Shown here: positions 1 through 25,721 of the stretch, in pieces | How the letters are laid out: each line of letters starts with the position of its first letter | Numbering within the stretch: the stretch's first letter is position 1 | Origin: Desulfobacterales bacterium | GTDB lineage: Bacteria > Desulfobacterota > Syntrophobacteria > B119-G9 | Direction of reading: 5' to 3' | Length of the DNA stretch: 25,721 nt | Assembly (NCBI GenBank): GCA_026992215.1 | Contig: JALXAI010000102.1 | Span: 1 to 25,721, forward strand | The notes under the pieces: generated by a model | What the model was told of the DNA's origin: nothing | Databases searched by the model: none | The model's input: only the letters and a program-made list of their open reading frames with translations | Position numbers and translations under genes: made by a program

Positions 1-1131
1 ACATACTCCTATTTTTCCGGCACAAACAGGATATCTCAAATAACCGGAGCCACATCCCTCAGCTTCAGCTACGACAGCAACGGAAACACCACCTCTATAG
101 GAACCAAAACCTTTACATACAATCAGAACAACCGCCTAATCAAGGTATCGGAAAATGGATCAACCCTTGGAGAATATACTTACAACGGCCTCGGCCAGAG
201 AACAATAAAAACCGTGGGAGGGAAAACAACTATCTTTCATTATGACCGGCTCGGAAACATTATCTCTGAGGAAACACAGGGAGAGGAACTAATAAGAGAC
301 TACATCTACATTGGTCGCACCCGCATAGCCATGGTAGAATCCAGAAGATGCCTCGCTGACATAGACACAGACCATGATGTGGACGGAGCTGATTTAGCGC
401 TCCTTGCGGATGATTATAATCGAACCGACTGCTCGGAAACCTCTCACTGCAGAGGTGACGTAAACGGCGACGGAGTAGTAAACACCGATGATCTAGGTAT
501 TTTAGCCTCTGAGTTCGGGAAAACATCGTGTCCTGATGATAAATTCTACTATTTCCACAACGACCATCTTGGTACTCCACAACGAATCACCGATCAAAAC
601 GGCACCATCGTCTGGTCCGCCAATTACAAGCCCTTCGGAGAAGCAACCGTCACCCTCAGCACCATCTCCAACCCCTTCCGCTTCCCGGGGCAGTATTTTG
701 ACAACGAGACAGGCCTGCACTATAATTACTTTAGGTACTATGAACCGGGAGTGGGGAGGTATTTGAGGCCGGATTTGATTGGGCTGAGTGGAGGAAAAAA
801 TCTTTTTGTCTATGTCCTAAATAATCCTGTTAATTTTGTTGATCCTTTGGGGCTGATAGATAATCCCATTGCAAACCTTCCATCTTTTACAGATGCCTTT
901 CCTAATTCCGATGTCGTAGCACCCGCCGCGGATATTATAGTTGGCGGTATAGAGGCTGGAGCTGCTATAGCCGCTGGAATTGCTGCAGGCGTTTCTTTCG
1001 TAGCAGGGCCTGAATTTTGGTGGATAACAGTACCGGCGGCACCTTTTAGTCTTGAAGCGGGAGTAGATTCATTCAGCAGAATAAAGGGGGGGATTGAAAG
1101 ATTTAACAGTCCCTCACCATGCGATAAATAA
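1..1131 (+). CDS. RHS/YD-repeat polymorphic toxin, C-terminal part (5' truncated by window), with dockerin-like insert and a 91-aa C-terminal toxin domain
   Basis: Frame 1 is open from base 1 (TYSYFSGTNRISQITG...YDSNGNTT...YTYNGLGQR), so the ORF starts upstream of the window. It carries YD repeats, the RHS core motifs YFHNDHLGTPQRITD and RFPGQYFDNETGLHYNYFRYY, and the cleavage motif NPVNFVDPLGL (ends at 855), followed by a divergent tail. Confidence 0.93.
   Translation, partial: TYSYFSGTNRISQITGATSLSFSYDSNGNTTSIGTKTFTYNQNNRLIKVSENGSTLGEYTYNGLGQRTIKTVGGKTTIFHYDRLGNIISEETQGEELIRDYIYIGRTRIAMVESRRCLADIDTDHDVDGADLALLADDYNRTDCSETSHCRGDVNGDGVVNTDDLGILASEFGKTSCPDDKFYYFHNDHLGTPQRITDQNGTIVWSANYKPFGEATVTLSTISNPFRFPGQYFDNETGLHYNYFRYYEPGVGRYLRPDLIGLSGGKNLFVYVLNNPVNFVDPLGLIDNPIANLPSFTDAFPNSDVVAPAADIIVGGIEAGAAIAAGIAAGVSFVAGPEFWWITVPAAPFSLEAGVDSFSRIKGGIERFNSPSPCDK
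349..534 (+). other. Dockerin-like (two EF-hand-like Ca2+ loops) domain inserted in the RHS core, copy 1
   Basis: DIDTDHDVDGADLALLA and GDVNGDGVVNTDDLGILA match the DxNxDGxVNxxD dockerin repeat. Four Cys bracket and link the repeats. The domain sits between RIAMV and YYFHNDHLGTP. Confidence 0.8.
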
Positions 1132-1142
1132 AAAAGGACATT

Positions 1143-1493
1143 ATGGATAAAGAAAAAATTTATAAAATAACATCTGTAGCTTCTAACTTCATTTTAGTTG
1201 TGGCTATCGTTTTTTTGAGTATTCATCTTATCGCCCCTTTGGTCGGTGGTAAGCTGCTTATCAATGCCTTGATACAATATGCAAGCTGGGCCAGTATAGC
1301 ATTGGTTATAAAAGTTGCCTTAAAGAGAGTTCAAGAAAAGCGTTCTATGAGGCTTCAAGAATACTCAATTATTTGCTTAATGGTCATTGTAAATTTGTGG
1401 ATATGGTTTACCTATCCACTTAATCTCATTCTTAGTATTTTGTGCGTTATATGTCTTGTTTTTTCTTATAAAATGCAGAGAAGCAAGGGATAG
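1143..1493 (+). CDS. Probable immunity protein for RHS toxin 1 (116 aa, about 4 TM helices)
   Basis: Starts 11 bp after the RHS stop with an AAGGA SD. The small, hydrophobic, AT-rich ORF occupies the canonical immunity position. Confidence 0.7.
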   Translation: MDKEKIYKITSVASNFILVVAIVFLSIHLIAPLVGGKLLINALIQYASWASIALVIKVALKRVQEKRSMRLQEYSIICLMVIVNLWIWFTYPLNLILSILCVICLVFSYKMQRSKG

Positions 1494-1705
1494 GTATCCT
1501 TTGAGAAAAACAAACATCTAATGATTTTGTCTTAACCGCTTTTCTTTTTTGGGGACGTGGGCGGGAATAGATAATCCAACCAGACGCCGCCACTCGCAAA
1601 GTTGCTCCCTGCCTGGCGTGAACACTTGCGGCTGATTATATAATCAGAATTATTGGATGTTGCCGCCGTGTACAGCGAGGTGGTAACAACGGAAATACAA
1701 CACTT

Positions 1706-2833
1706 ATGGGAAGCATGACTTTCACGTACAATCAAAGCAACCGCCTGATAAGGACGTCGCAGAGCGAATCGACTCTTCGAGAACACACATATAACGCTTT
1801 CGGTCAGAGATTCAAAAAGGTGGCTAACGGGAAAACAACTATCTTTCATTACGACCGGTTCGGAAACATTATCTCTGAGGAAACACCCGGGGAGGAAGTA
1901 ATAAGAGACTACATCTACATTGGTCGCAATCGCATCGCTATGGTTAAATCCAGAAGATGCCTGGCTGACATAGACACAGACCATGATGTGGACGGAGCTG
2001 ATTTAGCGCTCCTTGCGGATGATTATGATCGAACCGATTGTTCCGAAGCCTCTCCCTGCGTCGGTGACGTAAACGGCGACGGAGTAGTAAACACCGATGA
2101 TCTAGGTATTTTAGCCTCTGAGTTCGGAAGAACATTGTGTCCCGAGGACAAATTCTACTACTTCCATAATGATCACCTTAGTACTCCACAACGGGTCACC
2201 GATCAAAACGGCACCATCGTCTGGTCTGCCAATTATGTACCCTTCGGAGAAGCAACCGTCACCCACAACACCATCTCCAACCCTTTCCGCTTCCCTGGGC
2301 AGTATTTTGACAACGAGACAGGCCTGCACTACAACTACTTCAGGTACTATGATCCAGGAGTGGGGAGGTATTTGAGGCCGGATCCGCTTTTTTTCAAAAA
2401 ACTATCCGATAAGTACCAGTTCGCTCATAATAATCCAATCACTAGCTACGACTCAAAGGGTCTGATTGCTGCAACTATGACTGAATCACTGACATTGGCA
2501 ATTGAAACTACAGGAGTTACCCCTCTAGTTGTCCACCCTTCACTAGGATTGGCTGTTTTTATTGTATTATCTACTCCAAGTGAGACAGCAGGACCAGAAC
2601 TAGATATGCAGACTCCACCATACGATTCAAACCAACTAATCGCCTCAATAGAAGTACAGACTGGTCCGAGGGAGATGCCTGATTTGTCATACACACCAGA
2701 GAGTTGTAGACTTCGTTTTGAAGCCTGTAGAAGAGCGGCAAAAATAAAGTACCCTTGCCAGGCTAGAAAAAGAAATTGGGAAATTGTTAAATGTTGGATA
2801 GGATTCATCATGTGCTTAATAAGTAATCTGTAA
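1706..2833 (+). CDS. Orphan RHS module (core with dockerin-like insert plus a different 122-aa Cys-rich C-terminal toxin)
   Basis: Same RHS core motifs as gene 1, ending in NPITSYDSKGL (ends at 2464). It lacks the large N-terminal RHS body: there is an in-frame TGA at 1619-1621, and homology to gene 1 starts at about 1685 (NNGNTT). Confidence 0.88.
   Translation: MGSMTFTYNQSNRLIRTSQSESTLREHTYNAFGQRFKKVANGKTTIFHYDRFGNIISEETPGEEVIRDYIYIGRNRIAMVKSRRCLADIDTDHDVDGADLALLADDYDRTDCSEASPCVGDVNGDGVVNTDDLGILASEFGRTLCPEDKFYYFHNDHLSTPQRVTDQNGTIVWSANYVPFGEATVTHNTISNPFRFPGQYFDNETGLHYNYFRYYDPGVGRYLRPDPLFFKKLSDKYQFAHNNPITSYDSKGLIAATMTESLTLAIETTGVTPLVVHPSLGLAVFIVLSTPSETAGPELDMQTPPYDSNQLIASIEVQTGPREMPDLSYTPESCRLRFEACRRAAKIKYPCQARKRNWEIVKCWIGFIMCLISNL
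1958..2143 (+). other. Dockerin-like domain inserted in the RHS core, copy 2
   Basis: CLADIDTDHDVDGADLALLADDYDRTDCSEASPCVGDVNGDGVVNTDDLGILASEFGRTLCP; all four Cys are conserved with copy 1. Confidence 0.8.
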
Positions 2834-2852
2834 CAAGTATGGGATACAACCG

Positions 2853-3197
2853 ATGAAGCGTTTGATATCTGAAATTAGAAGTAGCTGGCATCATGGTAAA
2901 GGAGAAAAGTACTCTAGGAAAGGTCAACAGGAGAAAGCACTTCAACATTTTCTGGAAGCATTAAATCAAGCACAAAAAACGGACAACGAAGGATCAATTG
3001 CCGTGGAGTTAGAATCTATAGGTGTCACGTATCTTAGGCTTGGGAAGTATGCTTTTGCCAAGAGATACTTATTCCAAGCCCTGAAGGTTTTTTCTGAATT
3101 ATCAAATCGAGAGGATAACAGCTACTTTTCCAGTCGAGTGGAAGAGATAAGAAAATTATTAGAACATTGCGATCACCACTTGTCGGTATCCGATTAA
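2853..3197 (+). CDS. Probable immunity protein for RHS toxin 2; TPR-like (114 aa)
   Basis: Lies 19 bp after the orphan toxin stop. Helical TPR-like pattern (G..YSRKGQQEKALQHFLEAL; IGVTYLRLGKYAFAKRYLFQAL). Confidence 0.7.
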   Translation: MKRLISEIRSSWHHGKGEKYSRKGQQEKALQHFLEALNQAQKTDNEGSIAVELESIGVTYLRLGKYAFAKRYLFQALKVFSELSNREDNSYFSSRVEEIRKLLEHCDHHLSVSD

Positions 3198-3253
3198 TAA
3201 CTACGAAACAATCAGTGGAAACACTATTTAGAGGATACCATAAAAAACCTGAG

Positions 3254-3344
3254 ATAGTGCAAGAATTTTTCTGTAAAAAGGTGGTTAGTCTTTCTGAGAA
3301 GAGACTTCACTTCGGTCTGCTTTGACTGTGCCCTCAAAGTTGGT
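3254..3344 (+). repeat. 91-bp dispersed repeat, copy A (copy B at 9301-9391)
   Basis: Ungapped manual alignment gives 14 mismatches in 91 bp (ATAGYGCAAGAATTTTTCTGT...AAGAGACTTCA...TTGACT). Confidence 0.85.
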
Positions 3345-3489
3345 GGCCATGACCTCTGCCGGCAGCAAATTTTACCATATCGAGATTACACTCAGTTCAC
3401 GGCCTCCCTCCCGATCTCGGTTTTCCCCATACATCCGATAAGGACAAGCCATGGTCTACTACATTCAATTTTACAGAAAGAATGTTACA

Positions 3490-5052
3490 CTACTCTAAAG
3501 AACCGACACTGTTCATTATCTCGATAAGTTTGCGCTTATAGTATGAGTGCTTGGCTGCAACATCACTCCTGATGGTTTTTAATACTTCATAACCATCTCC
3601 ACGATCTCGTTGTGAACTAAATATATCAACTAACCTTCTCGTTGTTTCGATAAAGAGCATATTGCTTTCGGCAATGTATTCGTCTGCTGCCTTATCCAGG
3701 TTTCTGAACGCAGACGTCTTAGGGTAGTATTTACTATATACCAGCAAGTAATACCTTGTCCATCTAGCGGTATTTAACAGACCTTCGTGCTTCCCAATCC
3801 AGTCCCCAAAACAGAGAGTCATAAACGAGTAAAAACGGTCCAAAGAAGCGTCCAGGAAATTGTAATCCTCAAATCCGGGCTTACCCTTGAGCCTTCCCTC
3901 GCTCCGAAGTTCTTTTTCGATCCTGGTTTCTGCATAAGGAAGCATTTTGCAGAAAGTGATCGGAGAAGAACCATCGCCGCAAATTTTCACCAAGAAGTCG
4001 AGATTTTCCACCACTGACTGAAATGTAGTCGCCGGGTGAAAGAGCATAAACCCAAAGTCATACCGTATGTTCAGTTTCTTGAGCGTGGTAACGGCCCGAA
4101 TATTTGTCTCAGCCGTCATCCGCTTGTTCATCAGACGAAGCCCACTATCCGAACCGTGTTCGATGCCGAGATAGACGAGAAACAAGCCCGAATCTCTCAT
4201 CAGTTTGAATAACTCGGGATGAATTTCGTCAGACCTGCAATTGATCTTCCATAATATCTTGTCGCTCAATCCTTTTTCGACCAACAATTCGCAAAAACGA
4301 GCCGTCCAGTCTTTTTCCCTCCGTGTGGTCACGGGAAAATCATCGTCCTGGAACATGAACACCATGCAATCTTTTTCCTGGTAAAGCAATTCCATCTCTC
4401 TCACCACCATCTCGGGGCGTCTCACCCGCTTAACCGGCCCCTTGGGTTTGGAGTAGAATTCTCGGATGCTACAAAAGGAGCAATTATAATAACATCCCCG
4501 TCCGGCTAGAAGTGTGGCGTACTTTCTCCCCAGAGCATACTCTTTAAAAGGCTGTCGAACAGGGGCCGGAAAATTGTCCAGGTTTTCTTCCAGCGGGCGT
4601 AGCGGATTGGCAGTGACAGAACCATTGTCTCGATAAGCAATCCCTTTGATCTGTTTCCATTCTTTCCCCGAGAAAATAAGCTGTGCCAACTCCAGGAATG
4701 TGTACTCCCCCTCAAATAACACTACCGAATCGAGGTCGGGAATCATATCCAAAAGCGCAGTATATCTCAGGCTGGGGTAATGCCCGCCTGCGGTAAAGTG
4801 ACAATTCACCCTATTTTCTCTAAGATAACTTATCAAATCTCGGAAATCGTCGATATGGTATTGAAATATGATCGAGAAACCAACGATTGACGGATTATGG
4901 CGAATTATCTGTTGAAGGATACGTTCTTTTCCCGCGCGAAAGTCAATTATCTTCACATCAATCTTATTCTGCAGCAGTATCGAAGCTATGTATCCCACAC
5001 CCAGGTTATCCTGCTCCAAGAATGCGACGAAAAACACGGATCTATCGCGCAT
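3490..5052 (-). CDS. Cobalamin (B12)-dependent radical SAM enzyme (class B methyltransferase-like), 520 aa
   Basis: N-terminal B12-binding domain (NLGVGYIASIL...GFSIIF...GGHYPS), the CxxxCxxC motif GRGCYYNCSFC, and FQDDDF and YLGIEHG core motifs. The start was moved to 5052 because an AAGGAG SD precedes that ATG. Confidence 0.92.
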   Translation of the reverse strand: MRDRSVFFVAFLEQDNLGVGYIASILLQNKIDVKIIDFRAGKERILQQIIRHNPSIVGFSIIFQYHIDDFRDLISYLRENRVNCHFTAGGHYPSLRYTALLDMIPDLDSVVLFEGEYTFLELAQLIFSGKEWKQIKGIAYRDNGSVTANPLRPLEENLDNFPAPVRQPFKEYALGRKYATLLAGRGCYYNCSFCSIREFYSKPKGPVKRVRRPEMVVREMELLYQEKDCMVFMFQDDDFPVTTRREKDWTARFCELLVEKGLSDKILWKINCRSDEIHPELFKLMRDSGLFLVYLGIEHGSDSGLRLMNKRMTAETNIRAVTTLKKLNIRYDFGFMLFHPATTFQSVVENLDFLVKICGDGSSPITFCKMLPYAETRIEKELRSEGRLKGKPGFEDYNFLDASLDRFYSFMTLCFGDWIGKHEGLLNTARWTRYYLLVYSKYYPKTSAFRNLDKAADEYIAESNMLFIETTRRLVDIFSSQRDRGDGYEVLKTIRSDVAAKHSYYKRKLIEIMNSVGSLE

Positions 5053-5435
5053 GGCGCTCTCCTTGTAAGGTGCAGCAAACCATCTCAATCAGGAGTTGGC
5101 GAATTTTACGAATCAAAATGGTGTATATGCTCGTGTAATTAATAGGTTACGTCTAAACGTTCCCTAAGACCCCACCAGCCACCCGGGAGTCAAAAGATTC
5201 CGGGATCTGGGCCAGCGGAGGAGATGGTTCTCCAATCAAACGCTGGTGCTTGTGTGCTCCGACTGTCCTGATGGAACTGAAATGGATCTTTTGCATTTGT
5301 TTCACCACTGTCGTGGACGACGCACCCACGCAGGCTCGGTGGAGCCTTGTTTTGTAATTTCCTCTCAGAAACTCCCCAGGTTCACATCGGAAATTTTGGA
5401 GCCCTGGAAGTTGCGTTTCTATTGATTTCTCCTGC

Positions 5436-5654
5436 CTATCTCACGATCTTGGCAATTTGTTGGTACATCTGTTGTTCGGCTCGTTTCATCTGAATTTCCA
5501 GTTCTGCAACTTTTGCCATGGTTTCCGCCTTTATACGGTATATTTCTTTGATAATGCTTTCCTCTAGCCTGACAGCTATCCAGGGAGGAGGATCCATAAC
5601 CCATTCCTTCGACAGAAACACTGATTCCGAATTGGCCAATCTAAAATCATCCAT
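5436..5654 (-). CDS. Small 72-aa protein (MDPPPW motif plus coiled-coil-like tail), co-oriented upstream of the radical SAM gene
   Basis: Strong SD (GAAAGGAG) before the ATG at 5654. Protein-like amphipathic helix (IKEIYRIKAETMAKVAELEIQMKRAEQQMYQQIAKIVR). Confidence 0.7.
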   Translation of the reverse strand: MDDFRLANSESVFLSKEWVMDPPPWIAVRLEESIIKEIYRIKAETMAKVAELEIQMKRAEQQMYQQIAKIVR

Positions 5655-5709
5655 GACTACTCCTTTCTTCATTTATGTTGAATTTGTTTTTACGTCCTTC
5701 GATACCTGG

Positions 5710-5937
5710 TCACACAATATCGCGTAGCAAGCACGCTTTGTAGCGTTGAGGATACGTCGGTGTGAAACACTGCGCATCGCCAATCCCTTGATGTAGACTC
5801 CATCTCTGACGTTTTATTGCGCTGTCCCCTTTCATGTGGAGCTGAGGGTTCTTAGCTTTCATTGTGACATCCAACGTATAGAGCCCAGCCTTAAATGAAC
5901 AACTGGAAGAACCATTTCTTCCACCAACATTGTTCAT
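5710..5937 (-). CDS. Possible 75-aa peptide of unknown function
   Basis: GGAGGTGA SD 13 nt upstream of the ATG (long spacing), and same strand as the 72-aa ORF. No family recognised. Confidence 0.3.
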   Translation of the reverse strand: MNNVGGRNGSSSCSFKAGLYTLDVTMKAKNPQLHMKGDSAIKRQRWSLHQGIGDAQCFTPTYPQRYKACLLRDIV

Positions 5938-7109
5938 GGCTTATTTTTAATCACCTCCCTTCTGCATTTGTTGGTTGTGTCTGCTGCTTCGCTCTGCGTG
6001 ACCGGGTAAGCCAAGGGGCACACACCCCTTTCCCACTTAAAAACCAACACGTGATACTTCCGCTTTGTATGGCTCAAGGGCTCATAAATCGCCGTTACGA
6101 TAAAACTCTGCCGCGTAGTGGCTTCGTCCAACAATTGAATCCACTGCTAACCATTCGTTAAGTATCCATATATCCTATTGATATTGGTACCTAAAAAGAC
6201 GATGCCTTCTCCCAAACGAGGTTAGTCTTTGCCTCGTAAACCGGTTTTCTGAGTCAAATCCTGCAAGTTGGCGATATATTAAACAATGTATTTGTTGTAT
6301 ACTGGCAAAAAGAGAGAACTTAACCGCCGAATTTAGCTGGCCGGCTTGAGGAAGTGATGATTAAGAGTGTCTCCACCAACAGAATAAGGGAAAGTTAAGC
6401 TGCTTTTGCCCAAACCTATTTGTTTTGCTTACAACTTTCAGAGAGGTTCCCGTTAGAAAATTTCCGATTCATCGTAGTCGGATGGCTCTCCCCCCGGAAG
6501 GTTTGAGATATCCACCCCAAATACGAGTGAAAAAAACTCTTGTAAAACGATAACATATCCGTTCATTTTATCAAGCAAAAAATAAGTAGGAGATATGGCC
6601 CCCCCAAATACGGGGTTGATGCCTCTGCTCGGGGCATTCTTATTTATCCGGGCAAACTTGTGGAGTCAATATGCCGGAAGCGGGATTGCGGCCGTATTTG
6701 CAAGCCATGGATATTAGGATCAACATAAATGGCCGCCCGCCGTCACCGGGCGGGGCGAGGGAAGTGCCATGGATAAATATTGTGATTGAGAGGCTATAAC
6801 GCGCAGTTAAGTATGGAGATATATGGCTCCCACAGTAAGTATTTCGAGTACCTTGAAATTCTTATGGATCCCCTTCTTCCCTCTATCTACCTCTTCACAC
6901 ATTGTCCGGCTTTGGGTCCCGTTTTAACCCCAAGCTGATTAACGGAAAACCTGTGTATTGGAAATACCTCGGATTCTGTTATAATTTCCGAAAAGGCGCT
7001 TTTGTTGTCGTGTGAATGATTTCGCCTTTTGCCTTGATCCGGGACGGCCGTGACAGCGAAGCCAGAGTGGATTTTTATATGGACAGGAGCAGTTATTACT
7101 GGGGGTGGC

Positions 7110-7640
7110 ATGAGAAAGAGGACCGAGCGATTCATTTCTGATATGTTGACTGGGAGCATCGTTTTCCTTTCGTTAGTCTGTTTGCTGGGGATATCTGGCT
7201 GTGCCACGGGAGTGTCAAAACGCTCCCTGTCCATGGTTGACTTTCATGGAACATTTTCCCAGTTGCAAGATCATCCCGAATTCTTTGTTGGTAAGGTTGT
7301 CCTTCTGGGCGGAAAGGTGATAGAGACAAAGGCTTCGTCGGGCCATTCGGAAATTACAGTCTTGGAATTGCCACTAGGAGCGGGGAACAGGCCATTGGAT
7401 ACCGACCGTTCCGCCGGTCGTTTCCTGGTGTGGATAAGTCGCTATCTCGATCCCGAAATATATAAGGGCGGGACTTTCCTGACGGTGGTTGGGAAGGTTA
7501 TGGGAAGTGAACAGCGATTGGTTGGAAATTATAACTATCGATACCCCGTATTGGGCCTCATAGAGGCGAAAACGTGGAAAAAACTTCGGCCACCCTATTC
7601 GAACGTACACATTGGCGTGGGAGTCGGGGCGGTATTTTGA
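7110..7640 (+). CDS. Slp-family outer membrane lipoprotein
   Basis: Lipobox-like LLGISGC; motifs GKVVLLGGKVI, GRFLV...YLDPEIYKGG..LTVVGKV, YRYPVL. Start moved to ATG 7110. Confidence 0.85.
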   Translation: MRKRTERFISDMLTGSIVFLSLVCLLGISGCATGVSKRSLSMVDFHGTFSQLQDHPEFFVGKVVLLGGKVIETKASSGHSEITVLELPLGAGNRPLDTDRSAGRFLVWISRYLDPEIYKGGTFLTVVGKVMGSEQRLVGNYNYRYPVLGLIEAKTWKKLRPPYSNVHIGVGVGAVF

Positions 7641-7696
7641 TCCGGCCCCCCTAACTCATCAAAGCACGCGTCTACGGCCGAGACGGAGAGGGTGTA

Positions 7697-8275
7697 ATGA
7701 AAAGAATGCGGGACGTAACAGGGTTTGGAAGAATGCGTTCGAGAACTGTCATCTGGGTGCTTATCCTTTTTGCTTTGAGTTTCTCGTATGCATGTGCGCC
7801 GGTGGTTTCCAACCAATTTCGGCGCGAGGTCAAAATATCCGTGCCTTTTTCCGAAATACAGAAAAATCCGGAGCGTTTCTTTGGTCATCGGGTCATCCTT
7901 GGCGGCTACATCCTGAAAACGACCAACGAGGCGAATGAAACGATGGTCACCGTTATTCAGGCGCCGTTAAATTACCTGGACGAGCCGCAATCCCGAGATC
8001 GTTCACAGGGGCGGTTTATCATACGGGCGAAAAAATTTCTTGATCCCGAAATCTATAGCAAAGATCGCAAGATCACCGTCGCGGGGACGATTTCCGGTGT
8101 TCGCGCGGAGAAACTAGGCAACACAACGTACAACTATCCTGTTATAGAGCCGGAAGAATTGCATCTTTGGCCCAAGCAAGTATACTACAGGTATCCCCCG
8201 CCTTACTGGGACTGGTATGAACCATGGTATTGTGACCGATACTTCTGGCGGCCCTATCCCCGGTACCCGTGGTAA
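7697..8275 (+). CDS. Slp-family outer membrane lipoprotein (paralog)
   Basis: Lipobox-like FSYAC; motifs GHRVILGGYIL, QGRFII...FLDPEIYSKDRKITVAGTI, YNYPVI; aromatic/Pro-rich C-terminal tail; GGAG/GAGG SD. Confidence 0.88.
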   Translation: MKRMRDVTGFGRMRSRTVIWVLILFALSFSYACAPVVSNQFRREVKISVPFSEIQKNPERFFGHRVILGGYILKTTNEANETMVTVIQAPLNYLDEPQSRDRSQGRFIIRAKKFLDPEIYSKDRKITVAGTISGVRAEKLGNTTYNYPVIEPEELHLWPKQVYYRYPPPYWDWYEPWYCDRYFWRPYPRYPW

Positions 8276-8632
8276 TATCGGGAAACCCGTTTGGTGGAGA
8301 ATCTCATACGGGTTCCCATTTTGATAAGGTCGTTCCATTCGCTGGTACCCACTTTACCATTGTGCGGCTTCCAATATGGAATCGCGGATAAAGGAGACTT
8401 ACTTCTATAATAACCGCATCAATTAATACAACCTTATATACTTATTTCCCGGGTCCTTTATTTTCGAAATCATCAGATTAAATTGCCTCCTCGAGGTATC
8501 TACGCCACAACCTTTCCAAGAATGTAATACTGAATCTGGTGATTATAGCAACTGCCAGAAACTAAACCTCGAGTTTACAAGATAACTAAGGAAACAGAGA
8601 ATATCATACTGAGATAACAGAGGAAATCGTAA

Positions 8633-9030
8633 TTAGCTTTGTAGGACCCTACCGTACTTCACCCAAAAGCCAAGGACATGGAGAATGGTGAGCTGGTTTT
8701 TGTTGAGTTCTTCCAGGATGCGTCTCGGTTTGCGTTTGCGAGCAATCCAATATGTGGCAATTCTAAGTGTCCGGAACTCTTCCGTGATCTCGTTTTCTGA
8801 AAGTAAGATCCCTGAATCTTTGAGCCTATCTGTGGGAAGCCCTAAGTAAGAAAGCGCTGCTACATAAGCAAGGGCATGCATCCATGCTTTCGAGTCCGTC
8901 CTCTGACACTTGGGCATAAACCTCACCTTGAAAGTACACCTGGTGGTTCGGAATCGGCCTTAAATGAGATGTCACTCCCTGTAAGCTTCAGCGATCGCAC
9001 TCAAGAGCAGGAATGTGGCTTCATTCATTC
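8633..9030 (-). pseudogene. Transposase C-terminal relic, IS1634/IS4-superfamily-like
   Basis: Reading through two in-frame stops gives AIAEAYRE*HLI*GRFRTTRCTFKVRFMPKCQRTDSKAWMHALAYVAAL. This resembles the Y(R)-x-W-x-IE-xx-FR...P..H.TD.KI..H..(C)V.AL signature of these DDE transposases. The upstream limit is approximate. Confidence 0.6.
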
Positions 9031-9300
9031 CGATTAGATAAAGAATCGGTTAGGGGGCAGACGTAAATTGTTTTCACCTTTGTGGCCAGGCCTGAGCCAG
9101 GTATCACCGCGCTTATCAATAGCACTGCAATTTTGTGGGAGTCTATTTTATCATTTTTTGCTTTGTCCCCATGAATCGCCTTCATGTATGGTGAACGACC
9201 AAGGGCAAAAGGTTACCCCCGGAAGCACAAAGGTGTGAAATCCAATTCTATGTGGACATGAACTCGATAGAAGCTACTATGTCTTCCCGGTTCTTCCCGG

Positions 9301-9391
9301 ATAGCGCAAGAATTTTTCTGTGAAAAGGTGCTTAAGCTTTCTGATAAGAGACTTCATTTTGGTCAGCCTTGACTTTGCGCTTAAAGCTGGT
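9301..9391 (+). repeat. 91-bp dispersed repeat, copy B
   Basis: Aligns without gaps to 3254-3344. Confidence 0.85.
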
Positions 9392-9868
9392 AATCGTATT
9401 CCCGGCTGGAGGTAGATATACCCACTTTAGGGGCACACGAAAAAAAAACTTACTTGAAAAGTCCGCTGAAAATTTTCGTTGTAAACTGTCCCAGTTTTTT
9501 TAAAAACTTGGCCACCTGATAGCAAAAAGAGCTCTATCATTTCTTAATAGAGGATAGAAGAGGTGATAAGCACGAAAACCGGGTAACACTCAGGAATTTG
9601 CAAAAGCTACAATCGGGTTGGAAACAGGTTGACGGCAGCGGGGGTCACCGGTAAAAAGTCGGTGGTGATTTCAGTTCAAGAAAGATCTCGGAGGTCATGC
9701 GGCACAAAGGATCAAAAAAGCCCCAGGTACAAATTGCGGTGTCCCGAGCCTGTCGAAGGGAGGAGCCTGACGAAATCCAGGCAAAAATTTTAAGCGCTTA
9801 GGTATACAAAATCAAAAACGGTTCGGTCCTACAACTTTGATCGCTTTTTTACCTGTTATTTCCACGCA

Positions 9869-10090
9869 TTAACAACTATGCCGGCCAGTTTCTCCGAAAG
9901 TTGTGACAGAGCCAAAAAACAAGGACGACCAGCCAACAGACGGCAACCGACTTGACCATGAATGAACGTTCGCGAGGACCATCTGTGTTCCTGATGCTAC
10001 GGTAGCTTCCAAATATGCCACCGGCAAGCCCGACAAGACTACCGACAATCCCCCTATCCACCCCCAAATCTTTCCAGATGTCATATCCAT
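9869..10090 (-). pseudogene. Frameshifted small membrane-protein gene (probable integron cassette)
   Basis: Two overlapping ORFs join into MDMTSGKIWGWIGG/IVGSLVGLAGGIFGSYRSIRNTDGPRERSFMVKSVAVCWLVVLVF if one G is restored in the G5 run (C5 at 10050-10054). SD GAGGAG. Confidence 0.6.
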
Positions 10091-10130
10091 TCTCCTCGCA
10101 CAAAAATAGGGATCGGTGAAGTCGGCTGAA

Positions 10131-10439
10131 TTACGTTTTCAAAATCCCTATTATCACAAATACGAGGCTGATTATTGACATGATGACTAATGCCACTCTT
10201 GCTGGCGGAAGAACACTAGGTTTAAGCTTTTCGCGAAGTGCCACGATTTTGGTATGCCCGAGTCGTTTTCCTATACTTGTTCCCCAATCATACATTTGCG
10301 TGGCAAATAGTGCCACCAGCCCCCAGAAAAGAGCAAATAACATGAATACCCAACAGGAAGCATTGTTTCGGTGCATTGCCATCATCGGCGCAATCCAGAG
10401 AAATGACAGAGGCACTATTATTATCCACCAAATGTTCAT
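10131..10439 (-). CDS. Hypothetical membrane protein (102 aa, about 3 TM), probable cassette gene
   Basis: Hydrophobic ORF starting MNIWWIII with a GGAG SD, directly downstream of an attC-like site. Confidence 0.65.
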   Translation of the reverse strand: MNIWWIIIVPLSFLWIAPMMAMHRNNASCWVFMLFALFWGLVALFATQMYDWGTSIGKRLGHTKIVALREKLKPSVLPPARVALVIMSIISLVFVIIGILKT

Positions 10440-10465
10440 CTTCCAGCTCCGTTTTCTCCACGCAG

Positions 10466-10551
10466 AACAACCAACTTCACTTACACCTATGGAGCGCCGT
10501 CGTGCTGAGCCTGTCGAAGTAAGCGTAATGGCGGTCAGGTGAAGCGCTTTG
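10466..10551 (-). other. attC-like site body (its R'' end displaced to 10878-10884), with a short insertion in the loop
   Basis: Minus strand reads CAAAGCGCTTCACCTGACCGCCATT...GCGCTCCATAGGTGTAAGTGAAGTTGGTT. CTTCAC/GTGAAG pair as L''/L'-like arms just inside a GTT. Confidence 0.55.
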
Positions 10552-10882
10552 GTCAAGTAAGTCGATACGCGGCAGTTTTCGGAAACTCGTATTGACCTTT
10601 TTCAGTATTTCGGTGTAGCTTAATAAAAAAGGTGCCCTCGCTTTTTCATACAAGGTTTGTTATCAAACATATTGATGCTGTTTCTTATCTTCTGAATATC
10701 TTATGCTATTGTGAGCTTACTTCTACGATCCTATCTAAATCCTGCAATCGACTGAATTCATATCAAATAAATCACTTCGAAGCAGCCCCCTAAAACGATC
10801 TGCGTACCAAGGCGCCTTCCTGAACTATGGATTAGTTACGAGCTCTCGTTCCTCGACTCGGAACTAATCCTTTATTTGTTAA
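10549..10882. repeat. ~335-bp non-coding element, copy 1 (copy 2 at 12268-12602)
   Basis: Manual alignment gives about 55 differences and one 1-bp gap in ~335 bp. Both copies have the same end points relative to attC-like sites. Confidence 0.9.
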
Positions 10883-11286
10883 CCCATCCCTTTGATTATT
10901 CGGTAATAACCGCTATGATTTCCTATCCATACCCAGATGAAATCCTGGCCTTCCTTTATGACCAATGCTCCATGATTGAGACCAACCCGGATAGACCAAA
11001 ATTTACCAACCTTCTTGAAATGAAGCGAAGGATGTAAAGGATCGACTATAAGTACCTAATATTTTCCCATGCAGTTGCTGCACGTCTTGCCGAAGACCCT
11101 CAAACAATTTCCAGAAACGGGCGAGGGCATCTCTGAGCAAAAAATCTAACTTTCCTGATCGTGAGTCAGATTTAATCTCTTTGTCCCACTTTTCCAATCT
11201 CTCTCGAAAAACCATTCTCTCAAGCGTGCAAAATCCTCTCTCGAGAGGGATTCAATTGATGATAATATTTCTTCCACATTGGGCAT
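10879..11286 (-). pseudogene. Decayed toxin-antitoxin cassette: small antitoxin fused by deletion to a RelE/ParE-like toxin
   Basis: The antitoxin MPNVEEILSSIESLSREDFARLREWFFERDW/EKWDKEIKSDSRSGKLDFLL (1-bp frameshift) runs straight into RFWKLFEGLRQDVQQL. After another frameshift comes DPLHPSLHFKKVGKFWSIRVGLNHGAL...FIWVWIGNH, the typical RelE-like C-terminus, with TAA at 10879-10881. Confidence 0.8.
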
Positions 11287-11310
11287 TTCCATTTCTCCTT
11301 TCCATTGGAT

Positions 11311-11445
11311 GGTTAACAGGAGCGTCAGCAGCACGGCGTGTTTGTGCAGCACCATCGATGGCGACGTTACTTCGCCTTCAAACCGCCACCGTCATCCCAA
11401 TGTGAAGCGGTATCCGGTGCAAGCAGGATTAGGTTGCATTTTTGG
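11311..11445 (-). other. Degenerate attC-like site between the HEPN gene and the TA cassette; R' = GTTAACC (11311-11317)
   Basis: GTTAACC at the cassette start is the exact reverse complement of GGTTAAC (10878-10884) at the cassette end. Internal pairing of this site is weak. Confidence 0.5.
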
Positions 11446-11451
11446 TTGAGC

Positions 11452-11841
11452 CTAACTCAGCAAAGAACGGATTGTCTCAATAAACTCTTCCGTCTCACTC
11501 ACTAGAGGCTCTACAATATCACTATCCAGCGATACAAAATCAATGTAGTCTCCTTCGCGCCGCAAATCAAACAACCGATTATAGAGCCATCCTTTTTCTT
11601 TTGACACAATCCCTGGTTTGACATAGTGTTGATTAAACAACGCCTTGACACCACTATGCTTTGTGGCTCTGTGCCCGTCTTTCACCAGCAGGGCGGAGAC
11701 GGCATAAAATGCCGTATAGTAGAGACGATTGACACACGTGTTCCAATGTCCCATCTGTCGCATTACCCTTGCCTCTTCTAACGTCTCCTCCGCTCGCCGC
11801 AGACGGTAAGCAACCAACGCTTCCAGTTCATTTTCCCTCAT
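11452..11841 (-). CDS. HEPN-domain protein (UPF0332-like), partner of the upstream nucleotidyltransferase
   Basis: Motifs NRLYYTAFYAVSALL, KHSGVKALF, LFDLRREGDY; ATGA overlap with the MNT gene. Confidence 0.88.
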   Translation of the reverse strand: MRENELEALVAYRLRRAEETLEEARVMRQMGHWNTCVNRLYYTAFYAVSALLVKDGHRATKHSGVKALFNQHYVKPGIVSKEKGWLYNRLFDLRREGDYIDFVSLDSDIVEPLVSETEEFIETIRSLLS

Positions 11842-12164
11842 ACAGCTATCCCGTCTCTCTCTACTTCCTGGCGCAAGGGCACGACTTCATACTGCCGAGA
11901 TAGCCATTGCTGCTTGCTACGAATGATGCTGCTCAACACGGTATCCGTCTCCAACTCAATGTCATACAAACGGCGCTTGATTTGCAATTCCAATGTTTTA
12001 TCCACCTGTCCGGGCAACAAAATAAGGAAATCCCAATCGGAATCTGCTCGCGCAGTGCCCCTGGCGCGAGAACCGTAAAGTATCACTTCGGCTCCTGGCT
12101 CCAATGCCTGCACAGCCGTTTTCACGCGCTTCAGAAATTCGCTCTGTCTTATCGTTTTTTCCAT
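11838..12164 (-). CDS. Minimal nucleotidyltransferase (MNT) domain protein
   Basis: LYGSRARG-x4-DSDWDFL (GS..DxD motif). Start moved to ATG 12164 (MEKTIRQ) behind AAGGA. Confidence 0.9.
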   Translation of the reverse strand: MEKTIRQSEFLKRVKTAVQALEPGAEVILYGSRARGTARADSDWDFLILLPGQVDKTLELQIKRRLYDIELETDTVLSSIIRSKQQWLSRQYEVVPLRQEVERDGIAV

Positions 12165-12217
12165 AGCTCTATCCTTTTTACAATTACAAACCACTCTGTG
12201 TGGGAGTAGGCCGAGCA

Positions 12218-12270
12218 ACCGGACGATGAGGGTGAGCCACCGAGTTTACGAGGTCAGGTCTACCTTCTTG
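12218..12270 (-). other. attC-like site body (R''-like TTTTAAC displaced to 12598-12604)
   Basis: Minus strand reads CAAGAAGGTAGACCTGACCTCGTAAACTCGGTGGCTCACCCTCATCGTCCGG, an imperfect hairpin ending in a degenerate GTT box. Confidence 0.5.
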
Positions 12271-12602
12271 GTCAAATAAGCCGCCACGCGGCAGTCTTCG
12301 GAAACTCGTATTCACCCTTTTCAGTATTTCGGTGTAGCTTAATAAAAAAAGTGCCATCGATTTTTTATACATGGTTTACTATCAAGCATATTTATAGTGA
12401 TTCTCATATTCTGAATATCTTATGCTACTGAACGCTCACTTCCACGAGCCAATCCAAATCTTGTAACCGGCTTAGCTCATATCAAATACGTCACTTCGAA
12501 GCTGCCCGCCTAAAACGATGTACGTGCCAAAGCGGCTTTTTGAACCATGGATTAGCTACAAGCTCTGGTTTCTCGACTTGGTACTAATCCTTTATTTGTT
12601 AA
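12268..12602. repeat. ~335-bp non-coding element, copy 2
   Basis: See copy 1. Confidence 0.9.
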
Positions 12603-12639
12603 AACCTCACTTTAATGATCGCTCATAAAATTAGCATCG

Positions 12640-12672
12640 TTTCCCGGTCCGCTGTCCACGCAGCGGTTATGC
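12640..12672 (-). other. attC 5' half (R'' GCATAAC plus L''-like CGCTGCGTGGACAGCGGACC) right after the first cassette gene
   Basis: GCATAAC lies 2 nt after the TAG and complements the GTTATG at the cassette start (13162-13168). The 3' half of the site is not recognisable. Confidence 0.65.
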
Positions 12673-12674
12673 TT

Positions 12675-13136
12675 CTATTCTTTTTTTACTTCAACATAGC
12701 CTGGATCTTCCTCATCCTTCATAGAAAATTTAAATTTAACAGAGTTGATAAACAGGGGTAGTCCACAGAAGCGTAAATCAGCATAGAATATTTTCTTTAG
12801 AATATGTCTACAATATTTCACCTTATCAGTATAAGTGATATGTGATTTGCCATCGTTTGAAGAATCAGCTATCCACAAGCTGTATTGATTGGTTTGTATC
12901 CTGTTGCGCAAATACTCAATTTCAAAACGAAATAAGCTATTAAACAGTTCTTTTGACAATTCTGTACATTGTTTAAGAGCTATCTCTTCCCATGCTTCTC
13001 TATCAATGGAATTTTCGATTATCTGTTTTTCAGACTCTGCAATCAGGGAGTCGTAAAATTTCCATAAACGACCTTTTCGATACCATAGAAAGGTTACAAC
13101 CCCTAAAAATACCGCTGAAGAGAAAATATTAATCAT
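12675..13136 (-). CDS. Hypothetical protein (153 aa, N-terminal TM anchor); first cassette of the integron array
   Basis: Intact AT-rich ORF bounded by GTTATG...CATAAC. No family recognised. Confidence 0.75.
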   Translation of the reverse strand: MINIFSSAVFLGVVTFLWYRKGRLWKFYDSLIAESEKQIIENSIDREAWEEIALKQCTELSKELFNSLFRFEIEYLRNRIQTNQYSLWIADSSNDGKSHITYTDKVKYCRHILKKIFYADLRFCGLPLFINSVKFKFSMKDEEDPGYVEVKKE

Positions 13137-13161
13137 TTCCGCTTACACCTTTGCACGCCCT

Positions 13162-13200
13162 TCATAACAATAGATTGACAGGGAATTTACCTGCTATAAG
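13162..13200 (-). other. Putative attI recombination site (crossover G/TTATGA at 13162-13168)
   Basis: A GTT core lies between the first cassette and the divergent intI remnant, with no upstream attC hairpin, which is the canonical attI position. Confidence 0.5.
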
Positions 13201-13263
13201 TATACTGTCCTGCAAGATGGGTAGGGTTACTTCTTCTCAGTATTATCATATTTTGCATATCAC

Positions 13264-13330
13264 GTGGAAAGGGCTTATGTCAAAGAGAAAAAATACTGGA
13301 TGAGATGCGCGATGTAATGCGTCTAAGGCA
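13264..13330 (+). pseudogene. intI: Integron integrase (intI) 5' remnant
   Basis: GTG GAA AGG GCT TAT GTC AAA GAG AAA AAA T(-)A CTG GAT GAG ATG CGC GAT GTA ATG CGT CTA AGG CA reads (M)ERAYVKEKK[L]LDEMRDVMRLR(H) after restoring one base. This resembles the IntI N-terminus KLLD.VRD.MRL.HYS. It is oriented divergently from the cassettes and truncated after ~22 codons. Confidence 0.6.
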
Positions 13331-13691
13331 GCGAAGCCGCAACCAAAATGTACGATACCAATTTGCTTTGAAACCGCAAAGACACCCCGGCTAAACAGCC
13401 CGATGGGATTTAACAGCGCAGGCAAAGTCCGCAAAGAAAAAATTTGCCATTTTTCTAATCGGCGCACTGCGCGTGCAGAAATGGGCTACGCCGCCCCGCG
13501 GCGAGTAGCTCTTACTCAAAACTTAACACGTAAAACTTAAAACCCGACCCAGGGATGGAGATCCACCTCCAGAGAGTCGAAGATCCGCCTCTCGCTGACA
13601 TAACGGACAAATCTCAACACGAAAAATAAGACACGCAAAAACGTTACATGTTTTAAGGGGAGTATTGTAAGTTGCCAGTGCGTATTGCGTA

Positions 13692-13715
13692 TGCTAGATA
13701 ATAAAATATCTAGCA
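13692..13715. promoter_or_regulatory. Inverted repeat TGCTAGATA-N6-TATCTAGCA, ModE-box-like operator
   Basis: Perfect 9-bp arms with a 6-bp spacer, 130 bp upstream of the MoaD-like gene. It resembles the ModE consensus ATCGNTATATA-N6-TATATANCGAT. Confidence 0.4.
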
Positions 13716-13846
13716 CCATCGCGAACATTCCCGGCACGGATTGCCGGAAGATCGCCATTCATCGATAAGGCGGCGAAAACAATGGTCATATCGGTACCGT
13801 CCGCGAGACGGGCCGCACTCGCTATCAGGTTCGAAAGAGGAATAAC

Positions 13847-14074
13847 ATGAATGAAATCGAGATTCGACTCTTTGCCACCCTTCGAGAGGGGAGGTTCGCC
13901 AGGAAGAAGATGAAGATCAATGGTGTTGAGAGGGTTGAAGATCTTATACGAAAGCTTGACATGAAGCCTGAAGAGGTGGCCATAATATTTGTCAACAAAC
14001 GACATGCCCGCCCGGACACAAAGATTCACCCCGGGGATATCATCTCTTTTTTTCCCAAGATAGGCGGAGGTTAG
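13847..14074 (+). CDS. MoaD/ThiS-family sulfur carrier (ubiquitin-like)
   Basis: IEIRLFATLRE start, IFVNKRH, GDIISFFPKIGGG with C-terminal diglycine; 75 aa. Confidence 0.92.
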   Translation: MNEIEIRLFATLREGRFARKKMKINGVERVEDLIRKLDMKPEEVAIIFVNKRHARPDTKIHPGDIISFFPKIGGG

Positions 14075-14082
14075 CTGCCCGG

Positions 14083-14814
14083 ATGAACCAGAAGAAAAAA
14101 GATGCTGGCAACTCCTCCTCTCCCCTTCCCGGCGTGGTTCCTGGCAGGTATTCCAGGAACCTGGGTACGATAGGAAAAAACGGGCAGGAAAGGCTTTCGG
14201 CGTCTGTAGTAATCGTCGCCGGACTTGGTGGGCTGGGCGGATACGTGGTCGAAATTCTTGCTCGCCTCGGCATCGGAACCATTGTCGGCATCGACTGTGA
14301 TTCTTTTGAAGAAAGCAACCTTAACCGCCAGCTATTCGCCGACAAAGAATCTCTCGGCAGGCGGAAAGCTACCGTGGCGAAAGAAAAGATCCTTTTGATA
14401 AACGACAGGGTAAACTTTATAGCTGTCGATGACAGGATCGAATCTGTCAAAGACGATCTTTACGCGGGGACGCACCTGATATTTGACTGCCTTGATAATG
14501 CTGCTTCCAGGATTTTTTTGCAGAGCAAGGCAAAAGTACATGGCATCCCGCTGGTACACGGATCCGTCGGCGGCTGGTACGCTCAGGTAGCACTGGTTTT
14601 ACCCGGATGTGATCTTCTAAGCAAGATGTACGGTGACTTTCCCGATTCCGCGGGAATAGAACATGAACTGGGCATGCCCTCGTTTATACCTCCCGTTGCC
14701 TCCGGAATAATGGTGTGCGAAGGGGTAAAGGTTCTGCTGGGCAGAAGTCACGGGGGCAGTTTCCTCGTTTTTCTCGACCTTCTCAACAACGAGTTCGAAC
14801 ACCTAACTTTTTGA
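14083..14814 (+). CDS. ThiF/MoeB/HesA-family adenylyltransferase (E1-like)
   Basis: VAGLGGLGG nucleotide-binding loop, D.DSFEESNLNRQL, DCLDN. Confidence 0.92.
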   Translation: MNQKKKDAGNSSSPLPGVVPGRYSRNLGTIGKNGQERLSASVVIVAGLGGLGGYVVEILARLGIGTIVGIDCDSFEESNLNRQLFADKESLGRRKATVAKEKILLINDRVNFIAVDDRIESVKDDLYAGTHLIFDCLDNAASRIFLQSKAKVHGIPLVHGSVGGWYAQVALVLPGCDLLSKMYGDFPDSAGIEHELGMPSFIPPVASGIMVCEGVKVLLGRSHGGSFLVFLDLLNNEFEHLTF

Positions 14815-14870
14815 ACGTCGATCAAAAACATCCTCTTTTAATCCGTGCAATAGAAAAGCCTTGACAAGAG

Positions 14871-14898
14871 GGGCTTGCAGAATACAATATCTTGAATT
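14871..14898 (+). promoter_or_regulatory. Sigma70-type promoter for the carboxyltransferase-valS-nadC run
   Basis: TTGACA (14871-14876), 16-bp spacer, TACAAT (14893-14898). Confidence 0.7.
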
Positions 14899-14988
14899 TA
14901 TGCGGGATCCGTTGTTACGGGTCCGGAGCACTCGAACAACTGACAATGGTTATCACCAGAGGCAATTCGTTTATGAGGAGATTCGAAC

Positions 14989-16542
14989 ATGGGTATTGTG
15001 GCTGACAAGATTCGGGAACTTAAAGAAAAAGAGGCCAAGATCAAGGAGATGGGCGGCCCGAAGGCCGTGGAAAAGCAGCATCAGCGAGGCAAACTAACGG
15101 CGAGGGAGCGGCTTGACAGGTTTTTTGACCCGGGAACCTTCAAGGAACTGGACATATTTGTCAAGCATCGCGGCACCCTTTTCGGACTTGATAAAATGGA
15201 AATCCCCGCAGACGGTGTTATTACCGGATATGGCCTTGTAAACGGGCGAAAGGTCTTCGCTTTTTCCCAGGACTTCACTGCCAGGGCCGGAACCCTGGGA
15301 GAGATGCATTCGAAGAAAATATGCAAGGTAATGGATCTGGCATTGAAGGTGGGCGTGCCCCTGGTCGGTTTCAACGATTCGGGTGGTGCGAGAATTCAGG
15401 AAGGAGTTGACGCTCTTTCCGGCTACGGCCAGATCTTTTACAGAAACGCCATCGCCTCGGGGGTTATTCCTCAGATATCCGCCATTATGGGGCCGTGCGC
15501 GGGAGGCGCCGTGTATTCGCCCGCCATGACGGATTTTGTCTTCATGGTAAAGAAAACGAGCTACATGTTTATCACCGGCCCCGACGTCATAAAATCGGTT
15601 CTTGGCGAAGTAATCACTCATGAAGAACTGGGAGGTGCAAACGCTCACGCAACCAAGAGCGGGGTTGCCCAGTTTGCGTGCGAAAACGACGAAGACGCGA
15701 TAGAGCAGATAAAGGTACTTCTGAGCTTTTTACCGAACAACAACGTGGATGATCCGCCTGTTTCGTCCACCAACGATGAACCCGGAAGAATCTGCCCCGA
15801 ACTTGATTCCATAATACCTGACAACCCCATGGGATCCTACGACATGAAAAACGTTATCACTTCCATCGTGGATGACGGTTTTTTCTTCGAAGTGCACAAG
15901 GATTATGCCCAGAACATCGTGGTTGGTTTTGCCCGATTGAACGGGAGACCCATTGGTATAATTGCCAACCAACCCCTTGTGCTCGCCGGGTGCCTCGATA
16001 TCAACTCTTCAGACAAGGCCACCCGTTTCATTCGTTTCTGCGATTCGTTCAATATTCCTCTTCTGACCATTGCGGACGTTCCCGGGTACCTTCCGGGAAG
16101 CGAGCAGGAATGGGGCGGAATAATCAGGCACGGAGCGAAGCTGCTGTGGTGTTACTCGGAAGCTACCGTACCGAAGGTGACCCTCATTACAAGGAAGGAC
16201 TACGGTGGTTCCTATCTCGCCATGTGCTCAAAGGACCTTGGAGCAGACATCGCCCTGGCATGGCCGACTGCCGAGATCGCGGTCATGGGAGCGGAGGGAG
16301 CCGCCAATATCATTCACAGGCGAGAAATCGCGGCGGCAGAAGATCCCGAGGCAAAGAGAAAGGAGAAGATCGAGGAGTACCGGAAACTCCTTTACAATCC
16401 TTACATCGCGGCCTCAAGAGGGTACATCGACGGCGTGATTGTGCCCAGCGAAACCAGGGCAAGACTAGTGGACGCCTTTGAAACGCTGGCAACCAAAAGA
16501 GAAATGCTGCCGCCCAAAAAGCACGGCAACATACCAATGTAG
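14989..16542 (+). CDS. pccB: Acyl-CoA carboxylase carboxyltransferase subunit (propionyl-CoA carboxylase beta / methylmalonyl-CoA decarboxylase alpha type)
   Basis: GKLTARERL, DSGGARIQEG, GPCAGGAVYSPA, DVPGYLPG, KKHGNIPM. The direction (carboxylase or decarboxylase) cannot be told from the sequence. Confidence 0.93.
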   Translation: MGIVADKIRELKEKEAKIKEMGGPKAVEKQHQRGKLTARERLDRFFDPGTFKELDIFVKHRGTLFGLDKMEIPADGVITGYGLVNGRKVFAFSQDFTARAGTLGEMHSKKICKVMDLALKVGVPLVGFNDSGGARIQEGVDALSGYGQIFYRNAIASGVIPQISAIMGPCAGGAVYSPAMTDFVFMVKKTSYMFITGPDVIKSVLGEVITHEELGGANAHATKSGVAQFACENDEDAIEQIKVLLSFLPNNNVDDPPVSSTNDEPGRICPELDSIIPDNPMGSYDMKNVITSIVDDGFFFEVHKDYAQNIVVGFARLNGRPIGIIANQPLVLAGCLDINSSDKATRFIRFCDSFNIPLLTIADVPGYLPGSEQEWGGIIRHGAKLLWCYSEATVPKVTLITRKDYGGSYLAMCSKDLGADIALAWPTAEIAVMGAEGAANIIHRREIAAAEDPEAKRKEKIEEYRKLLYNPYIAASRGYIDGVIVPSETRARLVDAFETLATKREMLPPKKHGNIPM

Positions 16543-16586
16543 CTTATCAAGTAATACAGATAATACGGAGTAGTGACGGACTGACC

Positions 16587-19259
16587 ATGACAGATACTAA
16601 AACTCTTCCCAAGGCATACGAACCTTTCGAGGTTGAACAGAAGTGGTACCGGTTCTGGATGGAAAAAAATCTTTTCCACGCAGACGAGAAAGCGGAAGGC
16701 GAGACCTTTTCCATCGTTATTCCTCCACCCAACGTCACCGGAAGTCTCCACATGGGTCATGCCCTGAACAATACCCTTCAGGACATCCTTTGCAGATACA
16801 AAAGGATGAAAGGGTACATAGTATTGTGGATGCCGGGAACAGATCATGCGGGGATAGCAACCCAGAACGTGGTTGAAAAGCAACTGGCATCCGAAGGGCT
16901 CACGCGCCAGCAACTGGGGCGAGAAAAATTCATCGAAAGGGTCTGGGAGTGGAAGGAAGAATACGGGGGGAAGATAGTTAACCAGTTAAAGAGGCTCGGA
17001 GCATCATGTGACTGGGCAAGAGAACGTTTTACCATGGACGAGGGTCTCTCGCGAGCAGTGAGACTCGTATTCGTTACCCTGTACAACGACGGACTTATTT
17101 ACAGGGGACACAGGATAATTAACTGGTGCCCGAGGTGTGAAACAGCCCTTGCCAACCTTGAAGTCGAACCTGAAGAACACGACGGGTTTCTTTATTACAT
17201 CAGGTACCCCATCGAGTGTGAAGATGATTACATCACCGTGGCAACCACTCGCCCCGAAACCATGCTCGGGGACACGGCAGTAGCCGTGAATCCGGATGAC
17301 CCGCGCTACATAAAATACCACGGCAAAAAGGCGGTGTTGCCGCTGGTGGGGAGAGTGCTACCGATCATAGCCGATTCGTATGTTGAACCCGAATTCGGGA
17401 CAGGAGCCCTCAAGATAACTCCCGCTCACGACCCTTATGACTTTGAAATTGGTAAAAAGCACAATCTCGATTCGATACAGGTTATAGATGAAAAGGGCAA
17501 AATGTCCGGGGCTGCAGGGAAATACGCGGGGCTGGACCGTTATGAATGCCGCGAGAAGATTCTGGAAGATCTCAAGGAGCAGGGATACCTGGAAAAAGTC
17601 GAAAAATACCAGCACAGGGTCGGCCACTGTTACCGATGTAAGACGGTTATCGAACCGGCTCTTTCGGAGCAGTGGTTTATCAAGATAAAGCCCCTGGCGG
17701 ATGAAGCGATCAGGGCGGTGAAAGACAGTCGAACCAGGATAATCCCCGAGCAGTGGACTAAAAACTACTTTGAGTGGTTGGAAAATATAGAGGATTGGTG
17801 CATTTCGAGGCAAATCTGGTGGGGTCATCGAATTCCGGCCTGGCATTGCAGAGAATGCGGATCTGTCACGGTATCCATGGAAACTCCGGACAGGTGTTCG
17901 GGTTGCGGAAGTACCGACATATACCAGGATACCGATGTGCTCGACACGTGGTTCAGCTCGGCTCTCTGGCCTTTTTCCACCCTCGGTTGGCCCGAGAAAA
18001 CCCTCGAACTTGAACGCTTTTATCCCACATCCGTGCTTGTAACCGGATTTGATATCTTATTTTTCTGGGTAGCCCGAATGATGATGATGGGACTCTACTT
18101 CATGAAAGATGTCCCGTTTTATGACGTGTATATTCACGCCCTTGTCCGCGACGCGGAAGGCCAGAAGATGAGCAAGTCGAAGGGAAACGTTATTGACCCG
18201 CTCATAATGATGGACAAGTACGGGACAGACGCACTTAGGTTTACCCTGACAGCCTTCGCAATCCAGGGCAGGGACATAAAGCTTTCTGAAGAAAGGATTG
18301 AAGGATACAGGCATTTTGTAAACAAGATCTGGAACGCATCCCGCTTCGCCCTGATGAACCTGGATGATTTTACTCCGCAAGGTGAGTATCCTCCAAAGCC
18401 CACAACCCTGGCAAACCGATGGATACTCAGCGCCGTTCAGAAAGTGATAAAGGAGGTCGAGTACTCTCTTGAAAACTACGTTTTTAACCAGGCTGCCACG
18501 GCATCGTACCAGTTTTTCTGGCACCAGTTCTGCGACTGGTATCTGGAAATAATCAAGCCTGTTTTGTATGGTGAAAAAAACGAGATCCGCGAGGAGACTC
18601 AAGCCACCATGCTCTACGTCCTGGAAACCATGCTCAAGCTTCTCCACCCCATCATGCCTTTCGTCACGGAAGAACTGTGGCAAAAGTTACCAAGGGCAAA
18701 CGGTGCAATAAGCATCATGGTGGCACCTTTTCCGGAAGCAAGAGAGGACTTCGTGGACGAAGAGGCCGAAAAAGAAGTGGAACTGATAACAGAGGTGATC
18801 GGCAGCATCAGGAACATCAGGGGAGAGATGAACATACCTCCGTCAAAGCTTATAGACGCGGAATGCCTGTGTTCAACAGCGGAAGAAAAGAAACTTCTTG
18901 AATCCACACAAAGAACCATCAAGGACCTGGCCAAGCTGTCCAATCTTACCATCAGAACCGACGGAAAGAAGCCGAAAGCGGCGGCAAGCGCGGTTGTGCA
19001 CGGGATGGAGATCTTTGTGCCTCTAAGAGGCGTGATAGATTTCGAAGCGGAGAAAAAACGCCTTGATAAGGAAATAAGAAAGCTCGAAAAAGAAATGGAA
19101 AGGACTCAGAAGAAGCTCCAGAGCAAAAACTTTCTTGAAAAAGCTCCACCCGAAATCGTGCAAAAGGAAAGGGACAAGTTTAGCAGGCTTGATACCAAGC
19201 TCGCTAAATTGCAGCACAATTACGACACGATAAAAACAATTCAATCGGAAATATCGTAA
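16587..19259 (+). CDS. valS: Valine--tRNA ligase
   Basis: PPPNVTGSLHMGH (HIGH), WCISRQIWWGHRIP, KMSKS, C-terminal coiled coil; 890 aa. Confidence 0.98.
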   Translation: MTDTKTLPKAYEPFEVEQKWYRFWMEKNLFHADEKAEGETFSIVIPPPNVTGSLHMGHALNNTLQDILCRYKRMKGYIVLWMPGTDHAGIATQNVVEKQLASEGLTRQQLGREKFIERVWEWKEEYGGKIVNQLKRLGASCDWARERFTMDEGLSRAVRLVFVTLYNDGLIYRGHRIINWCPRCETALANLEVEPEEHDGFLYYIRYPIECEDDYITVATTRPETMLGDTAVAVNPDDPRYIKYHGKKAVLPLVGRVLPIIADSYVEPEFGTGALKITPAHDPYDFEIGKKHNLDSIQVIDEKGKMSGAAGKYAGLDRYECREKILEDLKEQGYLEKVEKYQHRVGHCYRCKTVIEPALSEQWFIKIKPLADEAIRAVKDSRTRIIPEQWTKNYFEWLENIEDWCISRQIWWGHRIPAWHCRECGSVTVSMETPDRCSGCGSTDIYQDTDVLDTWFSSALWPFSTLGWPEKTLELERFYPTSVLVTGFDILFFWVARMMMMGLYFMKDVPFYDVYIHALVRDAEGQKMSKSKGNVIDPLIMMDKYGTDALRFTLTAFAIQGRDIKLSEERIEGYRHFVNKIWNASRFALMNLDDFTPQGEYPPKPTTLANRWILSAVQKVIKEVEYSLENYVFNQAATASYQFFWHQFCDWYLEIIKPVLYGEKNEIREETQATMLYVLETMLKLLHPIMPFVTEELWQKLPRANGAISIMVAPFPEAREDFVDEEAEKEVELITEVIGSIRNIRGEMNIPPSKLIDAECLCSTAEEKKLLESTQRTIKDLAKLSNLTIRTDGKKPKAAASAVVHGMEIFVPLRGVIDFEAEKKRLDKEIRKLEKEMERTQKKLQSKNFLEKAPPEIVQKERDKFSRLDTKLAKLQHNYDTIKTIQSEIS

Positions 19260-19261
19260 AA

Positions 19262-20098
19262 ATGGTCCAACGAAAATTTAACCCGGATCATCTCCTCGAA
19301 GCCGCTCTCGCGGAAGATCTGGGTTGCGGTGATGTTACCACCGCCGCACTGGTTTCACCCTCAGTCGACGGGCACGCTCAGGTCATAGCCAGAGAGCCCC
19401 TGGTGCTTTCGGGGAGCGGTGTTTTTTCCCGGGTCTTTCAAATTCTTGATCCGGAAGTACAAATCACCACACATTTTGAGGACGGAAACCGGGTAGCTTC
19501 CAACACCACTTTCCTCGAAATTCACGGAAAACTGGCTTCCATACTGTCTGCCGAAAGGGTTGCCCTGAACCTTTTACAGCGTCTCAGCGGCATTGCCACC
19601 TACACCAGGAAGTTCGTAGAGGCGGTAAAGGACTATCCGGTGCAGATAGTCGATACCAGAAAAACCACTCCCCTGTGGCGGAACCTCGAAAAAAAGGCGG
19701 TACGAGACGGCGGAGCCGCGAATCATCGTTTCGGACTTTTCGACGGAATTCTAATAAAAGACAATCATATAGCAGCATGTAAAGGGATAAAAGAGGCCGT
19801 CTTAAAGGCCAGAAAATCCTGCCATCATCTCCTTAAGGTGGAAATAGAAGTTGAAAACCTGGATCAATTTAAAGAAGCTCTTGAGGCAGGAGCAGACGCA
19901 ATCATGCTTGACAACATGTCACCGGAAGAAATCCGCACGGCCGTCACCCTGGCTCGGGGCAGGGTAATCCTCGAAGCGTCCGGTGGAATAACTCTGGACA
20001 ACGTGCGCGAATACGCCGAAAGCGGTGTGGACCTGATAAGCCTCGGCACCCTTACCCACTCTGCTCCGGCAGTGGACATAAGTCTCGAGATTTCATAA
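19262..20098 (+). CDS. nadC: Nicotinate-nucleotide diphosphorylase (quinolinate phosphoribosyltransferase)
   Basis: EDLG.GDVTT, ERVALNLLQRLSGIAT, DTRKTTP, NHRFGL.DGILIKDNHI, EASGGITL. Confidence 0.97.
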   Translation: MVQRKFNPDHLLEAALAEDLGCGDVTTAALVSPSVDGHAQVIAREPLVLSGSGVFSRVFQILDPEVQITTHFEDGNRVASNTTFLEIHGKLASILSAERVALNLLQRLSGIATYTRKFVEAVKDYPVQIVDTRKTTPLWRNLEKKAVRDGGAANHRFGLFDGILIKDNHIAACKGIKEAVLKARKSCHHLLKVEIEVENLDQFKEALEAGADAIMLDNMSPEEIRTAVTLARGRVILEASGGITLDNVREYAESGVDLISLGTLTHSAPAVDISLEIS

Positions 20099-20456
20099 AC
20101 CCTTCCCAGGAGATATAAACTGCCCCCGCGAGAATCGCTCACAAACTTTCTTGCCGTATTGTTGAACCAAATTTTTGACAGAACCAGTTGATTTATTTTA
20201 CCATGTTTTTATGGCTCAACTTCCAGCTACTGCAGGCTCCACGTTGATGAAAAGCTGCCGGATGTCCCGGAATTGTTCACGCTAACGCCCGTGGTCTTTT
20301 ACCCGGAGGTAAAAAACGGGGGCATGAGAATTTATGCAGAGGAGATAGCAGGTGAGGGTTTTCGTGAAATCATTTGTAGGAGTTCAGCCACATTCCTCCC
20401 TGCTGGTGGCATTTTCACGTAAAGGTGTTTAACCACAAACCGGTTAGAGGTGAACC

Positions 20457-21884
20457 ATGGCCATAGTATGCGACTACCACCCGCAAAAGCGCGCTCACTG
20501 GTATTGCCCGTCTTGCAACAAGAACTACTGCTCTTCGTGTGCAATAATCCGGGAAACAGACATGTACGGCGCGAAGAAAATCCACAGGCTCTGCCCGCAT
20601 TGCAACCTCGATCTTCAAACCCACTCAGCTGAAAACATCATCGAACCCTTCTGGCGTATACTGCATAAGTTTTTCGCGTACCCCTTCCAGAGTCGCCCCT
20701 TAATATTGATGCTGATTCTTTCGTCCGCTTTTGTCATCATTTCCGGTCCCGGTCTTTTTTATTCTCTGCTTCGTTTTGTCCTGTGGGCGGTGCTCTTAAA
20801 GTATTCCTTTTGTGTTCTCAAAAAGACCGCCACCGGTTCACTGGAAGCACCCGAATTGAATATGAAAAACCTGTCGGACAACTTTGAGATAGTGTTCAAG
20901 CAGATCGCGATCTACCTCATCACCGCGTTTCTTTTCATTGAAATCGCAAAAACCGCCGGGGCTTTCGTCGGGATCCTTTTTCTCCTCTTTTCCTTTCTTT
21001 CCATTCCGGCAATGCTCCTCGTTCTCATAGCCACGGACAGCCTTATTGCCGCTCTTAACCCGATGATATTTGTCAGGGTCGCATGGAGAATCGGCTGGGG
21101 ATACTTATTAATGTATTTTTTCTACGTCCTGCTGGGATCCGCGCCCAACACCATTACCTATCTGACTGTCGGTCACCTGCCTCTTCTACTCGTACTCTTC
21201 ATTTCTTTTTTCGCCAAGAGCTACTACGTAATCATTTCGTATCACTTGATGGGTTACGTACTGTACCAGTACCACGAGGATATCGGGTATGAAGTGGAAA
21301 TCGAGGACCAGAGTTACCTTAAGGAAGCAACTGAAGCCCTGGAAGGCGACGAGGAGCTTATTCGCAGGGCAAACATCCTGCTCAGGGAAGGAAAAGCCCC
21401 GGAAGCACTCAAGCTGATAAAAGATAGAACGGGTGGCAATATCGATAACCTTCAGCTTGCCGACCTTTATTTCAGGCTTCTAAAAACCTCCGGCGACGCA
21501 AAAGAAGTAGTACTTTTCGGCAAGAAATACCTGGAGATGCTGGCAAATCACGCGGACGCGGAAAAGCTGACGGGAGTCTATACAGACTGTGTATCTCGCG
21601 ACAAAAACTTCCCGCTTCCGGCCCCCGTTGCCTTTAAAATAGCTAAAACACTGACCAATCACGGCCATCACAAGGAAGCCGTGGCCGCCTATAACCGGTT
21701 CATAAAATCAAACCCGGAACATCGCCTTGTCCCGGAAGCCTATTACATGGCCGCAGGTATAATTGAAAAGGAATTCGGCAACAAGCAGCAGGCTCTTAAA
21801 ATATTAAAGGGGTTAATGAAGAAGTATCCCAACCACGGCATCATGCCTTACGTAAAAAGATACGTCGATAGCCTCACGACCTAG
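20457..21884 (+). CDS. Membrane protein with N-terminal B-box-type zinc finger, multi-TM middle and C-terminal TPRs
   Basis: CDYHP...HWYCPSCNKNYCSSC...CPHC, several TM helices, and a TPR-like tail (EAVAAYNRFIKSNPEHRLVPEAYY); GAGGTG SD. Confidence 0.85.
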   Translation: MAIVCDYHPQKRAHWYCPSCNKNYCSSCAIIRETDMYGAKKIHRLCPHCNLDLQTHSAENIIEPFWRILHKFFAYPFQSRPLILMLILSSAFVIISGPGLFYSLLRFVLWAVLLKYSFCVLKKTATGSLEAPELNMKNLSDNFEIVFKQIAIYLITAFLFIEIAKTAGAFVGILFLLFSFLSIPAMLLVLIATDSLIAALNPMIFVRVAWRIGWGYLLMYFFYVLLGSAPNTITYLTVGHLPLLLVLFISFFAKSYYVIISYHLMGYVLYQYHEDIGYEVEIEDQSYLKEATEALEGDEELIRRANILLREGKAPEALKLIKDRTGGNIDNLQLADLYFRLLKTSGDAKEVVLFGKKYLEMLANHADAEKLTGVYTDCVSRDKNFPLPAPVAFKIAKTLTNHGHHKEAVAAYNRFIKSNPEHRLVPEAYYMAAGIIEKEFGNKQQALKILKGLMKKYPNHGIMPYVKRYVDSLTT

Positions 21885-21894
21885 CACGAGGACA

Positions 21895-23376
21895 TCATGG
21901 TCGGGTCGAACACAGGAGACGCCCGGCGATTTTTGATTCGGAGGTGTGAGGAAAGCGCTTCCGGACAAGCCTTAAGATTCCGAGACCCTTTTCTACCTTG
22001 CCGGTTTTCAGGTAGCCCTGGCCCAGCTTCAAAAGCCCCACCGGCAACATTTTAAACGCGGGGTTTTTCTTTAAGAAGAGGGCCATGATTTTTTCAGCAT
22101 CCTTTAAGTAGCCGCTTCTGACAAAGGCCATGGATATTTCATGCAGCAATTCCGGCTCAATGCCCGGGTTGCTCGATATGCGAGTATATTCCGTGTAGAC
22201 TTTTAACAGTTGACCATGCTCGGAGGGCACCTTGCAAAGATAGCTCATGTACCGTTTTGCCGCGAGCCGATACTCTTCGCTGCCCGGATTTTGCCTTTCG
22301 ATCCGGTAGAGACGACTCAAGGCCTTTTCGTTGTTCGGCTCAATTTTCAGAACCTCCTTCAAAAGTTCCCTGGCTTCTTCAAAATGCAGGGTTTCCATTT
22401 TCTTGAGGGCAAGCTCAAAAAGATGGGCGACTTTTTCGGAAGGCTCCTCTTTGAAAACATCTTCGTCCACCATCTTCAAAACTTTCACGTTAAAGTATCC
22501 AATGGCCGAACCAGCAACGAGCCCACCCACGTGAGCCATGTAGGCCACGTTTGAGAAGGTGGAGAAAAAGAGTTGAAAGATTTCTTTCAGGATCCAGGCG
22601 GGAAGGAGTATTATTGCGGGAATCCTTTTGTAATCGAAGTAAAACCCCAGGGAGTAAAATACCTTTATTCTGGCCCTTCCGTAGGAGACCATCATTGCCC
22701 CAACAAGTCCCGAGATGGCACCAGAGGCACCGAGGAGAGGAATATGGCTGTGCAGATTGAACAGGCAGTAGGTAAAAACAGCGGCAACTCCGGTAAGCAA
22801 GTAAAACGGCAGATAGATAAACTTGTTCCATCCTGCCTCCACCACCGATCCAACAAGCCACAGAAACAGCATGTTTCCAAAAAGATGCATGAAACTTCCG
22901 TGAAGGAACATGTGTGTAACCAGGCTAACCGCCCTGGGTTCCGCCGGAATAAACGCGTAATGGTAACCGACCACCCGGGAAAGCTTCTTCCGGTAATTGT
23001 CCCTCCGCACCTTCCACCATGGATAAATCTTTTCACCGGGAGTTATAATACGGCCGGCTAGAAGCTTGTCCATGAATTCATCATCCCTTTTCATCTTTGA
23101 ATAGATCATCAGTAGATCATTCTGATTATACTTTTTCTTGCCTTTCAAAAACGAAAGTTCTGATAGCCTGTTACGAGACTTCAGGTAGTCGACGTATCTC
23201 GTGCATTCAACCCCGGCCAGACCCGATTTTAAGTAGTAACCGAGAGCTTTCTCAAAATTTTTTGAATCACTGCTCTGAAACACAATGAAGACAAAGCAGT
23301 TCACGAGTATCAGCGAAAGGGTTAACCACGGAAAGTTCTCCCTGTTTAACCTGCCTGTAAGTGGGACAATGAGCAT
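21895..23376 (-). CDS. Rhomboid-family intramembrane serine protease with C-terminal TPRs
   Basis: HGSFMHLFGNMLFLW, catalytic GASG, AHVGG, then a TPR-like tail. Confidence 0.93.
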   Translation of the reverse strand: MLIVPLTGRLNRENFPWLTLSLILVNCFVFIVFQSSDSKNFEKALGYYLKSGLAGVECTRYVDYLKSRNRLSELSFLKGKKKYNQNDLLMIYSKMKRDDEFMDKLLAGRIITPGEKIYPWWKVRRDNYRKKLSRVVGYHYAFIPAEPRAVSLVTHMFLHGSFMHLFGNMLFLWLVGSVVEAGWNKFIYLPFYLLTGVAAVFTYCLFNLHSHIPLLGASGAISGLVGAMMVSYGRARIKVFYSLGFYFDYKRIPAIILLPAWILKEIFQLFFSTFSNVAYMAHVGGLVAGSAIGYFNVKVLKMVDEDVFKEEPSEKVAHLFELALKKMETLHFEEARELLKEVLKIEPNNEKALSRLYRIERQNPGSEEYRLAAKRYMSYLCKVPSEHGQLLKVYTEYTRISSNPGIEPELLHEISMAFVRSGYLKDAEKIMALFLKKNPAFKMLPVGLLKLGQGYLKTGKVEKGLGILRLVRKRFPHTSESKIAGRLLCSTRP

Positions 23377-23767
23377 AACGATACCTCAAAAAACCTGATC
23401 CAGCGGAATAAGACTCGCGTTCGCCCAAAGCCGCCTGTTCCACAAACGTTCTCGCTACGCTGCAGAACGGGCATACTGCCAGATTAAACAATTTGCTTGA
23501 GGGATTTCAAATCTTTCCGATTTTTGCTCAGCAAAAATCGCCGATCTCTTCATTTGTCCGTTGCCCGGCATGGATTTTCCACCCTGAGGTCTCATCGGAG
23601 AGATTGTACCGGGATTCCGGTGAAGCAGAGCCGGTTACGAGGACTGAAAACGACAGGAGAGCTGCGGCGCGCGGAGGTTTCCTTTCCGCGCGCACAACCA
23701 CGGTGGTTTTTTACACGATCGGAAAAGTCGCATGCGGGCTTTTCCCGCCCGCGTGGTCATTTTCCGG

Positions 23768-24583
23768 CTATTTTTTTCCCAGTTCTTCCGATCTTCTGGC
23801 AGCGGCTTGAACCGCTCGCATTAACAGGCCTCTTGCGCCTCCCGATTCCAGCACTTCAAGCCCGTAGATGGTGGTTCCGCCCGGGGACGTTATCTGGTCT
23901 TTCAGGGCGGCTGAATGAAGACTCGTTTCGGCCATCAACTTCGCCGCACCAAGGGTGGTTTGAATTGCAAGCCTCGATGCCACCGGACGGGGCAACCCCG
24001 CCATCACGCCTCCATCCGTCAGCGCTTCTATAACCAGGAGAATGTATGCGGGACCACTTCCGCTGAGCCCGGTTACGGCATCGAGCAACTTTTCTTCCAC
24101 TTCAACCACTTCACCCACGGCAGAAAAAATGGAAAGGGCGAGCTCTCGATGTTCCCCGGTGGCTTTTGAACCGCACGCGATGGCAGAAGCTCCTTCAAGA
24201 ACCAGAGCGGGGGTATTCGGCATTACTCTGATCATAGGCACTTCCTTGCCCAGCACGCTTGAAATGGAGGCCAGTTTAACTCCTGCCATGATGGACACTA
24301 ACAGGTGTTCGTCTCCGATAACATCTCTTATATCCTGCAAAACCACCGACATCACCTGCGGTTTTACAGCCAGGATTATGACATCGGAATTATTGACAAC
24401 TTCTTTATTTGAATTGAACGTACGGACTCCGTATTCTCCGGAGAGAAACCCGAGCCTTTCCTCGGAGATATCGCTTACGAGGATACGCGAAGGATCAAGG
24501 AGGCCGGCTTTCAGAACTCCTTTTATTAACGCGCTCCCCATGTTGCCGCCGCCGATAAAAGCCAGCTTTTTGCCTTCCCACAT
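23768..24583 (-). CDS. proC: Pyrroline-5-carboxylate reductase
   Basis: FIGGGNMG, AVKPQ, RVMPNTP, TGLSGSGPAY, SPGGTT. Confidence 0.97.
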   Translation of the reverse strand: MWEGKKLAFIGGGNMGSALIKGVLKAGLLDPSRILVSDISEERLGFLSGEYGVRTFNSNKEVVNNSDVIILAVKPQVMSVVLQDIRDVIGDEHLLVSIMAGVKLASISSVLGKEVPMIRVMPNTPALVLEGASAIACGSKATGEHRELALSIFSAVGEVVEVEEKLLDAVTGLSGSGPAYILLVIEALTDGGVMAGLPRPVASRLAIQTTLGAAKLMAETSLHSAALKDQITSPGGTTIYGLEVLESGGARGLLMRAVQAAARRSEELGKK

Positions 24584-24627
24584 ATTCTCCCCTCCCCTTT
24601 CGATTATTTCCCTGCGTGGCTTAGATC

Positions 24628-25080
24628 TTACTCCAGTTCCCTGATCACCTTTCTTTCGAGATTTTCCACACGCTTCAGAATTCTCTCAAATTGTCTCAGG
24701 TAAATTTCCCTGCCGTGATACTTGGTCAACAGGTAAATCAAGTAGCTATTCAAACTCATCCTTGAAGCCTTGGCTCCCTCGGCCAACTCTTTGTGCAGTT
24801 CCGCCGGCATCCTGAGAGCGAACTTACCGCTGTAAGTTTGAGGCTTTCCCAGCTTTGGTTCGGGAATTTCGATGCCCTCGTCAAGGTACTTTTCAAAAAG
24901 CTTTCTTTTTCGGTTTTCGAGGTTTTTCAAAGCTTCTTCGACGGTTTTACCGGTAGCAACGAACGCATACCGCCCGAGCTGCGGAATACACGCCTCGTAT
25001 CCCGGTCCCAGCTCGGGGGGCAATGGAGTAATCTCGCAGGGGTATTCAAGCTTCATGTAATATTCGAGATCACATTTCAT
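24628..25080 (-). CDS. hicB: HicB-family antitoxin (no adjacent hicA)
   Basis: Y...IP.L......G.T.EEAL.NL...(G.EIPEP) N-domain, then YSGKFALRMPAELHKELAEGA...SLNSY (RHH domain). Confidence 0.85.
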   Translation of the reverse strand: MKCDLEYYMKLEYPCEITPLPPELGPGYEACIPQLGRYAFVATGKTVEEALKNLENRKRKLFEKYLDEGIEIPEPKLGKPQTYSGKFALRMPAELHKELAEGAKASRMSLNSYLIYLLTKYHGREIYLRQFERILKRVENLERKVIRELE

Positions 25081-25109
25081 AAGAACACTCTAGCCGGTTA
25101 ACGATTCAT

Positions 25110-25721
25110 CTACCTTTCTTTCCACTGCGGTTTTCTTTTTTCAAGAAAAGCCTTTACGCCTTCCTGGGCATCTTCCGTACAGCAGAGCCTTGCGAATACT
25201 TCACCCATGTACTCCAGGGAATCCCCGAAGTTCATATCCCACATGGAATAAAATGATCTTTTGCCCATCTGCAAAGCGACAGGGCTCTTGGACGCCAGTT
25301 CCCTGGCCAGTTTCATGGTTTCTTCTTCCAGTTGATCTTTAGGGACCACCTTATTTACCAGTCCATAGCGCTCCGCTGTTGCTGCATCGATAATATTGCC
25401 CCTTAGAAGCATTTCAAGGGTTCTTTTCTTACCGGTGTGACGGGCAAGAGATACCGCGGGTCCCATGCAGAAAAGGCCAACGTTAATTGCGGTGGTACCG
25501 AATTTACTGTCCTCGGATGCCACGGCAAGATCACACGCAGCCACCAGCCCCGCACCGTTTGCCACGGCGTAACCATGAACACTGGCTATAACAGGCTTCA
25601 TCATTCTCGCAATAGTCCAGTGCATTTCATCCATCATACCGATCCATTTTCTGTATTCCAGAATCGATTTTCCCTCAAAATCGGTAATATCTATGCCGGC
25701 GCAAAAACTTTTGCCTGCACC
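25110..25721 (-). CDS. Enoyl-CoA hydratase/isomerase (crotonase) family protein, 5' truncated by the window end
   Basis: The frame is open to base 25721 (GAGKSFCAGID...); KPVIASVHGYAVANG, AE.YGLVNKVVP, EDAQEGVKAFLEKRKPQW. Confidence 0.95.
   Translation of the reverse strand, partial: GAGKSFCAGIDITDFEGKSILEYRKWIGMMDEMHWTIARMMKPVIASVHGYAVANGAGLVAACDLAVASEDSKFGTTAINVGLFCMGPAVSLARHTGKKRTLEMLLRGNIIDAATAERYGLVNKVVPKDQLEEETMKLARELASKSPVALQMGKRSFYSMWDMNFGDSLEYMGEVFARLCCTEDAQEGVKAFLEKRKPQWKER

Follow-up and report, generated by a model that had tools for sequence, protein, structure and literature searches.

Two RHS toxin cassettes at a contig start

The window analysed here is a 25,721-nucleotide stretch of DNA from a Desulfobacterales bacterium, an uncultured relative of sulfate reducers. 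It begins at the start of its contig (C102), which truncates the first gene, a main RHS toxin gene; a shorter orphan RHS cassette lies downstream. The features relevant to this study are as follows.

1..1131, + strand: main RHS toxin gene, 3' part (376 aa), with matches to RHS_repeat, PF03527 and TIGR03696
343..546, + strand: dockerin-family insert copy 1 (aa 115-182; 110.5 bits with our own insert HMM)
547..855, + strand: RHS core of the main gene, PF03527 (aa 183-216) plus TIGR03696 (aa 209-285), by profile matches
856..1128, + strand: C-terminal toxin tip 1 (91 aa), Gly/Ala-rich and hydrophobic in sequence
1143..1493, + strand: candidate immunity gene 1 (116 aa), directly 3' of the toxin, with several hydrophobic segments
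1706..2833, + strand: orphan RHS cassette (375 aa), by RHS domain matches and DNA homology to the main gene
1952..2155, + strand: dockerin-family insert copy 2 (aa 83-150; 111.8 bits with our own insert HMM)
2156..2464, + strand: orphan PF03527 (aa 151-184) plus TIGR03696 (aa 177-253), by profile matches
2465..2830, + strand: C-terminal toxin tip 2 (122 aa), not related to tip 1 in sequence
2853..3197, + strand: candidate immunity gene 2, a TPR protein (114 aa), by ORF and Pfam

The YD repeats, PF03527, TIGR03696 with its DPxGL motif, variable tip and small downstream gene of an RHS polymorphic toxin are all present. PF03527 scored 59.9 bits and TIGR03696 93.9 bits, PF05593 was also matched, and the main-gene core ends with a DPLGL autoproteolysis motif in which translation shows both Asp residues of the DP..GL pair. 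Profile searches with Pfam and TIGR03696-type models returned no family match for toxin tip 1, and a Pfam search placed candidate immunity gene 1 in no family. A TPR protein is found downstream of an insert-bearing RHS gene in Desulfospira as well.

The main and orphan proteins part ways past GRYLRPD. The DNA that they have in common is a 697-nt tract (1687-2383, 86% identity) with the insert inside it, and copy 2 is 90% identical to copy 1 across the insert and the first part of the core. As the recombination tract common to orphan cassettes includes the module, every toxin swap would retain it, as a preliminary description of this locus had proposed; the orphans of a sister genome also keep it.

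A dockerin-family module bracketed by cysteines

Translation of both RHS genes gives 68-69 aa between RIAMV, in the last YD strand, and FYYFHNDHLGTP, and in both the main and the orphan gene the insert is followed directly by YYFHNDHLGTP. The preliminary description had reported a 62-aa block with two Ca2+ loops and four Cys between these motifs, and translation confirmed it at the slightly greater length; the bounds given there, 349 and 2143, correspond to the codon of Cys1 in copy 1 and to a position shortly after Cys4 in copy 2. Each insert contains two 12-residue loops, DIDTDHDVDGAD and DVNGDGVVNTDD, with D or N at positions 1, 3, 5, 9 and 12. In an alignment of 19 RHS insert sequences (A2, the source of our insert profile), the Ca2+-ligand columns are conserved, Cys2 is invariant, Cys3 is kept in at least 90% of rows, and Cys1 and Cys4 are each kept in most.

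The Pfam Dockerin_1 model (PF00404; curated cut-off 22.9 bits) matched copy 1 at aa 119-169 with 21.8 bits (22.8 for the excised piece; E 1e-4) and copy 2 with 14.3 bits, both under the cut-off, and passed it in the insert-bearing homologues P0246 (26.4 bits), P0128 (25.4) and P0127 (23.1). The A2 profile matched solved dockerins, 2y3n_B over its full length (E 6.4e-10) and also 8x39, 4fl4_A and 2b59_B. In an AlphaFold2 model of residues 120-1319 of P0125, a homologue from the same genus (pLDDT 90.4, pTM 0.84), the insert (residues 1015-1081, pLDDT 82-88) contains helices at 1029-1038 and 1062-1071, each beginning at Ca2+-loop position 10; copy 1 in the window likewise has four Cys, two Ca2+ loops and two predicted helices. 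Together, these profile matches and predicted loop-helix repeats bear out the dockerin/EF-hand reading with which we started, and indicate that the RHS insert is a genuine dockerin-family module of two F-hand Ca2+-loop/helix repeats.

Cellulosomal type I dockerins (2y3n_B, 1ohz_B, 1daq) likewise have two 22-residue F-hand repeats, canonical Ca2+ ligands and helices that start at loop position 10. In the RHS insert, by contrast, the repeats are enclosed by four conserved Cys, and whereas type I dockerins are terminal in their proteins, the insert is internal, within a beta-hairpin. Cys1 and Cys4 are jointly absent from 2 of the 19 aligned sequences (P0127 and P0133), which retain Cys2 and Cys3. 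Because Cys1 and Cys4 disappear together, Cys1 probably pairs with Cys4 in a disulfide at the base of the module, and Cys2 with Cys3 in a second one within the linker that joins the helices. The N- and C-termini of a dockerin adjoin each other; this adjacency and the joint loss make intra-repeat disulfides (Cys1-Cys2 and Cys3-Cys4) less likely.

The last shell hairpin and the proposed export route

The junction that holds the insert could be measured in 165 RHS homologues and is shorter than 10 residues in 100 of them, in line with the earlier view that this position is usually a short linker. In the P0125 model, whose shell matches solved Rhs cocoons (structural match E 1e-60), strands 1007-1015 and 1079-1087 flank the insert and eight further strands come after it. 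The model thus has the dockerin spliced into the tip of what would be the last beta-hairpin of the shell, just before the YYxHxDHLGTP strand, at the point where the wall is predicted to turn inward and form the C-terminal plug. In the main gene, the insert immediately precedes PF03527 (aa 183-216). The claim that it lies inside the RHS core therefore holds for the broad E. coli-type core (NF041261) but not for TIGR03696, as the insert is about 27 residues upstream of that model.

Other RHS proteins carry inserts of 120-950 aa at this hairpin, comprising Golvesin_C domains and beta-sandwich arrays. P0211 has four Golvesin_C domains at the same junction, between the RHS repeats and PF03527, and P0149 has about 950 aa of bMG3/CarboxypepD_reg/Big_1-type repeats there. 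The cavity of one solved Rhs shell has a volume of only about 25,000 cubic angstrom, and the shells of T6SS-linked Rhs proteins are described as smooth and undecorated (bioRxiv 10.1101/2024.02.26.582050). Because the same hairpin bears folded domains totalling as much as about 950 aa, set against a cavity of that size, the dockerin most likely loops out of the shell, as had been proposed at the outset, and we infer from these homologues that the hairpin tip points outward and tolerates insertions. An insert facing the cavity, where it would touch or chaperone the encapsulated toxin, is extremely improbable: 420-950 aa at this junction is too large for the cavity, and the two window copies are near-identical in the insert yet unrelated in their toxin tips. 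This RHS clade looks as if it uses the hairpin as an outward-facing port for accessory binding modules.

The position of the insert, exactly at the wall-to-plug turn with eight strands after it in the model, also brings up a partner-free role as a Ca2+-dependent folding latch. Unfolded while in the Ca2+-poor cytoplasm and folding only after export, the module would draw the strands of the last hairpin together so that the plug and the aspartyl-protease site close the cage. Dockerin folding upon Ca2+ binding is established, Lytle and co-workers reportedly having described it in 2000 (cited in PMC13483458), and the paired Cys point to oxidative folding once the protein has left the cytoplasm. 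We nevertheless consider a latch unlikely, since the Golvesin_C and Ig-like arrays at the same site are not Ca2+ switches and the majority of RHS proteins close without any insert. Moreover, four sister RHS proteins (P0143, P0148, P0152 and P0183) carry the same four-Cys module at the N-terminus, after a signal peptide and before the shell, where it cannot latch the hairpin.

The closest structural and sequence matches to these proteins are T6SS Rhs effectors (Pseudomonas protegens RhsA 7q97, Acinetobacter baumannii Tse15 8uxt, Salmonella bongori Rhs 8qjc and Vibrio parahaemolyticus RhsP 8h8a), with which they have in common the YD-repeat cocoon, the DUF6531 N-terminal plug, the PF03527 and TIGR03696 core, DPxGL autoproteolysis, a swappable C-terminal toxin with its immunity gene, and orphan cassettes. 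Those effectors are smooth-shelled and linked to PAAR or VgrG, whereas here a dockerin sits in the last shell hairpin, and full-length relatives begin with signal peptides and lack both PAAR and VgrG. The insert-bearing P0128 and P0246 have signal-peptide-like hydrophobic N-termini, and we found no PAAR, VgrG or Eag/DUF1795-type adaptor in P0125, P0127, P0128, P0133, P0246, P0317, P0357 or four neighbourhoods. A route distinct from T6SS PAAR/VgrG loading, as first suggested, thus gains support, and judged from these sequences the delivery of insert-bearing RHS proteins looks T6SS-independent; counting against this, the genome itself encodes elsewhere the T6SS sheath gene TssC and one PAAR protein.

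Each close copy of the window gene ends at a contig end in our search for a full-length one, the longest being P0125 (1448 aa, 5' open). An N-terminal fragment that shares 70% identity with P0125 lies at the end of contig C290 of the same genome, with a signal-peptide ORF just upstream; this fragment has a frame break and could not be linked to the window gene, whose own N-terminus lies off the contig. By analogy with the full-length relatives, we infer that the window RHS protein is Sec-exported. Against this, in a diderm a cage of about 1500 aa would also have to get across the outer membrane.

Recurrence, a cohesin-fold protein and the proposed role

The RHS-dockerin architecture recurs: our search recovered about 25 clusters at 50% identity, from Desulfobacterales, Desulfospira and Desulfobulbus, and Nitrospirota RHS proteins carry a Cys-less version of the insert. 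The same Cys-bracketed module is found on many unrelated secreted proteins of the genome (the protease-FN3 protein of contig C557, and others on C86 and C143), and metagenomic proteins hold it in long tandem arrays. Among seven copies, dN/dS of the insert is about 0.3-0.4 (0.4 compared with 0.12 for the core), and synonymous divergence is 0.45 in the insert and 0.87 in its flanks.

Could the module be a functionless passenger in a permissive loop, spread by gene conversion among cassettes? The loop accepts many unrelated inserts, and the lower dS could reflect homogenisation. However, dN/dS in the insert is well under 1, the Ca2+ ligands and Cys are kept between sequences only 46-50% identical, and distant lineages share the architecture with diverged insert sequences, all of which makes a neutral passenger highly unlikely. 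The greater variability of the insert than of the core would also suit a target-recognition module, in which the dockerin binds a prey receptor, glycan or surface protein without anchoring the cage to its producer. Other secreted polymorphic toxins have receptor-binding domains, and the other modules that occupy the port (Golvesin_C and macroglobulin/Ig-like arrays) resemble adhesion or ligand-binding modules. Still, the presence of the module on unrelated secreted proteins and in tandem arrays is more readily explained by a general docking tag than by a prey binder, and we regard prey recognition as rather unlikely.

A cohesin-like scaffold had been suggested at the outset as one possible partner. 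The Pfam Cohesin model gave zero matches in the genome; the conclusion that the genome is without a cohesin was overturned by the fold of P0247 (contig C73), a protein with a signal peptide, a beta-sandwich domain and a Dockerin_1 match of 26.5 bits. Its predicted fold (pLDDT 94.7) matched cohesins in the first 43 and most of the best 50 PDB matches, among them 5lxv_C (E 4e-6), 4uyq_A (TM 0.61) and 2xdh. By its modelled structure, P0247 is a secreted cohesin-fold plus dockerin protein missed by the Pfam Cohesin model. Its own dockerin differs from the RHS insert in being Cys-less, and a profile of its cohesin retrieved from the genome P0247 itself and nothing else.

Co-occurrence across six insert-bearing genomes was divided. 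Three of them have cohesin-like genes (G000; G002, with a weak match; and G041, with a Pfam score above the cut-off as well as the A3 family), while P0247-family and cohesin queries had no match in the other three (G001, G042 and G043). G001, a sister genome, is 94% complete and has at least six insert-bearing RHS copies, yet gave no P0247-family match with these queries. Glucodextran_B matches beside one insert-bearing RHS gene were rejected as a cohesin-clan lead, as Pfam gives Ig-like Big_7-type domains there.

Taken together, we favour, with moderate confidence, a model in which the Sec pathway exports RHS cages that are not loaded as PAAR/VgrG T6SS cargo, and an outward dockerin port docks the loaded cage, in a Ca2+-dependent manner, to a partner beyond the cytoplasm, which would be the most likely role of the module. 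The partner would be a cohesin-like module, for instance that of P0247, or another surface ligand; tethering of the cage to a cohesin is plausible as a hypothesis. The docked cage may be held on the producer surface, on a scaffold or on a target, and the port would persist through each toxin swap via the tract common to orphan cassettes. A more elaborate arrangement in anaerobic sediment bacteria, a "toxosome" in which the dockerin, at a general plug-in port of the shell, attaches loaded cages to small secreted adaptors of the cohesin-dockerin type that can be chained to scaffolds, so that exchangeable toxins are displayed on the surface independently of T6SS and in a cellulosome-like manner, is possible but doubtful.

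To our knowledge, Desulfobacterales have no cellulosome. Dockerin and Rhs repeats on one polypeptide are known from the scaffoldins ScaO/ScaP of Acetivibrio cellulolyticus and Clostridium alkalicellulosi (peptidase-Coh-Doc-...-RhsA), and the ScaP2 dockerin has been shown to bind cohesins (PMC6780208, PMC3413522). In these Gram-positive cellulosome producers, whose proteins include cohesins too, the dockerin forms a module of its own on the N-terminal side of the Rhs region, whereas in Desulfobacterales it interrupts the shell. Our literature searches for a dockerin inserted in an RHS shell yielded only N-terminal or cellulosomal dockerin/Rhs combinations. The preliminary suggestion of an undescribed architecture thus does not extend to the pairing of RHS and dockerin in one protein, but the placement of the dockerin inside the shell appears to be new.

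Bacterial teneurin-like and WapA-type proteins are YD-shell toxin cages that depend on a signal peptide and are presumably surface-displayed via adhesion or anchoring modules (PMC13018210, PMC12704120). Their anchors are N-terminal (S-layer, cell-wall or lipoprotein anchors, or a TIP domain), in contrast to a module in the shell hairpin, and no anchor within that hairpin and no dockerin anchor is reported for them. The BC cocoon of Tc toxins (TcdB2-TccC3 4o9x, YenB-YenC2 4igl) is similar in being an RHS cocoon with an external decoration in its shell and T6SS-independent secretion. Its decoration is a beta-propeller that docks to TcA, unlike the RHS insert, and by Pfam no TcA-like partner or propeller was present in the insert-bearing RHS proteins and neighbourhoods examined.

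Work on Rhs proteins has so far centred on smooth, T6SS-loaded cages; the proteins described here form what looks like a secreted clade with a decorated hairpin that has repeatedly acquired binding modules, from a pair of dockerin repeats to Golvesin_C domains and arrays reaching about 950 aa. P0247 points to a family of small proteins that combine a cohesin fold with a dockerin and whose cohesin part escapes current Pfam models, and the permissive site in the RHS shell may be of use in engineering displayed cargo containers. The docking model offers a testable hypothesis for how diderm anaerobes hold or aim Sec-exported RHS toxins and, if true, would extend cohesin-dockerin biology to toxin delivery.

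The RHS genes and their dockerin-family insert

The window is the first 25.7 kb of contig C102, one of 599 in a fragmented metagenome-assembled genome (G000, 84% complete). It carries the RHS genes and small ORFs listed here.

RHS genes of the window and the ORFs that follow them
1-1131, + strand: 3' end of the main RHS gene, encoding its last 376 residues (P0001); gene cut by the contig start
1143-1493, + strand: ORF after the main RHS gene, 116 aa, hydrophobic
1706-2833, + strand: orphan RHS cassette, encoding P0002
2853-3197, + strand: ORF after the orphan cassette, 114 aa, TPR

The main and orphan genes have 697 nt in common at 86% identity (window 78-774 and 1687-2383), and their tips are unrelated, diverging past GRYLRPD. 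Both proteins match RHS_repeat, PF03527 and TIGR03696 and retain both Asp of the DP..GL/DPxGL autoproteolysis pair, to which we assign a catalytic role because of the title of PDB entry 8uxt (D1369N, D1391N). Toxin tip 1 (window 856-1128) is a 91-aa Gly/Ala-rich hydrophobic peptide with a GGIEAGAAIAAGIAAG-type stretch, and the ORF directly after it (1143-1493) is multi-TM; neither has a family match, and the pair resembles a membrane-active toxin plus a membrane immunity protein. The genome has a third RHS 3' end (contig C461:11231-12646, - strand), with an ordinary short linker, no dockerin and another toxin tip, and contig C190 holds an additional orphan-like core fragment.

In both P0001 and P0002, 69 residues separate RIAMV from FYYFHNDHLGTP, and this stretch contains two canonical 12-residue Ca loops and four Cys. 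The insert that a preliminary description had reported in both RHS genes, with two Ca-binding repeats and four Cys, is therefore real, as seen in both translations. Its proposed dockerin/EF-hand identity was examined with HMMs: Pfam Dockerin_1 scores fell below the cut-off of 22.9 bits here (P0001, 21.8 bits; its excised piece, 22.8; orphan, 14.3) and passed it in the homologous inserts of P0128, P0127 and the full-length Desulfospira protein P0246 (26.4 bits). A profile built from 19 inserts extended into the beginning of the core gave whole-length matches to solved dockerins (2y3n_B, E 6.4e-10; also 8x39, 4fl4_A, 2b59_B and 1daq), while its core part matched the solved Rhs proteins 8qja, 8uxt, 8h8a and 7q97. 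We also modeled residues 120-1319 of P0125, the longest same-genus copy, with AlphaFold2 from a 93-row alignment (pLDDT 90.4, pTM 0.84). The modeled shell matched solved Rhs cocoons (E 1e-60), with the insert at residues 1015-1081 (pLDDT 82-88) between flanking strands 1007-1015 and 1079-1087. Its two 10-residue helices each start at position 10 of a Ca loop, a predicted placement that is F-hand geometry. Collectively, the dockerin family assignment is sound.

Across the profile, Cys2 is invariant and Cys3 nearly so, and Cys1 and Cys4 are both absent from P0127 and P0133. By index arithmetic, Cys1 and Cys4 of the P0125 model sit two residues outside the strands that flank the insert. We infer that Cys1 and Cys4 staple the base of the insert and that Cys2 and Cys3 close a loop in the linker.

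The shell junction as an insertion port

We measured junction length in 165 RHS homologues, a sample weighted towards the query's relatives. The junction was shorter than 10 residues in 100 of them, in agreement with the short linker originally noted for this position elsewhere; it was 60-79 residues in about 30, those printed being the same two-loop module, and 420-957 residues in about 20. The junction of P0211 holds four Golvesin_C domains (458 bits), P0149 has ~950 aa of bMG3/CarboxypepD_reg/Big_1-type repeats between its RHS repeats and PF03527, and other homologues have 108-770 aa there, among them TSP3 repeats and a Cys-less dockerin-like pair in Nitrospirae MAG loci (L059 and L072). 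The hairpin before YYxHxDHLGTP is thus a general insertion hot spot. Port inserts were seen across P0149, P0211, P0172, P0126, P0229 and P0234 and loci L036, L059, L072 and L092.

T6SS-linked Rhs shells are described as smooth and undecorated, and one solved Rhs cavity is ~25,000 cubic angstrom (bioRxiv 10.1101/2024.02.26.582050). Because of their size relative to this cavity, the largest port inserts must lie outside the cage and therefore, by homology, so would the dockerin. The suggestion that the module loops out of the shell is supported by this homology, the same junction holding up to ~950 aa against a small cavity, and predicted display of the dockerin on the cage exterior is well supported.

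Recurrence and delivery

The sister genome G001 carries the insert in at least six RHS copies, most of them orphans. Within the GTDB class of the window, the architecture occurs in 3 of 122 genomes and 1 of 31 genera, that of the window itself. Other carriers are an orphan (L031) of a further Desulfobacterales MAG, a full-length RHS (L032) of an uncultured Desulfospira and a fragment (L033) from Desulfobulbus elongatus DSM 2908. A search of 1.84 billion cluster representatives gave about 25 matches, out of the best 150, that span the insert, whole or in part, plus the core; they include the long proteins P0317, P0357 and P0373, and the other matches are proteins with tandem arrays of the same module. 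The orphans P0043, P0096 and P0104 start within the dockerin. Over seven copies, with non-independent pairs, dN/dS was ~0.3-0.4 for the insert, compared with 0.12 in the core and 0.26 in the shell before it. Among seven copies (window 343-546 and G001 copies), dS was 0.45 in the insert and 0.87, roughly twice as high, in the shell and core on either side; gene conversion or constraint on the codons of the Asp-rich loops may explain this.

Two complete homologues, P0128 and P0246, have a hydrophobic signal-peptide-like N-terminus, followed by an unannotated N-domain (TSP3-like Ca repeats in P0246), DUF6531, shell, dockerin, core and toxin. No PAAR, VgrG or adaptor genes were found in these two or in four neighbourhoods examined. 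In four related RHS proteins (P0143, P0148, P0152 and P0183), the same four-Cys module lies right behind a signal peptide, N-terminal to the shell, so the module uses two alternative external positions. At the end of G000 contig C290 (5581-5922) lies an RHS N-terminal fragment that shares 70% identity with the P0125 N-terminus. Immediately upstream, in another frame, an ORF with a typical signal peptide (MKRFYVLLLAFTFFLSAYG...) runs into a stop codon; the break would be either a true frameshift or an artefact of MAG assembly. G000 also has a T6SS sheath gene (TssC/VipB, 470 bits; C176:6063-6962) and one PAAR protein (C445:8124-8384), and therefore a T6SS coexists with Sec-type RHS. Large Beta_helix/NosD proteins (L032:2973-6104 and L106:15973-18405) directly adjoin two unrelated insert-bearing RHS genes, and the one in L032 has an RHS-repeat match at its own N-terminus.

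A candidate cohesin partner

The Pfam Cohesin model had no match in G000. P0247 (contig C73:3315-4040 = L003:949-1671), a 241-aa protein with a signal peptide, an unannotated 155-aa domain and a Dockerin_1 match (26.5 bits), has small cohesin/dockerin proteins among its language-model neighbours. Its family comprises secreted proteins of ~240 aa (49 homologues), mostly from Desulfobacteraceae-type metagenomes. A model from these homologues (pLDDT 94.7) had mostly cohesins among its best 50 PDB matches, the first 43 all being cohesins. The N-domain is thus predicted to fold as a cohesin, though Pfam Cohesin misses it, and a canonical dockerin follows. The two-domain model (pTM 0.87) hints that this dockerin packs against its own cohesin.

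From these fold results, G000 has a cohesin-fold candidate partner. Cohesin co-occurrence, raised earlier as a check on tethering, was incomplete: the family is present in G000 and in the Desulfospira genome, which also has Pfam-level cohesins, and G002 has a weaker copy; the queries used recovered no member from G001, G042 or G043. Tethering of the cage via the dockerin is plausible but unproven.

The Cys-bracketed dockerin repeat of the RHS insert also occurs at the ends or starts of other secreted G000 proteins (contigs C557, C86, C143, C553 and C411), a spread that fits a putative shared docking tag. Bearers of this repeat (C.GD.D.DG.VD..DL..FA..FGR.DC) in G000 include a metalloprotease-FN3 protein and a 2150-aa giant; among metagenomic proteins, P0296 and P0297 have it in arrays with as many as 17 matched stretches, and P0305 (133 aa) consists of three single repeats.

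Cohesin, dockerin and Rhs occur together in one scaffoldin of cellulosome producers (PMC6780208, PMC3413522), but there the dockerin is a module separate from Rhs, whereas in the window it lies within the shell hairpin. For PT-TG toxins, the trafficking modules listed include dockerin and cohesin (PMC13483458). Dockerin goes unmentioned in Zhang et al. 2012, and surface display through N-terminal adhesion domains has been proposed for bacterial teneurin-like proteins (PMC13018210). The literature searched yielded no account of a dockerin at this RHS hairpin, nor of any insertion port there. What these data add is a general insertion port in the RHS shell, together with a hidden, predicted cohesin family.

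Follow-up and report, generated by a model that had tools for sequence, protein, structure and literature searches.

Paired ORF-less repeats in an integron cassette array are probably miniature IS91-family elements that insert at the attC R'' box

Why should two non-coding blocks of about 330 bp sit at what looks like the same point of two different attC sites? The pair lies in a 25,721-nt stretch of DNA (the window; contig JALXAI010000102.1) assigned to a Desulfobacterales bacterium, an environmental organism from a hydrothermal vent metagenome. Two kinds of attC-specific integron parasites are recognised, IS1111-attC elements and group IIC-attC introns. The initial annotation proposed a non-autonomous attC-targeting mobile element, or else a mobile structured RNA or promoter module, that splits the R'' box from the rest of the site. 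We conclude that each block is probably a miniature, non-autonomous member of an IS91-family lineage that inserts at the attC R'' box.

Results

The ORF-less direct repeat was correctly recognised at the outset (Table 1): its two copies are 84% identical over 334 nt by BLAST (E 5.5e-98) and 83% by global alignment, are best conserved 16-90 nt from the end identified below as terIS, share no ORF of at least 50 aa, and yielded no protein similarity. A BLAST search of the 3.03-Mb assembly found these two copies only; a third, diverged copy is present in metagenome contigs. The end points also hold, in that homology on the cassette (minus) strand begins directly after ..TTAAC and stops at TTGACC, with the boundaries of copy 1 ambiguous by 3-4 nt because TTTG is common to both junctions.

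The flanks had been called unrelated, which is true beyond about 20 nt; closer in, about 24 nt on the left are weakly similar (local score p ~0.009), and nothing on the right is significant. That left-hand similarity leaves room for a single old insertion that was duplicated with part of its attC and had its flanks reshuffled later by cassette recombination, a history with which an identical 8-mer, ACCTGACC, at equal offset on the right flank would agree. We consider this very unlikely: within 20-30 nt the flanks become no more alike than background, whereas the element keeps 83% over 327 bp; like R''/L'' regions are expected among attC sites within one array; and both the third copy and the independent insertion of the family at 14 different flanks speak against it. 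Two colinear copies at two sites indicate that the miniature form itself was copied.

Table 1. Features of the two miniature copies and of one full-length relative (locus L018, in its own coordinates)
Feature	Position	Strand	Description
Miniature element copy 1	10551..10877, 327 bp	+	+ is the transposase sense in full-length relatives; from repeat search and junction reading
Miniature element copy 2	12270..12597, 328 bp	+	colinear with copy 1 over whole length, 83% identity
terIS end, copy 1	10551..10576	+	GGTC, AAGTAAG, then degenerate palindrome; aligned to seven full-length elements
terIS end, copy 2	12270..12295	+	GGTC, AAATAAG, then intact palindrome GCCGC-CAC-GCGGC (12280-12292)
oriIS end, copy 1	10819..10877	+	inner box CCTGAAC 10819-10825, 14-pair hairpin 10829-10870, spacer TTTATTT 10871-10877
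oriIS end, copy 2	12539..12597	+	inner box TTTGAAC 12539-12545, hairpin 12549-12590, spacer TTTATTT 12591-12597
Copy 1 target, R'' box GGTTAAC	10878..10884	-	exact reverse complement at cassette start
R' box GTTAACC opening the target cassette of copy 1	11311..11317	-	cut between G and TTAACC; 440 bp upstream of R'' box
Remainder of attC split by copy 1	10462..10550	-	imperfect, non-canonical hairpin CTTCAC..GTGAAG (from folds)
Sequence adjoining copy 2	12598..12604	-	TTTTAAC (+ strand GTTAAAA); candidate R'' only, fits at 6/7 positions
L018 oriIS hairpin	718-795
L018 transposase gene	1027-2121	-	Y2_Tnp + Zn_Tnp_IS91
L018 tyrosine recombinase gene	2118-2993	-
L018 terIS	ends at 3137

The only parts of the copies that match other DNA are their two ends, which correspond to the two termini of elements of 2.4 kb present in other genomes and in metagenomes. 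Longer relatives with the same ends, which the initial annotation had suggested looking for, thus exist, and they run in the order terIS, tyrosine recombinase, IS91-family Y2/HUH transposase, oriIS. Their transposase matches PF04986 at 4e-58 and PF14319 at 2e-24 and belongs to the IS91 family equivalog NF033538, scoring 364 bits where the cut-off is 125; their recombinase reaches 147 bits on the integron-integrase model (cut-off 265) and, on the 'tyrosine recombinase/integron integrase' model, 161 bits (cut-off 220), in both cases below the curated threshold. Seven more elements from unrelated MAGs, full-length or partial, share the ends of the miniature copies, and copy 1 is 89% identical to the full-length L018 over 66 nt on the oriIS side and 78% over 45 nt on the terIS side. 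The family loci were gathered through a protein search; a hairpin pattern scan of genome contigs gave no match.

At the terIS end, the alignment of seven full-length elements reads GTTCAAGTAAG followed by GCCGC-nnn-GCGGC with variable loops, and the nine copies together follow the pattern GTTC (GGTC in the window), AAGTAAG, GCCGC-nnn-GCGGC, with the palindrome degenerate in copy 1. The palindrome of copy 2 also appears among the terminator-like hairpins of the minus strand. The oriIS end carries a hairpin of 14 pairs, 7 nt from the terminus, in which 91% of cells are paired across 14 aligned copies, against 18-46% when the partners are slid; covariation within it is weak, the observed score being reached by 23 of 500 shuffles. 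This hairpin lies downstream of tnpA in L018, L026-L028 and L031.

Each copy, then, consists of some 220 bp of unrelated non-coding DNA framed by about 26 nt of terIS on one side and about 80 nt of oriIS on the other. As that interior matches no protein, no fetched locus and nothing in the rest of the genome, simple internal deletion of the fetched full-length elements does not account for the copies. Like MITEs, they code for nothing, are bounded by the two termini of an autonomous element and show one internal organisation at separate sites, and because they lack a transposase, although full-length elements with the same ends encode one, we file them as non-autonomous derivatives and not as insertion sequences. 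With only cis-acting ends kept, they would be mobile only if a full-length relative supplied the enzymes. No cognate transposase was found in the assembled genome (84% complete, fragmented), its sole Y2 match, on C139, being 23% identical. In metagenome contigs the oriIS hairpin has a coverage of 80-140x, against about 17x for the genome in the same samples, and contigs continue from it into a full-length-type interior.

Where does the family insert? The tetranucleotide adjoining oriIS is GTTA, GTTC or GTTG in 13 of the 16 flanks listed and at 12 of the 14 sites tested, and this GTTN is the complement of AAC in the attC R'' box: the insertion point falls exactly after that AAC, and the transposase always reads against the cassette genes. 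In L028 and L031 the two junctions have nothing in common but the AAC/GTT core. An exact complement of the R'' 7-mer at cassette-length distance is the signature of a true cassette, and such a complement of the element-adjoining 7-mer lies 440-761 bp upstream in half of the independent insertions (7/14, against 0.48/14 in shifted controls). Once restored, the L026 site gives a canonical attC fold that ends in GTTAGGC. Together with the ends held in common with transposase-bearing elements, these counts uphold the initial view of a non-autonomous mobile element from an attC-targeting family that splits R'' from the rest of the site. The accompanying idea that CAAA is a 4-bp target duplication had to be dropped: it is the overlap of the element's terminal tetranucleotide with an IS91-type target tetranucleotide.

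Of the two insertions in the window, copy 1 supports the R'' reading directly, its GGTTAAC complementing GTTAACC 440 bp upstream. The box belongs to the attC of a decayed toxin-antitoxin cassette and contains the toxin's stop codon; on the + strand it reads GTTAACC, whose first four bases, GTTA, are an IS91-type target tetranucleotide. The attC remainder ends GTTGGTT/GTTCTGC, right before the start of the next gene. Extrahelical bases gave conflicting orientations for the split attC at this decayed site, and the cassette-level R''/R' complement test settled the matter. The only homologous toxin-antitoxin pair found, in G021, lies outside any cassette. For copy 2 the adjoining box is a candidate R'' only: no complementary cassette start was found, and the supposed downstream remainder (~12180-12269) did not fold as one hairpin. 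No empty-site allele was found in the relatives, and no joint among those listed from the Logan contigs of four runs bypasses either copy.

The other kinds of element that the repeat had brought to mind were examined in turn. A mobile structured RNA finds no backing, with no Rfam match in the whole window at E up to 1 and fold z-scores of -1.6 and -0.5; nor does a promoter module driving the next cassette, as neither copy contains a promoter-like site on either strand and no promoter was found pointing into that cassette. Terminator-like hairpins are present on the cassette strand of the copies. A group IIC-attC intron was rejected on the same Rfam search of the window and the missing ORF. The transposase of the full-length relatives, IS91 TnpA, excludes both an IS110/IS1111 bridge-RNA carrier and, with the Rfam result, an IS200/IS605-type PATE with omega-RNA, which the TTAC-like flank and subterminal hairpins had suggested; the IS1111-attC group is excluded because what relatives sharing these ends encode, beside a tyrosine recombinase, is an IS91 transposase and not one of the DEDD type. 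Nor is the hairpin a genus-specific attC: the genome has two copies only, homology extends past the supposed R' in all copies, and the hairpin ends transposase-bearing elements.

Could the repeat simply be a gene-less cassette of the usual integron type, or serve as a structured RNA gene or promoter, with no tie to transposons? Cassettes without ORFs are common in chromosomal integrons, and the hairpin beside a stop codon resembles attC at first sight. Yet on the minus strand, that of the array, the unit is out of register with the cassettes, starting just past one R'' and extending to another R''-like box. The sites that come after the two copies are unrelated to each other, and both ends are termini of transposase-bearing elements; for an RNA or promoter gene, the missing Rfam match, significant fold and promoter-like site weigh further. 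We find this account highly improbable.

Discussion

The ends of the window copies and their relatives agree with what is known of the IS91 family, whose members make no target duplication, insert with the target tetranucleotide GTTC, CTTG or GTCC beside oriIS, and carry subterminal palindromes in oriIS and one palindrome beside the GTTC cleavage site in terIS (PMC13181058). The family described here likewise shows no target duplication, a GTTC-like tetranucleotide beside oriIS, an oriIS palindrome, and a terIS with GTTC and a single palindrome, and its full-length members share with IS91, IS801, IS1294 and IS1294b the layout terIS, accessory ORF, tnpA, oriIS. Differences are equally plain: the window copies have no transposase, the relatives' NF033538 transposase is less than 40% identical to plasmid-borne IS91 transposases, the accessory gene, orf121 in IS91, is replaced by a tyrosine recombinase, and where IS91 takes any GTTC or CTTG, this family uses the GTT of an attC R'' box (verified at 7/14 sites).

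How might such an element reach that spot? If it behaves like IS91, IS801 and IS1294, the transposase would nick at the oriIS/GTTN junction, rolling-circle replication would displace one strand up to the GTTC and palindrome of terIS, and the displaced strand would close into a single-stranded circle and join 5' of a target GTTN. The bottom strand of an attC offers a hairpin, a spacer of 5-7 nt and GTTRRRY, the same shape as the oriIS junction with its hairpin, TTTATTT and GTTN, so the enzyme may choose targets that resemble its own origin. With R'' moved 330 bp from the rest of the attC, the integron integrase should no longer be able to use the site; cassette transcripts would meet hairpins trailed by T runs.

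Judged by sequence, the junctions would suit HUH cleavage (5' of G) and tyrosine-recombinase cleavage (between G and TT) alike. A different mode of movement has to be weighed. The joined ends would form an attC-like site (CTTGAAC, hairpin, spacer, then GTTCAAG from terIS) that is moved by tyrosine recombination, the family's integron-like recombinase or the host IntI exchanging at R'' boxes on folded top strands, and the part of the HUH enzyme would be limited to producing the single-stranded circle, or the miniature form could dispense with it. The inner box and the start of terIS are indeed perfect 7-nt complements across the joined ends in full-length elements, although in the window copies the two boxes are complementary at only 5/7 and 6/7 positions. 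Read on the + strand, the repeat has the limits of a cassette, with a G just ahead of it and a G-TT cut at its end; the contig L027 contains a terIS-oriIS junction, readable as a tandem copy, as a circle or as an assembly loop, and this is also the one indirect sign of rolling-circle transposition through single-stranded circles; and the genome encodes an IntI, of which a tblastn search found no remnant in the window. The recombinase scores on the two integron models point the same way, but lie under every curated cut-off. The spacers, at 3 and 7 nt, are unlike those of canonical attC sites, the terIS palindrome beside GTTC, useless to a pure attC-type mechanism, is kept in all copies, copy 2 included, and the features follow the IS91-family rules point by point (PMC13181058). 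Movement purely as a cassette mimic is accordingly unlikely in our judgement. Rather unlikely, too, is a hybrid of rolling-circle insertion sequence and integron cassette, in which the joined ends of an HUH circle serve as an attC mimic and are recombined with the R'' side (folded top strand) by the dedicated recombinase or IntI; were it true, the miniature copies would be cassette-like passengers that the host integron machinery might move or fix.

For the IS91-family reading that we prefer, the nearest comparisons are the two-ORF IS91 members, such as ISShvi3 and the annotated integrase/IS91 transposase pairs in Herpetosiphon and Clostridium plasmids, which have the same gene pair as the relatives here. 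In a Shewanella integron, ISShvi3 reportedly lies 'adjacent to an attC site', a position treated as incidental, and no insertion sequence interrupted an attC in that study (PMC9229058). Members of this type, compared here by the description of ISShvi3 only, have no reported miniature derivatives, and we found no description of IS91-family attC targeting in the literature searched. Laboratory mini-IS91 constructs, in which 89 bp of terIS and 82 bp of oriIS around a marker are enough for transposition in trans (PMC13181058), and MITE-type elements likewise combine ends with an unrelated interior and are mobilised in trans; the window copies differ from the former in being natural, in having only about 26 nt of recognisable terIS and in that their mobility is putative. 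IS1111-attC elements and group IIC-attC introns insert in attC with the same kind of site and orientation specificity, also as parasites of the cassette array, but the first use a DEDD transposase and the second a reverse transcriptase and ribozyme, whereas the relatives here encode an HUH-Y2 enzyme and a tyrosine recombinase, and the insertion point directly after AAC of R'' is unlike that of either.

If our reading is right, the attC-specific parasites of integrons would gain a third kind, a rolling-circle IS91-type lineage equipped with a recombinase of its own and inserting at one exact spot, the same attC bond at 7 of the 14 independent sites tested, and it would provide a clear case of an HUH transposon that selects a folded single-stranded target resembling its own origin. 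The miniature copies suggest that two short ends suffice for propagation, which defines a minimal substrate. IS91 and its ISCR relatives have already been tied to resistance genes spreading near integrons, so a mechanistic link to attC is worth knowing even though the organism here is environmental. Within the array itself, insertions that split R'' should freeze neighbouring cassettes and add polar hairpins, and may thus bear on the decay of old chromosomal arrays.

Two miniature elements with full-length relatives

The window contains two gene-less direct repeats of ~330 bp, copies 1 and 2. BLAST gives them 84% identity (E 5.5e-98) and a global alignment 83%, and the pair also appears in the repeat-finder output. 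Homology stops abruptly in both at the end points set by the initial annotation; beyond these, the flanks share a weak likeness over ~24 nt on one side (p ~0.009) and nothing significant on the other. The genome (a 3.03-Mb assembly in 599 contigs, 84% complete) holds only these two copies, and they have no ORF of at least 50 aa in common.

What recurs in the sister genomes G001 and G002 is the first ~70 nt of the element on the cassette (minus) strand, AAATAAA followed by a 14-pair hairpin, placed directly where toxin-antitoxin genes have their stop codons; the last 30 nt are also present at one place there, adjoining a truncated integrase gene in G001. A reading of the 70-nt module as a local type of attC was rejected: it occurs just twice in the window's genome, its conservation always extends beyond the supposed R' box, and in G001 it adjoins a truncated IS91-family transposase gene.

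Pattern-scanning metagenome contigs for the hairpin yielded five contigs, among them L018, a complete element. Read like the window's cassette strand, L018 runs from a flank ending GAAC through the hairpin module, ~250 nt, a transposase gene and a recombinase gene to the 30-nt module, which terminates in CTTGAAC; the transposase scores 364 bits on NF033538, against a cut-off of 125 (see also Table). The window copies match the two ends of L018 (84-89% over 66-70 nt and 78-85% over 27-45 nt), with no alignment between them. A protein-guided scan of species-representative genomes added ten loci, several of them with both ends; the MAGs concerned are of Desulfobacterota-type, Neomarinimicrobiota and Acidobacteriota affiliation. 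In the transposase sense, the plus strand of the window, the full-length order is terIS, recombinase, transposase, oriIS, where terIS and oriIS are the two ends of an IS91-family rolling-circle element. The initial proposal of a non-autonomous mobile element is thus supported, since both ends of the copies align to the termini of a transposase-bearing element, and longer relatives with the same ends exist, in L018 and several further loci; they carry an IS91-family transposase and a tyrosine recombinase instead of the IS110/IS1111 recombinase that had been named as one possibility.

The miniature copies retain ~26 nt of terIS and ~80 nt of oriIS. Their interior 220 bp match no protein and none of the fetched loci, which means that simple internal deletion of these relatives does not account for the copies, and because copies 1 and 2 are colinear throughout, the miniature form itself was copied.

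Other arrangements also occur. In L027, the terIS of one full-length element directly abuts the oriIS of a second copy (CTTGAAC/AAATAAAGG), an arrangement that might reflect a tandem copy, the junction of a circle or a loop in the assembly. In both L015 and L016, the oriIS hairpin comes after an MNT/HEPN toxin-antitoxin locus and continues into a shared ~300-nt body without a canonical terIS end, L015 having a second GGTTCAAAGAGGCGCC box ~390 nt further on; hairpin and body may represent another miniature form or a product of one-ended transposition. Element copies in L019 and L020 are interrupted by other mobile DNA.

Table. Locations of the features discussed (window positions unless a locus is named)
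Feature	Position	Strand	Details
Copy 1	10551-10877 by terIS/oriIS logic; 10549-10882 in the initial annotation		direct repeat
Copy 2	12270-12597 by terIS/oriIS logic; 12268-12602 in the initial annotation		direct repeat
GGTTAAC at copy 1	10878-10884	minus	contains stop codon of decayed toxin gene
GTTAACC, its match	11311-11317
Cassette upstream of copy 1	10885-11290	minus	decayed pair: addiction-module antitoxin and RelE/ParE-like toxin, frame broken
High-coverage stretch	11268-11392		part of a 160-nt spacer
Unrelated 92-nt direct repeat	3253-3344 and 9300-9391		85% identity, 6 kb apart
L018, IS91-family transposase		opposite	364 aa; Y2_Tnp 4e-58, Zn_Tnp_IS91 2e-24
L018, tyrosine recombinase		opposite	291 aa
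L015, region with hairpin and body	4780-5098	minus
L016 (G001:C119), region with hairpin and body	5340-5664	minus
L027 (QMMV01000434.1), abutting ends	2490-2510		cassette-strand reading
L019, interruption of an IS91-type copy	~620-760		interrupter: small element, inverted ends ~24 bp
L020, interruption of an IS91-type copy	10380-11459		interrupter: IS200-like Y1 transposase fused to DnaA C-terminal domain
G000:C365 (L009), the genome's integron integrase	222-1469		421 bits on TIGR02249; open frame 415 aa, N-terminus ~90 aa longer than usual

Agreement with IS91-family rules

A 2026 study of IS91 (PMC13181058) describes a family without target duplication, in which the oriIS end adjoins a target tetranucleotide (CTTG, GTTC or GTCC) and has one or two subterminal palindromes, a single palindrome lies beside the terIS cleavage tetranucleotide (GTTC in IS801 and IS1294), and 89 bp of terIS with 82 bp of oriIS suffice for transposition in trans. 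The present lineage follows every sequence rule of that family. Its elements start with GTTC (GGTC in both window copies), AAGTAAG and GCCGC-nnn-GCGGC with a variable loop, and end with the hairpin and TTTATTT. The flank after oriIS is GTTA, GTTC or GTTG at 13 of the 16 listed flanks and 12 of the 14 tested sites; at L028 and L031, AAC alone is common to both junctions. The CAAA repeat, originally taken as a 4-bp target duplication or shared core, proves to be where the terminal motif of the element and the target overlap. In the oriIS hairpin, 91% of cells are paired across 14 copies, against 18-46% with partners slid, and true covariation is weak. Since the lineage agrees with each rule, the window copies are, to judge by sequence, its natural miniature derivatives.

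attC sites as targets

In a true cassette, the R'' box of the attC is complementary to the G/TTRRRY at that cassette's start. Read on the cassette strand, the flank beside the hairpin has NAAC as its last bases, with mostly pyrimidines and a purine before them, and of the 60 informative positions in 15 flanks, 47 agree with the R'' consensus RYYYAAC (our count). Of 14 independent insertions, 7 have a perfect reverse complement of their flanking 7-mer 440-761 bp upstream, and an eighth has one with a single mismatch; when the 7-mers were displaced by 8-28 nt as a control, 0.48 of 14 matched on average. Copy 1 passes this test (Table), as do both cassettes of G001:C114. Joining the flanks of L026 restores a canonical 62-nt attC fold, GCCCAAC to GTTAGGC. 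The right flanks of L014, L025 and L028 form imperfect hairpins, the first two ending GTTATGA and GTTAGCG, and the attC split by copy 1 folds imperfectly too. Insertion at one position of attC sites, as first proposed, is thus supported for the family and for copy 1; copy 2, whose flank agrees with R'' at 6 of 7 positions, has no complementary partner found upstream, and the sequence following it has no single-hairpin fold.

No integron integrase was found in the window; that of the genome is on another contig, and the window array is most readily viewed as an old cluster lacking an integrase. The integrase contig is 3 kb long with only 221 nt upstream of the gene, so the integrase's own cassette array has no assembly link to it.

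How is the attC chosen? Insertions share one fixed point, directly behind the R'' AAC, which on the bottom strand of the attC means 5' of GTT, and one fixed orientation, in which the transposase sense runs against the cassette genes. By analogy with the IS91 family, a nick at the oriIS/GTTN junction would be followed by strand displacement as far as terIS, formation of a single-stranded circle and strand transfer beside the GTTN of the target. A bare tetranucleotide cannot explain an attC hit in 7 of the 14 tested sites. Because the attC bottom strand presents a hairpin, a short spacer and GTTRRRY, the shape of the oriIS junction, we propose that targets may be chosen by mimicry, the attC resembling the element's own junction. 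A less likely alternative places the mimic on the element: in the joined ends of full-length elements, the inner CTTGAAC box and the terIS GTTCAAG are perfect complements around the hairpin, so the circle carries an attC mimic, and the accompanying recombinase is integron-like, although it falls under curated cut-offs (147 versus 265 bits, 161 versus 220 bits). Cleavage either 5' of G or between G and TT would fit the junction sequences, which by themselves do not separate the HUH and attC-mimic readings. The terIS palindrome is conserved and retained even in miniature copy 2, which argues for an HUH pathway in use.

Occurrence in vent communities

The public runs containing the window stretch are hydrothermal vent metagenomes. 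The only Y2 sequence found in the assembled genome is a distant fragment, 23% identical. In Logan contigs of the vent runs, the hairpin is covered 80-140x, against ~17x for neighbouring DNA; one side leads into an interior typical of full-length elements, the other into several different flanks, each starting after GTT. From this coverage and these interiors, a full-length relative lives in the same vent communities. A third, diverged miniature copy is present in these contigs, and among the joints listed none skips either window copy, so no empty-site allele was seen.

The stretch at 11268-11392 reaches 1543x in metagenome contigs, against ~17x for neighbouring DNA, and is thus either a highly abundant repeat or a sequence shared widely across these vent communities. 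The spacer to which it belongs, between a HEPN gene and the decayed toxin-antitoxin cassette, has R''/R'-like boxes (GCTCAAC ... GTTAACC) and no single-hairpin fold. G021 is the sole relative with a homologous toxin-antitoxin pair, intact, at 74% DNA identity and outside a cassette context.

Relation to known systems and effect on the array

IS1111-attC elements and group IIC-attC introns are established cases of attC-specific insertion; the IS91 family and miniature IS91 constructs are likewise known, as are two-ORF IS91 members with a recombinase gene, including annotated pairs in plasmids. The literature searched yielded no account of IS91-type elements targeting attC sites. The nearest remark concerns ISShvi3, located in a Shewanella integron "adjacent to an attC site"; the paper that makes it states that no attC was interrupted by an IS (PMC9229058).

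What might these insertions do to a cassette array? The suggestion of a mobile structured RNA finds no backing, with no Rfam match across the whole window at E up to 1 and fold stabilities against shuffles of z -1.6 and -0.5, no notable excess on either strand. Nor is it supported that the element drives the next cassette, as neither copy contains a sigma-70-like site on either strand. Hairpins resembling terminators lie on the cassette strand, the terIS palindrome of copy 2 among them, and polarity, together with inactivation of the split attC, would be the more likely consequence for the array.
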